From Actinomycetota bacterium (GTDB lineage Bacteria; Actinomycetota; AC-67): a stretch of DNA of 64,000 bases. A model generated the notes under the pieces. The model was not told where the DNA came from. It searched no databases and saw only the letters and a program-made list of their open reading frames with translations. The stretch covers positions 87,405 to 151,404 of the forward strand of contig JBAZZY010000001.1 in the NCBI GenBank assembly GCA_041658565.1, read 5' to 3'. Shown here piece by piece: positions 1 to 64,000 of this stretch (position 1 is its first letter; each line of letters opens with the position of its first letter). The position numbers and the translations under genes were made by a program.

Positions 1-1957
<1,957 letters not shown>

Positions 1958-2029
1958 CGCTCACGCTCGCTATAGGGTGCTCAATGTGCCCGTAGATTGA
2001 CAAACGTGGGGCGCAATCCCCAAATAGAG

Positions 2030-2147
2030 TTTCGGTGGCCATGGCGGAGGGGTCACACCCGGTCCCATCCCGAACCCGGAAGTTAAGTCCTCCAGCGCCG
2101 ATGGTACTGCGCGGGCAGCTGCGTGGGAGAGTAGGACGCCGCCGAGA
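2030..2147 (+). rRNA. rrf: 5S ribosomal RNA
   Basis: ~118 nt with 5S hallmarks (CCCATCCCGAACCCGGAAGTTAAG...GCCGATGGTACTG...GGGAGAGTAGGACGCCGCCGAG), directly after the 23S 3' end. Confidence 0.9.
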
Positions 2148-2151
2148 CACT

Positions 2152-2177
2152 TCGAGGCCGGTCCAATTGGACCGGCC
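2152..2177 (+). terminator. rRNA operon terminator stem-loop (AGGCCGGTCCAATTGGACCGGCCT)
   Basis: Perfect 10-bp GC-rich inverted repeat with a 4-nt loop immediately after 5S; no strong T-run, as is common in high-GC genomes. Also the likely target structure of the downstream class-C group II intron. Confidence 0.6.
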
Positions 2178-2709
2178 TCGGCCTATGTACGCCGGGCATG
2201 TGCAATCGCTTGGAGGTGAAAGTCCTCTGGACGCGGAGGTGGTCCGTAGTCCGAGCCAAAGGCAACTGCGTCACCGCGAGGTGGGGTGGGGAGGAAGCCG
2301 GAGGCGAAACCCTGCACCGAGGAACACGAACCGCATATGAGGCGGGACGACCTGGATGAGCTGGCATGGCACAGCGAAGTCCGTACCCACCGAAGGGTCG
2401 TTCCGTAAATGCGGCGGGCGTAGGGGGAAAGTGGTTGTGCTTATCCCGGGAGATCTGCCGGAGTGTCAGAGCACAAGCATGGCTGAGGTCGAGCCATCGC
2501 CTGACCGCTGTCGCAGCGATGCGCCGGCGGACCCGGCAGAAGTCAGCAGAGGCCATAGTAGTGACGCTGTTCGTCGCGAAGGGCCGAACGTAAAGCGAAA
2601 GGACGATCATGTCCGGCTCGTGCAGACGCGCAAAGTGCAGCCAACCCGTCGTGGACGGGCCTGGGACGGTGCCGACGTGGTGAATCCACGGACCTCCGTT
2701 CCAGAGCAG

Positions 2710-4056
2710 ATGCGTTTGCCGGTGCCCGGCATCGAAGATCCTCACCCCACCCGTTCTCTGTGGGACGACGTTTTCGCCGTCTCGAACATCGAACGGGCGA
2801 TCCGACGTGTTGAGCGGAACAAGGGCGCTCCCGGTATCGATGGGGTGTCCACCCAAGAGCTGCGATCGCACTGGCGCACGCACTGGCCCGCGATCAATGC
2901 TGCGCTCGACGCTGGCGCCTACCAACCCGCACCCGTTCGCAGGGTGGAGATTCCAAAGCCCGATGGCGGCGTGCGAGTCCTGGGGGTGCCCACGGTGCAA
3001 GACCGTGTGATCCAGCAGGCTATCTTGCAGGTGCTCACTCCGATCTTCGACCCGACGTTTTCCGAGCAGAGTTTCGGGTTCCGTCCGAACCGCAGCGCGC
3101 ATCAAGCCGTGAATGCGGCCCGGCGTTTCGTTGAGGAGGGCTCGGAGGTGGTCGTGGAGATTGATCTGGATCGTTTCTTTGACCGGATCAACCACGACAT
3201 GCTCATGGCGAGGGTTGCGAGAAAGGTAAAAGACAAGCAAGTGCGCAAGCTGATCCGCTCTTTGCTGAACGCGGGCGTGATGGACGCTGGCGTGTGTGTG
3301 CGGACCGAGGAAGGAACCCCGCAAGGGGGGCCACTTTCGCCGCTGCTCGCCAATGTCATGCTCGACGATTTGGATCAGGAGTTGGAAAAGCGAGGGCATC
3401 GCTTCGTCCGTTACGCCGATGACTTAACGATCTACGTCGAAAGCGAGCGGGCGGGGCAGCGCGTCTTCGAGAGTATCTGCGGATTCATCGAGAAGCGATT
3501 GAAGCTCCGCGTGAACCGTTCAAAATCCAAAGTGGTTTCCGCTACGCGAGCGCATCTGCTCGGCTTTGGACTCTTGAAACGGAAAGGGACGGTTGGTGTC
3601 CGGATCGATTCGTTGGCAAAACGCAAGGCCAAGGATCGCATCCGGCGTCTGACATCCCGCAGCAGGGGTGTGTCGATGGAGCGCCGCATCCGCGAGGTCA
3701 ACGCCTACATTCGCGGCTGGGTGAACTACTTCGGCCTGTCCGACACGCCGAGCACTTTCGACGAACTCGATCAGTGGCTTCGCCGCAGGCTCCGGCAGGC
3801 TCGTTGGAAGCAGTGGAAGCGGATACGCACCAAGGTTCGGATGCTTCGATCTTTGGGGATTCCCAAGCAGAAGGCCTATGAGTGGGCCAACACGCGAAAG
3901 GGCTCCTGGCGCACCGCAGGTTCTGCCCCACTTCAGCGAGCGATGCCCAACGCCTATTGGTCAGCCCTCGGCCTTGTTGGCTTCACCGAGGCTTACCGCC
4001 GTGTCAGGGAGTCTTTGCGAACCGCCGGATGCGGGCCCGCATGTCCGGTGGTGTGA
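2710..4056 (+). CDS. ltrA-like: Group II intron reverse transcriptase/maturase
   Basis: RT domains 0–7 including FRPNRSAHQA, the YADD catalytic motif (FVRYADDLTIYVES), thumb/X and C-terminal maturase region. ATG at 2710 lies 16 aa upstream of the conserved LWDDV...RNKGAPGIDG block. The six-frame ORF extends to 2356, but that N-terminus is probably intron RNA domains I–III. Confidence 0.92.
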   Translation: MRLPVPGIEDPHPTRSLWDDVFAVSNIERAIRRVERNKGAPGIDGVSTQELRSHWRTHWPAINAALDAGAYQPAPVRRVEIPKPDGGVRVLGVPTVQDRVIQQAILQVLTPIFDPTFSEQSFGFRPNRSAHQAVNAARRFVEEGSEVVVEIDLDRFFDRINHDMLMARVARKVKDKQVRKLIRSLLNAGVMDAGVCVRTEEGTPQGGPLSPLLANVMLDDLDQELEKRGHRFVRYADDLTIYVESERAGQRVFESICGFIEKRLKLRVNRSKSKVVSATRAHLLGFGLLKRKGTVGVRIDSLAKRKAKDRIRRLTSRSRGVSMERRIREVNAYIRGWVNYFGLSDTPSTFDELDQWLRRRLRQARWKQWKRIRTKVRMLRSLGIPKQKAYEWANTRKGSWRTAGSAPLQRAMPNAYWSALGLVGFTEAYRRVRESLRTAGCGPACPVV

Positions 4057-4086
4057 GAGGGGCGGGGTAAACCCCCGCCCCCTACT
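4057..4086 (+). ncRNA. Group II intron domain V-like hairpin
   Basis: GAG-AGGGGCGGGG / TAAA tetraloop / CCCCCGCCCCT-AC, in the correct position directly after the RT ORF stop codon. Confidence 0.55.
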
Positions 4087-4215
4087 CGATTTCCTCCTCT
4101 GCGCTCTGGGCGCGTTGGGGCGGGCGCCGGATGAAGGAATCGGGCCATCGCGCGGCGAATCAGTTGGCAAACACGTCGAGGGCGGCTGAACCTGGCTGCT
4201 GCATCGGAGGGACGA

Positions 4216-4695
4216 ATGAGGAGCATAAAGACCTGGGGTCTAGTCGCATCGATTGCGCTGGTGGGATCCTTGGTACCCCTGGGCGCACACGCCGGCGAGT
4301 GGTGCGCCTCGAACATCGTGGTATTCAGCGGGGTGGATGCAGTCGGATCGGTGAACTCGAATGCCGCAGTGTGCATCGCGGAGGACGTCTGGGGCGAGGA
4401 TACGGGCTATGACGGCCGGATCATCAACCCGGGGTCCGATTTCGTGTCCGTGCGATACGTCAACCCGTATTCGCTCACGGATGAGACGCTCACCGCCTAT
4501 CTCGATGGGCTCGGGTTCGAGAACACGGAGATCACGCTCACCCGCGTGGAGTCCGCGACCGGTGAGGCAGTCTACGACTCCGAGCACCTTGACTTGGCCG
4601 CCGATGCCGTGGGGTGTATCACAGCGTCGATTCCGGCATTGATGCCGGATGAGGCGCCGAACTCGTTCCACACCGTGGGCGCTAGCTGCCCATAG
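4216..4695 (+). CDS. Small secreted protein (signal peptide, Cys-containing), hypothetical
   Basis: N-terminal MRSIKTWGLVASIALVGSLVPLGAHAGEW signal peptide with AHA cleavage site; ~135-aa mature region with 4 Cys; coding-like composition. Confidence 0.6.
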   Translation: MRSIKTWGLVASIALVGSLVPLGAHAGEWCASNIVVFSGVDAVGSVNSNAAVCIAEDVWGEDTGYDGRIINPGSDFVSVRYVNPYSLTDETLTAYLDGLGFENTEITLTRVESATGEAVYDSEHLDLAADAVGCITASIPALMPDEAPNSFHTVGASCP

Positions 4696-4709
4696 GTTCT
4701 CGTGATTCG

Positions 4710-4735
4710 ACGAAGGGCCGGCTCTGCCGGCCTTT
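4710..4735 (+). terminator. Putative intrinsic terminator hairpin (GAAGGGCCGGC-TCTG-CCGGCCTTTC)
   Basis: GC-rich 9–10 bp stem followed by TTTCGTGTT, directly after the stop of the 4216–4695 gene. Confidence 0.5.
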
Positions 4736-4736
4736 C

Positions 4737-5384
4737 GTGTTCCCGGCCGTGTCGAGCTGTCGTTCTGGGCCCATGTGTGCGCGCGAGCATTCGGGAGCCC
4801 GCGCGCGCCGGTACACTTGCTGTGTGAGACCCCCAATCAAAGACTCAGAGCGGTTGCCGCGCGCGCTGGAGTTGGAACTTCAAAGGGCGGCGAAGCCGGG
4901 GCGTGGCGCCGACGCAGTGGCGTGGATGACCAAGGCTCGTCGGGCGGAGGCGGAAGGCAGGCGAGAGGCCGCGTACCGCGCGGCATGTCGGGTGAAAGAG
5001 ATGGCGCCGCGTTCGTCGTCCGTCCGCCGGGTAATCGGCGTCGCGGCATGGCACACGGATCGTTGGCACGAGGCATCGCAGGAATTGCTGGCCTATCGTC
5101 GGTTCACGGGCGATTGCTCCTTCGACCCTGCGATCGCGGAGTGCTACCGGCGCCTTGGACGCCCGGAGCGGGCGAGGGACTTCCTGGCCCCCCTGAAGCC
5201 CGAAGATGTGTCGGCTCCGGTCTGGGCCGACGCACAGGTGGTGCGAGCCCGCAGCTTCGCCGACGTAGGGCGGGCGGAGGTTGGGCGAGATCTACTGGAG
5301 TCTGCGCTGCGAGCAGCACGCAGTCCCGCCGCGCGGGATCGCCTTCGCGGCGGCCTGGAGTCCCTGGCGGCGGCGCCGCAGTAG
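4737..5384 (+). CDS. Hypothetical protein (helical, Arg/Ala-rich); start uncertain
   Basis: Single long frame ending at TAG 5382–5384, directly abutting the downstream S51 peptidase start. No recognisable family motif. The first ~40 codons are of dubious coding quality. Confidence 0.4.
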   Translation: MFPAVSSCRSGPMCAREHSGARARRYTCCVRPPIKDSERLPRALELELQRAAKPGRGADAVAWMTKARRAEAEGRREAAYRAACRVKEMAPRSSSVRRVIGVAAWHTDRWHEASQELLAYRRFTGDCSFDPAIAECYRRLGRPERARDFLAPLKPEDVSAPVWADAQVVRARSFADVGRAEVGRDLLESALRAARSPAARDRLRGGLESLAAAPQ

Positions 5385-5391
5385 GGCGGTC

Positions 5392-6105
5392 GTGCGGGAT
5401 CCACGGCGACACTCGCACATTGCCCTCGTGGGCAGTGGCGAGTTCACGCCCGCCATGGCGGACATCGATCGGGAGATCCTGGAGTCCATTGGTCCGGCGC
5501 CCAACGTGGTGATCTTGCCGACGGCCGCAGGAGGGGAAGATCCGCAGGATTGGGCGCTGCGTGGAATCGAGCACTTTTGGCGACTCGGAGCGCGCAGCGT
5601 GGGGCTGATGGTGATCGACCGGGCGCACGCAGAGGACCCCGACAACGTCCGTATCGTCGAGCGCGCGGACCTGTTGTACATCTCCGGAGGAAAGACTGCC
5701 CGGCTGCTTACCGCGTTGGAGGGTTCCCCGCTGTGGGAAGGGTTCCTCGTCGCGCGCGAGGCCGGTGCGTGGCTCGTCGGGTCGTCGGCCGGCGCGATGG
5801 CGCTGGGGGACTGGGCGCTTGTGCACCGGCCCGAAGACGGGCACGGGACGCCGACGTTGTGGACCCCGGGGCTCGGGATATTGCAGGGATATGCTGTTGT
5901 TCCTCATTTTGATCGCTGGACTGAGGCCGAAGCGCTCGCGGACGAGATCAGCCGGTCGTGCTCAGTCATCGGGATCGACGAGGACACTGCAGTTCTCTTG
6001 CACGGGACTCACGCCATCGTCGCGGGGGCGGGTCGAGCACGCGTCATCGGCGGCGAGCACGCGGGTCCGTGGCGTGCGAACGGCGAGCGCTTCGACCTAA
6101 TCTAG
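5392..6105 (+). CDS. Peptidase S51 family protein (cyanophycinase / dipeptidase E-like, class I glutamine amidotransferase-like fold)
   Basis: IALVGSGEF N-terminus, LLYISGGKTARL and GSSAGAMAL (nucleophile Ser) motifs. GTG at 5392 immediately follows the upstream stop. Confidence 0.75.
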   Translation: MRDPRRHSHIALVGSGEFTPAMADIDREILESIGPAPNVVILPTAAGGEDPQDWALRGIEHFWRLGARSVGLMVIDRAHAEDPDNVRIVERADLLYISGGKTARLLTALEGSPLWEGFLVAREAGAWLVGSSAGAMALGDWALVHRPEDGHGTPTLWTPGLGILQGYAVVPHFDRWTEAEALADEISRSCSVIGIDEDTAVLLHGTHAIVAGAGRARVIGGEHAGPWRANGERFDLI

Positions 6106-7025
6106 TGGTGAGTCGAGAAATACCGAAGGTATCCGGCGGCACTTGAGCGAAAAGCGTTGAGGGCCTCGAACTTCGCCACGAGTTCCGGACGATCGTGAAC
6201 GGCGGCGTAGTCGGCGGCGGTGCGCTCTAGCAACCGCTCGGCGAGGAAGTCGATGTCGTGCGACTCGGCCATCGCGTCCCGGACGATGTCGCCGTAACGC
6301 ACGAGGCGCTCCTCTGCCTCGACCAGCATGTCCCGGTCGGCCGGCGCAGGTCCGAAGTGCGTTAGATACAACCCGGAAGGCCGGCGCTCGCGGAACCTTC
6401 GCAGTGTTGACAGAGCGAGGTCTAAGTCGAAATCCGGTGGGGGCGTAGCCGGTCGCAGCACGTCGGCTTCGGGCAGGTACACGCCCATTGCGTCCCCGAC
6501 GAAGATGACGCCCGATTCCGAGTCCTGGACGGCCATGTGGTGTCGCGCGTGTCCCGTTGCCTGGATGATCTCGAGAGTGCGGCCGGCACCGAGGTCGATG
6601 ATGTCGCCGGCGTCGACCGCGCGCAGCCGTTCGACCGGAACCGGCTGAAGGGGACCGAACAGGGTGTCCAACCGAGAGCCAAAGACGCGAGCGGCACTCG
6701 CCATGAGCTTCGTCGGGTCCGCCAGGTGCGACGCGCCGTCGCGGTGGACGATGATCTGCGCGCGCGGGAACAACGCGGCCAAGTCGCCGGCTCCACCGGC
6801 GTGGTCTAGGTGAATGTGCGAAACGACGATGTAGGCAAGATCCCCGGCACCGATGCCGAGTTGCGCGAGGCCGGCGACGAGCGTCGCAGCTACCGTCGCC
6901 GGTCCCGTCTCGAAGAGTGCCGGACGGTCGCCGGGGATGAGGAAACCGGCGACCAGTTCGCTCATCCCCGCCATCTCGGTGTCGATTGCGACGATGCCGC
7001 CCTCTAACTGAATCGTGTTCGGCAT
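6102..7025 (-). CDS. MBL-fold metallo-hydrolase
   Basis: HxHxDH motif (VVSHIHLDHAGGAGDL) and downstream His/Asp ligands (HARHH, FVGDAM). Confidence 0.85.
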   Translation of the reverse strand: MPNTIQLEGGIVAIDTEMAGMSELVAGFLIPGDRPALFETGPATVAATLVAGLAQLGIGAGDLAYIVVSHIHLDHAGGAGDLAALFPRAQIIVHRDGASHLADPTKLMASAARVFGSRLDTLFGPLQPVPVERLRAVDAGDIIDLGAGRTLEIIQATGHARHHMAVQDSESGVIFVGDAMGVYLPEADVLRPATPPPDFDLDLALSTLRRFRERRPSGLYLTHFGPAPADRDMLVEAEERLVRYGDIVRDAMAESHDIDFLAERLLERTAADYAAVHDRPELVAKFEALNAFRSSAAGYLRYFSTHH

Positions 7026-7042
7026 GAGCGGCTTCGCCTCTG

Positions 7043-8299
7043 TCAGTCCAGCGGGCGCAGAACGACGCCCGTGGCGGGTTTCGGAATGAAATAGGTCGAT
7101 TTCTGAGGCATGGCGTCACCGGCTTCGGCTACTGCCCGAACCGCGTCGAACGGCATTGGGGCCAGCAGGAAGGCGAGCGTGGCGCGGCCCTGGGAAATCT
7201 CTTCGACTGCCTCGACGGGGCTGTGCACGAAATGCGGGGTGATCCCGTCGAGCAGGCGGTCGAAGACAAGTGCGTGCAGCACCGAGACGTCGAGATCCCT
7301 CCACGCCTGCGACCGGTTGGCCGGCATGGCCTCCGCCTCGGCTGCGTGGTCGCGCAGAGTAAGCCACCAGGACTGCGAAGCGTCGAGCATGCAGAACGTG
7401 CGGCCGCCCGTTTGTCGACCGGCGAGTTCAGCGGCGAGGGTCTTCGGATCACCGGCGGCAGGCTCGATGTCGAATACGGCCGACAGTCTTGCCAGTGCGT
7501 CCTCGGAGGTGATTCCTTCGACAACCCGGTGGATGGGAAGCAATGATGGACCGAAGCGCGAAGCGTCCACGAGGAACGTCATCTTGGCATCCCATGGGCC
7601 CGGCCCGTCGATCGCGCGGCGTTCGTCGCGGTAGGTCTGGGCGGTGCGCCAGCGATGGTGCCCGTCCGCGATTACCACCGACGCCTTTTCAATTGCGCGC
7701 GTGACTGCGCCGACGGCTTGGGGGTCGCTCAAGCACCATACGAGGTGTTCGATGCCGTCGGGTGTGGTGAATTGCGCGGCGGGCTCTGCGGAGGCTGCTG
7801 CGTCGATCGCGGCGTGGGCTGCGGCGTCGTCGCTGTCGTAGACGCAGAAGACGCAGTCCAGGTTGGTCTCGGCGGCGCGCAGAAGGCTTAGCCGGTCTTC
7901 CACGATCTTGGCGTATGTGCGCTCGTGGGGAAGCACTCCGCCGTCTGCGGGCTCGGCCAAGGTGACTGCAGCGAGGATGCCTCGCTGCGTGCGCCTCACA
8001 CCGTCGAGCACATATCGCTGCTCGTAGACGTACAGGGATTCCCGGTCGTCACGACGCAAGACGCCGGAGCTGACCCATTCGTCGAGCTGGGCGCGCGCGC
8101 GCTCGTAGCGTGTTTGGTCTGGACCGCCGGGGACTGGTTGGGGGAGGACGAGGCGAACGACGTTGTACGGGCTCAAAGCTTCGAACTGCTCACGCTGCGT
8201 CGGCGAGATGACGTCGTATGGAGGGGAGACCACGGTGCTGAGATCTCCGGCGACTAAGGGGTCGTAGCGGAGACCGCGAAAGGGCGTGACTTCAGGCAT
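7043..8299 (-). CDS. DUF1015 family protein
   Basis: N-terminal PFRGLRYDP...VVSPPYDVI signature of DUF1015; 418 aa. Confidence 0.8.
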   Translation of the reverse strand: MPEVTPFRGLRYDPLVAGDLSTVVSPPYDVISPTQREQFEALSPYNVVRLVLPQPVPGGPDQTRYERARAQLDEWVSSGVLRRDDRESLYVYEQRYVLDGVRRTQRGILAAVTLAEPADGGVLPHERTYAKIVEDRLSLLRAAETNLDCVFCVYDSDDAAAHAAIDAAASAEPAAQFTTPDGIEHLVWCLSDPQAVGAVTRAIEKASVVIADGHHRWRTAQTYRDERRAIDGPGPWDAKMTFLVDASRFGPSLLPIHRVVEGITSEDALARLSAVFDIEPAAGDPKTLAAELAGRQTGGRTFCMLDASQSWWLTLRDHAAEAEAMPANRSQAWRDLDVSVLHALVFDRLLDGITPHFVHSPVEAVEEISQGRATLAFLLAPMPFDAVRAVAEAGDAMPQKSTYFIPKPATGVVLRPLD

Positions 8300-8383
8300 G
8301 TCCCGTGTATAGCACTCCGGGCGCGGGGCGGGCGAATGCGCACTGTGCGCCGGACAAATCGCGAGCGGTTACACTGCCGTGCC

Positions 8384-9619
8384 GTGATTCTCGCCCAGGC
8401 CTTTCAGCGATTCGCCTTCGACCTCGATGGTGTGGTGTGGAAGGGGGACGACCCGATTCCCGGGGCTCCCGAGACCATCCGCGCGCTCAGGGACGCCGGC
8501 AAGCGCGTGTGCTTCGTAACAAACAACTCAGCCGAGGTGGCCGACACGTACGTGCGGAAACTCGACCGGATGGGCGCGGGGGCGACGGCTTCGGAAATCG
8601 TATCGAGCGCCGACGCTACCGCGCACATGCTCGATCGGGATGTCCCCGGCGTGCGCGGCCGGCTGGCTTTTGTCATAGGCGGTGAGGGATTGCGCGCCGC
8701 AGTTGCCTCGGTCGGCGCGAGACTCGCCAGCCTCGAAGAGGGCTCGGACGCGTCGGTCGTCGTGGTCGGCATCGATCGGGACTTGACCTATGACAAGCTC
8801 CGCGCCGCGACCTTGGCGATTCGAAAAGGGGCCACGTTCATTGCGAGCAACGCGGACGCGACCTATCCCTACCCCGAGGGCTTGGTGCCGGGAGCCGGCG
8901 CGATCGTCGCGGCGCTGCGGACTGCCTCCGGAGTCGAACCGGCGGTCGCGGGCAAGCCGGATCCGACCATGCTGGAGATCGCGGCCGAGCGGCTGGGAGG
9001 AACGCCCGCGCTCGCGGTTGGGGATCGCTTGGACACCGACATCCTCGCGGCACACACCGCCGGATGGCCGTGTGTGCTGGTGCTTTCCGGCGCCTCGGGC
9101 GTTCCCGACTTGGCAGTCGCGCGCGTCTGGCCGGATTTCATCGTCCGTCGGCTAAGCGACCTGCTCGTCGACCGCCCTTTCGCGAAGGTGCGGTCGGCGA
9201 CCGGGCCGGATCTCCCACATATCGCAGGCATTCTGCACGCCGGAGGGTTGATTTCCGGGGCTGCGCGGGAGCGTCTGGGAAGAACAGTGGTTGCCGAGGT
9301 GGATCGGAAAGTGATTGGGACGGGAGCTTGGGAACTCGCGGGCGAATCGGCGATCCTGCGCTCAGTTGGGGTGGACGAGGCATGTCGCGGAGCCGGAGTG
9401 GGCACGCTCGTCGTAGGGGCGGTGCTGCGCAGGATTGCTGAGGCCGGCCACAGGGATGTCTACCTGGCGACTGATGGCGCCGAGGAGTTCTTCGTTTTGT
9501 GCGGCTTCCGTCCGTTTGCGCGCGAGGACGCTCCACCGGCGGTGATCGAGCATCGACAGATTGCTCGGGAGTGTCCGAGCACGGCCACGCTCATGCGTTT
9601 GAGATTGCCGTTTGCTTGA
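8384..9619 (+). CDS. HAD-IIA family phosphatase (NagD/Rv1692-like) fused to a C-terminal GNAT acetyltransferase domain
   Basis: FDLDGVVW (motif I), FVTNNS (motif II) and C-terminal HAD Asp motifs. Residues ~280–411 carry a GNAT fold signature (VDEACRGAGVGTLVVGAVLRRIAEAGHRDVYLATD...FGF). Start taken as GTG 8384 (VILAQAF...); ATG 8336 is also in frame. Confidence 0.75.
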   Translation: MILAQAFQRFAFDLDGVVWKGDDPIPGAPETIRALRDAGKRVCFVTNNSAEVADTYVRKLDRMGAGATASEIVSSADATAHMLDRDVPGVRGRLAFVIGGEGLRAAVASVGARLASLEEGSDASVVVVGIDRDLTYDKLRAATLAIRKGATFIASNADATYPYPEGLVPGAGAIVAALRTASGVEPAVAGKPDPTMLEIAAERLGGTPALAVGDRLDTDILAAHTAGWPCVLVLSGASGVPDLAVARVWPDFIVRRLSDLLVDRPFAKVRSATGPDLPHIAGILHAGGLISGAARERLGRTVVAEVDRKVIGTGAWELAGESAILRSVGVDEACRGAGVGTLVVGAVLRRIAEAGHRDVYLATDGAEEFFVLCGFRPFAREDAPPAVIEHRQIARECPSTATLMRLRLPFA

Positions 9620-9634
9620 GTGGCAACTGCCATC

Positions 9635-10387
9635 TCAGAGTGACAGACGCGCCGGCGGACGCCGTGGCCTGAAGAGCCCCAGCAGGAGCATGCCCGCGAT
9701 GAAGCCTCCCACGTGGGCCATGTATGCGACGCCGGTGCTCCCGGTGACGGACCCAAGCCCCTGGAAGACCTGCAGTAGGAACCAGAGTCCAAGTACGACC
9801 ACCGCGGGCAGGTCGACGATCGTGATGAAGAAGAAGATCACGAGTGTGCGCACCCGTGCGCGGGGGAACGCAAGCAGATACGCCCCCAGGACGCCGGCGA
9901 TCGCTCCCGAAGCTCCGACCATCGGAGTACCCGAATCCGGCGAGACAAAGGACTGCGCGAAGGTCGCGATGAGGCCGCACAGAAGATAGAAGAGCAGGAA
10001 TCGCGCGCGCCCGAGGCGGTCCTCGATGTTGTTGCCGAAGATCCACAAGTACAGCATGTTGCCGGCGATGTGCAGAAAGCCGGCGTGCAGGAACATCGAG
10101 CGCAGCACCGATAACCACACGTTCTTGTTTGGGCAGAACGCCTCCTGGACTCTCACGATGGAGCTGGACGGGTCCACGTCTCCTCGGCGCGCGGCCTCCG
10201 CGGCAGACCTCCCATGAGTGATTTCGTAGGGGATCGCTGCAGAACAGACTGCGTAGTTTCGTTGCTCCGTCGTGCCGGCTCCGAAGCTGGGCTGGACGAA
10301 GATGAACATCACGAGGTTGATCACGATCAGAGCGGGAACAACGATCGCGCCCCGGCGAATCGGGTTGTCGTCGCGAAGCGGGATCAT
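9635..10387 (-). CDS. Rhomboid family intramembrane serine protease
   Basis: Six predicted TM helices, catalytic Ser in GASGAIAGVLGAY and His in AHVGGFIAG. Confidence 0.85.
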   Translation of the reverse strand: MIPLRDDNPIRRGAIVVPALIVINLVMFIFVQPSFGAGTTEQRNYAVCSAAIPYEITHGRSAAEAARRGDVDPSSSIVRVQEAFCPNKNVWLSVLRSMFLHAGFLHIAGNMLYLWIFGNNIEDRLGRARFLLFYLLCGLIATFAQSFVSPDSGTPMVGASGAIAGVLGAYLLAFPRARVRTLVIFFFITIVDLPAVVVLGLWFLLQVFQGLGSVTGSTGVAYMAHVGGFIAGMLLLGLFRPRRPPARLSL

Positions 10388-10391
10388 GTCT

Positions 10392-10685
10392 CTAGAAGAA
10401 ACGGCGCAGCAGCAGGAGGTCCGCGGGGGACGCGTCCACGCGAACGCGCCGCATCAGCAAGGCCGGTCCGACCGGCAGTCGTCCCTGGATCATGGCGATG
10501 AGATCGTCGCTTCGCGCGGTGATGCGAACGTCGGCGTGGGACTTCGGATCTGCCGCCTCGACCTCGAGGATGCGCGCGTCGCGGATCTCGGCGCGGTACG
10601 CAGTTCCGAGGTCGGGGACGATGCACAGGATCGTCCTGTCCGGAATCGACCCAGGCGGCGGGTCGGCCTGATCCAAGCCGTCCAT
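10392..10685 (-). CDS. SCP2 sterol-binding-domain-like small protein (97 aa)
   Basis: C-terminal DDLIAMIQGRLPVGPALLMRRVRVDASPADLLLL matches the SCP-2 consensus. ATG at 10685–10683; the longer upstream ORF extension is Arg/Pro-rich junk. Confidence 0.55.
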   Translation of the reverse strand: MDGLDQADPPPGSIPDRTILCIVPDLGTAYRAEIRDARILEVEAADPKSHADVRITARSDDLIAMIQGRLPVGPALLMRRVRVDASPADLLLLRRFF

Positions 10686-10795
10686 GAGGGAGCGCAGGGA
10701 CTGTTCGATGTCGTCGGTGGTTGCCACGGGCACGAGGATACCAAGCGCGCCCGGGCGCGCGGGCCCCGGCCGCCGGACGGCGTATAGTTGGTTCG

Positions 10796-10924
10796 ATGGA
10801 TGAACCCCGGATCGATAATGAACTGGAGCGCATTGCGCAGCTTCCGCTCGACCAGCGTGCGGCCGAACTTGAGGTGATCGAGCAGGGTTTGCGCGCCTCG
10901 CTCGACGACGCTCCGAAGGCGTGA
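10796..10924 (+). pseudogene. tlyA: TlyA N-terminal S4 RNA-binding domain segment in a separate frame (frameshifted relative to the methyltransferase domain)
   Basis: MDEPRIDNELERIAQLPLDQRAAELEVIEQGLRASLDDAPKA aligns with the mycobacterial TlyA N-terminus (RVDAELVRRGLARSRQQAAELIGAGKVRIDGLPAVKPA). It ends at TGA 10922–10924, one nucleotide out of frame with the downstream MTase ORF. Confidence 0.6.
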
Positions 10925-11565
10925 ATCCCGGGGAGGTGGCCCTCCGGATGGGCCGGTTCGTGTCGCGCGGGGGCGAGAAGCTCGACGGAGCGCTGCGCGT
11001 GCTCGAGTTGGACGTCGCAGGTATGCGCGCGCTGGACGCCGGTGCGGCGACCGGCGGCTTCACTCACTGTCTGCTTTCGCGCGGGGTCGTCTCGGTTGTT
11101 GCTGTGGACGTGGCTTACGGCCAACTGGCGTGGGAACTGCGCACCGACCCAAGGGTGCAGGTCGTGGAGCGCACCAATGTCCGAAATCTCACGGCGGAAT
11201 CCGTTGGAGGCGTGGTCGATCTGGTCGTCGCCGACTTGTCGTTCATCTCGCTGGCGGTCGTCGCCGATGCTCTGGTGTCGGTTGCCGGGGAGGGAGGGCG
11301 GTTGCTCGTCATGGTGAAGCCGCAGTTCGAGCTTCCTCGTGCCCGGGTTCCCCGTGGCGGCGTGGTGCGCGCGCCTGAGGACTGGAGTGCCGCCGCCCGT
11401 TCGGTGGCCGATGCGTACCGCGCGCGCGGATGCGTTCTTCTCGGGGCCGCTCCGTCGTCGTTGACAGGTCCTAAGGGGAACCGAGAGTTCTTCCTTCTAT
11501 TCGGACGCGAGGGTGTCGACGCCTCCGATGAGGTTATCGATGCGGCGATAGAGGCTGCGCCGTGA
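10921..11565 (+). CDS. tlyA: TlyA family 16S/23S rRNA (cytidine-2'-O)-methyltransferase, FtsJ-like catalytic domain (lacks in-frame S4 domain)
   Basis: VSRGGEKLDGAL...LDAGAATGGFT...VAVDVAYGQLAW...DLVVADLSFISL...VKPQFE, colinear with TlyA residues ~60–268. GTG start overlaps the stop of the S4 fragment. Confidence 0.85.
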   Translation: MNPGEVALRMGRFVSRGGEKLDGALRVLELDVAGMRALDAGAATGGFTHCLLSRGVVSVVAVDVAYGQLAWELRTDPRVQVVERTNVRNLTAESVGGVVDLVVADLSFISLAVVADALVSVAGEGGRLLVMVKPQFELPRARVPRGGVVRAPEDWSAAARSVADAYRARGCVLLGAAPSSLTGPKGNREFFLLFGREGVDASDEVIDAAIEAAP

Positions 11566-12419
11566 AGCGAGTCGGGATCGTGCTGCACGGTGCCCGTCCG
11601 GAGGCTGCAGCGACTGCGGGCAGGCTCGCGGAACTCTTGCGCGCACAATCGATTGAAGTCGTCGCACTGGAGAGCGATGCCGCGCGCGTGCCGGGGTCCA
11701 CGGTGACACCCGTCACTGAATTCTCCGACGACTTGGATCTGGTGTTTGTGCTCGGAGGGGATGGGACGCTGCTTCGTGCGGCGGAAATGGTCGGACCCCG
11801 CGGAGTGCCGCTGCTAGGGGTGAACTTTGGCGGTCTCGGCTTCTTGTCGGCGATCGAGCGAGGAGATCTGGAGTCCGAACTGGTTCACATCCTCGAGGGC
11901 GGCTTCCACGTCGAGGATCGGATGGTGCTGGCGGGGGAGATCGTCGACGGCGAGCGAACGACGCCGGTGTGGGCCATGAACGACGTCATCATCGAGAAGG
12001 CGTCGATTGGTCGCGCGATCAAGCTGGCGGTGTCGATCGGGGGCGAACCGTTTGTTTCTATTGCCGCCGACGGCATCATTATTGCGACGCCGACCGGCTC
12101 GACGGCGTACTCGTTCTCGGCGGGCGGCCCGGTGGTTTCACCGAAGATCGACTGCTTGATCGTTACGCCGGTCTCGCCGCACGGCCTGTTCCGAGCGCCG
12201 GTGATCGTCCCGCCCGATGAAGAGGTGCTGATCAACGTCCTTCCGGCCCTCGACGTAGGAGGACTTTCGGCTGACGGCCAGGAAGCGGTCGCGCTGTCGG
12301 CGAACGCTCAGATTCGGCTTCGCGCGCAGGCGCGCGGGGTGCGACTGGCAACGATCGATTCGACCCCGTTCTGGCGGATGGTTCACAGGAAGTTTGAGCT
12401 TCCCGGAGGACGGCGCTGA
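11562..12419 (+). CDS. nadK: NAD(+) kinase
   Basis: GGDGTLL, NFGGLGFL and DGIIIATPTGSTAYSFSAGGP motifs. GTG overlaps the tlyA stop (GTGA). Confidence 0.92.
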   Translation: MKRVGIVLHGARPEAAATAGRLAELLRAQSIEVVALESDAARVPGSTVTPVTEFSDDLDLVFVLGGDGTLLRAAEMVGPRGVPLLGVNFGGLGFLSAIERGDLESELVHILEGGFHVEDRMVLAGEIVDGERTTPVWAMNDVIIEKASIGRAIKLAVSIGGEPFVSIAADGIIIATPTGSTAYSFSAGGPVVSPKIDCLIVTPVSPHGLFRAPVIVPPDEEVLINVLPALDVGGLSADGQEAVALSANAQIRLRAQARGVRLATIDSTPFWRMVHRKFELPGGRR

Positions 12420-12421
12420 CC

Positions 12422-13627
12422 ATGGCGGCCGGAATGCGGCTGCGGAAGGGCCGAGAGCGACCTCGCCGCCGCTTGCGCGGAATTCGTTCCGAGTCGGGTG
12501 TCGTTGTCGGCGTGGCGCGGATCGACCACCGGACAAAGAACCTGCTGCATCGGGTGCGTCCGGGCGAGATTGCCGTGATCCTTCACGAGGATTTGGACCA
12601 AGCCTCTGCTGAAGGGCTCGTCGAAAGGGGTGTCGCGGCCGTTCTGAACTGCCATCGCTCGATTACAGGTCGCTACCCCAACGCCGGCCCGTTGGTTCTG
12701 GCGCGCGCCGGCATTCTGCTGGTCGACAACGTGGGCGAGGGGATTCTCGAGGCCATTCGCGACGGGGACCCGATTGAGATCAGAGGGGATGCGGTCTACC
12801 GCGAGGCCGTCGCCGTCGGTCGCGGCACCCGACTGGAGGGCGCGGAACTCGATCGAGCCATGAGCGCGGCGCAGGCGTCGATGGGGGATCAGCTCGAGCG
12901 TTTCGTGCGCAACACGATGGAGTACTTGCAGGCAGAGCGGGATCTCGTCTTGCGTGGGGAAGGCTTGCCCAAGCTGCGAACGCGGATCGAAGGCCGGCAC
13001 GCGGTTGTGGTCGTTCGAGGGAACGAGCACCGCGAGGACCTCAGGACGCTTCGGAGCTATATCGCGGACATGCGGCCGGCACTGATCGCCGTCGATGGGG
13101 CTGCCGATGCGTTGATCGAAGAGGGGTTGCACCCGGACGTGATTATCGGAGACATGGATTCGGTTTCCACCGGCGCGCTCACTTGTGGCGCCGAGATCGT
13201 CGTTCACGCGTACGCGGACGGGCGCGCGCCGGGCCTGGAGCGAGTGCAGGGACTCGGCGTTGATGCGCACGTATTCCCCAGTGCGGGAACGAGCGAGGAC
13301 ATTGCACTGCTGATGGCCTACGAGAACGGCGCCGAGTTGATCGTGGCGGTGGGCGCACACGACAACCTGGTCGAGTTCTTGGACAAGGGACGAGCAGGGA
13401 TGGCGAGCACGTTCGTCACGCGGCTGAAAGTCGGTCCCAAACTCGTGGATGTCAAAGGAGTGAATCGCTTGTATCGCACGCAGGTGCGCACGCGTGACAT
13501 GCTGATCCTCGTTGGATCGGCACTGGTTGCAATGCTCGCCGCGGCATTCGCGTCCCCGGGGCTTCACCTGTGGGCACGTCTCGTCGCCGATTGGTTCCGG
13601 AACGTCTTCCACTCCATCGTCGGATGA
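12422..13627 (+). CDS. steA: SteA-like putative cytokinetic ring protein (thiamin pyrophosphokinase-catalytic-domain fold; Rv1697 homologue)
   Basis: ~400 aa, VIIGDMDSV motif, C-terminal TM helix. Position after nadK and before steB/mctB matches the actinobacterial synteny. Confidence 0.75.
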   Translation: MAAGMRLRKGRERPRRRLRGIRSESGVVVGVARIDHRTKNLLHRVRPGEIAVILHEDLDQASAEGLVERGVAAVLNCHRSITGRYPNAGPLVLARAGILLVDNVGEGILEAIRDGDPIEIRGDAVYREAVAVGRGTRLEGAELDRAMSAAQASMGDQLERFVRNTMEYLQAERDLVLRGEGLPKLRTRIEGRHAVVVVRGNEHREDLRTLRSYIADMRPALIAVDGAADALIEEGLHPDVIIGDMDSVSTGALTCGAEIVVHAYADGRAPGLERVQGLGVDAHVFPSAGTSEDIALLMAYENGAELIVAVGAHDNLVEFLDKGRAGMASTFVTRLKVGPKLVDVKGVNRLYRTQVRTRDMLILVGSALVAMLAAAFASPGLHLWARLVADWFRNVFHSIVG

Positions 13628-14559
13628 TCAACCTTCGCTATCACATTGTGTCGCTCATCGCGGTGTTCCTTGCGCTTGCGTTGGGAGTGATCGCGGGCAC
13701 GACCGTCGTTGATCAAGGGCTGGTCCGGAACCTGCGCCGCCTCGGGAACTCGCTCCGAGATCAGCAGAACGCGCTGCGCGAGCAAAACAGTGAGTTCAAG
13801 CGTGAAATCGCGTTGTGGGACAGATTCGCGGACGCTCTGGTTCCCGGACTCATGCAGGATCGGCTGAAGGGTAAGCGCGTCGTGCTGCTGGTGGCCGACG
13901 GCCTGAAAGGTGAAACGCCGGGCGACGTTTCCGACGCGATTGTGACCGCGGGGGGAATTCCTTCCGGCCGTATCGAGTTCTCCGCGAAGTGGCGACTCGA
14001 CGACCGAACCTCGCGCGAGCAACTGGCCCTGGCTCTGCGGCTTCCCGCGGACGCCGAAGTCCCGGATCTTCTCGAAGCCGCGGCGTCGCAGATCGCCGCT
14101 CGTCTCGTGGCTCCCGGGGACGTTCGTTCCGAAGGTGATGTGATTGGATCGCTCGTGCGGAGCGGCTTTGCGGACGTGACGGGTGACGCCGGTCGGATCT
14201 TTCCTTCCAAGGGGTCGCTGATCGTCTACATGGCCTCCGGGGCTCGGGCGGAGAACCCGTCGCCGGACGAGTTCGTCCTGCCATTGCTGCGTGCTGTTGC
14301 CGCGCGGGTGCCGACTGCGCTGGCCGAACCGCTGTCCTCCGTGAAATCGCTGGCCGAATTGGTCCGGCAGGACCGGGATTTGGGAGCGCGCGTTGTGACC
14401 GTCGACCATGCAGACACACTCCCGGGCCTGCTGGCACTCGTCTCGGGACTCAGGGATCTTGCCGCAGGGAAGCGCGCCGTCGCGTACGGCGTACGACGCG
14501 GGGCAAGCGCAATCGCGCCTGTTCCTGCGCCGACTCCGGTCCCGACCGGTAAAGCGTGA
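13624..14559 (+). CDS. mctB: SteB/MctB-like membrane-anchored channel protein (Rv1698 homologue)
   Basis: MINLRYHIVSLIAVFLALALGVIAG N-terminus is nearly identical in pattern to MctB (MISLRQHAVSLAAVFLALAMGV). ATG 13624 overlaps the steA stop (ATGA). Confidence 0.8.
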   Translation: MINLRYHIVSLIAVFLALALGVIAGTTVVDQGLVRNLRRLGNSLRDQQNALREQNSEFKREIALWDRFADALVPGLMQDRLKGKRVVLLVADGLKGETPGDVSDAIVTAGGIPSGRIEFSAKWRLDDRTSREQLALALRLPADAEVPDLLEAAASQIAARLVAPGDVRSEGDVIGSLVRSGFADVTGDAGRIFPSKGSLIVYMASGARAENPSPDEFVLPLLRAVAARVPTALAEPLSSVKSLAELVRQDRDLGARVVTVDHADTLPGLLALVSGLRDLAAGKRAVAYGVRRGASAIAPVPAPTPVPTGKA

Positions 14560-15242
14560 GCGCCACAGACAGACCGGCGGTTGTAGCGCTCGTGCCTGCT
14601 CGCGAGGAGGCCCAGCGCATCTCGGTGACCGTGCAAACCCTGCTCGGGATCGCAGGCGTAGATGGCGTCGTGGTTATAGACGATGCATCGACCGACGGCA
14701 CTGCAGCCGCGGCCGCGGCCGCCGGCGCCCGCGTGCTAAGGCTCAAGCGTCGCCTCGGGAAAGGGGGTGCGCTCGCCTACGGTCTTGGCCGGATCCAGGC
14801 CGACCTCGTACTGCTCATCGACGCAGACCTGGGTGAGAGCGCTGGTGTTGCGGCGGCTCTCCTGGATCCGCTCCTGCGAGGTGAGGCCGACATGTCTGTG
14901 GCTTGTCCGCCGGTGACGGGTCCGAGTGGATTCGGCCTGGTGGAGGGTTTTGCGCGATGGGGAATCGAGCGCCTGACTGGGCGTCGCATGGAGCGACCTC
15001 TGTCGGGCCAGCGTGCGGTACGCGGGGAGATGTTGCGCGCGGTGGCACTCGCCCCGAGATTCGGTATCGAAGTCGGGCTGACTGTGGATGTGCTGCGTCG
15101 GGGGGGAAGAGTGGTCGAGGTCCCGTTCGAGATCTCCCACGCCCGCACCGGGCGGGACGTGCGGGGGTTCCGTCATCGGGGTCGCCAAGGGTGGGACATC
15201 TTCTGCGTGCTGACGCGCCGGGCCATTAGGCGCGGGGCGTGA
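14556..15242 (+). CDS. Glycosyltransferase family 2 protein (GpgS / polyprenyl-phosphate sugar synthase-like catalytic domain)
   Basis: VALVPAREE...VVVIDDASTDGT...LLIDADL DxD-type motifs. GTG overlaps the mctB stop (GTGA). Confidence 0.7.
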   Translation: MSATDRPAVVALVPAREEAQRISVTVQTLLGIAGVDGVVVIDDASTDGTAAAAAAAGARVLRLKRRLGKGGALAYGLGRIQADLVLLIDADLGESAGVAAALLDPLLRGEADMSVACPPVTGPSGFGLVEGFARWGIERLTGRRMERPLSGQRAVRGEMLRAVALAPRFGIEVGLTVDVLRRGGRVVEVPFEISHARTGRDVRGFRHRGRQGWDIFCVLTRRAIRRGA

Positions 15243-15249
15243 TAGACAG

Positions 15250-16101
15250 ATGACTATGGGTTCTGTGATCCTGGCGGTTGCGTGCGGATTCGTCGGAGCG
15301 GCGGTGTCGCGCCGCGCCGCAATGTACATCGCCGCGGGCGCGGGGCCGACACGCGCGAACTACCGTGGTATCGCGCTGCCGTCGGCTGCGGGATTCGCCG
15401 TCGTTCTCGGGTTTCTGGCCGGGGCGGCGCTCCCCGCCGTTATTCGCGCGTTCACCCAGGCGTCCGCCTCGATCACGACCACCGCCGGAATTTCGGTGAG
15501 TTGTGTCGCCGGGGTGCTTGGCTTCGCGCTTCTGGGATTGTGGGACGATCTCGCGGGCAGTGCAGGCGAACGCGGGTGGCGCGCGCACGCTCGCGCCCTC
15601 GGCCGAGGGCGGCCCTCATCGGGAGCGATCAAGCTCGGTGGAGGAATCGCGCTCGCGCTGCTGGTCGCGGCACCGATGGGCCGCGGCACGCTGTGGACAC
15701 TGGTCGACGCCGCGGTCGTGGCCATGGCTGCGAACCTGTGGAATCTGTTCGATCTGCGTCCGGGGCGGGCGTGCAAGATCTTCGTCGTCGCGGCGATCCC
15801 ACTCATGGTCGTAGCGGGAACCGCGACGCCGCTCCTCGCCGCAGGGCTGGGCGCGGTGGTCGCATTCTTGCCGTTTGACCTGCGAGAACGAACGATGCTC
15901 GGAGATGTCGGTGCGAATGCGTTGGGTGCCCTCGTGGGATGGGTAACGGTCCTTTCCGGATCACCGACGGCCCGCGTGAGCGCTCTGTCCGCACTGGCGT
16001 TGATGCACTTGGTCGCGGACCGGCCCGGCCTGTCGAGAATCATCAGCGCCGTTCCGCCGCTTCGCGCATTCGACCTTACCGGCCGGGTTCGCGAACCCTA
16101 G
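15250..16101 (+). CDS. MraY/WecA-family (GT4) polyprenyl-phosphate sugar-1-phosphate transferase-like membrane protein, divergent
   Basis: ~9 TM helices; WDDLAGS (DDxxD), NLWNLFDLRPGRA (degenerate NxxNxxDGxDG) and MLGDVGANALG (GD-G-LG) motifs. Confidence 0.5.
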   Translation: MTMGSVILAVACGFVGAAVSRRAAMYIAAGAGPTRANYRGIALPSAAGFAVVLGFLAGAALPAVIRAFTQASASITTTAGISVSCVAGVLGFALLGLWDDLAGSAGERGWRAHARALGRGRPSSGAIKLGGGIALALLVAAPMGRGTLWTLVDAAVVAMAANLWNLFDLRPGRACKIFVVAAIPLMVVAGTATPLLAAGLGAVVAFLPFDLRERTMLGDVGANALGALVGWVTVLSGSPTARVSALSALALMHLVADRPGLSRIISAVPPLRAFDLTGRVREP

Positions 16102-16157
16102 CCGCGTCAGCTTGGCTGGTGGTGCTTTCGTTCCTGCGGTGACCGTTCTCCCACGAG

Positions 16158-16817
16158 CTAGGTTCTCGGCGATCCAAGGACGTACGGAGAGTCCATGTCC
16201 GCCAAGTCGGCTGCGTTGCCTGAGATTAGTCCGGCACCTACGTATGTGGCGATCCCCTGGAACAGGTCAACCTCATCTAGGACTGCTCCGTCGACTGCTA
16301 CGGTCACGTCTCCCGCCTTGAGGTCCTGACGGCGAACGGACGCCGTGATTGTGTTCTCGATGTCATCTACTGAGACGGTCACTTCGGCGCCGGGGATGTC
16401 TTCGCACTGCACGAGCGTTTCCCCCGTCGTGGTGCAGTTCCCTTGGAGGTTCCCGCCTCCCCGCCCAACTTCTGGGGTGTACGCGCGCGCCCTCAGCGAG
16501 AACGCCTGGGGGTCCTTGTCGTCGTCGGGCACGTCGAGCGTGAATTCCCAGTAGTAGTGGATGATTTCCGGGACGCCGCCGGTGCCGTCCGGAATGTCGA
16601 CGACTTGCCATGTGAAGGTCAGCGCATCGTCGGTTTCGCCGATGTAGCCGGCGATCAGGTCCTGTGCCTCCGGAGTGGCCTCAGCGAGCAGCACCGAGTC
16701 GAGCGTGTCGTCCTCGAAGACCTGGACGGGCGCCAGCGTTCCCGCGGCGTGGGCGGTCGGTACGGCAAGGATGGCGGTGCACAGGGCGGCAACCGCAAGC
16801 TTGACTGTCGTGCGCAT
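16158..16817 (-). CDS. Secreted hypothetical protein (signal peptide MRTTVKLAVAALCTAILAVPTAHAAG)
   Basis: ATG at 16817 preceded by GGGGG SD; acidic mature domain with 2 Cys. The upstream part of the six-frame ORF is non-coding. Confidence 0.6.
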   Translation of the reverse strand: MRTTVKLAVAALCTAILAVPTAHAAGTLAPVQVFEDDTLDSVLLAEATPEAQDLIAGYIGETDDALTFTWQVVDIPDGTGGVPEIIHYYWEFTLDVPDDDKDPQAFSLRARAYTPEVGRGGGNLQGNCTTTGETLVQCEDIPGAEVTVSVDDIENTITASVRRQDLKAGDVTVAVDGAVLDEVDLFQGIATYVGAGLISGNAADLADMDSPYVLGSPRT

Positions 16818-17006
16818 TTGAAAACCCCCGATGTCTGTGTGTTCAGTGCCTAATTCGTCACGGATAAGAGGAATTCCTCCCGGCGCGACGGACCGTCCGG
16901 CGCTGGGCAAGCGTGGGGGAGACCACCTCCGCCGCTGTAGCCCGACCCCCCGTTGTCTGTTAGATTGAGGTCCCGTAGGCAGAAGGCGACCTGCGGGAGT
17001 TTTTTT

Positions 17007-18650
17007 GTGGCGAAACACATCTTTGTAACAGGCGGCGTTTCCTCCAGTTTGGGCAAAGGCCTAACTGCGGCCTCGCTCGGCCGGCTTCTCAAGGCCCGCG
17101 GGCTCCGGATCGTGATGCAGAAGCTCGATCCCTACATCAACGTCGACCCCGGAACGATGAACCCGTTCCAGCACGGGGAGGTGTTCGTCACCGACGATGG
17201 GGCCGAGACCGATCTGGATCTCGGGCACTACGAGCGATTCATCGACGAGAACCTCTCGCGGGACTCCAGCGTGACGACCGGACTGGTCTACCGCACCGTG
17301 ATTGAGCGGGAGCGCAGAGGGGAGTTCCTCGGGGCGACGGTCCAGGTGATCCCGCACATCACGGAGGAGATCAAGAGCAGGATCCGACGGCTTGCGACGG
17401 AAGAGGTCGACATCGTGATCACCGAGGTTGGTGGAACCGTCGGCGATATCGAGAGCCTGCCGTACCTGGAGGCAATCCGTCAGTTCCGTCACGACATCGG
17501 CCGCGAGAACGTCTTCTATCTCCACGTGTCCTTGGTTCCCTACATTGGGCCGACCGGCGAGCTTAAGACCAAGCCGACGCAGCATTCGGTCGCGGAGTTG
17601 CGGTCGATTGGTATTCAGCCGGACGCCATCGTGTGTCGCTCCGACCGACCTCTGACCCCCGGCCTCAAGAAGAAGATCGCGCAGTTCTGCGATGTCGAGG
17701 TCGAGGGAGTCGTCGCAGCGCAGGATGCGGCGAGTATTTACGAGATACCGCTGGTGTTGCTCGAGGAGAAGCTGGATCAGTTCGTCCTGCGCCGCCTCGG
17801 AGTGCAGGCCGAGGAGCCGGATCTCGCGGATTGGAGGGAACTTCTCCGCAAGATCGAGACGGCGTCTCGGCCGGTCCGCATCGCGATCGTGGGGAAGTAT
17901 GTGACGCTTGCCGATAGCTATCTGTCGGTGGTGGAGGCCGTGAAGCACGCGGCGTTTCACCATGGAGGGAAGCTGGAGATCGTTTGGGTTGCGTCGGACG
18001 ACGTGGAGACTCCGGACGCTGACTGCTTGGACGGGGTCGACGGGATCGTGGTCCCCGGGGGGTTCGGCGTTCGGGGGATCGAAGGGAAGCTGAACGCGAT
18101 TCGCTTCGCGCGGGAGAGGCAGGTTCCGTTCCTGGGTCTATGCCTTGGGTTGCAGTGCGCCGTGATTGAGTTCGCGCGCAACGTCGGAGGGCTGGAGGGA
18201 GCGAACTCATCCGAGTTCGATGCAACAACGCCTCATCCCGTGATCGACCTGATGCACGAGCAGCACGACCTATCTCACAAAGGCGGCACGATGCGTCTTG
18301 GGCTCTGGGTGTGCCGCTTACTGGAGGGGTCCCGCGCGCGCCGGGCGTACGGCGAGGAGATCATTCTCGAACGGCACCGCCACCGGTACGAGGTGAACAA
18401 CAGGTACCGCAGGCAACTAGAGGCCGCGGGTTTGACCGTTAGCGGCACCACTGTCGACGGGAAGCTCGTCGAAGTTGTGGAAATCCGCGATCATGCGTTC
18501 TTCGTTGCGTCACAGTTCCACCCTGAGTTCAAGAGCAGGCCGACCCGTCCCCACCCGCTGTTTCGCGACTTCGTCGGTGCGGCCCTCGCTCGGGCGGAAT
18601 CTGTCGCCGGGGTCCTGCCGCTGCCGTCGGCTGAATCCGCGTCGCACTAG
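17007..18650 (+). CDS. pyrG: CTP synthase
   Basis: [19 protein letters not shown]-terminus; C-terminal glutamine amidotransferase domain ([20 protein letters not shown]). GTG 17007 is the likely start; the TTG 16953 extension is unlikely. Confidence 0.95.
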
Positions 18651-18720
18651 GGTTCTGACCGGGTCCTGCCGCTGCAGTTTCGCCGGCGGGCGCCGGTAGG
18701 ATGCTCCACAGGAGGCCCAG

Positions 18721-19839
18721 ATGATCATCGGTGTTCCCCGCGAGGTCATGGAGTCCGAGTACCGCGTGGCGATGACGCCCGTGGGGGTTCGCGAGCTAAC
18801 TGCTGAGGGGAACCGTGTTCTGATTCAGCGATCCGCGGGGGACGGCTCCTCAATTCCAGACGCCGCGTTTGAGCGTGCCGGCGCAACATTGGTCGAGACG
18901 GCTGAAGAGACGTGGTCCGGGGCCGACCTGGTGTGCAAAGTGAAGGAACCCCTGCCGGCCGAGTTCAAGTACTTGCAGCCCGGGGTCACGCTGTTTACGT
19001 ACCTGCACCTTGCGGCTCACCGTGACGTGACCAAGGCCCTTGCCGAGTCAGGGTGCGTGGCCATTGCGTACGAAACCGTGCAGGCGGAGAACGGTTCCCT
19101 TCCGCTTCTAACGCCTATGAGCGAGGTTGCGGGGAGGATGGCTCCGCATGTCGCTGCAACACACTTGGAACGGCCACATGGCGGCTCCGGCGTGCTGATG
19201 GGAGGGGTCTCCGGTGTGCGTCCGGCGCGAGTGGTCGTCCTCGGGGCAGGCGTTGCGGGAACGAATGCGGCCTGGATCGCCCAAGGCATGGAGGCCGAAG
19301 TCGTCCTGCTGGATCGGAACGTCGAGCGACTTCGGTACGTCGATCATATTCACAAGGGTCGGATTCTCACCCTCGCCAGTGCGGGATTGACGATCGAGGA
19401 TCAGGTGCTGCAGGCCGACGTCGTGATTGGTGCCGTCCTTGTGCCCGGCGCGCGCGCCCCCAAGCTCGTGAGCGCGGAGATCGTGTCGCAAATGCGCCCC
19501 GGATCGGTGATCGTGGACATCTCGATTGATCAGGGTGGGTGCTTCGGGACGAGTCGGGTCACAACCCACGCAGACCCCACTTATGTAACCTCCGGGGTGG
19601 TACACTACTGCGTTGGGAACATGCCGGGTGCTGTTCCTCACACGTCGACCTACGCGCTGACGAACGCGACGATGCCGTACGTCGTCGCGCTTGCTCGAAA
19701 GGGCATCGTCGGGGCGATTCACGACGATGCGACTCTGGCGCAAGGGGTGAACGTGTACGAAGGCAGCGTGACCAATCAGGCGGTCGCCGAGGCTCACGGC
19801 CTTTCGTGCCTGCCTCTCGAATCCCTCCTGGTTCCTTAA
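18721..19839 (+). CDS. ald: Alanine dehydrogenase
   Basis: MIIGVPREV...EYRVAMTP N-terminus and NAD-binding VVVLGAGVAGTNAA; 372 aa. Confidence 0.92.
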   Translation: MIIGVPREVMESEYRVAMTPVGVRELTAEGNRVLIQRSAGDGSSIPDAAFERAGATLVETAEETWSGADLVCKVKEPLPAEFKYLQPGVTLFTYLHLAAHRDVTKALAESGCVAIAYETVQAENGSLPLLTPMSEVAGRMAPHVAATHLERPHGGSGVLMGGVSGVRPARVVVLGAGVAGTNAAWIAQGMEAEVVLLDRNVERLRYVDHIHKGRILTLASAGLTIEDQVLQADVVIGAVLVPGARAPKLVSAEIVSQMRPGSVIVDISIDQGGCFGTSRVTTHADPTYVTSGVVHYCVGNMPGAVPHTSTYALTNATMPYVVALARKGIVGAIHDDATLAQGVNVYEGSVTNQAVAEAHGLSCLPLESLLVP

Positions 19840-19865
19840 CGACCTCCTTCCGAGCGAGTATCCCC

Positions 19866-20840
19866 ATGAGTACCTCTGAGCGTTCCCACGTTGAGTCGAG
19901 CCGTTCGACGGCCGACTTGGCCCACCGGTTCCTAGATCACCTTCGGGTCGAGCGAGGCGTGGCCCCGAACACCCTGAACGCGTATGGGCGAGATCTGCGT
20001 CTGTATCTGGCGGACCTCGCGGACCAGGGGATCGACGACGTTGCCTGCATCCGCGACCAGGACATTTCCGGATTCGTCGAGAGGATGCGAGGGCGGGAAT
20101 ACGCCGAAGGGCGTCGGTATTCGGAAGCCACAGTGGCCCGAGTGATCGCTGCCGTTCGGGGATTCCACAGGTATCTCTTGCGAGAGGGCATCGTGGGGTC
20201 GGACGCCTCGGAGCCCGTCGGATCGATGCGGATCTCCCGGGCACTGCCCAAGGCTTTGTCGTCGGACGAGGTCGAGCGTCTATTGCGCGCCGTGGCCGCA
20301 GAGGGTCCCGCCGCCCTGCGTGACCGTGCGATGTTGGAAACGCTCTACGCGGCCGGCCTGAGGATCTCCGAGTTGACCTTCCTGGACGTTGACGACGTGG
20401 ATCTTGAGGACGCCACGGTCCGGTGCGTCGGGAAAGGCTCGAAGGAGCGGGTCGTCCCCATGGGTCGAGTCGCCGTCGATGCGCTCGCGGCGTATCTGAC
20501 GCAGGCCCGGCCGGCACTCGCGAAGGGTCGCGGAGAACCTGCCCTGTTCCTGAACCAGCGTGGGCGACGCCTGACCAGGCAGGGATGCTGGAAGCTTCTG
20601 AAGCGATACGCGGAGATGGCGGGGTTGACTCGCCGCGTCTCGCCTCACACGCTTCGCCATTCCTTCGCCACGCATTTGCTGGATGGTGGAGCCGACATTC
20701 GCATCGTCCAGGAGTTGTTGGGACACGCAAGCGTATCGACGACTCAGGTGTATACCCTCGTCAGCCAAGAGAGACTGCGCGAGGTCTACGATTCCTATCA
20801 CCCGCGTGCCAAGCGTCCGCCTGTGACGCGTCACGCCTAG
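19866..20840 (+). CDS. xerD: Site-specific tyrosine recombinase XerD
   Basis: N-terminal FLDHLRVERGVAPNTLNAYGRDLRLY; catalytic R..HxxR..Y (LRHSFATHLLDGGADIRIVQELLGHASVSTTQVYT). Confidence 0.92.
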   Translation: MSTSERSHVESSRSTADLAHRFLDHLRVERGVAPNTLNAYGRDLRLYLADLADQGIDDVACIRDQDISGFVERMRGREYAEGRRYSEATVARVIAAVRGFHRYLLREGIVGSDASEPVGSMRISRALPKALSSDEVERLLRAVAAEGPAALRDRAMLETLYAAGLRISELTFLDVDDVDLEDATVRCVGKGSKERVVPMGRVAVDALAAYLTQARPALAKGRGEPALFLNQRGRRLTRQGCWKLLKRYAEMAGLTRRVSPHTLRHSFATHLLDGGADIRIVQELLGHASVSTTQVYTLVSQERLREVYDSYHPRAKRPPVTRHA

Positions 20841-20853
20841 GGAGGAGAGCCCG

Positions 20854-21204
20854 ATGGAGATCGCCGAACTCGACCGTTTTCGGACCGCGCTCGACGAGCT
20901 TCGCGAGGAGTTGCGGAAGCAGCTGACGGAACTCGGCGCCAACCCCGACGAGGAATCCCTCGACGGGGTTGACTACGACTTCGGGTTTGCCGACTCCGCG
21001 CAGTCCACCGCCGAGCGAGGGAAGGTGCTCGCCCTTGTTGAGCGCCTCCGCGAGCAACTCGCCGAGGTGGGTCACGCGTTGCACAGGATGGACGAGGGGG
21101 GTTACGGGACCTGCATCAGGTGCGGCCAGACCATTGGAGCCGAACGCCTAGAAGCCCTTCCTTACAGCACGCTGTGCGTGTCCTGTAAGCAGAAATCCAC
21201 GTAG
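20854..21204 (+). CDS. DksA/TraR-family C4-type zinc-finger protein
   Basis: Coiled-coil N-terminus and C-terminal CIRCGQTIGAERLEALPYSTLCVSC zinc finger. Confidence 0.7.
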   Translation: MEIAELDRFRTALDELREELRKQLTELGANPDEESLDGVDYDFGFADSAQSTAERGKVLALVERLREQLAEVGHALHRMDEGGYGTCIRCGQTIGAERLEALPYSTLCVSCKQKST

Positions 21205-21302
21205 GTCCCACTTGTTCACCCGCTTCCAGCTGGGATAGCATCCTCCGGGCCACAAGGCGACTCATGTCTACGTAGCCTTGTCGACTTTTCGGAGGGGGAG
21301 CG

Positions 21303-22280
21303 GTGGCAAGAATCATCTCGCTTGCCAATCAGAAGGGCGGGGTCGGGAAGACGACCACCACCATCAACCTGGGGGCAGCGCTCGCGGAGCGCGGCCAGCG
21401 GGTTCTACTTGCGGACTTCGATCCGCAAGGGGCGTTGTCGGTGGGCGTCGGGGTGAACTCGATCGAACTTGACCAAACGATCTACAACCTTTTGCTGGAC
21501 CGGCAGTGCCGGTTTGAGGACGTGGTCGTAAAGACCAACATGGTCGGCGTCGAATTGCTGCCCGGCAACATCGACTTGTCGGCGGCAGAAGTCGTGCTGG
21601 TCAGCGAAGTTGCGCGCGAGCAAGCCCTTAAGCGAGTGCTTGGGCCGATTCGAGACGACTACGACTTCGTCCTAATCGACTGTCCGCCGTCGCTCGGCCT
21701 GCTGACCGTAAACGCGCTGACCGCATCGGACGGCGTGATCATCCCGCTGGAGTGCGAGTTCTTCGCTCTTAGGGGAATGGCGTTGCTCGTGGACACTATC
21801 GAGAAGGTTAGGGATCGACTTAACCCTGAACTAGACATTGAGGGTGTCGTTGCAACGATGTACGACGGACGCACTCTGCACGGGAAAGAGGTTCTGTCTC
21901 GCGTGCGAGAGGCTTTCGCGGCCCGCTTGTTCGAGACGACCATACCGCGAACCGTGCGTTTCGCTGAGGCGCCGGTGGCGGGGGAGTCGATTCTTGCGTA
22001 CGCACCGAACACAAAGGGAGCCCAGGCGTACCAAAGCTTGGCCAAGGAGGTGCTGGGAGTTGTCGACGACGAAGAGAGCGAGCCTACCTGGGGCGGAGGA
22101 GCTGTTCCGGGCGACGGGCATAGCCCGACCGGAACCAGTGCGAGAGATGTCGCGAGCGGTGGATTCGGGACCGACGCTCCAACAACCAGCGCGTTCGACG
22201 TTCCAGTCGACACAGCGCCATGTAGACAAATCTACGAAGATACAGGCCCCGAGGCAGGGGAGTACGCGCCAACGCCATGA
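21303..22280 (+). CDS. parA: ParA/Soj-family partitioning ATPase (Rv1708-like), with low-complexity C-terminal tail
   Basis: Deviant Walker A NQKGGVGKTTTTINL and ParA motifs through ~aa 255. The C-terminal ~70 aa are Gly/Pro/Thr-rich and overlap an alternative-frame ORF (see findings). Confidence 0.85.
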   Translation: MARIISLANQKGGVGKTTTTINLGAALAERGQRVLLADFDPQGALSVGVGVNSIELDQTIYNLLLDRQCRFEDVVVKTNMVGVELLPGNIDLSAAEVVLVSEVAREQALKRVLGPIRDDYDFVLIDCPPSLGLLTVNALTASDGVIIPLECEFFALRGMALLVDTIEKVRDRLNPELDIEGVVATMYDGRTLHGKEVLSRVREAFAARLFETTIPRTVRFAEAPVAGESILAYAPNTKGAQAYQSLAKEVLGVVDDEESEPTWGGGAVPGDGHSPTGTSARDVASGGFGTDAPTTSAFDVPVDTAPCRQIYEDTGPEAGEYAPTP

Positions 22281-22514
22281 GGAGAAGGTCACCTTCTACT
22301 GCACTCGAGAGGAATTGCTGGCGCTCGAGCGCGCTCGCCTCGCGCTGAAGGAGATCGGTGCGTCCGCGGATCGCGGCCGCCTGGTTCGGGAGGCGTTGTC
22401 GTACACGCTTGCCGATCTCGAAGCCAACGGGCCCGCGTCGATTCTCGCCGACCGCCTTCTCCGCCGCCGGTAGGCGTTACCCTCAGACTCCACTAGAGAT
22501 TTAAGGAACGCGCT

Positions 22515-23138
22515 ATGGATCCCGTCGCCGGACTCGGGGTGCTGATTGGCTTCGTGGCGGGGCTTTCCCTCCATGACTATGCCCACTCGCTGGCCGCGAC
22601 AGCTCTCGGGGATCGAACCCCCCGTCTCATGCGCCGAAGAACCCTCGATCTGCGAGCCCACGCGGATCCTCTGGGGACGATCATTCTGCCGGGCATTTTC
22701 GCGATTGCGGCGGCGTTCGGGTCGCCGCTGTCGCCCATGTTCGGGTGGGGGAAGCGGCACGCGCTCAACCCCCGCGCTCTACGTCACCCCAGTCGGGACG
22801 TTGTCATCGTGGCGCTCGCCGGCCCAGGTGCGACGCTGCTGCTGGCTTTCCTGGCGATATCGCTGGTCAGGATCGTCGGGTGTGGTCCCGGTGGCAGGGT
22901 CCTGGCATGGGGCGCGCTGGCGTTGGTGTTTCTCACTGTGATTGAGGTCCTGCCGATTCCAGGACGGGACGGGGGTCGCATTCTTGCGCGGTTCCTTCCT
23001 TCGCATGCGGCGATCCGGATGGAGGAGTTGATCCAATACGAGGTGCTGTTTCTTCTTGGCCTCTACATGTTCCTTCGCGGCGTCGTGAACGGGATTGCCG
23101 ACCAGGTCATCCGGTCCCTCGGCGGGTTATCTTGCTGA
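22515..23138 (+). CDS. Site-2 protease family (M50-like) small membrane metalloprotease, putative
   Basis: Multi-TM protein; an HDYAH motif replaces HExxH. Confidence 0.45.
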   Translation: MDPVAGLGVLIGFVAGLSLHDYAHSLAATALGDRTPRLMRRRTLDLRAHADPLGTIILPGIFAIAAAFGSPLSPMFGWGKRHALNPRALRHPSRDVVIVALAGPGATLLLAFLAISLVRIVGCGPGGRVLAWGALALVFLTVIEVLPIPGRDGGRILARFLPSHAAIRMEELIQYEVLFLLGLYMFLRGVVNGIADQVIRSLGGLSC

Positions 23139-23188
23139 TCGCGCACCTCGCGAGCGCGGGCGAGTCGCGCGGGTACACTGCATGAGAC

Positions 23189-23974
23189 ATGGCGTACCAG
23201 GTGAAGCTTGAGGTGTTCGAAGGTCCCTTCGACCTGCTGTTGCACCTTATTTCGAAACGGGAACTCGACGTCTACGAGGTTTCCCTGGCGCAGATAACCG
23301 AGGAGTACCTCGATCACCTGCGGGGCATGCAGGATTTCGACCTCGAGATCGCTACGGAGTTCTTGGTGGTTGCCGCCACCCTGATTGAGATCAAGGCCTC
23401 CCGCCTGCTGCCGGGCCCACCCTCGGACGACGAAGACGCGCTGGCGCTGAGTTCGCGGGACATGCTGATCGCGAAGTTGCTGGAGTACCGGGCGTTCAAG
23501 GATGCGGGAGTCCTGTTCCTGCAGGCCATTGCCGACAACGTCGGATACATCGGCAGATCTGCCGGCCCCGGCCGGGAGTTCGACAGGCTCTGTCCGGACC
23601 TGCTGGCTCGGGTCTCGCCCGTGGATCTCGCGACGCTAGCCGCGCGCGCGCTGTTGCCGAAGCCTGTTCCGACGCTGGACCTGAGCCATATCTCGCCAAT
23701 TCGAGCAACGGTGGCCGAGGCTGTTTCCCACGTTCTACGTGAACTTGCTAAGCGTCGGTCGATTTCGTTCGACGAGATCGTGGCGGGGTGCAAGTCGCGA
23801 ATCGACGTTGTTGTTCGATTCCTCGCAGTCCTCGAACTCGTGAAGAGCAACGAGGTCGAGGTCCGCCAGAAGGAGTCATTCGGCGAGATTTCGTTGAGCC
23901 GTCGTGGGGATGTCGGTGTAGTCGTAGATCTTGCTATCGACGAGTACGAGAGCGTCGGAGGAGACGCGCGTTGA
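23189..23974 (+). CDS. scpA: Segregation and condensation protein A
   Basis: FEGPFDLLLHLI...EVSLAQITEEYL, the canonical ScpA N-terminus. Confidence 0.9.
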   Translation: MAYQVKLEVFEGPFDLLLHLISKRELDVYEVSLAQITEEYLDHLRGMQDFDLEIATEFLVVAATLIEIKASRLLPGPPSDDEDALALSSRDMLIAKLLEYRAFKDAGVLFLQAIADNVGYIGRSAGPGREFDRLCPDLLARVSPVDLATLAARALLPKPVPTLDLSHISPIRATVAEAVSHVLRELAKRRSISFDEIVAGCKSRIDVVVRFLAVLELVKSNEVEVRQKESFGEISLSRRGDVGVVVDLAIDEYESVGGDAR

Positions 23975-24513
23975 GCGATCTTCTCCGGCAGTTGGAGGCC
24001 ATCTTGTTTGTGGCGGATGAGCCCGTGCCGTTGGTGCAGCTCGCGCAGGTGACGGAGACGGCGCGAGACGCCGTTCACGCCGCACTCGAAAGCATGCGTT
24101 CGGAGTGCGAGAGCGCCGGACGCGGTGTTGTGGTCCGTGAGGTTGCCGGCGGATGGCGGATGTACACGCATCCAGAGGTCGCCTCGTATGTTGAGCGCTT
24201 CGTGTTGGCCGTGCAGCAGCCGCGGCTGACGCAGGCCGCACTCGAGACGCTCGCGATCATCGCTTACAAACAGCCGGTCAGTCGTCAGCAGATCTCGGCA
24301 ATTCGAGGTGTGAATTCCGACGGTGTCGTCACTACCCTGGAGTCCCGCGGGCTTGTGCGGGAATCTGGGCGGGACCCGGGACCGGGGCAAGCAGTGCTGT
24401 ACGGAACCACGCCGCTTTTCTTGGAACGAATGGGGCTCAGGTCGATTGACGAACTGCCTGCGATTGCCTCTATGTTGCCGTCTGGAGCAGTCGCCAATGA
24501 ACTCGAACCGTAG
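23971..24513 (+). CDS. scpB: Segregation and condensation protein B
   Basis: LEAILFVADEPV...AYKQPVSRQQISAIRGV...LYGTT winged-helix ScpB motifs. TTG start overlaps the scpA stop (TTGA). Confidence 0.85.
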   Translation: MSDLLRQLEAILFVADEPVPLVQLAQVTETARDAVHAALESMRSECESAGRGVVVREVAGGWRMYTHPEVASYVERFVLAVQQPRLTQAALETLAIIAYKQPVSRQQISAIRGVNSDGVVTTLESRGLVRESGRDPGPGQAVLYGTTPLFLERMGLRSIDELPAIASMLPSGAVANELEP

Positions 24514-26098
24514 ATCTTCCGGAAGCACTTCGGGTCGCACATCGAAACCCCCAACCGGCGGGGCTCGAAAACAAGTGCGCAAGCCGTCATCGACCGCCGG
24601 CCGAACCGGTGGCTCCACGGGGGCACCTCGAACCCCGGCGCGCGGCGGTGCCAGAGGTGCTGCCCCGTCCAAAGATCGAGCCGGCGGCGGCCGGCCGGCT
24701 CCGGCGCGCGATCGGAGCAGCCGACCAGACGCGAGACCTGCGCGCGCAGAGCGGACCGAGTTCGGCGCAGCGCCGCGCAGACCGACAGGTTCCAGACCGG
24801 CAGGTTCCAGACCGACATCAGCTTCGGGCAGGACCCCCGGGGGTGCGACCGGGCGTCCGACCGGGCGCACCACGCGGCAGCGACCGGCGCCCTGGGAGTC
24901 CGAGGGTGGATCCCGACCGAGTGGCCGAACCGGTGGCTCCACGGGGGCACCTCGAACCCCGGCGCGCGGTGGTGCCAGAGGTGCGGCCCCGTCCAAAGAT
25001 CGAGCGGGCGGCGGCCGGCCGGCTCCGGCGCGCGATCGGAGCAGCCGACCAGACGCGAGACCTGCGCGCGCAGAGCGGACCGAGTTCGGCGCAGCGCCGC
25101 GCAGACCGGCAGGTTCCAGACCGACATCAACTTCCGGTCGGACTACCGGGGGTGCGACCGGGCGTCCGACCGGGCGCACCACGCGGCAGCGACCGGCGCC
25201 CTGGGAGTCCGAGGGTGGATCCCGACCGAGTGGCCGAACCGGTGGCTCCACGGGGGCACCTCGAACCCCGGCGCGCGGCGGTGCCAGAGGTGCGGCCCCG
25301 TCCAAAGATCGAGCCGGCGGCGGCCGGCCGACTCCGGCGCGCGATCGCCGGCCGCCGTCGCCTCGGAACGAATCGGCGACCGGCGTGCGGTTGCAGAAGG
25401 TCTTGGCGGCCGGTGGAGTCGGATCGCGGCGGACCGCCGAGGAGTTGATCGACGCCGGTAGGGTCAGGGTCGACGGCGATGTTGTGCGCGTCCAAGGGAT
25501 GCGCGTGGATCCGTCGACGGCGCGAATCGAGGTTGACGGCGAGCGAGTGAACGTGTCGGCCGATCACGAGTACCTGATCATGAACAAGCCGTCGGGGGTT
25601 CTGACCACGGCGGACGATCCTCAGGGTCGTCCGACCGTGCTTGATTTGGTGAAGAGTCGCCGCCGGTTGTTCCCCGTGGGCCGGCTCGATGCCGACACGA
25701 TGGGGCTGCTCCTGCTGACCGACAACGGCGAGTTGGCCCATCGCCTGGCGCATCCTCGTTACGAGGTGCCCAGGACCTATGTAGCAGAGGTCAAGGGGAA
25801 CCCTTCGCCGGACGTGCTTGCGAGGTTGACCGAGGGGGTCCTGCTGGAGGACGGTCCGGCGGCCGCGAAGTCAGTTCGCCTGATGCGAACCACCGGCGGC
25901 CGTTGTCAGGTAGAGATCGTCATGACCGAAGGGCGCAAGCGCGAAGTTCGCCGGATGTTTGATGTCGTGGAGTGCCCGGTTGTCTACCTCGCACGAGTTG
26001 CCTTCGGCACGCTTCGACTGGATGATCTTCCTTCAGGGAAGACCCGCTCCTTGACCCCTGCGGAAGTTGGCCGCCTTCTTGAGTCGGTGGGACTCTAA
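24497..26098 (+). CDS. rluB: Pseudouridine synthase RluB/RsuA family with long repetitive Arg/Pro/Gly-rich N-terminal extension
   Basis: C-terminal S4 domain (RLQKVLAAGGVGSRRTAEELIDAGRVRVDG) plus catalytic domain (MNKPSGVLTT...GRLDADTMGLLLLTDNGELAHRL). The N-terminal ~290 aa are a tandem-repeat disordered region. Confidence 0.88.
   Translation: MNSNRRSSGSTSGRTSKPPTGGARKQVRKPSSTAGRTGGSTGAPRTPARGGARGAAPSKDRAGGGRPAPARDRSSRPDARPARAERTEFGAAPRRPTGSRPAGSRPTSASGRTPGGATGRPTGRTTRQRPAPWESEGGSRPSGRTGGSTGAPRTPARGGARGAAPSKDRAGGGRPAPARDRSSRPDARPARAERTEFGAAPRRPAGSRPTSTSGRTTGGATGRPTGRTTRQRPAPWESEGGSRPSGRTGGSTGAPRTPARGGARGAAPSKDRAGGGRPTPARDRRPPSPRNESATGVRLQKVLAAGGVGSRRTAEELIDAGRVRVDGDVVRVQGMRVDPSTARIEVDGERVNVSADHEYLIMNKPSGVLTTADDPQGRPTVLDLVKSRRRLFPVGRLDADTMGLLLLTDNGELAHRLAHPRYEVPRTYVAEVKGNPSPDVLARLTEGVLLEDGPAAAKSVRLMRTTGGRCQVEIVMTEGRKREVRRMFDVVECPVVYLARVAFGTLRLDDLPSGKTRSLTPAEVGRLLESVGL
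24601..25335 (+). repeat. Near-perfect tandem repeat, ~324 + ~309 + ~100 bp (≈2.3 copies), inside the rluB 5' coding region
   Basis: CCGAACCGGTGGCTCCACGGGGGCACCTCGAACCCCGGCGCGCGG... recurs at 24601, 24925 and 25234. Copy 1 contains an extra internal 15-bp duplication (CAGGTTCCAGACCGG ×2). Confidence 0.9.
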
Positions 26099-26149
26099 GC
26101 AAGCGTTCCTGCGGGGCTCACCGCCGGGCACCGCTATCATCTTGGCCTT

Positions 26150-26518
26150 ATGACCAAGATGATAAGAGGACTCCGTGGGGCCATCACCCTAGATTCGGAC
26201 AGCCGCGAGCAGGTGATGGATCGCACATCGACCCTGATCAGGGCGATGGTCGAGCGCAACGAGATCGAGAGTGAAGACATCGTGAGCGTGTTGTTCACTG
26301 CTACGGACGACATCAAGTCCGAGTTTCCGGCCGCAGCCGCACGTGCGATCGGCATCTCGCAGGTGCCACTGCTGTGCGCCAAGGAGCTAAGCGTGACCGA
26401 CGCTCTTCCACTGTGCATTCGGGTGTTAATGCACCTGTATACCGAGCGTTCCCCAGATCAGCTTCGACACGTGTACCTCGAGGGCGCCCGGCCGCTGCGA
26501 ACGGACCTTCCGCAATGA
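26150..26518 (+). CDS. aroH: Chorismate mutase, AroH class (monofunctional)
   Basis: MIRGLRGAITL...VSVLFTATDDIKSEFPAAAAR...CIRVLMH...RHVYLEGARPLRTDL is colinear with B. subtilis AroH. Confidence 0.85.
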   Translation: MTKMIRGLRGAITLDSDSREQVMDRTSTLIRAMVERNEIESEDIVSVLFTATDDIKSEFPAAAARAIGISQVPLLCAKELSVTDALPLCIRVLMHLYTERSPDQLRHVYLEGARPLRTDLPQ

Positions 26519-27609
26519 AGGCGGCGATCCTTGGGTGCGGTCTGATAGGAGGGTCTATCGGGCTCGCTCTGAAGGGGCATCCCGGCGGACCGTCCGAGAT
26601 CGTCGTGTTCGATCGTGAACTTGGAGCGGCGCGCGCGGCCGTCGATCGAGGTGCCGCTGATCGCTTTGAGCTGAGCGCCGCGGCTGCGGTCGCCGCGGCT
26701 GACGTGGTTTTCGTCGCCACGCCGGTGCGTTCAATCGCCACGGCGGTAGCGGACGCAGTCCCGGGGCTAAAACCTGGCGCAATCCTGACAGATGTTGGCA
26801 GCACCAAGACTCGAGTAGTAGTTGAGGTCGAGAGTCTTCTGCCGGCGGGCGTGTTCTTTGTGGGCGGGCATCCCATGGCCGGAAGCGAGCAAGAGGGGAT
26901 CGCCGGAGCGCGGGGAGACCTGTTCGAGGGGGCTTGGTGGATTCTGACGCCCACAGAGGGCTCTCAGCCGGCCACGTATCAGTTCCTGCACGGAGTCCTG
27001 ACCGCTCTGGGCGCTCGGATCATGGCTTTGAAGCCTGAACAGCATGACGATCTAATGGCAACCGTGAGTCACCTACCGCAACTGGTCGCGACGACCGTGA
27101 TGAACATGGCAGCCGACCGAGGCAAGGACCACGCGGGGCTTCTTGCGCTCGCCGCCGGAGGTTTTCGAGACGTCACTCGAGTGGCAGCCAGCAATCCAGA
27201 CATCTGGCTGGATATCTGTAGGGACAACAAAGACGCCATCGTTATCGCGTTGGGGGAGGCGGCAAATCGCCTGCTTGCGCTGCGCGACCTGGTGCAAGAC
27301 GAGGATCTAGAGGGGCTCGGGGATGTCCTGGCCGCCGCGCGCGAGGCTCGCAAGAGCTTGCCCGGGAAGGCGACAGAAGGGGAGGCCTACGAGATTCGTG
27401 TTCCCGTTCCGGACCGACCAGGTGTTCTCGCGGAAGTGACGACATCAGTAGGGAATCTTGGCGTGAACATTGAAGGCCTCGACATCACCCACGCAGAAGA
27501 GGGCGGACAGGGATTCCTCCGGTTGTCCATTCTCGGGGCCGACAACACCCGTCGAGTGCGCGAGATCCTGCAGCGTCTTGGATACGAACCAACGGATACG
27601 GAGTTATGA
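26515..27609 (+). CDS. tyrA: Prephenate dehydrogenase with C-terminal ACT domain
   Basis: MKAAILGCGLIGGSIGLAL Rossmann N-terminus; ACT-like C-terminus. ATG overlaps the aroH stop (ATGA). Confidence 0.85.
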   Translation: MKAAILGCGLIGGSIGLALKGHPGGPSEIVVFDRELGAARAAVDRGAADRFELSAAAAVAAADVVFVATPVRSIATAVADAVPGLKPGAILTDVGSTKTRVVVEVESLLPAGVFFVGGHPMAGSEQEGIAGARGDLFEGAWWILTPTEGSQPATYQFLHGVLTALGARIMALKPEQHDDLMATVSHLPQLVATTVMNMAADRGKDHAGLLALAAGGFRDVTRVAASNPDIWLDICRDNKDAIVIALGEAANRLLALRDLVQDEDLEGLGDVLAAAREARKSLPGKATEGEAYEIRVPVPDRPGVLAEVTTSVGNLGVNIEGLDITHAEEGGQGFLRLSILGADNTRRVREILQRLGYEPTDTEL

Positions 27610-27614
27610 AGGCA

Positions 27615-27650
27615 CGAAGTGACTTGTCGACGTCGGGACAAGTCACTTCG
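27615..27650. promoter_or_regulatory. Perfect 14-bp inverted repeat, CGAAGTGACTTGTC-gacgtcgg-GACAAGTCACTTCG
   Basis: Read directly. Lies 6 nt after the tyrA stop; not followed by a T-run on either strand. Marks the start of an AT-rich island. Confidence 0.5.
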
Positions 27651-27898
27651 TGGTCAAAGCGGTTCGTCGACAAATGACTATATCTTCAAACCGGTGAACT
27701 ACCAGGGCGTGCGACCAGCGAAAGTACGGGACATGACGATATGTCGACAAAGATGTCTATAGCTTCATCTTTAAAAGCACTTCAGGATCAATCTCTTCGC
27801 CGCCAAGTACCTGAAGAGATTGATCGCCGAGTAGATTCACATCACGGCGGAATCGCTGACGTCCTGGTTTGCCTGCACACAGAAGGCTGCCCGTGGAC

Positions 27899-29230
27899 AT
27901 GAACGGCTTTGCAGTGACTCCGTGCAAGCGTGTCGACGGAGACGTCGTTGTCCCCGGGGACAAGTCAATCTCGCACCGTGCACTGTTAGTGGCGGCCATG
28001 GGTGAGGGGCGAATGGCGATCCGAGGGATTTCGCCGGCTGGCGATGTCGCGTCTTCTCTTGCCGCCGTCCGGCAACTCGGTGTCGCATTCAACAACCCTA
28101 CACCTCAACTAGACCCTCTGTGTCAGGGTGCTGGGTCTCAACCTTACCAAATCCTGGCAGATTCGCCTGGTCTGAGTGGCCTTGACGCTGGAGATCTTCC
28201 GATTGACGTGGGCAATTCGGGCACGACGATTCGCCTGCTGCTTGGGATTCTCGCCGGGTCGCGGACCTCGTCCGTACTCCTGGGTGATGCGTCGATCCTG
28301 ACGCGACCGATGCTGCGAGTGGTCGCTCCTTTACGTGAGATGGGCGCCAATATCGAGGGAGAGGACGGCGGTCGTTATGCGCCGTTGCGAGTCCGTGGGA
28401 CGAGCCTGCGTGGGATGGCACACCGTCTTCCGGTCCCAAGTGCGCAGGTGAAGTCCTGCCTCTTGTTGGCCGGCATTGGAGCATCGGGACAGACGTCGGT
28501 GTGGGAACCTGCGCGCTCCAGGGACCACACCGAGCGCATGTTGCGCTACTTGGGAGTTCCTGTCGTCGAGTCGCTAAATGGTTTAGTAGTTAAGTCGACA
28601 AGGGTCTTTAACGGCAGCCTGGAGGTCCCCGGGGATCTTTCCTCTGCAGCATTTCTGCTGGTGGCAGCCGCAATCTTGCCGGGTTCGTCTATCCGTGTTC
28701 GCGATGTCGGGGTCAACCCGACGCGGACCGGCATCCTGGAGGTGCTGAGGGCGTTCGGCGCTGGAGTGGACGTATCAAACGTCCGCGACGTTTGCGGGGA
28801 GCCGGTGGGTGACGTGACTGTGACCCATTCGAGCCGCCGCGCGGTGCAGGTTGCAGGGCCGCTGGTGGTCGAAACGATTGACGAGTTGCCTCTCGTAGCC
28901 GTTCTCGGGGCGATGGCAGACGACGGGGTCACCGTCGTCCGGGATGCTGCCGAGTTGCGGGTCAAGGAAAGCGATCGCATTGAGGCTGTCGTCGAGAACC
29001 TCCGAAGGATGGGCGTCGACTGCGAGGCATCCTCCGACGGGTTCTCAGTGCGGGGGGGAACGGTGCCGCGCGGGGCCGCGGTCAATCCGCGAGGGGACCA
29101 TCGGATCGCCATGGCCATGGCCGTTCTGGGCCTCGCGGCAGCGGGGACTACGCTCGTCCATGACTGGGGTTGCGTTGCGGTTTCATACCCCGGATTCGAG
29201 CACGCGCTGGACCGGGTAGCGGTGCGTTGA
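27899..29230 (+). CDS. aroA: 3-phosphoshikimate 1-carboxyvinyltransferase (EPSP synthase)
   Basis: PGDKSISHRALLVAAMGEG, LGNSGTTIRLL and RPM..V...L motifs. Confidence 0.92.
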   Translation: MNGFAVTPCKRVDGDVVVPGDKSISHRALLVAAMGEGRMAIRGISPAGDVASSLAAVRQLGVAFNNPTPQLDPLCQGAGSQPYQILADSPGLSGLDAGDLPIDVGNSGTTIRLLLGILAGSRTSSVLLGDASILTRPMLRVVAPLREMGANIEGEDGGRYAPLRVRGTSLRGMAHRLPVPSAQVKSCLLLAGIGASGQTSVWEPARSRDHTERMLRYLGVPVVESLNGLVVKSTRVFNGSLEVPGDLSSAAFLLVAAAILPGSSIRVRDVGVNPTRTGILEVLRAFGAGVDVSNVRDVCGEPVGDVTVTHSSRRAVQVAGPLVVETIDELPLVAVLGAMADDGVTVVRDAAELRVKESDRIEAVVENLRRMGVDCEASSDGFSVRGGTVPRGAAVNPRGDHRIAMAMAVLGLAAAGTTLVHDWGCVAVSYPGFEHALDRVAVR

Positions 29231-29291
29231 TAGAGCCCTCTTGGTTCGCCGAATCGTCCTGCGGCCTGTGCCGTCGTACCCTGTGCTCCCC

Positions 29292-30047
29292 ATGACTGCG
29301 GACTCCAGCCCACTTGGCGCCGCGCGCGCCCGCCGCGCGCCGGTCAAGCGCGCCCTAGTGATCGCTATTGACGGTCCGGCCGGTGCAGGCAAGAGCACCG
29401 TCGCTCGCGGCACGGCCCGCGCCCTTCGCCTCGCGCATCTGGACACTGGGGCGATGTACCGCGCCCTGACTGCAAAGGCGCTGGAAGCCGGCATCGACCC
29501 ATCCGACGGACCGGCTCTCGCCCGGCTGGCTCGACAGATGCACGTTGAGTTCAGTCCGGAAGGACTGATCGTGGATGACCGCCCGGCGGGCAGAGAGATC
29601 CGAACGCGTCGGGTGAGCAGCACGGTGTCTGCCGTTAGCGCGCACCGCGGGGTCCGGCGCGAACTCGTGCGGATGCAGCGTGCGATCCTGAGCGAGGGCA
29701 ACATCGTCGCCGAGGGGCGAGACATCGGCACCGTCGTGTTTCCTCGTGCTCCCGTCAAAGTGTTCCTGACCGCATCGATCGACGAACGTGCGCGACGCAG
29801 GCGTCGAGAGATGGTCGCGGCCGGCGATGACGTCTCGTTCGAAACCCTGAAGCGGGAGATCGCCCGGCGGGACGCGCTGGATTCGGGCCGCGCGCTCTCG
29901 CCGCTTGCACCTGCGGCCGATGCCATCATCGTGGATTCGACGGAGAAGACCCCTCGCCAAGTGATCGCTGAGATTGTGCGCCTAGTTAAGGCGTGGTCGA
30001 ACTTGCGCGAGCCCCGGCGCGCGCCTGCGACGAAGGGATCGCGATGA
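29292..30047 (+). CDS. cmk: Cytidylate kinase
   Basis: IAIDGPAGAGKSTVAR P-loop; LDTGAMYR. Confidence 0.9.
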   Translation: MTADSSPLGAARARRAPVKRALVIAIDGPAGAGKSTVARGTARALRLAHLDTGAMYRALTAKALEAGIDPSDGPALARLARQMHVEFSPEGLIVDDRPAGREIRTRRVSSTVSAVSAHRGVRRELVRMQRAILSEGNIVAEGRDIGTVVFPRAPVKVFLTASIDERARRRRREMVAAGDDVSFETLKREIARRDALDSGRALSPLAPAADAIIVDSTEKTPRQVIAEIVRLVKAWSNLREPRRAPATKGSR

Positions 30048-31363
30048 GTCGCCTTCCAGTCGTCGCGGTCGTCGGGCGCGCCAACGTCGGCAAGTCCACG
30101 CTGATCAACAGGATCCTGGGGCGACGGGAAGCTATCGAGCACCCGGAGCCGGGAGTTACGCGCGACCGCCGAGGATACGCGGCCAACTGGGCCGGCGCTG
30201 AATTCACCCTCATCGATACCGGTGGATGGGAGCCGCGAGCTCGCGGCCTGACGGCCAAGGTGCGCGCGCAGGCCGAGCGGGCGGCTCGTGAAGCCGACCT
30301 GATCCTGGTTGTAGTCGACGCTCGAACCGGGATCACCGAGGACGACCTGGCGGTAGCTCGCGGTCTTCGAGGAACGATGACTCCGATCATCGTGGTTGCC
30401 AACAAGGTCGACACGCGAGAGATCGAGGATGAGGTTCCCGGGTTCGACCGCCTTGCGCTCGGTCCGGCATTCCCCGTCAGCGCCCTTCACGGCCGCGGCT
30501 CGGGCGACTTGCTCGATGTCGTTGTGGAGCGGATCTCAGAGGTCGACTCCACGGCACCGGATTCCGAGGGGGACGCTCTCGCGGTTGCCCTCGTAGGTAG
30601 GCCGAACGTAGGGAAGTCCTCGCTGTTCAACCAACTTGTCGGAGACGAGAGGTCGATCGTCCACGATCTACCCGGTACGACGCGAGACGCGGTAGACACC
30701 GTGGCCGAGATCGGGGGGAAGCGTTACCGCTTCATCGACACGGCAGGCATGCGCCGCCGAGTAAAGGACGCGAAGGGTCCCGAGTACTACGGACTGGTCC
30801 GGAGCTTGCGAGCGATCGACGAGGCCGACATCGCCATCCAAGTGGTCGACGTGGACGAGGGAGTGACCGAGCAAGACCAAAAGATTGCCAATGTGATCTC
30901 AGAGGCCGGCTGTGGAGCGGTCGTGGTTCTAAACAAGTGGGATCACGTCGCCGGCGAGGATGCCGACAGCGTTGCGGACGACGTTCGCGACGCCCTCAGG
31001 TTCTTGTCGTGGGCTCCGATCGTGCGAACATCGGCGCTGACCGGCCGCGGGATCGCCAAGATCGCGCCGGCGGTTGAAATCGTGCGAGCCTCTTGGGAGC
31101 AGCGCGTCGCAACGGCAGAACTGAACGCGTGGCTGCGCGAGGGGATCGAGGGATTGGCGCTCGGTACGACCGAACGTGGCAGGCCGGTTCGGATTCGTTA
31201 CATCACTCAGGCGCGCACCCGGCCCCCGCAGTTCGTCATATTCGCCAGCGGCAGGCTGACTGCCGGTGCGACACGTGCGGTCGAGCGCCGGCTGCGTGGT
31301 CGTTTCGGCTTCGAAGGGACTCCGATCCGCATTGCAACGCGGACACCGCAGCCGCGGCTGTAG
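30044..31363 (+). CDS. der: Ribosome biogenesis GTPase Der (EngA), tandem GTPase domains + KH-like
   Basis: Two G domains (VVGRANVGKSTL; LVGRPNVGKSSL), DTGG/DTAG, NKVD/NKWD. ATG overlaps the cmk stop (ATGA). Confidence 0.93.
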   Translation: MSRLPVVAVVGRANVGKSTLINRILGRREAIEHPEPGVTRDRRGYAANWAGAEFTLIDTGGWEPRARGLTAKVRAQAERAAREADLILVVVDARTGITEDDLAVARGLRGTMTPIIVVANKVDTREIEDEVPGFDRLALGPAFPVSALHGRGSGDLLDVVVERISEVDSTAPDSEGDALAVALVGRPNVGKSSLFNQLVGDERSIVHDLPGTTRDAVDTVAEIGGKRYRFIDTAGMRRRVKDAKGPEYYGLVRSLRAIDEADIAIQVVDVDEGVTEQDQKIANVISEAGCGAVVVLNKWDHVAGEDADSVADDVRDALRFLSWAPIVRTSALTGRGIAKIAPAVEIVRASWEQRVATAELNAWLREGIEGLALGTTERGRPVRIRYITQARTRPPQFVIFASGRLTAGATRAVERRLRGRFGFEGTPIRIATRTPQPRL

Positions 31364-31410
31364 TCGGCGGCGCGCGAGGCGCTGCGCTCGGGCGTTATAC
31401 TCACCGACAA

Positions 31411-31488
31411 CGGGACGTGGCGCAGTTTGGTTAGCGCACCAGGCTGGGGGTCTGGGGGTCGTCGGTTCGAATCCGACCGTCCCGACCA
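31411..31488 (+). tRNA. tRNA-Pro (anticodon GGG)
   Basis: Cloverleaf folded by hand: acceptor CGGGACG/CGTCCCG, D-arm GCGC-AGTTTGGTTA-GCGC, anticodon stem CCAGG/TCTGG with loop CTGGGGG (anticodon GGG), T-arm GTCGG-TTCGAAT-CCGAC, discriminator A plus encoded CCA. Confidence 0.8.
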
Positions 31489-31540
31489 TCGCTGACGAGT
31501 CCGGCATGGCCGGGCGGTCCGCGACTGACGGAGGCTAAGC

Positions 31541-32143
31541 ATGACTGCAGCACCATCGACGCCCGAACCCTCCGATGCGATCCTCACTGTTCCGAACCTA
31601 CTGACATTCGCTCGCCTTGCGCTCGTACCGGCTTTCGTGTGGCTGGCGCTCGGCCCGAGGCGCATGGATCTCGCATTCACCCTAGCTGCCGTCGGTATGG
31701 CGACCGATCTCGTCGACGGGAAGATAGCTCGCCGGTTCGGACAGGTATCGAAGCTCGGCGTGCGCCTCGATCCGCTCTCGGACCGACTGGCGCTTGCGGC
31801 CGGCGCGGTGGTGCTCATCGCGCACCACCTGGCTCCGGTCTGGGTGGTGGCGGCCGTCGTTGTTCGCGACGCGGCGCTGCTGTTCGTAGGCGTGACGTTG
31901 ATCAAGACGGCCGGAGCCGAGATCCCGCCGGTGTCGCGACTGGGCAAGCGCGGCTCGTTCGCGGTTTCCGCTGGTTTCGCGTTGTTTCTCGCCTCGGGCA
32001 TCTCGAGCATCGCGGATCCGTCGATTGCTCTGCGAAGCGCGGCCTGGGTGTTCATGGCCCCCGGCCTTTTGATGTACTACCTAGCGGCAGTCGGGTATGT
32101 GCGCGCTGGCCGGCGCGCGATTGCCGAGAGTACCGGTCGCTGA
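31541..32143 (+). CDS. pgsA: CDP-alcohol phosphatidyltransferase (CDP-diacylglycerol–glycerol-3-phosphate 3-phosphatidyltransferase-like)
   Basis: PNLLTFARL...[28 protein letters not shown] (D-G-x2-A-R...G-x3-D-x3-D motif); multi-TM. Confidence 0.85.
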
Positions 32144-32192
32144 GGTCGCGGTCGATAGACTACGCGTCTGCCGTTCGAGATCGGATCAAAAT

Positions 32193-34685
32193 ATGAAAGC
32201 AGTGATCATGGCGGGTGGCGCCGGAAGTCGTCTGCGCCCACTCACGAGCAACCAGCCAAAGCCGATGGTGCCGTTGGCCAACCGGCCGCTCATGGAGCAC
32301 ATCGTTCTTCTGTGCAAGCGACACGGGTTCACCGACATCGTCGTTACTCTTCAGTTCCTGGCCAGCCTCATCCGCAACTACTTCGGAACCGGTGAGGACC
32401 TCGGCGTGCAATTGTCTTACGCGACTGAGGAGTCGCCCCTGGGGACCGCGGGAAGCGTGAAGAATGCTCAGGGCGCGCTCGACGAGACGTTTCTTGTCGT
32501 CTCGGGTGATGCGCTGACCGACATCGATCTCGAGAAGGTTGTCGCGTTCCACCAGGAACGGCGCGCGCTCGTCACCGTCGTGCTCTCGAGGCAGGCGAAC
32601 CCACTGGAGTACGGCATCGTCGTCACCGACGAGCACGGTCGTGTGGAGCGCTTCCTTGAGAAGCCGGGTTGGGGAGAAGTCTTCACGGACACTGTGAACA
32701 CCGGCATCTACGTCATCGAGCCGGAGGTCTTCGCCGACATCCCCGACGGGGTTTCCTATGACTTCTCCAAGGACTTGTTTCCGAAACTCCTCGAGCGCGG
32801 GGCGCCGATCTACGGATACGTGGCCGATGGGTACTGGACCGACGTCGGCAACGTCGAGGCCTACCGTAAGGCTCAGCAGGACGCGCTCGAGGGACGTGTG
32901 CACGTTGAGATCCCCGGGTTCGAGATCGCAGACCGCGTCTGGGTGGGCGAGGGGGCCATCATCGACCCGGCCGCTAGGATCGACGGTCCGGCGTTGATTG
33001 GAGAGCACGCCAAGGTCGAGGCCGGCGCGACGGTACGCGAGTACTCGGTTATCGGAAACAACGCTTCGGTTACTGCCGGAGCCTTCTTGCACAGAGCCAT
33101 TGTGTACGACAACGCCTACATCGGACCGGGCGCCACGCTGCGCGGCTGCATCATCGGGCGCAACGCCGACGTACGAGCGAACGCGCGGATCGAGGAAGGG
33201 GTCGTCGTCGGGGACGACTCCGTTATCGGCAAAGGCGCGGTGCTCCAACCTAACGTGAAGGTGTACCCGTACAAGCGTGTTGACGCAGGGGCCGTCATTA
33301 CCCACTCGATCATCTGGGAATCGCGCGGCGCCCGCAGCCTGTTCGGCAATTACGGGGTTTCGGGTCTGATCAACGTGGACATTACGCCGGACTTCGCCGT
33401 CCGACTTGGGATGGCTTACGCGACGACGCTGAAGCGCGGGGCAAGCGTCGTGATGAGCCGCGACGCCTCGCGCGCGGCGCGCACGATCAAACGCGCTCTG
33501 ATCGCCGGATTGAACGGATCCGGTGTGCACGTCCAAGACCTCGAGGTCGCTCCCGTTCCGGTGTCGCGCTTCTTGGTCCGCTCGTCGCGCGCGCGCGGAG
33601 GTCTCGCGATCGGCAACGTCCCGGGCGATCCGCAGTCTTTGGAGATCCGCTTCATCGGATCCGACGGTGCTGATATCGGAGAGCCGGCGCAGCGCGACAT
33701 TGAACGCGTGTTCTTCCGCGAAGACGTTCGACGGGCATTCCCGGACGAAATCGGGGAGTTGCGATACCCGCCGCGCGCCCTCGAGTTGTACCAAGAGAGG
33801 CTCTTGGGAGCACTCGATTTGGATGCCATCAAAGCCGGCGGGATAAAAAGCGTCGTCGACTGCGGATTCGGCCCGACTGCCATCGTTTTGCCGGGGCTGC
33901 TGGGTCGCCTCGGATCCGAGACTCTCATCGTGAACGGGTATGTGGACGAGGCCCGATCCACCATATTGCGAGCCGACCGCGAGAAGCTCCTCGCCAACCT
34001 GTCGGCTTTGGTGCGGACATCACGCGCGGACATCGGCGCGTTGCTGGAGACCACGGGGGAGTCACTGGATTTCGTTGCGGCCGGCGGTCGAGTCGTGTCG
34101 CGCCGGACGGCGATGCTGCTCCTGGTGGACCTTGCGAGCGAGGTCTTCCCGGAGCGGCCGATTGTCGTACCCGTGAGCGCGCCATCCGCCGTAGAGAAGA
34201 TCGTCGAAGCTCGCGGGGGGTCGGTTCTGCGGTCGCGGCGCTCACCGGCGGCCATGCTTCGCGCCGCAGTCGACAGCGGCGCAGTGCTGGGAGCTACCGA
34301 GCACGGCGCGTACGTCTTCCCGGATGCCGCGGCAGCCTTCGATGCGATCGCATCCTTCTGCGTGCTGCACGAGCTTCTCGCCAAGACCGAGACCAATGTC
34401 GTGCAGAGACTCGCGGCGCTCCCGACTGGGCACGTCGTACACCGCGCCCTCCCGACGGCGTGGGATCGGAAGGGGACGGTCATGCGCCAGGTTGCGACGG
34501 AACACCGGGCGGACCGTACCGATGAGACCGAGGGGTTGAAGCTCTACCACGGTAGCGCGTGGGCGCTGGTGATTCCCGATCCGGAGGACCCAGTGACTCA
34601 CGTTTGGGCAGAGGGGACCGATGAGGAGGCGTCCGAGATTCTTGTCGACCGTTACGCTGCCCTGATCGAGGAAGCTCTGGATTGA
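32193..34685 (+). CDS. Bifunctional sugar-1-phosphate nucleotidyltransferase (GDP-mannose pyrophosphorylase-like, with LβH domain) / phosphohexomutase (PMM/PGM-like) fusion
   Basis: N-terminal [32 protein letters not shown] plus hexapeptide-repeat region. From ~aa 400, a phosphohexomutase α/β/α domain ([20 protein letters not shown]... through C-terminus). 830 aa. Confidence 0.8.
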
Positions 34686-35395
34686 GAACCCGATCGATCC
34701 TGCACTCGGTCGGGCCGGCTGTGCTCGTCGGGGGTTTAGCCTTCGCGTTGACGGTTCAGTGGCGCGCGCAGAGTGCCGCAACGATGGCACTTGAAGGGCG
34801 CCGAGCAGGGCTCGTGAGGATTCTCGAGTCGCGACAACATCGCGCGGTCGAGCTCGAGGCTAGGATCGCCGCGTTGCAGACGGAGATAGACCGAGCGGCC
34901 GATGCCGCCGGGCTGCGGGGCCTGGCTCCGCTTCAGGATCGCGTGCGACGCCTGGCGGAACTGGCAGGGACGACGGAGGCGAGCGGCCCCGGCATCGTGG
35001 TGACTGTGGCGGACGCCGCCCCGCAAGACGCCACCGCCGTCCCGTCGGACTCGCGCATCCAAGACGTCGACATCCAGGCCGTTGCTAACGCGCTATGGCT
35101 CGTCGGCGCTGAAGCGATCGCGGTAAACGGCCAGCGACTTGTTGCGACCAGTGCTATCCGCAACGCCGGGGACGCCGTTCTCGTGAACTACCGAGTGCTG
35201 TCCTCGCCGTATCGCGTTACTGCAATCGGGCCGGCGGCTATGCGGAAACGTTTCGAGGCTTCCGCGACGGCAGAGCGTTTCCGAGGTTGGGCGGAGATCT
35301 ACGGCCTCGGCTTCGAAGTCCAGGGGCACAACCGGATCGACGTGCCCGCCTACGGGGGACCCGTCCGGGCTCGATACGCAAAGCAGTTGGACTGA
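34682..35395 (+). CDS. DUF881 family protein (Rv1823-like)
   Basis: N-terminal TM, coiled-coil, C-terminal ...[14 protein letters not shown]...YRVTAIG; synteny with sbp/gcvH/garA. Confidence 0.75.
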
Positions 35396-35408
35396 CACGG
35401 GAGGGGAC

Positions 35409-35738
35409 ATGCTTGTGATCGTCTCGCTGTTGGTAGGGATCGGACTCGGTTTGGTGGTGCATCCCGACGTGCCGGCTGAGGTCGCCCCCTATCTGCCGAT
35501 GGCGGTCATGGCCGCTTTGGACAGCGTTTTTGGAGGGCTAAGAGCCCGATTCGAAGGCACATTCAACGATCGAGTGTTCGTGGTGTCCTTCCTGTCGAAT
35601 GCGATTCTGGCCGCGCTGCTGGTATGGGCCGGAAATCGGTTGGGCGTCCAAGACATGTCGATCGCGGTGGTGGTCGTGTTCGGGGTTAGGATCTTTCAGA
35701 ACCTCGCGGCGCTGCGCCGCATCCTCTTCCACGCATGA
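35409..35738 (+). CDS. sbp: Small basic membrane protein Sbp (DUF1290, Rv1824-like)
   Basis: 109 aa, 3 TM helices, sandwiched between two DUF881 genes as in mycobacteria. Confidence 0.75.
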   Translation: MLVIVSLLVGIGLGLVVHPDVPAEVAPYLPMAVMAALDSVFGGLRARFEGTFNDRVFVVSFLSNAILAALLVWAGNRLGVQDMSIAVVVVFGVRIFQNLAALRRILFHA

Positions 35739-36475
35739 GCAAGCTTGGGTCGGGTCGCCAGCCGGGGCAACCGTCCGCCGGCGGGGCGACTGCATCGCGC
35801 GGGCACGTTGTCATCGCCATCACCGTGGCTATCCTTGGCTTCTTACTGGCTACACAGCTTCGCGCGCAGCAGGACCTTCCAGAGAGGCTCAAGATCGAGC
35901 GGGAATCCGACCTCGGGCAGATCCTGGCCCAGCTAACGACTCGCAACGATTTGCTTGAGGAGGAGATTCTGAACCTGCGTGTTCGTCTCGCGGACGTGTC
36001 GGGTTCGGCGGAGCAGCGCAGGGCGCTCCTCGACGAGGCGACGGCTCGCATGAACGCCCTACGCGTGATGCTGGGAATCGCTGCAGTCAAGGGGCCGGGA
36101 ATCGTGATGACGGTCGAGGATCCGCAGGGCACGGTCGGCCCGGAGGTCCTGTTGGATGCAGTGCAGGAGTTGCGCGACGCAGGTGCGGAAGCCATCGAGG
36201 TGGGAATGGTGCGAGTTGTGGCAGCGACATCCTTCGCCGGGAATCCGGGCGAAATCACCGTCGGGAGCAGATCGCTCACGCCGCCCTACGTTGTGCGTGC
36301 GGTAGGAGCCTCCGCCACCCTGGCGGAGGCGATGCGGATTCCGGGGGGATTCCAGGACTCCCTGACCGCGCGAGCCGGGGCCTCTGTTCGCATCCTGCGA
36401 TCGAGTTCTGTCAGTATCCTTTCGACCAGCACTACCCCAGCATTCACATATGCGCAGCCACGCGCCCGGAGGTGA
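35735..36475 (+). CDS. DUF881 family protein (Rv1825-like)
   Basis: Same architecture as the 34682 gene; ATG overlaps the sbp stop (ATGA). Confidence 0.75.
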   Translation: MSKLGSGRQPGQPSAGGATASRGHVVIAITVAILGFLLATQLRAQQDLPERLKIERESDLGQILAQLTTRNDLLEEEILNLRVRLADVSGSAEQRRALLDEATARMNALRVMLGIAAVKGPGIVMTVEDPQGTVGPEVLLDAVQELRDAGAEAIEVGMVRVVAATSFAGNPGEITVGSRSLTPPYVVRAVGASATLAEAMRIPGGFQDSLTARAGASVRILRSSSVSILSTSTTPAFTYAQPRARR

Positions 36476-36477
36476 GG

Positions 36478-36867
36478 ATGTACCCCGAAGATCTTAGATA
36501 CACGAGAGAACACGAATGGGCGCGTCGAGACGGCGACTCCGTGCGGGTGGGGATTACCCACTTCGCTCAGGATTCCCTCGGCGACATCGTCTACGTCGAT
36601 ATCCCGGGGCCGGGGACGTCGGTGGGCGCCGGTCAGCCGTTCGGCGAGGTCGAGTCAACCAAGTCGGTCTCGGATCTGTTCTCGCCGGTGACCGGCACCG
36701 TCGCGGAGCGAAACACCGACCTGGAGGACGCGCCGGAACTTGTCAACCAAGATCCCTACGGCAGGGGCTGGATTGTGACGATCGAGCTGGCCGACCCCAG
36801 CGAGTTGGAGAATCTACTGACGGCGTCTGACTATCAAGCCTTCGTGGAGGCTCAGAGCGCCGAATAG
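36478..36867 (+). CDS. gcvH: Glycine cleavage system H protein
   Basis: MYPEDLRYTREHEW N-terminus and lipoyl-lysine motif VESTKSVSDLFSP. Confidence 0.92.
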   Translation: MYPEDLRYTREHEWARRDGDSVRVGITHFAQDSLGDIVYVDIPGPGTSVGAGQPFGEVESTKSVSDLFSPVTGTVAERNTDLEDAPELVNQDPYGRGWIVTIELADPSELENLLTASDYQAFVEAQSAE

Positions 36868-36966
36868 CCGAATCCGCAGGCAGACGGGCCTAGAGCGATC
36901 CGTGGGGTTGGTTCAGATCCCTCATCCTGTGGTATAAGCTCATACTGCCGGCGCAGGGGGTCCTAT

Positions 36967-37413
36967 ATGTACTGCACGAGATGCGGTCACAGAAATCCAG
37001 ATGAAGCCGGGTTTTGCGGTGCGTGCGGTGAGGCGCAGCAACGACCCGAAGAGCAGACTCTCGCGATTTCCCTTGACGCAGTGCAGGAAGAGGCACCTCC
37101 ATCGCTCGACGAACTCGGTCCCGGTCAGGCTTTACTCGTCATCCGAACGGGGCCGACCGCGGGAAGCACGGTACTCCTGGACAAGGACGTGACAAGAGCC
37201 GGTCGCGCGCCGGAGTGCGACGTCTTCCTCAACGACATCACCGTCTCCCGCCAACACGCCGAGTTTCTCCGCGAAGGCGACACCTTCACGCTTAAAGACG
37301 CAGGGAGCCTGAACGGAACCTACGTCAATCGGGAGCGGGTCGACGTCGCCCAGCTAGCGAGCGGGGACGAATTGCAGATCGGCAAGTTCAAACTCGTTTT
37401 CTTCGGAGCTTAA
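36967..37413 (+). CDS. FHA-domain protein with N-terminal zinc ribbon (occupies the GarA/OdhI position)
   Basis: CTRCGH...CGACG zinc ribbon, then FHA core (VTRAGRAPECDVFLNDITVSRQHAEF...GSLNGTYVNRERV). Confidence 0.8.
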   Translation: MYCTRCGHRNPDEAGFCGACGEAQQRPEEQTLAISLDAVQEEAPPSLDELGPGQALLVIRTGPTAGSTVLLDKDVTRAGRAPECDVFLNDITVSRQHAEFLREGDTFTLKDAGSLNGTYVNRERVDVAQLASGDELQIGKFKLVFFGA

Positions 37414-38177
37414 TGACGTCTTCCAGTCGCGCGCACGTCAGCATCGGGGAGGTCTTGGCTGCCCTGAAGTCCGACTTCCCCGACGTCAGCGTCTCGAAGA
37501 TCCGATTCTTGGAGGGGGAGGGGCTGGTTCGGCCCGAGCGAACGCCGTCGGGGTACCGCAAGTTCGGGCCCGCGGATGTCGAGCGCTTGCGCATCATCTT
37601 GACGATGCAGCGCGACTCCTTCCTTCCCCTCAAAGTGATCCGCGAAAGGCTCGCCGCCCTCGACGCCGGCCTGATGCCGCCTGAAGATGGCTCCGCCGTG
37701 GCCTCAGTGCGGCGTGAGTCGGCGTACGTGCCCGACGACTCCAATCGCCCGCCGCCCGCCGAGGCTGTGGATCTGTTGCGTCCGCCGCCCGCAGTCCACC
37801 TCACTCAGAGCGACCTGGCGACCGCCAGCGGACTCGACGTGAAGGACGTACAGTCGCTGCGAGAGTTCGGCGTGCTTTGCGAACACCAGGCGAACGGTGC
37901 GACCTATTTCGACGGTGACGATTTGGAGGTTGCTCGCATCGCGCGGGACTTCCTGCGACTGGGCCTGGAGGCTCGGCATTTGCGAACCCTTCGCCGCTTT
38001 GCCGAGCAGGAGGCGAACCTGTTCGAACAACTCGTGGTTCCGGCACTGCGGAACCGTCGCCCTGAGGCTCGAGATCAGGCGCGCGGACGCCTGGTTGAGC
38101 TGACGAAACTCTCGCGATCGTTGCATCAGGCGTACGTGAGCCAGAGTTTGCGTCCGACCCTGGATGAGGAAGCCTGA
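37413..38177 (+). CDS. MerR-family transcriptional regulator (Rv1828-like)
   Basis: N-terminal HTH IGEVLAAL...DVSVSKIRFLEGEGLVRPERTPSGYRKF; conserved partner of the garA-like gene. Confidence 0.8.
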   Translation: MTSSSRAHVSIGEVLAALKSDFPDVSVSKIRFLEGEGLVRPERTPSGYRKFGPADVERLRIILTMQRDSFLPLKVIRERLAALDAGLMPPEDGSAVASVRRESAYVPDDSNRPPPAEAVDLLRPPPAVHLTQSDLATASGLDVKDVQSLREFGVLCEHQANGATYFDGDDLEVARIARDFLRLGLEARHLRTLRRFAEQEANLFEQLVVPALRNRRPEARDQARGRLVELTKLSRSLHQAYVSQSLRPTLDEEA

Positions 38178-38768
38178 GTGTCGGCGGACCCCGTTCACCT
38201 GCTGCTTACCGCGGACGAGATCCAAGGGCGTGTGCGCGAGATCGGTGAAGAGATCAGCCATGACTACGCGGGGCGCAGTCCGATCCTGATCGGTGTCCTC
38301 AAGGGGGCCCTGGTGTTCGTCGCCGACTTGATTCGGGCGATTGAACTTCCCGCACGCGTCGACTTCATGTCGATTTCGGCCTACGGCGACGGGCAGTCCA
38401 AATCGGGCGTCGTTCGCATCCTGAAGGATCTGGACGAGGCAATCGCAGGGCAGGACGTCATCCTCGTTGAGGACATCATCGACACCGGGCTCACGCTGAC
38501 CTACCTGCTGGCGACACTGCGCGCGCGCGGTCCTGCAAGCCTCGAGGTTTGCGGCCTGCTGGACAAGAGCGCGCGCCGCATCATCGACGTGCCGATCCGA
38601 TACAAGGGTTTCGACATCCCCGACGAGTTCGTCATTGGGTACGGACTGGACTTCCGAGGCCGGTACCGAAATTTGCGTGAGGTCTTGGGTGTTCGCGACG
38701 TCGCGGCGTTGGAGGACTCGAACGCGGTAAGCCGCGCGCGCAACGAAAGATCCGCGTCGGGAAACTGA
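38178..38768 (+). CDS. hpt: Hypoxanthine-guanine phosphoribosyltransferase
   Basis: PRPP-binding VILVEDIIDTGLT and IGYGLDF motifs. Confidence 0.88.
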   Translation: MSADPVHLLLTADEIQGRVREIGEEISHDYAGRSPILIGVLKGALVFVADLIRAIELPARVDFMSISAYGDGQSKSGVVRILKDLDEAIAGQDVILVEDIIDTGLTLTYLLATLRARGPASLEVCGLLDKSARRIIDVPIRYKGFDIPDEFVIGYGLDFRGRYRNLREVLGVRDVAALEDSNAVSRARNERSASGN

Positions 38769-38818
38769 CGTCACCCTCGGCGTTGTTCGGCTCTGATTCC
38801 TGGTGTTAGGCTGCGCGC

Positions 38819-39310
38819 ATGGACGAGTCCAACGTCATCGAAATGCAGCTGGTCGGGGTTCGTGTCGAGTTGCCGACGAACCAGCCGATCGTGTTGCTGC
38901 GCGAGCGCACCGGAGAGAGATTCCTTCCGATCTGGATCGGACCGGTAGAGGCCACGGCCATTGCTTTCGCCCTGCAGGGAATCGTGACCCAACGCCCGAT
39001 GACGCACGACTTGCTGAAGTCGATTATCGAGACCACCGGAGTCGTCGTCGATCGAATCGTCATCGTCGAACTCCGCGACACAACTTTCTACGCGAACATC
39101 GAGATGACGCGTAACGGTGAAACGTTTTCGATCTCCAGCAGGCCGTCGGACGCGATCGCGCTGGCCGTCCGGGGTTCAATCCCGCTGTTCGCAGCCCCTG
39201 AGGTGCTCGACGAGGCCGGAATCCTCATCAAGGACGACGATGAGGAGCAGGAGGTCGCGAAGTTCCGCGAGTTCATTGAATCGGTGACTCCGGAGGACTT
39301 CGCTCCCTGA
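38819..39310 (+). CDS. Bifunctional nuclease family protein (DUF151, Rv1829-like)
   Basis: PIVLLRE...RFLPIWIGPVEA...RPMTHDL signature. Confidence 0.8.
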   Translation: MDESNVIEMQLVGVRVELPTNQPIVLLRERTGERFLPIWIGPVEATAIAFALQGIVTQRPMTHDLLKSIIETTGVVVDRIVIVELRDTTFYANIEMTRNGETFSISSRPSDAIALAVRGSIPLFAAPEVLDEAGILIKDDDEEQEVAKFREFIESVTPEDFAP

Positions 39311-39419
39311 TCGACCAAGATCGCCGAAATCGCTGTCGCTCGTTGACATCGGCCCGGTTCCGGGACTAGCGTGACATTCTCGTAATTACCGGTTTGTGAT
39401 ACCGGTCGCCGGAGGCGCG

Positions 39420-39914
39420 ATGAGCAAAGCAGCTTCGAGTGTCGAGCACGGATTTCGAGGGCCGAAGGCCGCGAAATTAGCCGCGATTACCTATCGTCAG
39501 CTCGACTACTGGGCGCGACAGGGAATCGTGGTTCCGAGCCTGCAGGACGCCGCCGGCTCGGGGAGCCAGCGCCTGTACAGCTTCTCCGACGTCGTCAGAC
39601 TCAAGCTCATCAACAAACTGCTGGTGACGGGCGTGAGCCTCCAGCAGATCCGCAAGGCGCTGGATTACGTGCGTGACGAGTTGAGGCGGCCGTTACAGGA
39701 TGTCTTTTTGATCTCCGACGGCGGCACGATCTATGCGCGCACGTCTCCGGACGAGATCATCGACCTGCTGGCCGGCGGACAAGCTGTGTTTGCCATCGCG
39801 GTCGGCAAGGTCTACGAGGAGCTTCAGGGGTCGATTGCCGAGTTCAGAAAGCCGCCCGAGGGCACCGAAGGCGAGCAGTCCGGCGACACCGCGCCGGGAG
39901 CGTCCCGCGGCTGA
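39420..39914 (+). CDS. MerR-family transcriptional regulator (Rv1830-like)
   Basis: HTH LAAITYRQLDYWARQGIVVPS...YSFSDVVRLKLI; GGAGG SD upstream of ATG 39420. Confidence 0.8.
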   Translation: MSKAASSVEHGFRGPKAAKLAAITYRQLDYWARQGIVVPSLQDAAGSGSQRLYSFSDVVRLKLINKLLVTGVSLQQIRKALDYVRDELRRPLQDVFLISDGGTIYARTSPDEIIDLLAGGQAVFAIAVGKVYEELQGSIAEFRKPPEGTEGEQSGDTAPGASRG

Positions 39915-40281
39915 CGCCGCGGCATCTCGCTCCGGCGACGACGTCCTTCCGAGCGATCTCGCCGACTTCGCTCACCAGAGCGAACGGCAATATGCGCGAC
40001 TGCTCGACTTCTACCAGATCGATTGGGATTACGAGCCTCGTTCGTTCGATATCGAGTGGGACGACGAGGGCAACGTCACTCGACGCTTCACGCCGGACTT
40101 CTACCTCCCGCAGTTCGACGTCTACATTGAAGTGACGACCATGGCGCAACGCCTGGTCACCAAGAAGAACAGAAAAGTCCGTCGCTTGCGGGAGCTATAC
40201 CCGGAAGTCAGCGTCAAGATCTTCTACCAACGCGATTACGTCGCGCTGCTCGAGAAGTACGGGCTGAACCGCAAGAAGTAG
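39733..40281 (+). CDS. Hypothetical protein; C-terminal ~110 aa strongly protein-like, true start unresolved
   Basis: Frame continues through YQIDWDYEPRSFDIEWDDEGNVTRRFTPDFYLPQFDVYIEVTTMAQRLVTKKNRKVRRLRELYPEVSVKIFYQRDY. The only in-frame ATG (39733) would overlap the MerR gene by 180 nt; a non-ATG start near 39915–39960 is more likely. Confidence 0.4.
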   Translation: MRARLRTRSSTCWPADKLCLPSRSARSTRSFRGRLPSSESRPRAPKASSPATPRRERPAADAAASRSGDDVLPSDLADFAHQSERQYARLLDFYQIDWDYEPRSFDIEWDDEGNVTRRFTPDFYLPQFDVYIEVTTMAQRLVTKKNRKVRRLRELYPEVSVKIFYQRDYVALLEKYGLNRKK

Positions 40282-40332
40282 GATGGCGTCCCGCGCCGGC
40301 TTTCCTCGGCGCGCCCGCGAGGGAGGGACCTG

Positions 40333-41691
40333 TTGGAATTCGCTCCGCATACCGACGACGACCTCGGCGCCATGCTCGGCGTGCTCGGGATCTCGTCCGT
40401 CGACGACTTGTTTCGCGTCATTCCCGAGGCGATCCGCCTTGATCGGCCGCTGAACATTTCCTCTGGGAAGTGCGAAATGGAGGTCCTGCGGGACCTTTCG
40501 GCGCTGGCCGGTCGGAATCGCTCAGTTGAGGATCTGGTCTGCTTCATGGGGGCAGGCGCCTACGATCACCACATCCCCTCGATCGTGTGGCCGCTGCTGT
40601 CGCGAGGGGAGTTCGCAACCTCGTATACGCCATATCAGCCTGAGCTGTCGCAAGGCGTACTGCAGGCATTGTTCGAGTACCAAACCATGGTTTGCGAGTT
40701 GACCGGGATGGACGTCTCCAACGCCAGTCTTTACGACGGCGCCGGGGCGCTCACAGAGGCTGTGAACCTCGCGCAGGGAGCGACCGGTCGCCGCGCCGTG
40801 GTTGTGGCGGGAGCGATGAATCCCGCTTACGCGCGCGTGCTTGCGACTCAGGGCGCCGGGCTTGAGATTGAGATCCGAAACGTGGCATGGGGTCTTGACG
40901 GCACCGCGTCGCCGGACGCCGTGCGCGCGGCCGCAGAGGATGCGGCGGCAGTCGTCGTTCAGCAGCCGAACTTCTTCGGATGCCTGGAGGATGTTGCGAT
41001 GCTCGCCGAGATCGCACACCAGGCCGGAGCGAAGTTCGTCGTGCACTTCGACCTGACGTCCGCCGGGATCCTGGAAGCGCCGGGGAAACTGGGCGCGGAT
41101 GTCGTGATTGCCGAGGGGCAGCCTCTTGGAAACCACCTCTCGTTCGGCGGTCCCTACGTTGGGGTGATCGCGTGTCGCCGCGCCGACGTCCGGCGAATGC
41201 CGGGGCGGATCGTGGGGGAGACCCTCGATCGTCTCGGACGGCGCGCCTTCGTGCTCACACTGCAAGCGCGCGAGCAACACATTCGTCGCGAGAAGGCAAC
41301 GAGCAACATCTGCACCAACCAGACGTTAAACGCGCTCGCCGTCGCCGTGACGCTGGCCTGGCTCGGACCTCAGGGCCTTCGCGAGATGGGGGAGCAGTGC
41401 CTGGCCCGCGCTTCCTATGCGCGCGCGCGCCTGGTGGAGATTGCCGGCGCGACGCCGGTGTTCTCCGGGCCGATTTTCAAGGAGTTCGCCGTGCGACTTC
41501 CCGTAGATCCCGTGGCGGTGTGCGCGCGCGCGGCTGAGGATGGGTTCCTCGCCGGCGTTCCGCTGGCGCAAGTGATGCCGGGCTGCGGCCTCGACGATGC
41601 GCTGCTGGTGGCCGTAACCGAGAAGCGTTCGCGCGCCGACATCGACGGGCTCGCCGAGGCGGTTGCCCGGGCCTGCAAGGAGGTGGCCTGA
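40333..41691 (+). CDS. gcvPA: Glycine dehydrogenase (decarboxylating) subunit 1
   Basis: N-terminal (M/L)EFAPHTDDDLGAML; P-protein α-subunit homology throughout. TTG start with GGGAGGGA SD. Confidence 0.88.
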   Translation: MEFAPHTDDDLGAMLGVLGISSVDDLFRVIPEAIRLDRPLNISSGKCEMEVLRDLSALAGRNRSVEDLVCFMGAGAYDHHIPSIVWPLLSRGEFATSYTPYQPELSQGVLQALFEYQTMVCELTGMDVSNASLYDGAGALTEAVNLAQGATGRRAVVVAGAMNPAYARVLATQGAGLEIEIRNVAWGLDGTASPDAVRAAAEDAAAVVVQQPNFFGCLEDVAMLAEIAHQAGAKFVVHFDLTSAGILEAPGKLGADVVIAEGQPLGNHLSFGGPYVGVIACRRADVRRMPGRIVGETLDRLGRRAFVLTLQAREQHIRREKATSNICTNQTLNALAVAVTLAWLGPQGLREMGEQCLARASYARARLVEIAGATPVFSGPIFKEFAVRLPVDPVAVCARAAEDGFLAGVPLAQVMPGCGLDDALLVAVTEKRSRADIDGLAEAVARACKEVA

Positions 41692-41692
41692 G

Positions 41693-43171
41693 ATGGCTGA
41701 AGCCCTGGGCGCTATCGCCGAGAAGCTCGTATTCGAACTGTCCCGTCCCGGGCGCCGGGCAAGCTCGATGCCGGCTCTGGACGTACCGCCGGCTCCGCTG
41801 CACGCAATCCCTGAAGGGCTGCGACGCCGGGTCGCCCCCGTGTTGCCGGAAGTCGCTGAAGGTGATCTTGTTCGCCACTACACGCGCCTGTCGCAACGCA
41901 ACTACGGAATCGATCTTGGGTTCTACCCACTCGGCTCGTGCACGATGAAGCACAACCCCAAAATGGCGGAAGAAGCTGCGGCTTTGGCTGGATTCCGGGC
42001 GCTGCACCCGCTTCAGCCTGAGAGCCAAGTCCAAGGCGCGCTTGAACTACTCGTGGATCTCGAACGCACGCTGTGCGAGATCACGGGCATGGCGGCAGTG
42101 ACGTTTCAGCCTGCAGCCGGCGCGCACGGTGAGCTGGCCGGCTTGCTGATGATGCGGGCGTACCACCAAGCCAACGGTGAGCGACGCACGCGGGTGATCA
42201 TTCCCGACTCGGCCCACGGCACCAACCCGGCGAGCGTACGCCTTGCCGGCTTCGAGGTTAGCGAAGTGCCCTCCGACGCCCGCGGGCTCGTCGACATCGA
42301 CGCTCTGGAGAAGCTGATCGGGCCCGACGTAGCGGGGCTCATGATCACCAACCCCAACACCCTTGGACTCTTCGAGGAGAACATCGAGCGGATTGCCGGC
42401 CTGATCCACTCCGTCGGCGGGTTGCTGTACTACGACGGAGCGAACTTCAACGCGATCATCGGGCACTGCCGTCCCGGAGACATGGGCTTCGACATCGTGC
42501 ATATGAACTTGCACAAGACGTTTGCGACCCCGCACGGCGGGGGAGGACCAGGTGCGGGACCCGTGGGCGTCTCGCCGAGGGTCGTTCCGTTCCTGCCGTC
42601 TCCGCGCGCAGTTCTCGACCCTGCGACGGGCACGTTCCGCTGGGACGCAGGCGATTCGCGGTCAATCGGTTCACTCGTTTCGTTTTGGGGGAACTTCGGG
42701 ATTCTGCTGCGGGCGGCGGTCTACGCGCGCGCCCTGGGGGCCGAGGGGCTGCGCCATGTGTCGGAGCGAGCCGTTCTGAACGCCAACTACCTCGCCGCTC
42801 GCTTGGGAGACGTATTCGAACATGCGTTCCCCGGACAGCCGATGCACGAGTTTGTCTTGACCGCGCGCCGGCAGAAGGCTCGCGGCGCGCGCGCCATGGA
42901 CATCGCCAAGCGCCTGATCGACTACGGCTACCACCCGCCGACGGTGTACTTCCCGCTAATCGTGGATGAAGCAATGATGTTGGAACCGACCGAGACGGAG
43001 TCGATCGAGACGCTGGACGCCTTCGTCGAGGCCATGCGCGCGGTCGACCGCGAGATCGACGAGCATCCGGGACTCTTGCACGACGCGCCGATCAGCGCTC
43101 CGGTGTCGCGCCCCGACGAAGCGCGCGCAGCACGGGACCTTCACGCCAGGTGGTATCCGCCCGCGGAGTAG
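41693..43171 (+). CDS. gcvPB: Glycine dehydrogenase (decarboxylating) subunit 2 (PLP-binding)
   Basis: PLP-lysine region HMNLHKTFATPHGGGGPG; ATG 2 nt after the gcvPA stop. Confidence 0.9.
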   Translation: MAEALGAIAEKLVFELSRPGRRASSMPALDVPPAPLHAIPEGLRRRVAPVLPEVAEGDLVRHYTRLSQRNYGIDLGFYPLGSCTMKHNPKMAEEAAALAGFRALHPLQPESQVQGALELLVDLERTLCEITGMAAVTFQPAAGAHGELAGLLMMRAYHQANGERRTRVIIPDSAHGTNPASVRLAGFEVSEVPSDARGLVDIDALEKLIGPDVAGLMITNPNTLGLFEENIERIAGLIHSVGGLLYYDGANFNAIIGHCRPGDMGFDIVHMNLHKTFATPHGGGGPGAGPVGVSPRVVPFLPSPRAVLDPATGTFRWDAGDSRSIGSLVSFWGNFGILLRAAVYARALGAEGLRHVSERAVLNANYLAARLGDVFEHAFPGQPMHEFVLTARRQKARGARAMDIAKRLIDYGYHPPTVYFPLIVDEAMMLEPTETESIETLDAFVEAMRAVDREIDEHPGLLHDAPISAPVSRPDEARAARDLHARWYPPAE

Positions 43172-43260
43172 TGCTCTCGTGCGCTCACAGTAATCTAGTT
43201 TACGTAACGTCTATTATGGGCGTTAGCCCGAACTGCGCTAGGGTCTGCCGAGCCGCAGGC

Positions 43261-44010
43261 TCAGGCCTTTGACGAAACGACGCTGCGCGGGTGTGGCGCC
43301 GATGGCGGTCGGCGACACTTCACGCCCCAACGTGCGACCGACCCGACGGCCTCGCCAACGATGCGTCGTGACATCTTCGATGCGCCCACGCGTCGTTCGA
43401 CGAATACGATCGGAACTTCCATAATCTGGAACCCAAGAAGCCACGTACGCCAGGCCATCTCGATCTGAAAGGCGTACCCGTGTGAGCGGATTTCGTCCAG
43501 CGGCACCGCCTCGAGCACCTCGCGACGGAAGCAGCGGAACCCACTGGTCGCATCGGCGACGGGCAGGCGCAGCAGCGCGCGCGCATATGCGTTGCCGGCG
43601 CGCGAGAGCCGGACTCGGTTAGGGCTCCAGTTGCGAGTGTCTCCCCCGGGAACGTAGCGCGATCCGAGGACCAAATCGGCTTCGGCCGTGGCAGTGATAA
43701 GGCGAGGCAAGTCCGCTGGGTCGTGCGAGAGGTCGGCGTCCATCTCGACGATAGCTGCGTAGTCGCGCGCGAGCGCCCAGCGGAATCCGGCGATATATGC
43801 GGGCCCTAAGCCACCCTTTCGTGAACGGTGAAGGACGTGGATGGCCGCGTCTTGCCCGGCGAGCGCATCGGCGATGCGCCCCGTGCCGTCGGGCGAGTTA
43901 TCGTCAACTATCAGCAGGTCAGCGGTCGGCGCAGATGCCCGAGCCAACGTCACAACTTCGCCGATACCGGCGGCCTCGTTGTAGGTCGGCACCACCACGC
44001 ACGTCTTCAC
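43261..44010 (-). CDS. ppm1: Polyprenol-phosphate mannose synthase catalytic subunit (GT2; Ppm1 D2-domain-like)
   Basis: VVVPTYNEAAGI...LLIVDDNSPDGT...VEMDADLSHDP. GTG start overlaps the lnt stop (GTGA). Confidence 0.85.
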   Translation of the reverse strand: MKTCVVVPTYNEAAGIGEVVTLARASAPTADLLIVDDNSPDGTGRIADALAGQDAAIHVLHRSRKGGLGPAYIAGFRWALARDYAAIVEMDADLSHDPADLPRLITATAEADLVLGSRYVPGGDTRNWSPNRVRLSRAGNAYARALLRLPVADATSGFRCFRREVLEAVPLDEIRSHGYAFQIEMAWRTWLLGFQIMEVPIVFVERRVGASKMSRRIVGEAVGSVARWGVKCRRPPSAPHPRSVVSSKA

Positions 44011-45515
44011 GTCGCGCCTTCCTTCCGCATGGCACCGAGCGCGACGACGAATGCCAGAGCGGCCAGCGAAAACTCGATCCATGCACCATACCGCGTGTAT
44101 GGGGTCCGACCGTCGGACAGCGGCAGAGCCGAACGCAACGAGGCCGCGGTAAACAGACCGGCGGACTTAACGATTGTGCCGTCGGGTTCCACGATTGCCG
44201 AAATCCCCGAGATTGCCGCCTGAACAAGCGGCACCCCATGCTCGACCGCGCGCATCCGGCTCATCGAGAGGTGCTGGCGTGCCGCGGGACTGGTCCCGAA
44301 GGATGCATTGTTGGTGGTGACCACCAGGACTCGGGCCCCGTTGCGGACGAGGGCGCGCGCCAACGACGGATATGTGGACTCGAAGCAGATGAGTGAGCCC
44401 AGGCGAGCGTCCCCGACTTGAAACACAAAGGGGCTCTTGCCGGGAGTCCCGTCCAGCGGCAGTTCGCGGTCCAAAGCGGGCACCAGTCGGCGCGCCCACG
44501 TCCAAGGCACGTATTCGCCGAACGGGACCATATGGATCTTGTCGTAGCGCTGAGTGATCTCCCCCGAGGGCTCAAGCAGTAGATTCGAGTTCGTCCAGTG
44601 CTCCCCCTCATCCAGGATCGCACCGATCAGGAATGGTGCTCCGATGCCTGCGGCCAGGTCGAGTACCGGATCAAAGAGCTGCGGCCATTCCCGCGGGTCG
44701 CGATCGAAGGAGTTCTCCGGCCAGAGCACCAGGTCCGGTCGCGGCGCCGAAAGCAGGGCGCGGGTCTCCCGAAGATGGTTCTCCACGATTGTGAAGTCCT
44801 CCGGACCGATCCTGCCTTGACGACCGAGCCCCGTGAATCGGTCTCGCGGCACGTTTCCCTGGATTGCCACCACGTCCAATGACCCCGTCCGGGCGCCGCC
44901 GGCGCCCAGCGGAAGCGCTGCCGGCGCTATCACGATGATGATCGCTGCAACGGCCAGCGTGAAACGCCGACGCGTCGAAGCGGTCCCGATCATCTCGGCG
45001 GCCAGTACATTCACCACCACGATCGCGAGTCCGAGGAGATAGACGCCCCCGAGGCGGGCAAGATGCAACACTGCTCCCCCGCCGTGTTGGGTGTACCCAA
45101 TGTCGCCCCAAGCGAAGCCGCCGAGGGGAACCCGCGAACGCGCCAGCTCGAGCCCGGACCACAGAACCGGCCAAGCAATCAGGCGCCCGGCCGCCCCGTA
45201 GCGCGCGCCCAGGCGAGCCGCCAGCCCACCGAACAGCACCGTTGCTACGGCTTGGAGCAGGACCAGGGCAATCCATGCCGCATACCCGAAGTACGAGATC
45301 CAGTAGACGAGGATGCCGAAGAACGTGACGCCGAAAGCAAGACCTGTCAGCGCGCCCGTTCGCCCCGACGCGCCACGCAACGCAAGGACGAACGGGACTA
45401 ACGCTACAAACGCCACCCACGCGTAGTCGGCGGGCGGGAAAGCAAGACTCAGCAGAACACCCGAAACCGAAGCGCCTAGGACCCGAACTGCGAGGGATCG
45501 GGGCTTAGCGCTCAC
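44007..45515 (-). CDS. lnt: Apolipoprotein N-acyltransferase
   Basis: N-terminal multi-TM region plus C-terminal CN-hydrolase domain with E/K/C triad region (...WPENSF..., ...LICFESTYP...). Confidence 0.88.
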   Translation of the reverse strand: MSAKPRSLAVRVLGASVSGVLLSLAFPPADYAWVAFVALVPFVLALRGASGRTGALTGLAFGVTFFGILVYWISYFGYAAWIALVLLQAVATVLFGGLAARLGARYGAAGRLIAWPVLWSGLELARSRVPLGGFAWGDIGYTQHGGGAVLHLARLGGVYLLGLAIVVVNVLAAEMIGTASTRRRFTLAVAAIIIVIAPAALPLGAGGARTGSLDVVAIQGNVPRDRFTGLGRQGRIGPEDFTIVENHLRETRALLSAPRPDLVLWPENSFDRDPREWPQLFDPVLDLAAGIGAPFLIGAILDEGEHWTNSNLLLEPSGEITQRYDKIHMVPFGEYVPWTWARRLVPALDRELPLDGTPGKSPFVFQVGDARLGSLICFESTYPSLARALVRNGARVLVVTTNNASFGTSPAARQHLSMSRMRAVEHGVPLVQAAISGISAIVEPDGTIVKSAGLFTAASLRSALPLSDGRTPYTRYGAWIEFSLAALAFVVALGAMRKEGAT

Positions 45516-45528
45516 GGCAAGGGGTGAA

Positions 45529-45825
45529 TCAGGCGCAGTCCCGGCAGAGCATCTTCTTCTTGTCTACGAGCTGGCTCTGGTGTTTCAGTAGGTAGCAGGA
45601 GCGACACGTGAACTCGTTCGGTTGAGGGGGAATCACTTTCTCAACCAAACTCTCGGACGTTTCGTCGCCGCGCCCGAGATCAAGGAGGACTTCGTCCTCG
45701 TCTTCTTCTTCCGCGCCCTCGGCGCGCTTGGCGAGCTCCTCAAAGCTCGTTTCAACTGCTAGATCTTCGTCTTCGTCTGCCACGCTATTCGCCACCTCCG
45801 GTTTGCAGCCCGCTGTATACACCAC
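45529..45825 (-). CDS. Small acidic protein with C-terminal 4-Cys zinc ribbon (DUF4193-like)
   Basis: Highly acidic N-terminus and FTCRSCYLLKH...MLCRDCA. Confidence 0.55.
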   Translation of the reverse strand: MVYTAGCKPEVANSVADEDEDLAVETSFEELAKRAEGAEEEDEDEVLLDLGRGDETSESLVEKVIPPQPNEFTCRSCYLLKHQSQLVDKKKMLCRDCA

Positions 45826-45879
45826 CCCGCACTCGGCTGCAACGGGTCGGTGTCACATTCGGGTGTTATCGTGCGCGCC

Positions 45880-46854
45880 ATGCCGGAACTTAGAGCCGAC
45901 CCGTGGGATCCCGGGTACGGCATGGGCTTTGAGGCCGACGTCGACGAGGCCTCCGCCGCGGTCGTTGACGAGAAGGTCGAGACCGCCGATTGGTCTCGAC
46001 CTATCAATGGCACGGCACCTGAAGGGCATTCGGTGACTTTCATCGACGGCGTACTGCGGGTGGACCTGCGCCTGATCGCCGAGGAGGGCATTCGGCGCGC
46101 GCCCGGGCTCTTCGGATCCTTCGCCGTGGGTTGCGTCCACTGCGACGACACGGCTTCGTTCGGAGAGCATGTGGTCGGGCGCGTCCTGGTTCTGGGCGGT
46201 GGGATGAAGTCGGAGGGGGCGAATGTGGAGATCGGCCGCGCCCGCCTGGACTTCGTCGGGGTGAGTGTCCCGGGCTCCGACCCCGCGTCCCCGTGGGCCA
46301 GGCTTCGCCAGGTTATGCGGGACGCTGAGGCTGCCCTCGCGCGCCGGTTGGCGGGGCACCCCGACAGGCTCATTCTTGCCGATGGGCCCCTGATGTTTGC
46401 CGATCCTGCAGGCGTGCCGATCGTGGGCGTCGTCAAGCGAATCGAGCGCGTCTACCTCTCGCCGGAGAGCGATCCCCTCATCGGACGACTGGGCCCTGGG
46501 GAGCGCACGCCGTTGTTCCTGATCGGAGGCGCGGGATCCGGATTGCAGCGCTACTCCTGGTACGCGCGCCCCGTACCAAGACGGTCACACTGGCACTCGC
46601 ATGCCGGCATCGTTCGGTGCGAGGTCGAAGCGAGTGCCGGAGCTTCTGCGGCGGCGGCGGTGGCCGATCGCGTCGCGGGACTGCTCCCTCGCTTCGCCGG
46701 GCGGCCGTCGGACCCGCGCGCGCCACAGAATCTCGCCCCGATCGGAGCATTGGAAGACCGGCTGCGCCGGCGTATGGGAAACGAGTTGAAGATCCGCCGC
46801 GCACTCACGACGCGCCTGGTTCGAGGAGATCGGGAATGGACGAACACCAACTGA
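45880..46854 (+). CDS. NurA-like nuclease (putative), first gene of HerA/SbcCD operon
   Basis: ~325 aa; N-terminal hhIDG motif (VTFIDGVLRVD) resembling NurA motif I. Translationally coupled: its stop lies 19 nt inside the HerA-like gene. An alternative GTG start is at 45850. Confidence 0.5.
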   Translation: MPELRADPWDPGYGMGFEADVDEASAAVVDEKVETADWSRPINGTAPEGHSVTFIDGVLRVDLRLIAEEGIRRAPGLFGSFAVGCVHCDDTASFGEHVVGRVLVLGGGMKSEGANVEIGRARLDFVGVSVPGSDPASPWARLRQVMRDAEAALARRLAGHPDRLILADGPLMFADPAGVPIVGVVKRIERVYLSPESDPLIGRLGPGERTPLFLIGGAGSGLQRYSWYARPVPRRSHWHSHAGIVRCEVEASAGASAAAAVADRVAGLLPRFAGRPSDPRAPQNLAPIGALEDRLRRRMGNELKIRRALTTRLVRGDREWTNTN

Positions 46855-48524
46855 GCGAGCCTGTCGGCTACGTGCTCGGGCGAGAGGATGCCACTCCCCT
46901 GTCGTTCTGGGTCGCCGTTTCTCCGGGCTCCTATCTGCAGCTCGACGACCCGGTGATCGTGGACACCGAAGTCCCCGGGCGCGGTCCGCTGCGGATATCG
47001 GGCATCGTCCAGGAAGTGCGCGCGCGCCACGAGGGCGTCGCGTTTGATTCGGACGTCTTCGCAATCAACGAGGGCGTGCTTCCGGCCGAAATCGCGGTCG
47101 CCGCCAACGTGATCGCGACCCGGTTCGAGCCGGAGGTCTTCATCCCTCCGATGCCGGGATTGCAGGCATCGCGCGCGCGCGGAAAGGACCGCGACGAGGT
47201 GCTCTCGTTCGACAAGATGGAGCGCCGACTGCCGGCGGGTCTGTCGCGGGACGGTGAGCCTGTGTACATGGACCTCGACTTCCTCGACGGAACCCGCGGC
47301 GCTCACGTGAACATCTCAGGGATCTCCGGGATCGCAACCAAGACGACGTACGCACTGTTCTTGTTGTACGGGCTCTTTCATTCCAACGTGCTCGGGGGTC
47401 ACGCGGCGAACACGAAGGCGATCGTGTTCAACGTCAAGGGCGAAGATCTGCTCTGGCTCGACCGCCCGAATGCCCGACTTCCGCAAGAAGCCCATGCCGA
47501 ATACGAGCGCCTCGGCTTGCCGGTCGGGCCGTTCGAGAGCGTGGGGTTGTGGGCTCCGCCGCGCGTGGGTGCCGGCGACGAGATCATGCCTCACGTCGAG
47601 GGCCGCGCTGACGGGATCCGAGCGTATTTCTGGACGGTGCGGGAGTTCGTCCGTGAGCGTTTCCTGCGCTTCATGTTTGCCGAGGCCGAGGACGATCGAT
47701 CGCAGATCGCCGACCTAGTGGCGCGCGTCGAGCACCACCTGGATCTCGAGTGCGAAGACGACCCCGCCAACTCCGCGATCTTGCGCTTCTCGGGAGAGCC
47801 GATCGACACCTTCGATCGTCTGTGTGCCTTGATCCAGGACACCCTTGACGATGAGAGTTCGCACTGGCGCGGACGTATCGCCGACGGAACGATCGCAGCG
47901 TTTCAGAGGCGTCTCGACGCCGGTCGGCGTCGTATCGGGCATCTCATCCGCGGTCGCGAGGCGGCCGATGCGGCTGGGCACACGATCGACTGGGATTCCA
48001 GTCAAGTCACCGTCGTCGACATCCACAACCTCCACGACCGGGCGAAACGCTTTGTCACCGGCGTCGTCGTGCGCCGGTTGTTCGAACACAAGGAGCGGAT
48101 GGGCACGCGCCTGCCGCTGACCTTCCTCGTTCTGGACGAGTTGAATCGTTACGCCCCGCGCGACGGATGGAGCCCAATCAAGGAGGTCCTGCTCGACGTC
48201 GCGGAGCGAGGCCGTTCGCTTGGAATCGTTCTCGTAGGCGCGCAGCAGACCGCAAGCGAAGTCGAGCGCCGGGTCGTCTCCAACTCGGCGTTTCGCGTCG
48301 TCGGGCGACTGGACACGGCTGAGGCTCAGCGCGGCGAATACGGGTTTCTGCCCGCCGTCACGCGCGCGCGCGCCGGGATCCTCAAGCCCGGTTCTATGAT
48401 CTTGCAGCAGCCACAGATCCCCATTCCCATTCAACTGCGCTTTCCCTTCCCCAGCTGGGCAACGCGCGCCGACGAAGCGATGGCGCCCGACGGGGACCCC
48501 TTCGCGCGCTTCGACGAGGACTAG
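46836..48524 (+). CDS. HerA-like FtsK/HerA-superfamily ATPase (N-terminal HAS-barrel, central ATPase core) with non-canonical P-loop
   Basis: N-terminal barrel-like region (VAVSPGSYLQLDDPVIVDT...LRISGIVQEV). P-loop-like VNISGISGIATKTT. Walker B hhhhDE (LTFLVLDELNRY). Arg-finger-rich C-terminus. 562 aa. Confidence 0.6.
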   Translation: MDEHQLSEPVGYVLGREDATPLSFWVAVSPGSYLQLDDPVIVDTEVPGRGPLRISGIVQEVRARHEGVAFDSDVFAINEGVLPAEIAVAANVIATRFEPEVFIPPMPGLQASRARGKDRDEVLSFDKMERRLPAGLSRDGEPVYMDLDFLDGTRGAHVNISGISGIATKTTYALFLLYGLFHSNVLGGHAANTKAIVFNVKGEDLLWLDRPNARLPQEAHAEYERLGLPVGPFESVGLWAPPRVGAGDEIMPHVEGRADGIRAYFWTVREFVRERFLRFMFAEAEDDRSQIADLVARVEHHLDLECEDDPANSAILRFSGEPIDTFDRLCALIQDTLDDESSHWRGRIADGTIAAFQRRLDAGRRRIGHLIRGREAADAAGHTIDWDSSQVTVVDIHNLHDRAKRFVTGVVVRRLFEHKERMGTRLPLTFLVLDELNRYAPRDGWSPIKEVLLDVAERGRSLGIVLVGAQQTASEVERRVVSNSAFRVVGRLDTAEAQRGEYGFLPAVTRARAGILKPGSMILQQPQIPIPIQLRFPFPSWATRADEAMAPDGDPFARFDED

Positions 48525-48526
48525 CG

Positions 48527-49687
48527 GTGCGATTCCTGCACACCGCCGACTGGCACGTCGGCAAAGCGATTCGCGGGCGCTCACGGCTGGAGGAGTTCGC
48601 CGACGCCCTCGCCGAAATCGCCGGAATCGCGCGCGACGAGCGGGTCGATGCCGTATTGCTGGCCGGAGATATCTACGACCAGCGTCTTCCGGTCCCCGGC
48701 GCTGATCATCTCGTTTTTGAGTTCTTCGTCCGCATGCACGAGGCGGGCGTTCCGGTTGTCGCGATCCCGGGCAACCACGACTCCGCCGACCGCTTGGGTG
48801 CGCTCGCGCAACTGCTGCACCCGATGGGCATCACCGTCGTGCACAAGCCACTCAGGCCGGATGCGGGCGGGATCGTGCGCATTCAGGGGCGGGACGGAAC
48901 CGAAGCCGAGATCGCGTGCGTGCCCTTCGTTCCCGAGCGCCGCTACGCGGAACCCGCGGCCTTGTTTGGCTCGGCCGGCGAGTGGCACCAATCGTACGCG
49001 GACGGGATGGGGCACTTGCTCGGCGCTTACGCGGCGGCGATGAGTCCGGATCGGGTGCGCATCGTGCTGGCACACGTGTTTGCGGCGGGCACCCGCATGG
49101 GCGGCGGCGAGCGCGAAGTGACCATAGGACTCAACTACGCGATCGCGCCGGCCCGTCTGCCCGGCACGGTGAACTACCTTGCGCTCGGTCACGTTCACCG
49201 CGCACAGGATGTGCCGGGGGCGCCTGCGCACGCGCGCTATCCGGGCTCGATCCTTCAACTCGACTTCGGCGATGTAGGACAGGCCAAGTCCGTCACCATC
49301 GTGGACGCGAAGCCGGGAACTCCGGCCCAGGTGCGCGAGGTCGAGCTGTCGGCCGGACGCCGTCTGATCGACATTCGTGGCACGTTTGACGAGGTCGCGG
49401 CGCGCGCGCCGGAGGTAGCCGGCGCCTACGTGCGCGCGTTCGTGGCGACCGACGGCCCGGTTCCCGGGATGGCCGAACGTGTTCGAGAGGTGATTCCCGG
49501 GGCCGTCGATGTGCGCCTGGCGTACGAGCGCGTCGAGGGCGAGGCCGCACACGCCGGCCTGTCGACGCTCAATCCTCACGAGCAGTTCAACGCCTACTAC
49601 CGCCAAGCGCACGGAAGCGATCCGCATCCTGCGGTCGCCGAGGCTTTCGACGAGATCCTGGCCGAGATGGCGGGTGAGTCGCTGTGA
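48527..49687 (+). CDS. sbcD: DNA repair exonuclease SbcD / Mre11 family
   Basis: Calcineurin-like phosphoesterase motifs: LHTADWHVG, LLAGDIYD, GNHD, LGHVH. GTG start 3 nt after the HerA-like stop. Confidence 0.9.
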   Translation: MRFLHTADWHVGKAIRGRSRLEEFADALAEIAGIARDERVDAVLLAGDIYDQRLPVPGADHLVFEFFVRMHEAGVPVVAIPGNHDSADRLGALAQLLHPMGITVVHKPLRPDAGGIVRIQGRDGTEAEIACVPFVPERRYAEPAALFGSAGEWHQSYADGMGHLLGAYAAAMSPDRVRIVLAHVFAAGTRMGGGEREVTIGLNYAIAPARLPGTVNYLALGHVHRAQDVPGAPAHARYPGSILQLDFGDVGQAKSVTIVDAKPGTPAQVREVELSAGRRLIDIRGTFDEVAARAPEVAGAYVRAFVATDGPVPGMAERVREVIPGAVDVRLAYERVEGEAAHAGLSTLNPHEQFNAYYRQAHGSDPHPAVAEAFDEILAEMAGESL

Positions 49688-52245
49688 GACCAGTGCTCCT
49701 GGATCTCGCCGGGTTCACCTCGTTCCGCGAACGGCAAGAACTCAACTTCGAGGGTCTCGACCTCTTCGCCATCTCGGGCCCAACCGGATCGGGCAAGTCC
49801 TCGATCCTGGATGCGATCACCTACGCCTTGTACGGACGAGTCGAGCGCGTCGGCCGCGAGGTCGGACAACTGGTGAGCCAGGGTCGCGCGAAGATGTCGG
49901 TCGGCTTCGTCTTCAGCGTCGGGGACGATCGCTATCGCATCACGCGGGCAACGCCGGCTTCCGGAGGGAGCACCAAGGTGCTCCTGGAACAACTGCGCGA
50001 CGGCGAGTGGGTCCAGGCCGGAGACGGCGCCGATCGCGTCGGCCTGGTAAACGCGCGCATCCAGGATCTCGTCGGGCTCGACTACGACGGCTTCACCCGC
50101 TCGGTCTTGCTCCCGCAAGGCAAGTTCGCCGAGTTCTTGGTCGGTGAAGCATCCAAGCGCCGCGAGATCCTCACAGAGTTGCTCGGACTGCGGCTGTTCC
50201 GGGACATGGCACAGCGCGCCGGCACGATTGCGCGTGACGCCGACCAGCAGGCGACCGCACATTCGTCGCTGATCGAGCGCGAGTACGAGGGCGTCGATGA
50301 CGAGGCCTTGACTGCGGCATGCGAGCGTGCCGACGCAGCGCGTGCGCGCGAGGAGTCGATCGAGAAGGCGTCCGAGCGGGTTGCCGACATTGCGGATCGA
50401 TGGGAGCACGAGCGCCGCGCGCACGAGAAGGTGCGTGTTTGCGTGGGCGAGCTGGATCGTGTGGCCGAACAGTTGGACACCTCGGCAGTGGTGATCTCGA
50501 GAGCCTCAAGTCGTTTGGACGAGGCAGCGCCCGTGCTCGGCAGACTGGCGCGCGCCCACCAGGCCGCGGGCGAGGCCGCCGAAGCCGCGTCGGCCGCTCG
50601 CGCGCGCGCGGAAGAGGAGTCGGGCGGAATGCGCGCGCTGGCCGCCGCGCGCGGTGCGGCTGAGACGCTATCGGCATCGCGCGCGCGAATGCAGGGGGCG
50701 CAACGAGCGCGCGCCACAGCCGTCGATCGCATTCCCGCACTTGATCGCGCCGTGGCAGCAGCCGCACAGGAAGTCGCTCGCGCAACAGACGCGCGCGCGG
50801 TTGCGGAAACCGCGATCGAAGAGGCGCACGCGGTCTTGGATGCGGCGCGACGAGCCGATCTTGCTGCGGCCCTGTGCGACGGCCTGCATCCGGGCGACGC
50901 GTGTCCGGTCTGCGGCGGAACGCTCGAGCACCTCCCCTCCCCCGAGGCGGCACTTACGCTTGCAGGCGCGCAGGCTGCCGACAAGAGTGCCGCTGCCAAG
51001 CTGAAGTCGGCCGAGGGCGGGGTCGTCGCCGCCGAGCGCGCGCTGCGCGACGCCGAGCGCAATCGCGCCGATCTAGACGCCGAGATCGCTCAAATCGACC
51101 GGGAGATGATGTCCCTGGCGGACGTCAATGCCACGGCATCCAGCGCGCTCGCGCCGATCCTCGGTGAGCCCCTGCCCGAAGATCCCGTCGGTGCGGTTGA
51201 AGAACGCATCGAAATCCTGGACGCGGCTTCAGCCTTGGAAACCCAGGCCAAAGAGACGCTGGCAACCGCCGCCGGGCGGCTGACGGACGCGGATCGGCGC
51301 CACGCAGCCATTGAGGCCGAGGTCCTCGCGGAGCGCGCGGCCATGCTCGCGCGCGATCCCGGGGCGGTACTGGCGCGCGCGGGCGAACTCGGCGCCGCGG
51401 TCGCAGACCCGGAACCCGCGCCCATGGGCGCTGCGGATCTTGCAATCTGGGCACGCGACGTGGTCGCCCGAGCGCGCATTGTTCGCGAAGGGCTGGGCGA
51501 TGTCGCCGCGCAGGCAGAACGAAGTCGCGCCGCTTTGTGCGCTGAAGCTGAGGCCGCCGCGGCGGGTCTGGTGCAGGCGACCGGTTCGGTTGAAGGCATA
51601 GCGCGCGCGCTCGCCGCCGAAGTTCGCAAGGCGGCCGGCGACGCTGCGACGGCACAAGCCCATGCCGACTCGGTGCGGCGGCGGTTGGCGACCCGCAACG
51701 AGATGGCGCAGGATGTCGAACGCCTCGGCGCGCGCGCGCAGGCGTTCCAAGCGCTCGCGACCGAATTGCGCGCCGACCGCTTGATCGCCTTCCTGCAAAA
51801 CGAAGCGCTGCAAGTGCTGTGCGGCGCCGGGACGGCGCACTTGGCCGCCCTCTCGGATGGACGCTATCGCCTGGTAAGCGAAGACGACGAGTTCCACGTC
51901 GTGGACGTGTGGAACGGAGAGGACCGCCGCAGCGTGAAGACGCTTTCGGGTGGCGAGACGTTCCTCGCGTCACTGGCTCTCGCGCTGGCATTAAGCGAAC
52001 ATGTGCAAGCACTGAGCATGTTGCAAACCGCACGCCTGGACAGCCTGTTCCTTGACGAAGGCTTCGGGACGCTCGACTCCGAATCCCTCGAGCAAGTGGT
52101 CCAAGCCATTGAGCAGATCGGCGGGACCGGCCGCACCGTAGGCGTTATCACGCACATCAGCGACCTAGCCGAGCGGCTCCCCAGTCGCATCATCATCGAG
52201 AAGTCGCCTCAGGGAAGTCGCGTGATTACCCAGCAGGACCAGTGA
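49684..52245 (+). CDS. sbcC: DNA repair ATPase SbcC / Rad50 family (coiled-coil with zinc hook)
   Basis: Walker A GPTGSGKSS; long Ala/Arg-rich coiled coil; central CPVCGG zinc hook; signature LSGGETFLASLALALAL; Walker B/D-loop LFLDEGFGTLD. GTG overlaps the sbcD stop (GTGA). Confidence 0.9.
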   Translation: MRPVLLDLAGFTSFRERQELNFEGLDLFAISGPTGSGKSSILDAITYALYGRVERVGREVGQLVSQGRAKMSVGFVFSVGDDRYRITRATPASGGSTKVLLEQLRDGEWVQAGDGADRVGLVNARIQDLVGLDYDGFTRSVLLPQGKFAEFLVGEASKRREILTELLGLRLFRDMAQRAGTIARDADQQATAHSSLIEREYEGVDDEALTAACERADAARAREESIEKASERVADIADRWEHERRAHEKVRVCVGELDRVAEQLDTSAVVISRASSRLDEAAPVLGRLARAHQAAGEAAEAASAARARAEEESGGMRALAAARGAAETLSASRARMQGAQRARATAVDRIPALDRAVAAAAQEVARATDARAVAETAIEEAHAVLDAARRADLAAALCDGLHPGDACPVCGGTLEHLPSPEAALTLAGAQAADKSAAAKLKSAEGGVVAAERALRDAERNRADLDAEIAQIDREMMSLADVNATASSALAPILGEPLPEDPVGAVEERIEILDAASALETQAKETLATAAGRLTDADRRHAAIEAEVLAERAAMLARDPGAVLARAGELGAAVADPEPAPMGAADLAIWARDVVARARIVREGLGDVAAQAERSRAALCAEAEAAAAGLVQATGSVEGIARALAAEVRKAAGDAATAQAHADSVRRRLATRNEMAQDVERLGARAQAFQALATELRADRLIAFLQNEALQVLCGAGTAHLAALSDGRYRLVSEDDEFHVVDVWNGEDRRSVKTLSGGETFLASLALALALSEHVQALSMLQTARLDSLFLDEGFGTLDSESLEQVVQAIEQIGGTGRTVGVITHISDLAERLPSRIIIEKSPQGSRVITQQDQ

Positions 52246-52257
52246 CGCGTCCCGGGC

Positions 52258-53397
52258 TTAGCGCGCCAGCGCGCGCCCGATGACCAGCCGCTGGATCTGG
52301 TTCGTCCCCTCGACGATCTGGAGCACCTTCGCTTCGCGCATGAAGCGCTCGGCCGGGAATTCCTCCACGTAACCGTACCCGCCGTGCACCTGCACGGCGT
52401 CCGTCGTAATTCGCATTGCGGTATCGCTCGCGAAGAGCTTCGCCATCGCCGCCTGCTTCGCGAAAGACATGCCCGCGTCGCGACGTCGTGCAGCTTCGAA
52501 CGTCAAGCTGCGTGAGGCTTCCAGTGCCGTCGCCATGTCCGCGAGCATGAACGAGATCCCCTCGAACTCGATCACAGGGCGTCCGAACTGTCGCCGTTCC
52601 TTAGCAAAGGCCACGGCAGCCGCCAGCGCCGCGCGCGACAATCCGTTCGATGCGGCCGCGATGCCGAGTCGCCCGCCGTCGAGCGCCGCCATCGCAATGC
52701 GAAAGCCCTCGTTCTCCACACCGATGAGGTTCGCGACCGGAACCCGGGCATCATCGAACAGCATCTGTCCGGTCGGCGACGAGCGCAGTCCCATCTTGCG
52801 TTCGAGCTTTGCCCGGGAGACTCCCGGAGTGTCGGCGGGAACGAACAGCGCCGAGATTCCGCCGGGGCCGGCGTCGCCCGTGCGCACGAAGACAACGTAG
52901 TAATCGCTCTCCCCGCCGTGAGTGACCCAAGCCTTCGTTCCGGATACGACGTAGGTATCGCCGTCGCGGCGCGCGCGCGTCGTGAGTGCCGCTGCGTCGG
53001 AGCCGCTCTCCGGCTCGGATAGGCAATAAGAACCGAGCCACTCCCCGGCGCACGCCGGCGGCATCCACGCGGCGCGCTGCTCATCGGTGCCGAAGACCGC
53101 CGTGGGGAAGATCGTCAGCGTCTGGACGCTTGCGCCAACACCGACGGACAGCAGCGCCGAGGAGAGTTCCTCGATCACCATCAAGTTCACTTCGTACGGC
53201 TGCGCGCCGCCGCCGTACTCCTCCGGGTAGGGAAGCCCCAGAAGCCCGGCCGCACCGAGCGCCTTGAAGGCGGCGCGTGGAAACGTCGCAGTCCTTTCCC
53301 ACTCGCCGGCGTGCGGGGCGATCTCGCGCGCGCAAATCCGGCGTACTACGTCCAGCAGCGCGCGCCGCTCCTCGGTCAATCCCACTGGTTCGCTCAC
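52258..53397 (-). CDS. Acyl-CoA dehydrogenase
   Basis: ACAD N-terminal, middle and C-terminal domain signatures (...YCLSEPESGSDAAAL..., ...QVHGGYGYVEEFPAERFMREAKVLQIVEGTNQIQR). GTG 53397 preceded by AGGAGG. The upstream six-frame extension is low-complexity non-coding. Confidence 0.88.
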   Translation of the reverse strand: MSEPVGLTEERRALLDVVRRICAREIAPHAGEWERTATFPRAAFKALGAAGLLGLPYPEEYGGGAQPYEVNLMVIEELSSALLSVGVGASVQTLTIFPTAVFGTDEQRAAWMPPACAGEWLGSYCLSEPESGSDAAALTTRARRDGDTYVVSGTKAWVTHGGESDYYVVFVRTGDAGPGGISALFVPADTPGVSRAKLERKMGLRSSPTGQMLFDDARVPVANLIGVENEGFRIAMAALDGGRLGIAAASNGLSRAALAAAVAFAKERRQFGRPVIEFEGISFMLADMATALEASRSLTFEAARRRDAGMSFAKQAAMAKLFASDTAMRITTDAVQVHGGYGYVEEFPAERFMREAKVLQIVEGTNQIQRLVIGRALAR

Positions 53398-53554
53398 TAA
53401 GCCTCCTCGTTCCTCCGGCGGCCGGCCGCCGGGCGTCGCGCCGATCGATGCGCGATGATGTGGAGCATATCGGGCAGAGGCCGCGAACCGTCGGCCTCTG
53501 CGGGCATGAGAGAAGGAACTGTGCACCCCGAAGGCGAATGGCATCGTTGAACTG

Positions 53555-54082
53555 ATGATGAGATACCGCCTCGCTCGCACGGCCGCCCTTGCGGGGGCTG
53601 CGGTTTTGGCGTGCGTCCTGATCGGGGCGTTCCCATCGATTGCGCGCGCGGACTGCACCTTTGACGGCACTCCGCTGGGTGGCCGGCTTTGCCCCTCCCC
53701 AAGCCCGTCGCCCAGCCCTTCTCCGACGCCCACGCATTCGGCGACACCGACTCCCTCACCGTCGCCGACGCGCGCACCGTCTCCGGATCCGGCGCCGCAG
53801 CCGACGTTGACCCCGTTTGCCTTCCCGACCGGCTTCCCCTCGTCTTGGCCGGGATTCCCCGGCGCGTCCGCTGCGCAGCCATACCAGCCGCCTCCGGCGT
53901 ATCCATCGCCGTACGTCCCGGGCCGCACGACATCGCAGGGGACCACGCGCGGGTTGGCGATCAGCCCGGGAGAGGAATCTCCGGCCTTTCCGACGAGATC
54001 GACGGTACTGCTCATCGTCGCGGCTTTAGGCGCTCTGTGGCTGCACCGCGGGCGAGTCCGGCGCTGGATGGTGGGTATCTAG
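53555..54082 (+). CDS. Secreted Pro/Ser/Thr-rich protein with C-terminal TM anchor, hypothetical
   Basis: Signal peptide (…AFPSIARA-DC), (SP)n/(TP)n tracts, and a C-terminal hydrophobic helix plus RGRVRR tail. Confidence 0.55.
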   Translation: MMRYRLARTAALAGAAVLACVLIGAFPSIARADCTFDGTPLGGRLCPSPSPSPSPSPTPTHSATPTPSPSPTRAPSPDPAPQPTLTPFAFPTGFPSSWPGFPGASAAQPYQPPPAYPSPYVPGRTTSQGTTRGLAISPGEESPAFPTRSTVLLIVAALGALWLHRGRVRRWMVGI

Positions 54083-54094
54083 CCGCGAGCGGCC

Positions 54095-55066
54095 CTAGAT
54101 CTTCAGACGCAGGGCCGCCGGAACAAGATCCACCGTTACGGGCGTGGTTCCAAGCGGCTCGCCGTCGGCCTCCACCGTCATCGGCCGGGGGGCATCCATA
54201 GACAGGCTGTTCGCTAGGTACTCCAAGACGTTCGGACTCGGGATGTGCGTGCCCGACGGCATGCGCTGAAGCATCCGGATTCCGTCCCACTTGGTTCCTG
54301 ATGCGATCAGAACGTCCAGCATTCCGTCGCTGGGAATCGCGCGCGGCACCACCCGAAGGTTGCCGCCGAAGAACTGTCCGTTCGCGATGACGACGAGGGA
54401 TACCGGTGATTCGTGCACGACGTCGGCGAGCGGCTCCGTCGCCGCGCGCGACGTCGCCGCGCGCGCGTTCATGCGGATCGACGCCCTTTGCGGGCGGAAG
54501 CGAGTGATCGCTTTCACTGCCGCCAGCCGGTAAGTCAGACCTCCCAGCCACTTGGGCATCTGCACCGCCTCGACGACGACGTCGCCCCCGATGCCCACCT
54601 CGGCGATGTTGGCGAACCACCGCTGTCCCGCGGTGCCGTCGAAGGCGGTGTACGCGATGCGCGCGACGTCGATCCGACCCCACAACGTGTCGCCGGCAAG
54701 GTGTTGCGCGGCAATCGCCGGATCTTGCGCCATGCCGTACGTCCGGCCGAAGTCCGATCCACTTCCCGAGGGCACGACGCCCAGTACCGCTTCGGGGTCG
54801 AGGGGTCCGTTCTCCCCCATCATTCCGTTCACGACCTCGTGAACGGTCCCGTCTCCGCCCACGGCAACGACGTAGCGAATGCCGCTTTCGATTCCGGCGC
54901 GCGCGAGTTCGGTTGCGTGTCCGGGACGCTCGGTCGGCGCAACCTCGTATTCGAGCCCCGCCGCTTCGAGCACCTCGCGGACCTTGGGCCACGCGTGGCG
55001 CATTGCGCCGCGGCCGGCGCGCGTGTTGACGACGACGAGCATTCGTCCAAACGGAGACGTGGTCAT
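54095..55066 (-). CDS. Diacylglycerol kinase catalytic-domain lipid kinase (YegS/BmrU family)
   Basis: MLVVVNTRAG...VVAVGGDGTVHEVVNG...GSGSDF. The upstream Met (55117) is also possible. Confidence 0.85.
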   Translation of the reverse strand: MTTSPFGRMLVVVNTRAGRGAMRHAWPKVREVLEAAGLEYEVAPTERPGHATELARAGIESGIRYVVAVGGDGTVHEVVNGMMGENGPLDPEAVLGVVPSGSGSDFGRTYGMAQDPAIAAQHLAGDTLWGRIDVARIAYTAFDGTAGQRWFANIAEVGIGGDVVVEAVQMPKWLGGLTYRLAAVKAITRFRPQRASIRMNARAATSRAATEPLADVVHESPVSLVVIANGQFFGGNLRVVPRAIPSDGMLDVLIASGTKWDGIRMLQRMPSGTHIPSPNVLEYLANSLSMDAPRPMTVEADGEPLGTTPVTVDLVPAALRLKI

Positions 55067-55088
55067 ATGCCCGATATTACCCGACCGA

Positions 55089-57710
55089 CTACAAGGCCCC
55101 GCTGTAGGCGACGACACCGCGGTAGACGGAAGTCGCGGCCGCCTTGCATGCGGTCCGAAACTCCCCCGGCGCCTCGATTTCAGCCAGCTGCCGCAACAGA
55201 TCTACGACCTGTTTCGCCGATCGCACGAAGTCGCCGGCGGTCATTTCACCGAGGTCCAGCACGTCCTCCAGCAACGAACCGGTAGCCCACGCGTGGATCT
55301 GCTCGATGAAACCCGGATCGGGCTCGCGGACGATCTCCAAGTGCTCGGTTTCTTCCGCGTCATGAACGCGTCTATAGAGTCGACCAAGCGCGCGCACCGA
55401 CCGGCGAACGGCGTCGCTGGGGTACGTGGGGCGAGGCACGCCGATTCGAGTCTCGTACACCAGCGTGGAGGCGACGGCGGCAAGCTCGGCTGGTTGCAGC
55501 CCGTCGAACACTCCCGCGTCCAGCGCCTCGCAGACCAGCAAGTCGCTCTCGTTGTAGATCCGCGACAGCCGGTGTCCGGATGTTGTCGAGGAGCCCTCGT
55601 GGAGATACCCGAATCGATCCAACACTGCGATCACCCGTTCGAACGTGCGGGCGAGAGTCTCCGTGCGGGCGCGCACCTTCTTTCGCAAGATCGCGGTCTC
55701 GCGCTCCAACTCTTCGATGCGCTGCATCCATCTCTCGTGCTCGTCGCGATCGGGGCAGGACCACACCGGGTGAGCCCGAAGATCCTCGGCTTGACTGCGC
55801 GCGCGCGCGGGTGCCGACGCTCCGCCGTTGTGCTGCTCCTGCCTCAACGACGAAAGGCGACGCGTGACGGCATCGCGAAACGGGCCGGAACGAGGATCTC
55901 CTTGCGGCAGGCGCATCGTGCTGACGACATCGGGGGCTTCGCGGAAGTCGCGAATGGCAAGGCGAACGATCTTGCCGTCGGCGGTCATCGCAACCGGATG
56001 CGGCTCCCCGCCCTTGCCTCTGCGCACTTCCAGAACGGCGGCGACCCCCGAACGGGGCCCGCGTCGAACACGCACGACGGCACCGGGGCGCAGAGACTCA
56101 AAGGCCGCGCGCACGATCCTGGTCCGGTCGCGCCGGAACTCGTCCTGCGAGGCTCGATCGGCTGCTCGGATCGATCGCGCAAGCGCCCAGTACTCAGCGA
56201 AGTCCCCCGCATCACACGTGACGTGCGTCCGATACCCTTCGAGAAATCGCTCGTTTCGCCCGATGCGACCCACGTGCTGCGAGACGCTTTGGTCCGCCAG
56301 GAACTGCCCAAACGAAAGGTTGAGCAGGCGCGTCGCCTGCGCGACCGTGTTGTAGCGCAGCAAGTTCACAGCCATGTTGTAGGACGGCCTGAAAGACGAC
56401 ACGAGTGGATACGCCGCCGCTTGGGCCAGCGCGGTGATCTTGTCCAGGTGGACGTCGCGCTGAACCAATGTCACCCCGTAACCCACGGGGTCCATACCGC
56501 GCCGTCCTGCCCTGCCGGTGAGTTGCGTGTAGTCGGCGGGGGTCAACAACTCGTGTCGTTCCCCCGTGAACTTCATCAGCCGCTCGATGACCACGGTCTT
56601 CGCCGGCATGTTGATGCCGAGCGACAACGTCTCGGTTGCGAAGACCACCTTGACCAGCGCGCGCTCGAACAACTCCTCGACTGTTTCCTTGAACAGTGGG
56701 ATCAACCCGGCGTGGTGGGCCGCGATTCCGCGCTCCAATCCGTCAGCCCATTCTTCGAAACGAAGCACACCATGGTCCTGCTCGGGAAGGAGCGCCGTGC
56801 GCATCTGGATGTACTCGCGAATACGTTCACGCTCGTCCGCGTCGGTAAGCGTCAGGCCGGCAGCGCGGCACATGTCCACAGCTTGCTCGCATCCGGCCCG
56901 CGAGAAGACGAACGTGATCGCCGGCAGCATTCCCTCCTCGCGAAGGCGCTCGACGACCTCAACTCGATCCGGAATGCGCACCCGCCCGCGCGCAGGAGCA
57001 CTTCCACCGCGGCGCGCACCGCCTCCGTGCCGCTCCGGCTCCCGGAGGCGACGCAGGGCCGGGTTTGAAACCAAGCGGTTGCCCTCGCGAAGAAACATCG
57101 GGTACATCCGCGTGCCTGCCATGTACACATGCTCGATCGGAACGGGACGCCGCTCTTCCACGACGATATCGGTCGGGCCACGCACTGTTCGCAACCATGC
57201 TCCGAATTCGGATGCGTTGGAAACCGTGGCCGACAAAGCCACGATTCGAACCTCACGTGGGAGGTGGATCAGTATCTCCTCCCATGTGGCGCCGCGGTAC
57301 TGGTCCCTCAGGTAGTGCACTTCATCCAGCACGACGACGCCAAGTCCACGCAGCGTCGGTGAATCCTCGTAGATCATGTTGCGCAGCACCTCGGCCGTCA
57401 TCACGACAACCGGCGCCTCGCCGTTGATCGAGTTGTCGCCTGTAAGCAGTCCGACGCTCGGCCCTCCGTGGCGCGCGATGAAGTCCCCGAACTTCTGGTT
57501 GGACAGAGCCTTCAGAGGTGTCGTGTAGAAAGCCTTCTCTTTCCGCCGCAGCGCGAGCCAGATACCGAACTCCCCGACCACGGTCTTCCCGGCCCCCGTC
57601 GGAGCGCACACCAGGACGCTGCGGTCACCGGCCAGGGCGTCACCGGCAGCACGCTGGAAGTCGTCCAGAGGAAATGGACACGTGCGCTCAAATGCGGAGA
57701 GAAGGTCCAT
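55089..57710 (-). CDS. helY: Ski2-like DEAD/DEAH-box ATP-dependent helicase HelY
   Basis: VCAPTGAGKTVV (motif I), VLDEVHYL (motif II), SAT, and C-terminal Ski2 arch/DSHCT-like region. 873 aa, positioned upstream of tatC as in mycobacteria. Confidence 0.9.
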   Translation of the reverse strand: MDLLSAFERTCPFPLDDFQRAAGDALAGDRSVLVCAPTGAGKTVVGEFGIWLALRRKEKAFYTTPLKALSNQKFGDFIARHGGPSVGLLTGDNSINGEAPVVVMTAEVLRNMIYEDSPTLRGLGVVVLDEVHYLRDQYRGATWEEILIHLPREVRIVALSATVSNASEFGAWLRTVRGPTDIVVEERRPVPIEHVYMAGTRMYPMFLREGNRLVSNPALRRLREPERHGGGARRGGSAPARGRVRIPDRVEVVERLREEGMLPAITFVFSRAGCEQAVDMCRAAGLTLTDADERERIREYIQMRTALLPEQDHGVLRFEEWADGLERGIAAHHAGLIPLFKETVEELFERALVKVVFATETLSLGINMPAKTVVIERLMKFTGERHELLTPADYTQLTGRAGRRGMDPVGYGVTLVQRDVHLDKITALAQAAAYPLVSSFRPSYNMAVNLLRYNTVAQATRLLNLSFGQFLADQSVSQHVGRIGRNERFLEGYRTHVTCDAGDFAEYWALARSIRAADRASQDEFRRDRTRIVRAAFESLRPGAVVRVRRGPRSGVAAVLEVRRGKGGEPHPVAMTADGKIVRLAIRDFREAPDVVSTMRLPQGDPRSGPFRDAVTRRLSSLRQEQHNGGASAPARARSQAEDLRAHPVWSCPDRDEHERWMQRIEELERETAILRKKVRARTETLARTFERVIAVLDRFGYLHEGSSTTSGHRLSRIYNESDLLVCEALDAGVFDGLQPAELAAVASTLVYETRIGVPRPTYPSDAVRRSVRALGRLYRRVHDAEETEHLEIVREPDPGFIEQIHAWATGSLLEDVLDLGEMTAGDFVRSAKQVVDLLRQLAEIEAPGEFRTACKAAATSVYRGVVAYSGAL

Positions 57711-57713
57711 CGG

Positions 57714-58439
57714 TTACTTCTTCAGGCCGAAACGGATCACTAGTATCGAGGCCTCGTACAACACGTACAGCGGAACCGCCATCACCGTCTGGCTCAGCGG
57801 ATCCCCCGAGGGAGTCGCCACGGCCGCGACGACGAAGGCAATGAAGAACGCCGCGCGCCGGGCCTTTCGCAACTGGCGCGACGTCAAGATGTCCGCCATC
57901 GCGAGAAAGACCAACACGAGCGGGAACTCGAAAGTCGCGCCGAATGCAAGGATCATCAGAAACACGAACGACAGGTACTCCGTCAGGTGAATCAACGGTT
58001 GCGCCGGAGAAACAAACCCGAGCAAGAACTTGATGCCCAGCGGCAGGATGAGGAACGCGACGTAGGCGCCAAGCGCGAACAACGCCAGCGCGGACAGGAC
58101 AAAGGGAACGGCGAACTTGCGCTCACGGGGCTCCAGGCCCGGCGTGATGAAACGCCAGAACTGATAAAGGATGACCGGCAACGCAAAGATCAAGCCGGCA
58201 AACGCGCTTGCCTTGATGCGGATGATGAAACCGGTGGCGATACCGGTCACGTACAGATCGAGTTCGCCGCGAACTTCGGACCCGACCGCTCCGTTGCGCA
58301 CAGCCTCATCGAGAGGGGCCTTGAGAAACTGAAGCACCGGCTTGTAGACCACGTACGCGATGATGGATCCGACGACGAACGCGACGATGCTAATGACCAG
58401 TCGATAGCGAAGTTCGTCAAGATGCTCGATGACGGTCAT
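57714..58439 (-). CDS. tatC: Twin-arginine translocase subunit TatC
   Basis: MTVIEHLDELRYRL N-terminus and 6 TM helices. ATG at 58439; the longer ORF extends to 58478. Confidence 0.9.
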   Translation of the reverse strand: MTVIEHLDELRYRLVISIVAFVVGSIIAYVVYKPVLQFLKAPLDEAVRNGAVGSEVRGELDLYVTGIATGFIIRIKASAFAGLIFALPVILYQFWRFITPGLEPRERKFAVPFVLSALALFALGAYVAFLILPLGIKFLLGFVSPAQPLIHLTEYLSFVFLMILAFGATFEFPLVLVFLAMADILTSRQLRKARRAAFFIAFVVAAVATPSGDPLSQTVMAVPLYVLYEASILVIRFGLKK

Positions 58440-58499
58440 CCGACCGTCCCGAGCCTTTCTGCGCAGCCGCAGCCTCAAGTCGAGTGGGGTCCGGTCGGC

Positions 58500-58772
58500 C
58501 TACGAACCGGGCGAGTTGTTGCCGTCGTCCTGCCTTGCCGGCGGTGGAGTGGTTTGCGACGTCTTCGCATCAGGGGCCGACTTCCCATCGCCTTCCAGCC
58601 CGCTCTTGACATCATCCGCGAGTCCCTTGGTGGCATCCCGGAACTCCCTAATGCCCTTGCCCAGGCCCTTCCCGATCTCCGGCAAGCGCTTCGCGCCGAA
58701 CAGCAGAAGAGCAAGGAGGAGAACGACAATGATCTCCTGCGGGCCAACATCGAGGGCCAAGATGCTTCTCAT
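58500..58772 (-). CDS. tatA: Twin-arginine translocase subunit TatA
   Basis: TM helix plus [22 protein letters not shown] amphipathic-helix motif. N-terminus may start at an internal GTG (VGPQEII...). Confidence 0.85.
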
Positions 58773-59089
58773 CCGATCTTCCTTCCGTTCGCGGGACCCT
58801 GTGTCGCCAGCAGTTCAGATGTTACACCTTGGGTAGGAGTTGGAGGCCGGCGGTGCCGGCCGCGACGTTCCCTCCCGATTCGCTCGATCTTCGTCTCCGC
58901 TTGGTCCATCTCGCGACGAACGACCGCTAGACCGCTGCGGAGGTCGGCGTCGGTACGTGCGGCGTGGGAGGCGAGATCTCTCGCGGCGCGCGCCAGTCCG
59001 AGCGCATAGGTCGCCACGACAAGGGCGCCGAAAACAAGCAGGGCCGCGAGGAACGCGATGCCGGCGGTTGCAAGGGCGAAGGTGTGCAT
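58769..59089 (-). CDS. Small membrane protein, hypothetical
   Basis: N-terminal TM helix ([20 protein letters not shown]) followed by a charged helical region; overlaps the tatA start by 4 nt. Confidence 0.4.
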
Positions 59090-59122
59090 GTCGGCGCCAG
59101 TCTACTGCGCCGGATGCGCAGG

Positions 59123-59461
59123 CTACGCGCTGACTTCGAGGAAGTGGTTGAACCAGTTCGGCTCTTGCAGCAGCAGGTGAAAGTCGAGCAGGTCGTCGAG
59201 CGTGATCGGCGGTCCCTGGAACCGGGGGTGATCCTCGCCCGGCAAGTCCCACACCGTCGCCGCGACGCCTCCGGAGATCAGCAACTGCACGACGCGATCG
59301 TCTGCGGGCTTCTGGACTTCCTCAGAGCACAACGGGCAATCGAACTGGTAGTACGAAGCGGCGGCCTGCGTGCAAACCATGAGAAGTATGTCGTCGGGCG
59401 TCAGCTCGACCTCTCCACACGTGGGGCACGTTGCCCTGATAGTTGTCACGTCCGCCTCCAT
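59123..59461 (-). CDS. Small zinc-ribbon protein (CPTCG...CPLC), hypothetical
   Basis: ATG verified at 59461–59459 (MEADVTTIRATCPTCGEVEL...FDCPLCSEEV), 112 aa. The six-frame ORF extends upstream to 59644, but that region is Arg/Pro-rich. Confidence 0.5.
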   Translation of the reverse strand: MEADVTTIRATCPTCGEVELTPDDILLMVCTQAAASYYQFDCPLCSEEVQKPADDRVVQLLISGGVAATVWDLPGEDHPRFQGPPITLDDLLDFHLLLQEPNWFNHFLEVSA

Positions 59462-59724
59462 GCCTATCGTCTTGCTTGACCCGAGTATCGGCATCAGCGG
59501 GTGCCGCTTTAACTGATTTCCCGCGAACTGCCGCCTTCTCCCGTACAAACGACGACGCCCTTCAGCGGTTCGCCCGTGCAGGGGTCCGACCAGGGGATCA
59601 ATCGGACGCAGCGGCGCGCTCGGGCACAGTTCGCGGAGGGCCAAGATCGGGACAGGTCCGGCATCACGGGCCTATACCCGCACCCGCCGCGCGCCGATGT
59701 TTGTTGAAGGAAGAAGGGAGCTTG

Positions 59725-60732
59725 GTGCGGATCCAGAGCGAACTCACGCGTGCACGTGGGCATCTCAGACTCGTCACATTCGTCGTCATCGGATTGCTGG
59801 GCGGTGCGGTCGCATTCCTAGCCGCCGGCAGCGCGGCCGGGTCGCCGACCACCCCATTGCTGCTGGGCGCAGCTCTCGGCGTCGCGCTGTCCGCGTTCAT
59901 GTTGTACGTCGCGGCGACCGAGCGCGCGCTTGCCGACGCGAACCAACGCGCGACACGCGAGCAGCTTGAAACCGAGCGACTGATGCTGCGATTCGAGGCA
60001 GACCGCGAACGCGAAGCCGCACAGCGGGACTTCGTGTCGATCGCAGCGCATGAACTGCGCGCGCCGGTGACGGCGATCAAGGGCTATGCCCGCACGCTCG
60101 CAACGAAGGCCGACCGCATCACGCCCGAGCGCCGGACTGAGTTCTTGGGCATGGTCAACGATCAGTCCGAGCGCCTCGCGCACCTCGTCGACGATCTGCT
60201 CAGGGTGTCGCGCATCGACGCGGGTCGAATTTCGCTTTCCCCCAGCGACATCGACCTCGCCGGGCTCGCCGAGGATGTGCGCGACCAATTCGGCGGGAAG
60301 TGGGAGGGACGCCGGATCGACATCGTCGGCGATCCGGAAACGCTGGTGCACGCCGATCGGAACAAGACCGAAGAGATCCTCATTAACCTCATCGACAACG
60401 CCGTTAAGTACTCGCCCGAGAGCGCGCCTGTTCGGATCTCTGTCCGCCGTGCCGGATCGATGGTGGAAGTCTCCGTGCGTGACGAGGGATGCGGAGTTGG
60501 TCCCGACGACTTGAAGAAGCTGTTCCACCGATTCGTCCGCCTGCCCGCAACAGCCTCCTCCACTCAGGGCACCGGTCTTGGGCTGTACATCGTCAAGGCA
60601 TTCGTGGAAGCGCACGGCGGCAACATTTGCGCGCGGAGCACTCCAGGCGAGGGATCAACATTCACCTTCAGCCTGCCGGCCGCGAACAGCGCCGCCGGCG
60701 ATTCCGGAACTCAGTCGTCGCGCGCCTCGTAG
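59725..60732 (+). CDS. Sensor histidine kinase (2 TM, HisKA + HATPase_c), no adjacent response regulator
   Basis: H-box FVSIAAHELRAPVTAIKGY; N/G1/G2 boxes (INLIDNAVKY, RDEGCGVG, GTGLGLYIVKAFVEAHGG). GTG 59725 preceded by GAAGGAAGAAGGGAG. Confidence 0.85.
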   Translation: MRIQSELTRARGHLRLVTFVVIGLLGGAVAFLAAGSAAGSPTTPLLLGAALGVALSAFMLYVAATERALADANQRATREQLETERLMLRFEADREREAAQRDFVSIAAHELRAPVTAIKGYARTLATKADRITPERRTEFLGMVNDQSERLAHLVDDLLRVSRIDAGRISLSPSDIDLAGLAEDVRDQFGGKWEGRRIDIVGDPETLVHADRNKTEEILINLIDNAVKYSPESAPVRISVRRAGSMVEVSVRDEGCGVGPDDLKKLFHRFVRLPATASSTQGTGLGLYIVKAFVEAHGGNICARSTPGEGSTFTFSLPAANSAAGDSGTQSSRAS

Positions 60733-61697
60733 CGAGCGAGCCCTCGCCGCGCCGCTTCACGCACCTGCTCGGCGAATATAGGCGGCTCGACCGCGCGCGC
60801 TGTCGGTCCCGCGGCGAGCAGTAAACGCACCAGCCACGCGAAGTGCGACGTGCGGATGCGCATTCGAGCCCATCCCTCAGAGGGTGCCGGCGCGGCCTCG
60901 TGGGGTATCGCCTCCAGTAGCCACCCCGCGTCCGGACCGACGTCGACAATTACAGTGCAATCATGCGGCGACGGCGTGAACAGCGGAGCCGCCGCATACT
61001 GCGCGGAGTTGAAGTGCGCGGGCATGGTGAAAGTCGCGTCCGTTCGCGCTGCGTCCCGGATACGGTCGACACGGAACGTCCGCTCTTCTCCGCTGTGATG
61101 ATCGAAGGCCACCAGATACCAAGCACCGGCGGCAGCCAGCAGCAAGAGAGGGTCGATCTCCCGTTCGGTCATCTCGGAACGCCCGCGCGAGAAGTAGCGA
61201 ATTCGGAGGCGCCTTCGCTCGTCGATGGCGACACGAAGATCGCCAAGGAGATCGAGGCCGGCCGTCGCCAGGTCAACCTCAATCCGCGAGGCCGCCTCGC
61301 GCACATCGTCTACGTCGCCGGGAACGATCGCCCGCTCCAACTTCTTAAGCGCCCCGCGCAGGGATTCCGCCTCCTCGAATCCAGGTAGCGCGGTGATCGC
61401 GCGTCCTGCGACCAAAAGCCCGATGGCTTCGGCTCGCGTAAGCCGGGGCGGCGACGACAGGTAGTCGGCCATCTGCACGACAACCTGATCCTCCTGGACG
61501 AAGGCCACAATGAGATCTCCGGGGCCGAAAGGAGGTACGCCGCATACGAAGAGCATTTCGAGGTCTGCGACGAGATCGCCCCGCTTCATCCCGAAGCGCT
61601 CGCACACCTCATCTACCGTGCACCCGGGGTGCGTCATTACCCACGGCACGAGAACCAGAATCCGCCGCAGGCGCTCAACCGTCCGCTCCGCAGGCAT
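60711..61697 (-). CDS. pafC: WYL-domain transcriptional regulator PafC-like
   Basis: N-terminal wHTH (LRRILVLVPWV), central WYL domain (GAWYLVAFDH), C-terminal domain; second of a tandem pair. Confidence 0.75.
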   Translation of the reverse strand: MPAERTVERLRRILVLVPWVMTHPGCTVDEVCERFGMKRGDLVADLEMLFVCGVPPFGPGDLIVAFVQEDQVVVQMADYLSSPPRLTRAEAIGLLVAGRAITALPGFEEAESLRGALKKLERAIVPGDVDDVREAASRIEVDLATAGLDLLGDLRVAIDERRRLRIRYFSRGRSEMTEREIDPLLLLAAAGAWYLVAFDHHSGEERTFRVDRIRDAARTDATFTMPAHFNSAQYAAAPLFTPSPHDCTVIVDVGPDAGWLLEAIPHEAAPAPSEGWARMRIRTSHFAWLVRLLLAAGPTARAVEPPIFAEQVREAARRGLARYEARDD

Positions 61698-61699
61698 CT

Positions 61700-62638
61700 C
61701 TAGGACCCCGCCAGCGCGCGCAAGCGGCGTATGACGGCCTCACGCAGCTCGACCGGCTCGAGCGCCACCGCATCGTCGGCAAAACCTGCGAGCCATCCGG
61801 CGAACGAATCGACGTCTGCCATGGGAATCACCAGCTCGACCCAACCGTCCTCGGTGTCCGCGACTCTGCGCGCGCCGGTTGTGCGCTCGACCCACCAGGC
61901 CGAGTTCGGCCCAAACGCGACGCGTGCTTCTGCGACGACCGCACCTTCCCACGGCCCGCGAGGGACACCCAGGCGGGGAGGCTCCGGACGCTCGAAATCT
62001 GAGTCCTTCCCCGCAGCAACTTCCACGGCTCCGTCGACCCGGGACAGTTTGAAGTTGCGCGCAGCCTCGCGCTCTCGGTCGTATCCGACGAGGTACCACC
62101 CACCTCGGTGATATAGCCCATGAGGTTCAACGACACGTAGTCGCGAATCGACGGCGCCACCGGTGTGGTATCGAAACGTCACACGCTTGCGGCGCGCGAC
62201 GGCGTCCAGCAGAACGGCAACGTCGGCATCAACCGGAACCCTCGGCATCGTCCAACCGGCCGGCCCCGGACCTTGCACGCCTGCGCCCGCAGAGAGCTTG
62301 AGCATGCCCATCGATCCCTCAGCGCCGGTCGTCTCCCACACCTGCGCTGCGAGGGAAAGCGCCGTCATTTCGTCGGGCGTGAGCCCGAGGTCGCCCAGCA
62401 GCGATTGATCCTTGCTGATCCCGTAGCGAACGTCGACGCCCCAGACATCATCCTCCTGCTCAAGCACAAACCCGAGTTCGCGGATTTCGTTCTTGTCGCG
62501 CTCGAACATCCGGTGGAAGGTGTCGTCGGACTGCGTCTCGTAGCCGGGGATACGATTGCGGATCTCCTCGGCGGTGAGCGCGCGTCGAGAGTCGAGTAAG
62601 AGCGCGACGAGATTCAACAAGCGTTCGGTCTTGCTCAT
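61700..62638 (-). CDS. pafB: WYL-domain transcriptional regulator PafB-like
   Basis: MSKTERLLNLVALLLDSRRALTAEEI wHTH; WYL domain (GGWYLVGYDRE). Confidence 0.75.
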   Translation of the reverse strand: MSKTERLLNLVALLLDSRRALTAEEIRNRIPGYETQSDDTFHRMFERDKNEIRELGFVLEQEDDVWGVDVRYGISKDQSLLGDLGLTPDEMTALSLAAQVWETTGAEGSMGMLKLSAGAGVQGPGPAGWTMPRVPVDADVAVLLDAVARRKRVTFRYHTGGAVDSRLRVVEPHGLYHRGGWYLVGYDREREAARNFKLSRVDGAVEVAAGKDSDFERPEPPRLGVPRGPWEGAVVAEARVAFGPNSAWWVERTTGARRVADTEDGWVELVIPMADVDSFAGWLAGFADDAVALEPVELREAVIRRLRALAGS

Positions 62639-62679
62639 GGGGTTCTCATAAACCTGCCGCGAACGGGTAGCCTTGTCGC

Positions 62680-63732
62680 ATGATACGACTACGACGCGGA
62701 ACGGTGATCGAGGCGCGGCCGACCCGCCGCGATCTCGTCGATCTCGTTGTCGAGATAGACGGCGCCCGTGAACGCGCGGTTGCTTACCCCTCGCTCACGG
62801 GCGACGTTCGCGCCGGACAGACCGTGATCTGCAACACCACGGCGGTCGCGCTTGGGCTCGGTACCGGAGGCGTGCACTTCGTTGTAGCCGTCGAAGGCGC
62901 CGAAAGTGACCTCAGTAAGCCCTCGGGACACGCTATGAAGCTGCGCTACACGCCGGTACAGACCTCGGTCGACGCGGTCGAGGAAACCCACCGTGAGGCG
63001 ATCGACGCAGTCGAGTCGCTGGAGGGGTTGCCGGTTGTCGTAGCCGGACTGCACAGTGCACTTGCCCCTGCGGCAATTGCTGCGCACGCCGTCGCGCCCG
63101 ACGCGCGCCTCACCTACGTCATGACCGACACAGGAGCCCTACATGCAGCCTTCAGCCGCACGCTCGCCGGACTTCGCGATGCCGGACTGATCGACGCGAC
63201 GATCACCACCGGCCAGGCCACCGGCGGCGACTACGAGGCCGTCACGATCTACGGGGCGCTGGCCGCCGCAAAGGCCGTGGCGCGCGCCGACATCGTGATC
63301 GTGGCCATGGGTCCGGGGAACCTGGGGACCGGCAGCCGATGGGGGTTCGCACTCTTGGAGACCGCCGGCATCGCCGACGCCGTGGCTGCGATGGGAGGCC
63401 GCCCAATCATCGCGCCGAGGATGTCGTTCGCTGATCCCAGAGAGCGACATCGCGGGGTTTCTCACCACACGCTGACGGCCCTTTCGGTGACCCATGCCGT
63501 TGTCGACGTTGCGCTCCCTCACCCGCTCGTCGCAGAACGGTACGAGATCGTCCACTCTCAACTCGCGGAGAGCCACCATCGAATCCTCGACGTGCCGCTC
63601 GGTCCTGCCGAGGAAGCGCTGAGTTCGTCCCCCGTTCCGTTGCGTTCGATGGGGCGCGGGTTCGCCGACGATCCCGACTACTTCCGCTCCCCCGCCGCCG
63701 CCGCCGTCCTCGCCGTCGAAGCCCCGCGCTGA
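62680..63732 (+). CDS. Conserved hypothetical protein (possibly DUF3866 family)
   Basis: 350-aa Ala/Gly-rich α/β-looking protein (…VVAGLHSALAPAAIAAHA…IVIVAMGPGNLGTGS…) with clean codon structure; overlapping minus-strand ORFs are junk. Confidence 0.5.
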   Translation: MIRLRRGTVIEARPTRRDLVDLVVEIDGARERAVAYPSLTGDVRAGQTVICNTTAVALGLGTGGVHFVVAVEGAESDLSKPSGHAMKLRYTPVQTSVDAVEETHREAIDAVESLEGLPVVVAGLHSALAPAAIAAHAVAPDARLTYVMTDTGALHAAFSRTLAGLRDAGLIDATITTGQATGGDYEAVTIYGALAAAKAVARADIVIVAMGPGNLGTGSRWGFALLETAGIADAVAAMGGRPIIAPRMSFADPRERHRGVSHHTLTALSVTHAVVDVALPHPLVAERYEIVHSQLAESHHRILDVPLGPAEEALSSSPVPLRSMGRGFADDPDYFRSPAAAAVLAVEAPR

Positions 63733-63749
63733 CCGCCCTGCGTCGTCGG

Positions 63750-64000
63750 CTACATCGATGCGATCAAGCGCTCCACCCGCTCATCGTGCGCCTTGAACGG
63801 ATCCTTGCACAGCACCGTGCGCTGAGCTTGGTCGTTGAGCTTCAAGTGCACCCAGTCGACGGTGAAGTCACGTCGGCGCTCCTTGGCCTTACGGATGAAC
63901 TCACCGCGCAGGCGCGCGCGCGTCGTCTGGGGAGGCTCGTCCATTGCCCGCACCGCATCCTGCTCGTCGATGACCCGGACCATCTTGCCGCGGCGCTCCA
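63750..64000 (-). CDS. pafA: C-terminal fragment of a Pup ligase/deamidase family protein (PafA- or Dop-like); gene continues beyond window end
   Basis: C-terminus ...[35 protein letters not shown] resembles PafA/Dop C-termini, and pafB/pafC lie downstream on the same strand. Confidence 0.5.

Follow-up and report, generated by a model that had tools for sequence, protein, structure and literature searches.

What kind of element lies directly behind the rRNA operon of this uncultured high-GC actinobacterium, and how did it come to be there? Throughout, "the window" is the whole stretch of 64,000 nt that was analyzed, and the element is inserted in the sense orientation with respect to the 23S-5S operon (Table 1). 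Sequence comparison and predicted structure make us confident that positions 2187-4090 hold a bacterial retroelement, a full-length group IIC (class C) intron, that follows the 5S hairpin and consists of a compact ribozyme and an RT/maturase that lacks an endonuclease. This is a known kind of element, and the window copy is complete but ordinary, sitting in the usual landing place for class C introns. The original prediction of a class C-like group II intron is upheld by Rfam matches for domains I-III and V/VI, by the IIC hallmarks, and by a class C-like RT.

Table 1. Features at the end of the rRNA operon and in the predicted intron (window coordinates).
Feature	Position	Strand	Evidence
23S rRNA gene, 3' two-thirds (cut by the window edge)	1..1959	+	Rfam LSU_rRNA_bacteria, 1781 bits, model positions 1081-2925
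5S rRNA gene	2031..2147	+	Rfam 5S_rRNA, 103.7 bits
Perfect 12-bp GC-rich hairpin, CGAGGCCGGTCC-AATT-GGACCGGCCTCG	2153..2180	+	Sequence; MFE -28.1 kcal/mol
IBS1 (CUAU), last 4 nt of the 5' exon	2183..2186	+	Pairing with EBS1 AUGG; covariation
Whole group IIC intron, 1904 nt, 5' GUACG to GAU 3'	2187..4090	+	Conservation limits shared with related introns inserted elsewhere; break relative to L118
Domain I	2187..2452	+	Rfam group-II-D1D4-3 at 2270-2439, 132.7 bits; MFE fold closes 2192-2196 with 2445-2449
Domain II (approximate limits)	2454..2540	+	MFE fold; first hairpin of Rfam group-II-D1D4-1 at 2505-2530
Domain III (approximate limits)	2551..2585	+	Rfam group-II-D1D4-1 at 2505-2584, 69.6 bits; MFE fold
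Domain IV (approximate limits), containing most of the ORF	2586..4015	+	Flanked by the matches for domains III and V
RT/maturase, 448 aa	2710..4056	+	RVT_1, GIIM, TIGR04416; identical 448-aa MFA5889420.1
Domain V, 30 nt	4022..4051	+	Rfam Intron_gpII alignment
Domain VI, bulged branch-point A4084	4054..4088	+	Rfam Intron_gpII alignment
IBS3 (U), first base of the 3' exon	4091..4091	+	Pairing with EBS3 A2408

The limits of the intron can be read from comparisons of two kinds. Similarity between the window and related introns at unrelated sites begins and ends exactly at 2187 and 4090, and homology among these introns extends from GUACG or GUGYG to CGAU. Likewise, homology between the window and an intron-less relative, L118, breaks at 2186-2188. 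The intron starts at G2187, 6 nt past the end of the hairpin, and its last bases are ..CUACUCGAU at 4090; we recommend that 2187-4090 be annotated as one intron. The element had been placed just 3' of a stem-loop behind the 5S gene, which is correct, but at a distance of 20-40 nt rather than 6 nt, and its end had been set at 4140 rather than 4090.

Three Rfam group II covariance models score above their gathering scores, at 2270-2439, 2505-2584, and 4020-4090, so that both domains I-III and domains V/VI are recognized; the last of these matches, to Intron_gpII (domains V-VI), scores 43.6 bits (gathering score, 40). Domain I contains an AGGAA motif at 2292-2296, in the epsilon' region, that aligns with the AGGAA of the D1D4-3 consensus. 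In domain V, the triad at 4023-4025 is CGC, the distal stem has 3 bp (2 bp shorter than the Intron_gpII consensus, a difference of 4 nt), and the loop is GGCC, not GNRA. The hairpin at 4057-4086, previously read as a domain V-like structure of GNRA type, is actually domain VI, which carries the branch-point A and whose loop is not GNRA; domain V lies upstream of it. Across 16 related introns, 12 of 12 domain V pairs are kept, five of them with compensatory changes, while in domain VI the CUAC is invariant and every basal pair is maintained. Taken together, 288/288 cells (100%) of domains V and VI are paired, with compensatory changes in six pairs, compared with 32-58% paired in slid controls.

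The encoded protein points in the same direction. As originally proposed, the RT/maturase ORF is complete and free of frameshifts: the frame is open from 2356 to 4056, YADD is encoded at 3412-3423, and the TIGR04416 score of 419 bits exceeds the cut-off of 300. Translation probably starts at ATG 2710 or at GTG 2680, the latter giving 458 aa and being conserved as a start codon in the related locus L004, and the last ~11 codons of the ORF are at the same time domain V. The domain search returned RVT_1 and GIIM only and no endonuclease domain, and NCBI annotates the identical protein as a group II intron RT/maturase. A 566-aa ORF call and a 438-aa antisense ORF in this region are artefacts of the high GC content.

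Among proteins of solved structure, the best relative is GsI-IIC RT (E 2.7e-154, with residues 17-434 aligned to 3-419), and the window protein ends 14 residues past this alignment. The 7uim RT/maturase follows at 1.3e-104, compared with only ~1e-36 to 1e-38 for LtrA (5e-38) and the other non-IIC maturase, 6me0. By similarity search, the protein thus belongs with group II maturases and is nearest to class C enzymes. Could it nevertheless be an RT of another type, such as a retron, DGR, or defence RT, or could the intron be of another class (IIA, IIB, or D/E/F)? Retron and Drt models do detect weak similarity, and some PDB depositors have named IIC RT fragments "retron-type". However, these models reach only 15-92 bits against cut-offs of 200-600 (for example, 92 against 235 for Retron St85 and 56 against 200 for Drt3a), while TIGR04416 passes its own cut-off. 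Moreover, ribozyme domains lie on both sides of the ORF, and the domain V type, the short EBS1, and the hairpin target are those of IIC introns. On the sequence evidence, we give a different RT type or intron class practically no chance.

What does the intron recognize? Toor et al. (2006; PMC1702495) described IIC introns as small, with 2 bp fewer in the distal stem of domain V, a CGC instead of an AGC triad, an epsilon' bulge with AGGAA, an EBS1-IBS1 pairing of 3-4 bp, and EBS3, but no EBS2-IBS2 pairing; the place of IBS2 is taken by a terminator stem-loop, which precedes the splice site by 3-11 nt. The window intron combines the short domain V stem and CGC with AGGAA, a 4-bp EBS1-IBS1 pairing, an EBS3-IBS3 pairing, and a hairpin 6 nt upstream. 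The predicted EBS1, AUGG, is at 2366-2369 in the loop GC-AUGG-CA of domain I. In 34 related introns, 116 of 136 EBS1/IBS1 positions are paired, whereas the permutation mean is 71.7 and none of 20000 permutations was as high. Similarly, the predicted EBS3, A2408, lies in GUAAAUG of domain I, and at 33 sites the EBS3/IBS3 pair is A-U (19), G-U (8), or G-C (6) with no mismatches, EBS3 being G at all six sites with C. For EBS2, the exon (2147-2182) and domain I share at most 6 nt of continuous complementarity, and in this weak test shuffled sequence does as well.

The hairpin directly 3' of the 5S gene of the 23S-5S operon is kept, with compensatory changes, in four related loci (L118, L119, L120, and L004). 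It had been reported at 2152-2177 and called the operon's terminator. It is indeed present, with limits of 2153-2180; a terminator scan based on a simple consensus and T-run made no call at this position, and no T-run follows the hairpin in the occupied state. We infer from its position and conservation that it terminates the 23S-5S operon; it is also the structural target motif of the intron. As far as the neighboring genes show, the intron falls outside the group IIC-attC sublineage, as its target is a 5S-adjacent hairpin that is conserved in intron-less relatives. To find occupied or empty sites elsewhere in the same species, JGI metagenome contigs were searched for exact matches to the 26-nt hairpin, with 0 matches.

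The sites of related introns follow the same rule. At 58 of 58 distinct sites, a hairpin ends 0-13 nt upstream of the intron, and the upstream 46 nt have a mean MFE of -20.5 kcal/mol, compared with -7.9 in control windows. The actinobacterial relatives (L001, L002/L003, L005, L059, and L060) are 1896-1908 nt long, encode proteins 74-83% identical to that of the window, and share its GUACG start and its domain V. They sit after the hairpins of other genes, groES in the case of L001, and the EBS1 of each fits its own site. One relative, L057, is ORF-less and measures 535 nt. Only two of the 58 sampled sites, those of the window and L004, are behind a 5S gene, and a search of one literature collection returned nothing specific on IIC introns behind rRNA operons.

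How old is the insertion? Downstream gene order matches the window in L118, L119, and L120, most strongly in the first two, and the MBL protein of the window shares 86%, 76%, and 73% identity with its counterparts there, respectively. In all three, the 5S gene and hairpin are followed by (C)CTAT (CCTTAT in L120), and the orthologous site holds no intron. Because the site is empty in three closer relatives, the insertion is fairly recent. In contrast, the much more distant L004 (MBL 45%) has the same order of 23S, 5S, hairpin, IIC intron, TPR, MBL, DUF1015, and HAD, and its intron also begins 6 nt past the hairpin. Taken alone, this synteny would suit an old, vertically inherited resident of the rrn terminator, perhaps domesticated, that was fixed before the window and L004 lineages split. 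Yet the presence of an intron at the site is patchy across lineages, the empty relatives are much closer to the window than L004 is, and identity between the two loci is 68% for the intron proteins but only 33-45% for the host proteins on either side. Furthermore, the window protein is nearer to those of introns at unrelated sites such as L001, and the EBS1/IBS1 pairs of the two introns are unlike (AUGG/CUAU in the window and AACGC/GCGUU in L004). The empty closer relatives, the identities, and the EBS1 difference lead us to reject vertical inheritance of an intron shared with L004, to which we assign only a very small probability. Instead, L004 probably carries a different IIC intron that was inserted independently at the same place.

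That the orthologous rrn hairpin is also occupied in a distantly related organism adds a little to what is known of IIC target choice. It raises the idea that the 23S-5S hairpin is a preferred landing site of this actinobacterial IIC branch: two introns that differ in EBS1 are found at the orthologous site of hosts whose 23S genes are only 80-86% identical, with three intermediates empty. We regard such a preference as quite improbable; if recurrence were true, heavy transcription or the strength of the rrn hairpin would bias IIC targeting.

Comparison with the empty sites also bears on the sequence around the intron. The closest relative lacks a 2.6-kb block comprising the intron and a 688-nt segment that bears a small secreted-protein gene, and the block might have arrived as one unit. 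That small downstream gene (4216-4695) was sought as a traveling companion of related introns and is absent from every other locus examined. A stretch after the site in L118, GTGTGCCCAG, resembles a IIC 5' end and was considered as the remnant of a deleted intron; this idea was dropped, as the window has a native homologue of that stretch at 4779 (GTGTGCGCGCGAG..), 3' of the intron.

Is the intron still mobile? The original suggestion of a live or recently live element gains indirect support from the intactness of all parts and from the empty site in the three closer relatives. The contrary reading is that the insertion is recent but the element is functionally dead, or capable of splicing only, and immobile in its host although structurally intact. 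An nhmmer search of the 64-kb window for further copies or fragments of the intron found none, and in the protein collection the RT/maturase forms a single-member cluster without a second copy at 90% identity or above; thus, nothing points directly to recent multiplication in the genome. The departure of the domain V loop from GNRA could be read the same way. However, the GGCC loop is common to the close relatives and occurs at several different sites, and L002 and L003 have identical intron proteins at two sites. In addition, the ORF is uninterrupted and encodes YADD, its product can be aligned with an active RT along its whole length, all ribozyme domains exceed their Rfam thresholds, and EBS1-IBS1 and EBS3-IBS3 match the present site. 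We consider a dead or splicing-only intron possible but unlikely, and favor an element that is, or recently was, mobile.

We propose the following life cycle, based on what has been described for IIC introns (PMC1702495, PMC4424553, PMC7306698). Transcription would reach the intron only in cases where polymerase passes the rrn hairpin. The RT/maturase would then be translated from the read-through transcript and would aid splicing of the RNA. The resulting RNA-protein particle would read a DNA stem-loop together with the short IBS1 and IBS3 pairings, and the intron RNA would reverse splice into the target DNA strand. As the protein has no endonuclease, the DNA copy would be primed by the replication fork. 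Residence behind a terminator would cost the host little.

The locus matters little beyond annotation: it provides a well-delimited, apparently intact IIC intron from an uncultured high-GC actinobacterium, now with exact splice sites, assigned exon-binding sites, and a comparison with empty sites. IIC introns are, however, a source of useful thermostable or processive RTs, such as GsI-IIC RT and Marathon RT, and an actinobacterial member at ~56% identity could therefore interest enzyme developers.

Finally, how does the intron compare with known systems? The protein of GsI-IIC from Geobacillus stearothermophilus (RT structure PDB 6AR1) aligns with that of the window over its full length, and both consist of RT and X/thumb domains and lack an endonuclease domain. 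The closely GsI-IIC-like protein of L008 (Geobacillus zalihae) is 56% identical to the window protein, and related Firmicute introns share the domain V/VI architecture and the post-hairpin position. Unlike GsI-IIC, the window intron resides in a high-GC actinobacterial host and encodes a 14-residue C-terminal tail within domain V; its domain V differs from that of the GsI-IIC side by compensatory changes and by a GGCC instead of a GAAC loop, and its EBS1 is AUGG. B.h.I1 of Bacillus halodurans is the reference IIC intron for exon recognition (PMC1702495), and the window intron shares the small size, the short domain V distal stem, the CGC triad, AGGAA, the short EBS1-IBS1 pairing, EBS3, and the stem-loop upstream of the splice site. 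In comparison to B.h.I1, the window hairpin is not followed by a U-run, and it is an rRNA operon that hosts the intron. O.i.I1 of Oceanobacillus iheyensis is an ORF-less IIC ribozyme of known crystal structure, similar to the 535-nt L057. It presumably has nearly the same 5' end, GGAACACGAAC..CAUAUGAGGC core, CAGAAGUCAGCAGA junction, and domain V as the window intron, which by comparison has a full ORF and presumably a longer domain II.

What kind of element lies behind the rRNA operon, and where does it begin and end? The original prediction placed a class-C-like group II intron at 2150-4140. The class assignment stands: Rfam group II models match, the model for domains V and VI (DV, DVI) among them, the class C GsI-IIC reverse transcriptase (RT) is the best match among solved protein structures, and class C (IIC) traits are present. 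Ribozyme ends of relatives from genomes and metagenomes were placed by nhmmer; similarity among introns at unrelated sites starts at GUACG (GUGYG in Firmicutes) and stops at ..CUACYCGAU. These limits define an intron of 1904 nt (2187-4090), and the predicted end therefore lay 50 nt too far. Proximity to the rrn hairpin was correctly predicted, but the distance is 6 nt rather than 20-40 nt, and the supposed domain-V-like GNRA hairpin at 4057-4086 is DVI. All 18 tested DV and basal DVI pairs are kept in all 16 aligned related introns, with both-sided changes in six; sliding the partner columns as a control reduces pairing to 32-58%.

Features of the rRNA operon and intron (Rfam models counted only above gathering score; domain limits from Rfam structure lines and minimum-free-energy folds)
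Feature	Position	Score	Source	Remark
23S rRNA gene	1-1959		Rfam	window edge cuts into gene
5S rRNA	2031-2147		Rfam	
Perfect 12-bp hairpin CGAGGCCGGTCC-AATT-GGACCGGCCTCG	2153-2180		sequence	five bases past 5S
group-II-D1D4-3	2270-2439	132.7 bits	Rfam	
group-II-D1D4-1	2505-2584	69.6 bits	Rfam	
Intron_gpII (DV and DVI)	4020-4090	43.6 bits	Rfam	
DI	2187-2452			
DII	2454-2540			approximate
DIII	2551-2585			approximate
DIV	2586 to about 4015			approximate; holds most of ORF
DV	4022-4051			within last ORF codons
DVI	4054-4088			branch A4084, seventh base from 3' end

Toor et al. (2006) list the ribozyme traits that distinguish IIC introns (PMC1702495); the window intron shows them, its lack of EBS2 being only probable. 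IIC introns are small, and their DV distal stem is 2 bp shorter than that of IIA and IIB introns (PMC1702495); in the window this stem is 3 bp, with 4 nt missing relative to the Rfam consensus alignment. The CGC that replaces the AGC triad and the conserved AGGAA of the epsilon' region (PMC1702495) are found at 4023-4025 and 2292-2296, respectively. The pairing of the exon- and intron-binding sites EBS1 and IBS1 spans just 3-4 bp, EBS3 is as in IIB introns, and EBS2 is absent (PMC1702495). EBS1, the four central bases of the loop GC-NNNN-CA, is AUGG in the window (2366-2369) and pairs with CUAU (2183-2186), the final four exon bases. Across 34 intron/site pairs, 116 of 136 EBS1-IBS1 positions are pairable; the permutation average was 71.7, and 116 was not reached once in 20000 permutations. 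EBS3, the fourth base of GUA-N-AUG (A2408), has as its partner U4091, the first base of the 3' exon, and at 33 sites this pair is A-U (19), G-U (8) or G-C (6), with no mismatches. A weak test found no EBS2-like complementarity above chance. Finally, a terminator stem-loop takes the place of IBS2 in IIC introns, 3-11 nt upstream of the splice site (PMC1702495). A hairpin ends 0-13 nt upstream of the intron at 58/58 distinct related insertion sites, and the 46 nt upstream fold with a mean of -20.5 kcal/mol, versus -7.9 ± 4.5 in control windows from the same loci.

Two related loci deserve mention. In L095 (about 1725-1780), a IIC intron begins directly after the DVI and 3' end (..CCUACUCGAU) of another, whose DVI hairpin appears to have been the target stem-loop for a tandem insertion. 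A 535-nt IIC intron in Alkalihalobacillus sp. BA299 (L057, 2727-3261) has no ORF; its ends look intact, its EBS1 (AUGA) matches the exon UCAU, and a hairpin lies upstream.

The intron protein lies in a single frame open from 2356 to 4056, of which the stretch upstream of the start crosses DI-DIII and is open only through high GC content. Translation probably begins at ATG 2710 (448 aa), as NCBI has it for MFA5889420.1; this identical protein, called 'group II intron reverse transcriptase/maturase', belongs to an Actinomycetota MAG. GTG 2680 (458 aa) is the other candidate, and L004, a more distant relative, keeps this start codon. Since DV lies within the last codons, it encodes the protein tail ..TAGCGPACPVV. 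The only Pfam matches are RVT_1 and GIIM, YADD lies at 3412-3423, and no endonuclease domain is present. A retron RT would be the alternative; retron and Drt models score far under their cut-offs, while NCBIfam TIGR04416 clears its cut-off of 300 with 419 bits. Among solved structures, GsI-IIC RT aligns nearly end to end (E 2.7e-154), followed by the 7uim group II RT/maturase (1.3e-104) and two RT fragments, whereas E values for the non-IIC maturases LtrA and 6me0 are no better than about 1e-36 to 1e-38. A 438-aa antisense ORF (2083-3399, - strand) and the upstream sense extension (2356-2709, + strand), part of a 566-aa gene call in JGI/ENA, look like high-GC artefacts rather than genes.

When did the intron arrive? 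A search with the downstream MBL hydrolase found three relatives closer than L004, namely L118, L119 and L120 (86%, 76% and 73% MBL identity). In each, the 5S gene is followed by the same hairpin, preserved via compensatory changes, and by (C)CTAT (CCTTAT in L120), with no intron after it. L118 is 97.7% identical to window 2058-2188, and homology resumes at 4765. The intron therefore entered the window lineage after its split from that of L118. L004 shares the window's gene order (23S, 5S, hairpin, IIC intron, TPR protein, MBL hydrolase, DUF1015, HAD hydrolase), with identities of 80-86% (23S), 89% (5S), 33-45% (the four flanking proteins) and 68% (intron proteins). Its host is distant, and the two introns appear more alike than their hosts. 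The L004 EBS1, AACGC, differs from the window's and fits its own exon, GCGUU; most probably the L004 intron inserted separately at the orthologous hairpin. The 64-kb window holds a single copy, and the protein collection no second near-identical intron protein. Relatives of the window intron do show recent movement: L002 and L003 have an identical intron protein at different sites, and one MAG has two occupied sites (L006 and L007).

Relative to L118, the window also carries a further 688 nt (4091-4778) with its own hairpin (about 4706-4737) and a 159-aa ORF (4216-4695) that has a signal-peptide-like start and no Pfam match. This gene is missing from L119 and L004 too. The 2.6-kb block of intron plus segment is flanked by GGCCTAT (2180-2186) and GGCCCAT (4772-4778). 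The segment probably reflects gene gain or loss unrelated to the intron. Elsewhere, a 309-324-nt unit occurs three times in tandem (24599-25435), the other two copies matching the first at 98% and 68% identity. The array falls within the N-terminal half of a 591-aa ORF (24323-26098) and forms a repeated N-terminal extension to the S4 and pseudouridine synthase domains of the C-terminal half.

Insertion split the pyrimidine-rich tail UUCCUCCUCU from the rrn hairpin, where a consensus terminator scan called no terminator with or without the intron. GC skew on the + strand is positive across the first 40 kb, weakly consistent with co-orientation of operon and intron with replication. In the 40000-64000 part its fall continues, from about +0.10 at the left end to -0.05 at the right end, with a change of sign near 45-50 kb, which may reflect gene orientation or a replication landmark. 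In L119 (13040-17936) and L120 (13253-20518), tyrS lies upstream of 23S with no 16S between, and L120 has a CAP-domain gene upstream as well. Judging by these two relatives, since the window itself begins within 23S, the 23S-5S operon of this lineage seems not to be linked to 16S. In L120 (13369-18075), 23S and 5S are separated by about 1.09 kb, and the 23S match covers 3.6 kb versus a 2.9-kb model; extra DNA is inserted in or beside the rRNA gene, and no Rfam family reaches threshold there. The L004 23S gene spans 4.16 kb (44-4205) and includes a 218-aa LAGLIDADG_1 ORF (2287-2943), presumably the homing endonuclease of a group I intron, in a locus also bearing the IIC intron behind 5S.

Based on what is established for other IIC introns (PMC1702495; PMC4424553; PMC7306698), we propose that the intron would be transcribed solely by read-through of the rrn hairpin and that its protein would bind the intron RNA and promote splicing. 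The resulting particle would recognise the DNA stem-loop plus IBS1 and IBS3 and reverse-splice into that strand. Because the protein is without an endonuclease, DNA copying would be primed from the replication fork.

The single mildly unusual point is that two distant lineages both carry a IIC intron at the orthologous rrn hairpin, which may reflect chance or a mild target preference. The element itself is a typical IIC intron at a typical location, and its protein already has an annotation.

Follow-up and report, generated by a model that had tools for sequence, protein, structure and literature searches.

A bacterial nurA–herA–sbcD–sbcC operon, probably vertically inherited and probably for DNA double-strand end processing, in an Actinomycetota chromosome

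Organization of the operon

The DNA analysed here (the window) is a 64,000-nt stretch of the genome of an Actinomycetota bacterium (GCA_041658565.1 JBAZZY010000001.1:87405-151404). It contains four co-directional, tightly coupled plus-strand genes, nurA, herA, sbcD and sbcC, which extend over positions 45850/45880–52245 (Table 1). The nurA and herA genes overlap by 19 nt, herA and sbcD are separated by a 2-nt gap, and sbcD and sbcC share a GTGA overlap. All three junctions suggest translational coupling, and from them we infer that the genes are co-transcribed. An earlier note on this DNA had described such a four-gene operon, and its ORFs, coordinates, junctions and quoted motifs are all confirmed in the sequence.

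Table 1 Features of the nurA–herA–sbcD–sbcC locus (window coordinates)
Feature	Position	Strand	Description
DUF4193 gene	45529–45783	minus	Gene call; divergent neighbour of nurA
Divergent intergenic region	45784–45879		Between the DUF4193 gene and nurA; presumed operon promoter region
nurA	45850–46854	plus	Predicted NurA 5'-3' nuclease, bacterial type; 334 aa from GTG 45850, 324 aa from ATG 45880
herA	46836–48524	plus	Predicted hexameric FtsK/HerA-superfamily DNA translocase, bacterial NurA-associated clade; 562 aa
sbcD	48527–49687	plus	Bacterial-type nuclease subunit of the Mre11 family; 386 aa
sbcC	49684–52245	plus	Bacterial-type ABC ATPase of the Rad50 family, carrying a coiled coil and a CPVC zinc hook; 853 aa

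The more likely start of nurA is the ATG at 45880, which fits the N termini of orthologues better than the GTG at 45850; the orthologues and the native M1 of the Deinococcus radiodurans protein (drNurA) align to M11 of the window NurA. The ATG of herA (46836) is preceded by a GAGGAG ribosome-binding site, and the mechanically defined ORF begins at GTG 46617. A promoter scan returned 0 promoters and no sigma-70 consensus, a negative that is uninformative for a high-GC actinobacterium, and in a terminator scan terminator-like sites were not enriched within the operon, their number being at or below chance level.

The GC and GC3 contents of the four genes are those of the flanking genes. The neighbours of the operon (gcv, ppm1, lnt, ACAD, DAGK, helY and tatCA) are housekeeping genes, and the cluster is located within conserved actinobacterial backbone synteny. 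We judge that nurA–herA–sbcD–sbcC is probably a chromosomal, vertically inherited bacterial operon for the processing of DNA double-strand ends. It is an ordinary representative of an already known kind, built from bacterial (Deinococcus-type) versions of its parts.

Identity of the four proteins

The first gene, which had been proposed to encode NurA on the basis of an hhIDG motif, does so. Its product scores 38.9 bits against Pfam PF09376 (cut-off 21) and is similar to drNurA (PDB 7f6d_H; E=3.8e-23) and to Thermotoga maritima TM1739 (1ZUP; E=2.9e-5); in the single-sequence PDB search two bacterial NurA structures matched and no archaeal ones did at E<=10. The motif reads FIDG (residues 64–67). 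Residues D66, E160, D178 and W19 are conserved in 97–98 of 98 aligned sequences, where D66 corresponds to the catalytic D53 of drNurA and W19 to drNurA W8 (PMC4663267, PMC9960219). The putative pin region aligns with that of drNurA with a 3-residue length difference. Many NurA partners of this HerA clade escape Pfam.

The second protein has no Pfam match, including to the HerA/DUF87 family (PF01935) that had been expected at 46836–48524, and its NCBIfam matches are all below threshold. A reading of the protein as something other than HerA, which these blanks might invite, is overturned by a match to the solved structure of D. radiodurans HerA (drHerA; PDB 7f6d_B) with E=4.6e-148 and 497 bits in phmmer (query residues 7–549 to chain residues 12–602) and 45.9% identity over ~540 residues in blastp. 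This full-length homology bears out the earlier assignment to a HerA-type ATPase with a HAS-barrel-like N terminus. The alignment covers all three domains of drHerA, whose layout (PMC9960219) is the source of our domain assignment: the window HerA is predicted to carry a HAS-barrel at its N terminus, a RecA-like ATPase core and, as an insertion, a helix-bundle domain. No archaeal HerA structure was found at E<=10 in a single-sequence PDB search with the window HerA. A profile search of the PDB recovered drHerA at 3e-207 and archaeal HerA (4D2I) at E=3.2e-6, the latter over the C-terminal ATPase core only. The exact protein is present in NCBI under the label 'ATP-binding protein [Actinomycetota bacterium]', and the wider lesson for annotation is that this HerA clade is missed by Pfam and carries a label that says merely 'ATP-binding protein'.

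The Walker A motif of HerA, GISGIATKT (residues 162–170), had been considered so unusual that the protein might be a regulatory scaffold. The motif is in fact a family trait: G165, A167 and K169, together with D434 and E435 of the Walker B motif (VLDE, residues 432–435), are invariant in 23 diverse homologues, and G162 and T170 vary little or not at all among the 23, giving a family Walker A of GxxGxAxK[TS]. By alignment, K169/T170 correspond to drHerA K175/T176, D434/E435 to D487/E488, R442 to R495 and R499 to R552. In drHerA, ADP and Mg2+ are bound by K175 and T176, and mutation of K175 impairs ATPase activity; K175, D487/E488, R495 and R552 have all been shown to matter (PMC9960219). Because the motif is conserved throughout the bacterial family and its lysine and threonine are functional in drHerA, we rejected the degenerate P-loop idea, and a scaffold role for the window HerA is unlikely.

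Pfam, NCBIfam and motifs agree with the earlier assignment of the third and fourth genes to SbcD and SbcC. SbcD contains PF00149 (Metallophos) and PF12320 (SbcD_C), scores 193 bits against NCBIfam sbcd_Bac, 178 bits against TIGR00619 (cut-off 77.65) and 74 bits against Mre11_Pyroc, and carries the phosphoesterase motifs DxH, GD, GNHD and GHVH at residues 5–10, 47–51, 82–85 and 221–224. SbcC contains PF13476 (AAA_23), PF02463 (SMC_N) and PF13558 (SbcC_Walker_B) and scores 280 bits against TIGR00618 (sbcc) versus <=78 bits against archaeal Rad50 models. The score is lower than the full-length cut-off of TIGR00618 (478.5), and the length of the protein, 853 aa against a model of 1043 positions, implies a shorter coiled coil. 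Its head is a split ABC ATPase, with Walker A (GPTGSGKSS, 32–40), signature (LSGGE, 754–758), Walker B (LFLDE, 788–792) and H-loop (822–824), that is parted by a coiled coil bearing the CxxC zinc hook (CPVCGG, 407–412).

Linkage of HerA–NurA to SbcCD

The earlier note held bacterial HerA/NurA pairs to be rare and, where reported, not fused with sbcCD. The HerA family is instead large, comprising >7,500 clusters at 90% identity and, at E<=1e-30, 486 clusters at 50% identity from several phyla. Among related loci with room downstream, sbcD lies downstream of herA in 120 of 131 (92%), immediately after it in 107 and further away in 13 more, and in 91 of 141 related loci nurA immediately precedes herA. 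An unfused arrangement was already contradicted in 2017 by Oceanithermus profundus (PMC5448004). The novelty claimed for the arrangement is likewise refuted by its being common in close relatives, and conserved synteny in well over 100 related loci means that it is not due to chance.

Two gene orders occur among the related loci, in several phyla. One of them, herA–sbcD–sbcC–nurA, is that of a large bacterial clade. A sister subclade carries unrelated genes between herA and sbcD, showing that strict co-transcription is not essential. The four genes form a stable core over divergent lineages. Linked loci span Actinomycetota, Gemmatimonadota and metagenome-assembled genomes (MAGs) labelled Chloroflexia or Dormibacterota, and include a cultured Nitriliruptoraceae isolate and a Gemmatimonadota MAG; the genome-contig scan, made with a single-protein query, reached only 70–76% relatives, and the wider diversity comes from a metagenome scan that carries no taxonomy.

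The broader proposition, which we hold to be evenly balanced, is that this NurA–HerA clade is coupled as a rule to SbcCD, in several phyla and in two clade-specific orders, one of which mirrors the crenarchaeal operon. We take herA–mre11–rad50–nurA, as listed for Sulfolobus, to be the actual gene order there. If the proposition is true, SbcCD and HerA–NurA together form a four-component end-resection machine that is widespread in bacteria, in addition to RecBCD, AddAB and AdnAB, and Deinococcus and Thermus, the only experimentally studied bacterial systems, with unlinked genes and puzzling phenotypes, are derived exceptions. These two systems, without sbcCD linkage, do look atypical. The connection between SbcCD and HerA in bacteria was still described as 'to be uncovered' in the literature of 2015, and in the literature searched we found no systematic description of bacterial herA–sbcCD linkage, although Iyer et al. 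2004 may contain one. Because linkage is the rule in the HerA family and absent from current model organisms, carriers available in culture, the Nitriliruptoraceae isolate among them, may be better models for asking if SbcCD and HerA–NurA cooperate in bacteria. The window locus itself is of little consequence, being a conserved repair operon that has characterized bacterial homologues and a layout published for another bacterium.

Proposed model for DNA end processing

The DNA-end-processing role that had been proposed for the operon is likely, given the gene identities and the operon structure. In the mechanism that we propose, SbcCD, a zinc-hook-tethered ABC ATPase–nuclease of the Mre11/Rad50 type, would recognize ends that are blocked, hairpinned or bound by protein, and open them. 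The HerA hexamer, which retains Lys169/Thr170 of Walker A and Asp434/Glu435 of Walker B, would next use ATP to thread the duplex through its central channel and push it into a NurA dimer docked on the HAS-barrel face. There the N-terminal pin region of NurA would part the two strands, of which mainly the 5' one would be degraded in the RNase-H-like site (Asp66, Glu160, Asp178), so that RecA would receive a 3' tail. The enzymatic activities, the 6:2 complex and the cooperation of SbcCD with HerA–NurA are predicted by analogy with the D. radiodurans and archaeal literature; after drNurA–HerA (PMC9960219), HerA6–NurA2 would be a complex in which the ATPase and the nuclease stimulate each other. 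The in vivo role may be modulatory instead of being the main resection pathway.

An improbable alternative is that NurA–HerA mainly restrains or regulates other pathways (RecJ/RecFOR, AdnAB), or handles forks or chromosomes, with the sbcCD linkage reflecting shared substrates. Iyer et al. did propose that HerA acts in DNA pumping or segregation, as cited in PMC2288612 and PMC2588523. However, drNurA–HerA carries out ATP-dependent, translocation-coupled resection of the 5' strand in vitro (PMC9960219), the HerA-binding C-terminal domain of RecJ is described as specific to Deinococcus–Thermus (PMC4663267), and the near-universal genomic coupling to SbcCD in the HerA family is best fitted by a sequential end-processing pathway.

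A defence function and an archaeal origin as unlikely alternatives

A defence role, raised earlier as an alternative to repair, is not supported. The module would then be an anti-phage or anti-foreign-DNA system organized on a HerA-like ATPase, as in Sir2–HerA or DUF4297–HerA, with NurA and SbcCD as nuclease effectors, and Blackwood et al. have speculated that HerA–NurA could destroy foreign DNA (PMC3326311). The PADLOC HerA and mad8 models do match the C-terminal ATPase segment of the window HerA, but the HerA matches cover ~110 residues at <=28 bits, compared with 497 bits over the full length for drHerA; the matches of the mad3 and LmuB models to SbcC reflect shared ABC/SMC folds. In profile-to-PDB comparison the anti-phage HerAs 8xau (6e-9), 8yho (1e-8) and 9c1m (9e-8) score about as well as archaeal HerA (3e-6). 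The operon, however, has housekeeping neighbours and no adjacent Sir2, DUF4297 or other defence effector, and its genes are a stable core in divergent lineages rather than a variable island. On this genomic context and the partial, weak PADLOC matches we discarded the defence reading, which we consider very unlikely, in favour of end processing.

Least probable of all, and in our view scarcely credible, is that this bacterium or a recent ancestor gained a complete archaeal herA–mre11–rad50–nurA module by horizontal transfer: the four-gene combination is a hallmark of thermophilic archaea (PMC2288612, PMC4351679), the herA–sbcD–sbcC–nurA order of the bacterial clade matches the listing of the Sulfolobus operon genes (PMC4351679) and the Thermus literature terms HerA 'of archaeal origin' (PMC5448004), but the bit scores of SbcD and SbcC on bacterial models are two to four times those on archaeal Mre11/Rad50 models, archaeal HerA and NurA structures are absent from the single-sequence matches (4D2I appears by profile only, over the ATPase core), the best identity to any archaeal HerA is only 27% (Blesa et al., PMC5448004), and the GC and GC3 values and backbone synteny described above speak for residence. 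We rejected recent transfer from archaea on these model scores, structural distances, base composition and synteny, and the GC/codon comparison with flanking genes suggested by the earlier note goes against acquisition. Of the 'archaeal-type module' that it saw, the presence of all four genes in one operon stands; the archaeal type does not, as HerA and NurA are Deinococcus-type and the bacterial models outscore the archaeal ones for both SbcD (193 versus 74 bits) and SbcC (280 versus 78 bits). Had genes passed between the domains, this would have been long ago and without the SbcCD genes.

Comparison with known systems

The anti-phage HerA systems (Sir2–HerA and DUF4297–HerA; 8xau, 8yho, 9c1m, 8ziq) share with the window HerA an FtsK/HerA-superfamily ATPase core, with weak similarity over about 110–200 C-terminal residues. 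The window HerA differs in that it does not match these systems over its full length and in that its partners are NurA and SbcCD, with neither Sir2 nor DUF4297 among them.

The archaeal herA–mre11–rad50–nurA operons of Sulfolobus and Pyrococcus likewise combine a ring translocase, an RNase-H-like nuclease, an Mre11-type nuclease and a Rad50-type ATPase, and they and the window operon are likely to share a logic of short-range end opening followed by long-range resection. The sequences are, however, very distant, and the Mre11 and Rad50 components of the window are bacterial SbcD and SbcC. Archaeal HerA has a canonical P-loop, whereas the window HerA has a deviant Walker A motif and no Pfam match. 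Archaeal NurA lacks the pin-like motif of bacterial NurA, and its dimer and its mode of HerA contact also differ (PMC9960219).

The D. radiodurans NurA–HerA pair (DR_0836/DR_0837; PDB 7F6D, 7WRW, 7WRX) belongs to the same protein families as the window pair. The two HerA proteins have in common the three-domain layout, a GISG[IV]ATKT Walker A motif, the Walker B DE and the translocation arginines, and the two NurA proteins share their catalytic Asp, an N-terminal Trp and a putative pin region. In both genomes nurA is the upstream gene of the pair. The window HerA, at 562 aa, lacks several insertions of drHerA (~600 aa). In D. radiodurans nurA–herA is treated as a two-gene operon (PMC9960219), and one paper says explicitly that no physical or functional link between SbcCD and HerA is known in bacteria (PMC4663267), whereas in the window sbcD and sbcC follow directly and appear translationally coupled.

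Oceanithermus profundus, going by its published description, has sbcD and sbcC downstream of nurA–hepA(herA) (Blesa et al. 2017, PMC5448004). It belongs to the Thermales (Deinococcota) rather than to the Actinomycetota, and its cluster was already read by Blesa et al. as an archaeal-like gene architecture for double-strand break repair.

Four linked genes encode NurA, HerA, SbcD and SbcC

Four consecutive plus-strand open reading frames make up the operon nurA–herA–sbcD–sbcC, with exactly the coordinates proposed in an earlier note made from the sequence alone. The nurA stop codon lies 19 nt within herA, inspection of the sequence reveals a GAGGAG 5′ of the herA ATG, herA and sbcD are separated by 2 nt, and sbcD and sbcC share a GTGA overlap. 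These junctions reproduce those in the earlier note, which had spotted the operon and named its genes correctly, and every motif quoted there is present in the four proteins. Terminator-like sites are not in excess across the operon region (3 found against 4.5 expected).

Features of the operon and its immediate neighbours (window positions)
Feature	Coordinates	Strand	Description
DUF4193 gene	45529-45783	minus	small
nurA (protein 1)	45850-46854	+	334 aa ORF
herA (protein 2)	46836-48524	+	562 aa counted from ATG
sbcD (protein 3)	48527-49687	+	386 aa ORF
sbcC (protein 4)	49684-52245	+	853 aa ORF
acyl-CoA dehydrogenase call	52258-54015	minus	585 aa
overlapping ORF	53555-54082	+	175 aa

Protein 1 is NurA by Pfam, as had been predicted (PF09376, 38.9 bits; cut-off 21). 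A PDB sequence search matches it to Deinococcus radiodurans NurA (drNurA; 7f6d_H, E=3.8e-23) and Thermotoga maritima TM1739 (1ZUP, 2.9e-5), and to none of the archaeal NurA structures. Protein 3 contains Metallophos and SbcD_C domains, and protein 4 contains AAA_23, SMC_N and SbcC_Walker_B domains. For protein 2 the Pfam search returned zero matches, where PF01935 had been expected, and NCBIfam matches were sub-threshold only. Its assignment as HerA nevertheless stands, through a PDB match over residues 7-549 to 7f6d_B ‘HerA’ (E=4.6e-148; 45.9% identity by blastp), the D. radiodurans protein (drHerA) of a NurA–HerA structural and DNA end resection study (PMC9960219).

M11 of the window NurA aligns with native drNurA M1 and with orthologue N termini, so ATG 45880 is more likely to be the translation start than GTG 45850. 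The DUF4193 gene is divergent from nurA across an intergenic region of ~70-100 nt, and the arrangement lnt–DUF4193–nurA recurs in a subclade of relatives (survey loci L001, L019, L026, L028, L037, L038, L042, L045, L052 and L054).

The active sites of HerA and NurA are intact

The unusual P-loop of the window HerA had led the earlier note to ask whether the protein works as a translocase or as a regulatory scaffold. The same deviant Walker A motif occurs in drHerA (GISGVATKT), in which K175 pairs with the ADP β-phosphate, T176 coordinates Mg2+, and mutation of K175 or D487/E488 impairs both ATPase activity and resection (PMC9960219). Using a reconstructed drHerA chain whose numbering recovers the published K175 and D487/E488, we align window K169 with K175, D434/E435 with D487/E488, and R442 and R499 with the translocation arginines R495 and R552. 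Among 23 diverse HerA family members (30-53% identity to the window protein), G165, A167, K169, D434 and E435 do not vary at all, and G162 and T170 are almost fully conserved. Because the P-loop is shared with drHerA, is functional there and is conserved in these family members, it marks out a clade of active ATPases and is no sign of degeneration.

In NurA, alignment shows D66 (the Asp of FIDG), E160, D178, R70, R111 and K196 to be conserved in 97-98 of 98 sequences. D66 corresponds to drNurA D53, and the D53A variant of drNurA is catalytically dead (PMC4663267). W19 is likewise conserved (97-98 of 98) and corresponds to drNurA W8, which adjoins a pin-like motif specific to bacterial NurA.

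The four-gene arrangement is the norm in its HerA family

A search for the HerA family in a large protein collection yielded >7,500 clusters at 90% identity and, at 50% identity, 1,824 clusters with E<=1e-3, of which 486 have E<=1e-30. Named members come from Deinococcus, Desulfurellaceae, Euzebya, Nitriliruptor, Egibacteraceae, Gemmatimonadota and candidate division WS2, at odds with the supposed rarity of bacterial HerA/NurA pairs.

We placed the four genes by tblastn in 61 genome loci, with HerA identities of 70-76% (41% in one case), and in 80 metagenome loci, with identities of 52-76%. Among the 131 loci with room downstream, sbcD lies <=400 nt 3′ of herA in 107, further downstream past inserted genes in 13, and is absent from 11; the arrangement is therefore common in relatives, contrary to its presumed novelty. 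nurA is directly 5′ of herA in 91 survey loci and 3′ of sbcC in 19. In a neighbour-joining HerA tree of 135 sequences, every major clade includes loci with an adjacent sbcD, and drHerA branches deepest. The nurA-downstream order is restricted to one clade of 42 leaves, which has zero nurA-upstream loci; this order, herA–sbcD–sbcC–nurA, matches the published listing of the Sulfolobus operon (herA, mre11, rad50, nurA).

Loci with the nurA-downstream order include L087, L089, L090, L092, L096, L100, L103, L104, L107, L117, L119, L121, L127, L129, L136, L139-L141, L143 and L144, and NurA of this clade is often missed by PF09376. Gene calls verify the cluster in a Gemmatimonadota MAG; the 337-aa ORF 3′ of sbcC there has no Pfam match but shares 36% identity with the window NurA (E=3e-38). 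They also give the order herA, three inserted genes, sbcD, sbcC, nurA in Nitriliruptoraceae bacterium ZYF776 (L143, GCA_009720505.1), which is a cultured isolate. ZYF776 has a 580-aa ORF without a Pfam match directly 3′ of herA, and ~4-6 kb upstream of herA an NHEJ set (370-3211: LigD primase-polymerase, Ku and ATP-dependent DNA ligase), placing two double-strand-break repair systems in one neighbourhood.

Inserts between herA and sbcD (L001, L006, L019, L026, L028, L038, L045, L052, L054, L066, L095 and L131) span 1.2-5 kb and carry unrelated genes (acetyltransferase-like, amidohydrolase-like and aminotransferase-like ORFs, some of them in the opposite orientation), indicating that the nurA–herA and sbcDC halves can be transcriptionally uncoupled. 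The window itself has no insert, and most insert-bearing close relatives share its lnt/DUF4193 upstream synteny. HerA proteins 71-82% identical to that of the window occur in MAGs labelled ‘uncultured Chloroflexia’ (L027, L029, L030, L039, L040, L051 and L055), ‘Dormibacterota’ (L061) and ‘Candidatus Velamenicoccus archaeovorus’ (L058), that is, as other phyla. This points either to errors in the binning or labelling of these MAGs or to the whole operon having crossed between phyla fairly recently.

The operon is bacterial in type and sits in conserved backbone

The earlier note called the module archaeal-type, whereas its components score as bacterial. SbcD scores 193 and 178 bits with the sbcd_Bac and TIGR00619 models but 74 with the archaeal Mre11 model that fits it best; for SbcC, the sbcc model gives 280 bits and Rad50 models give <=78. 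The HerA family profile matches drHerA at 3e-207 and archaeal Sulfolobus HerA (4D2I) at 3.2e-6, the latter over the C-terminal ATPase core only and no closer than anti-phage HerAs such as 8xau (6e-9). The GC (0.65-0.68) and GC3 (0.77-0.80) of the four genes equal those of neighbouring genes and give no transfer signal. Conserved actinobacterial backbone surrounds the locus, with gcvH, FHA, MerR, gcvPA/PB, ppm1, lnt and DUF4193 at one end and acyl-CoA dehydrogenase, DAG kinase, helY and tatC/tatA at the opposite end. On these model scores, the distance to 4D2I, composition and synteny we reject a recent acquisition from archaea; there is no sign that the genes were gained recently, came from an archaeon or form part of a defence island.

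In the downstream flank, the first ~200 residues of the acyl-CoA dehydrogenase call are Gly/Asp-rich and of low complexity, lack the ACAD domain and are overlapped by a plus-strand ORF. The protein encoded by this ORF starts with a signal-peptide-like stretch, is PSPSPSPTPT-rich in the middle and has a hydrophobic C-terminal segment ending in a basic tail. Either this ORF or the dehydrogenase call is probably wrong, and the true dehydrogenase start is likely to be further downstream than called.

A candidate resection machine

By homology with drNurA–HerA (PMC9960219), the HerA hexamer would draw in duplex DNA from an end and feed it into a NurA dimer docked on the HAS-barrel face of the hexamer. 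A pin element would part the strands at NurA, where endonucleolytic cutting of the 5′ strand as the DNA is translocated would produce a 3′ tail. SbcCD would act first, at blocked or hairpin ends; we infer these activities and the cooperation of SbcCD with HerA–NurA. A modulatory physiological role, in place of main resection, is a live alternative. An anti-phage role, also raised in the earlier note, is unlikely, because PADLOC matches are partial and weak, no effector partner gene is present and the neighbourhood is housekeeping.

The four-gene layout is already published for another bacterium, Oceanithermus profundus, in which sbcD and sbcC are encoded 3′ of hepA (herA) (Blesa et al. 2017, PMC5448004). 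That report and the linkage in 120 of 131 loci overturn the view that bacterial herA–nurA is never joined to sbcCD. Its authors read the arrangement as an archaeal-like double-strand-break repair architecture, with the closest archaeal HerA only 27% identical (PMC5448004). The literature that we searched yielded no survey of how widespread this linkage is; Iyer et al. 2004 is the likeliest place for one. We give even chances to the proposal that SbcCD and HerA–NurA form a general four-component bacterial resection machine, which would make unusual cases of the Deinococcus and Thermus models.
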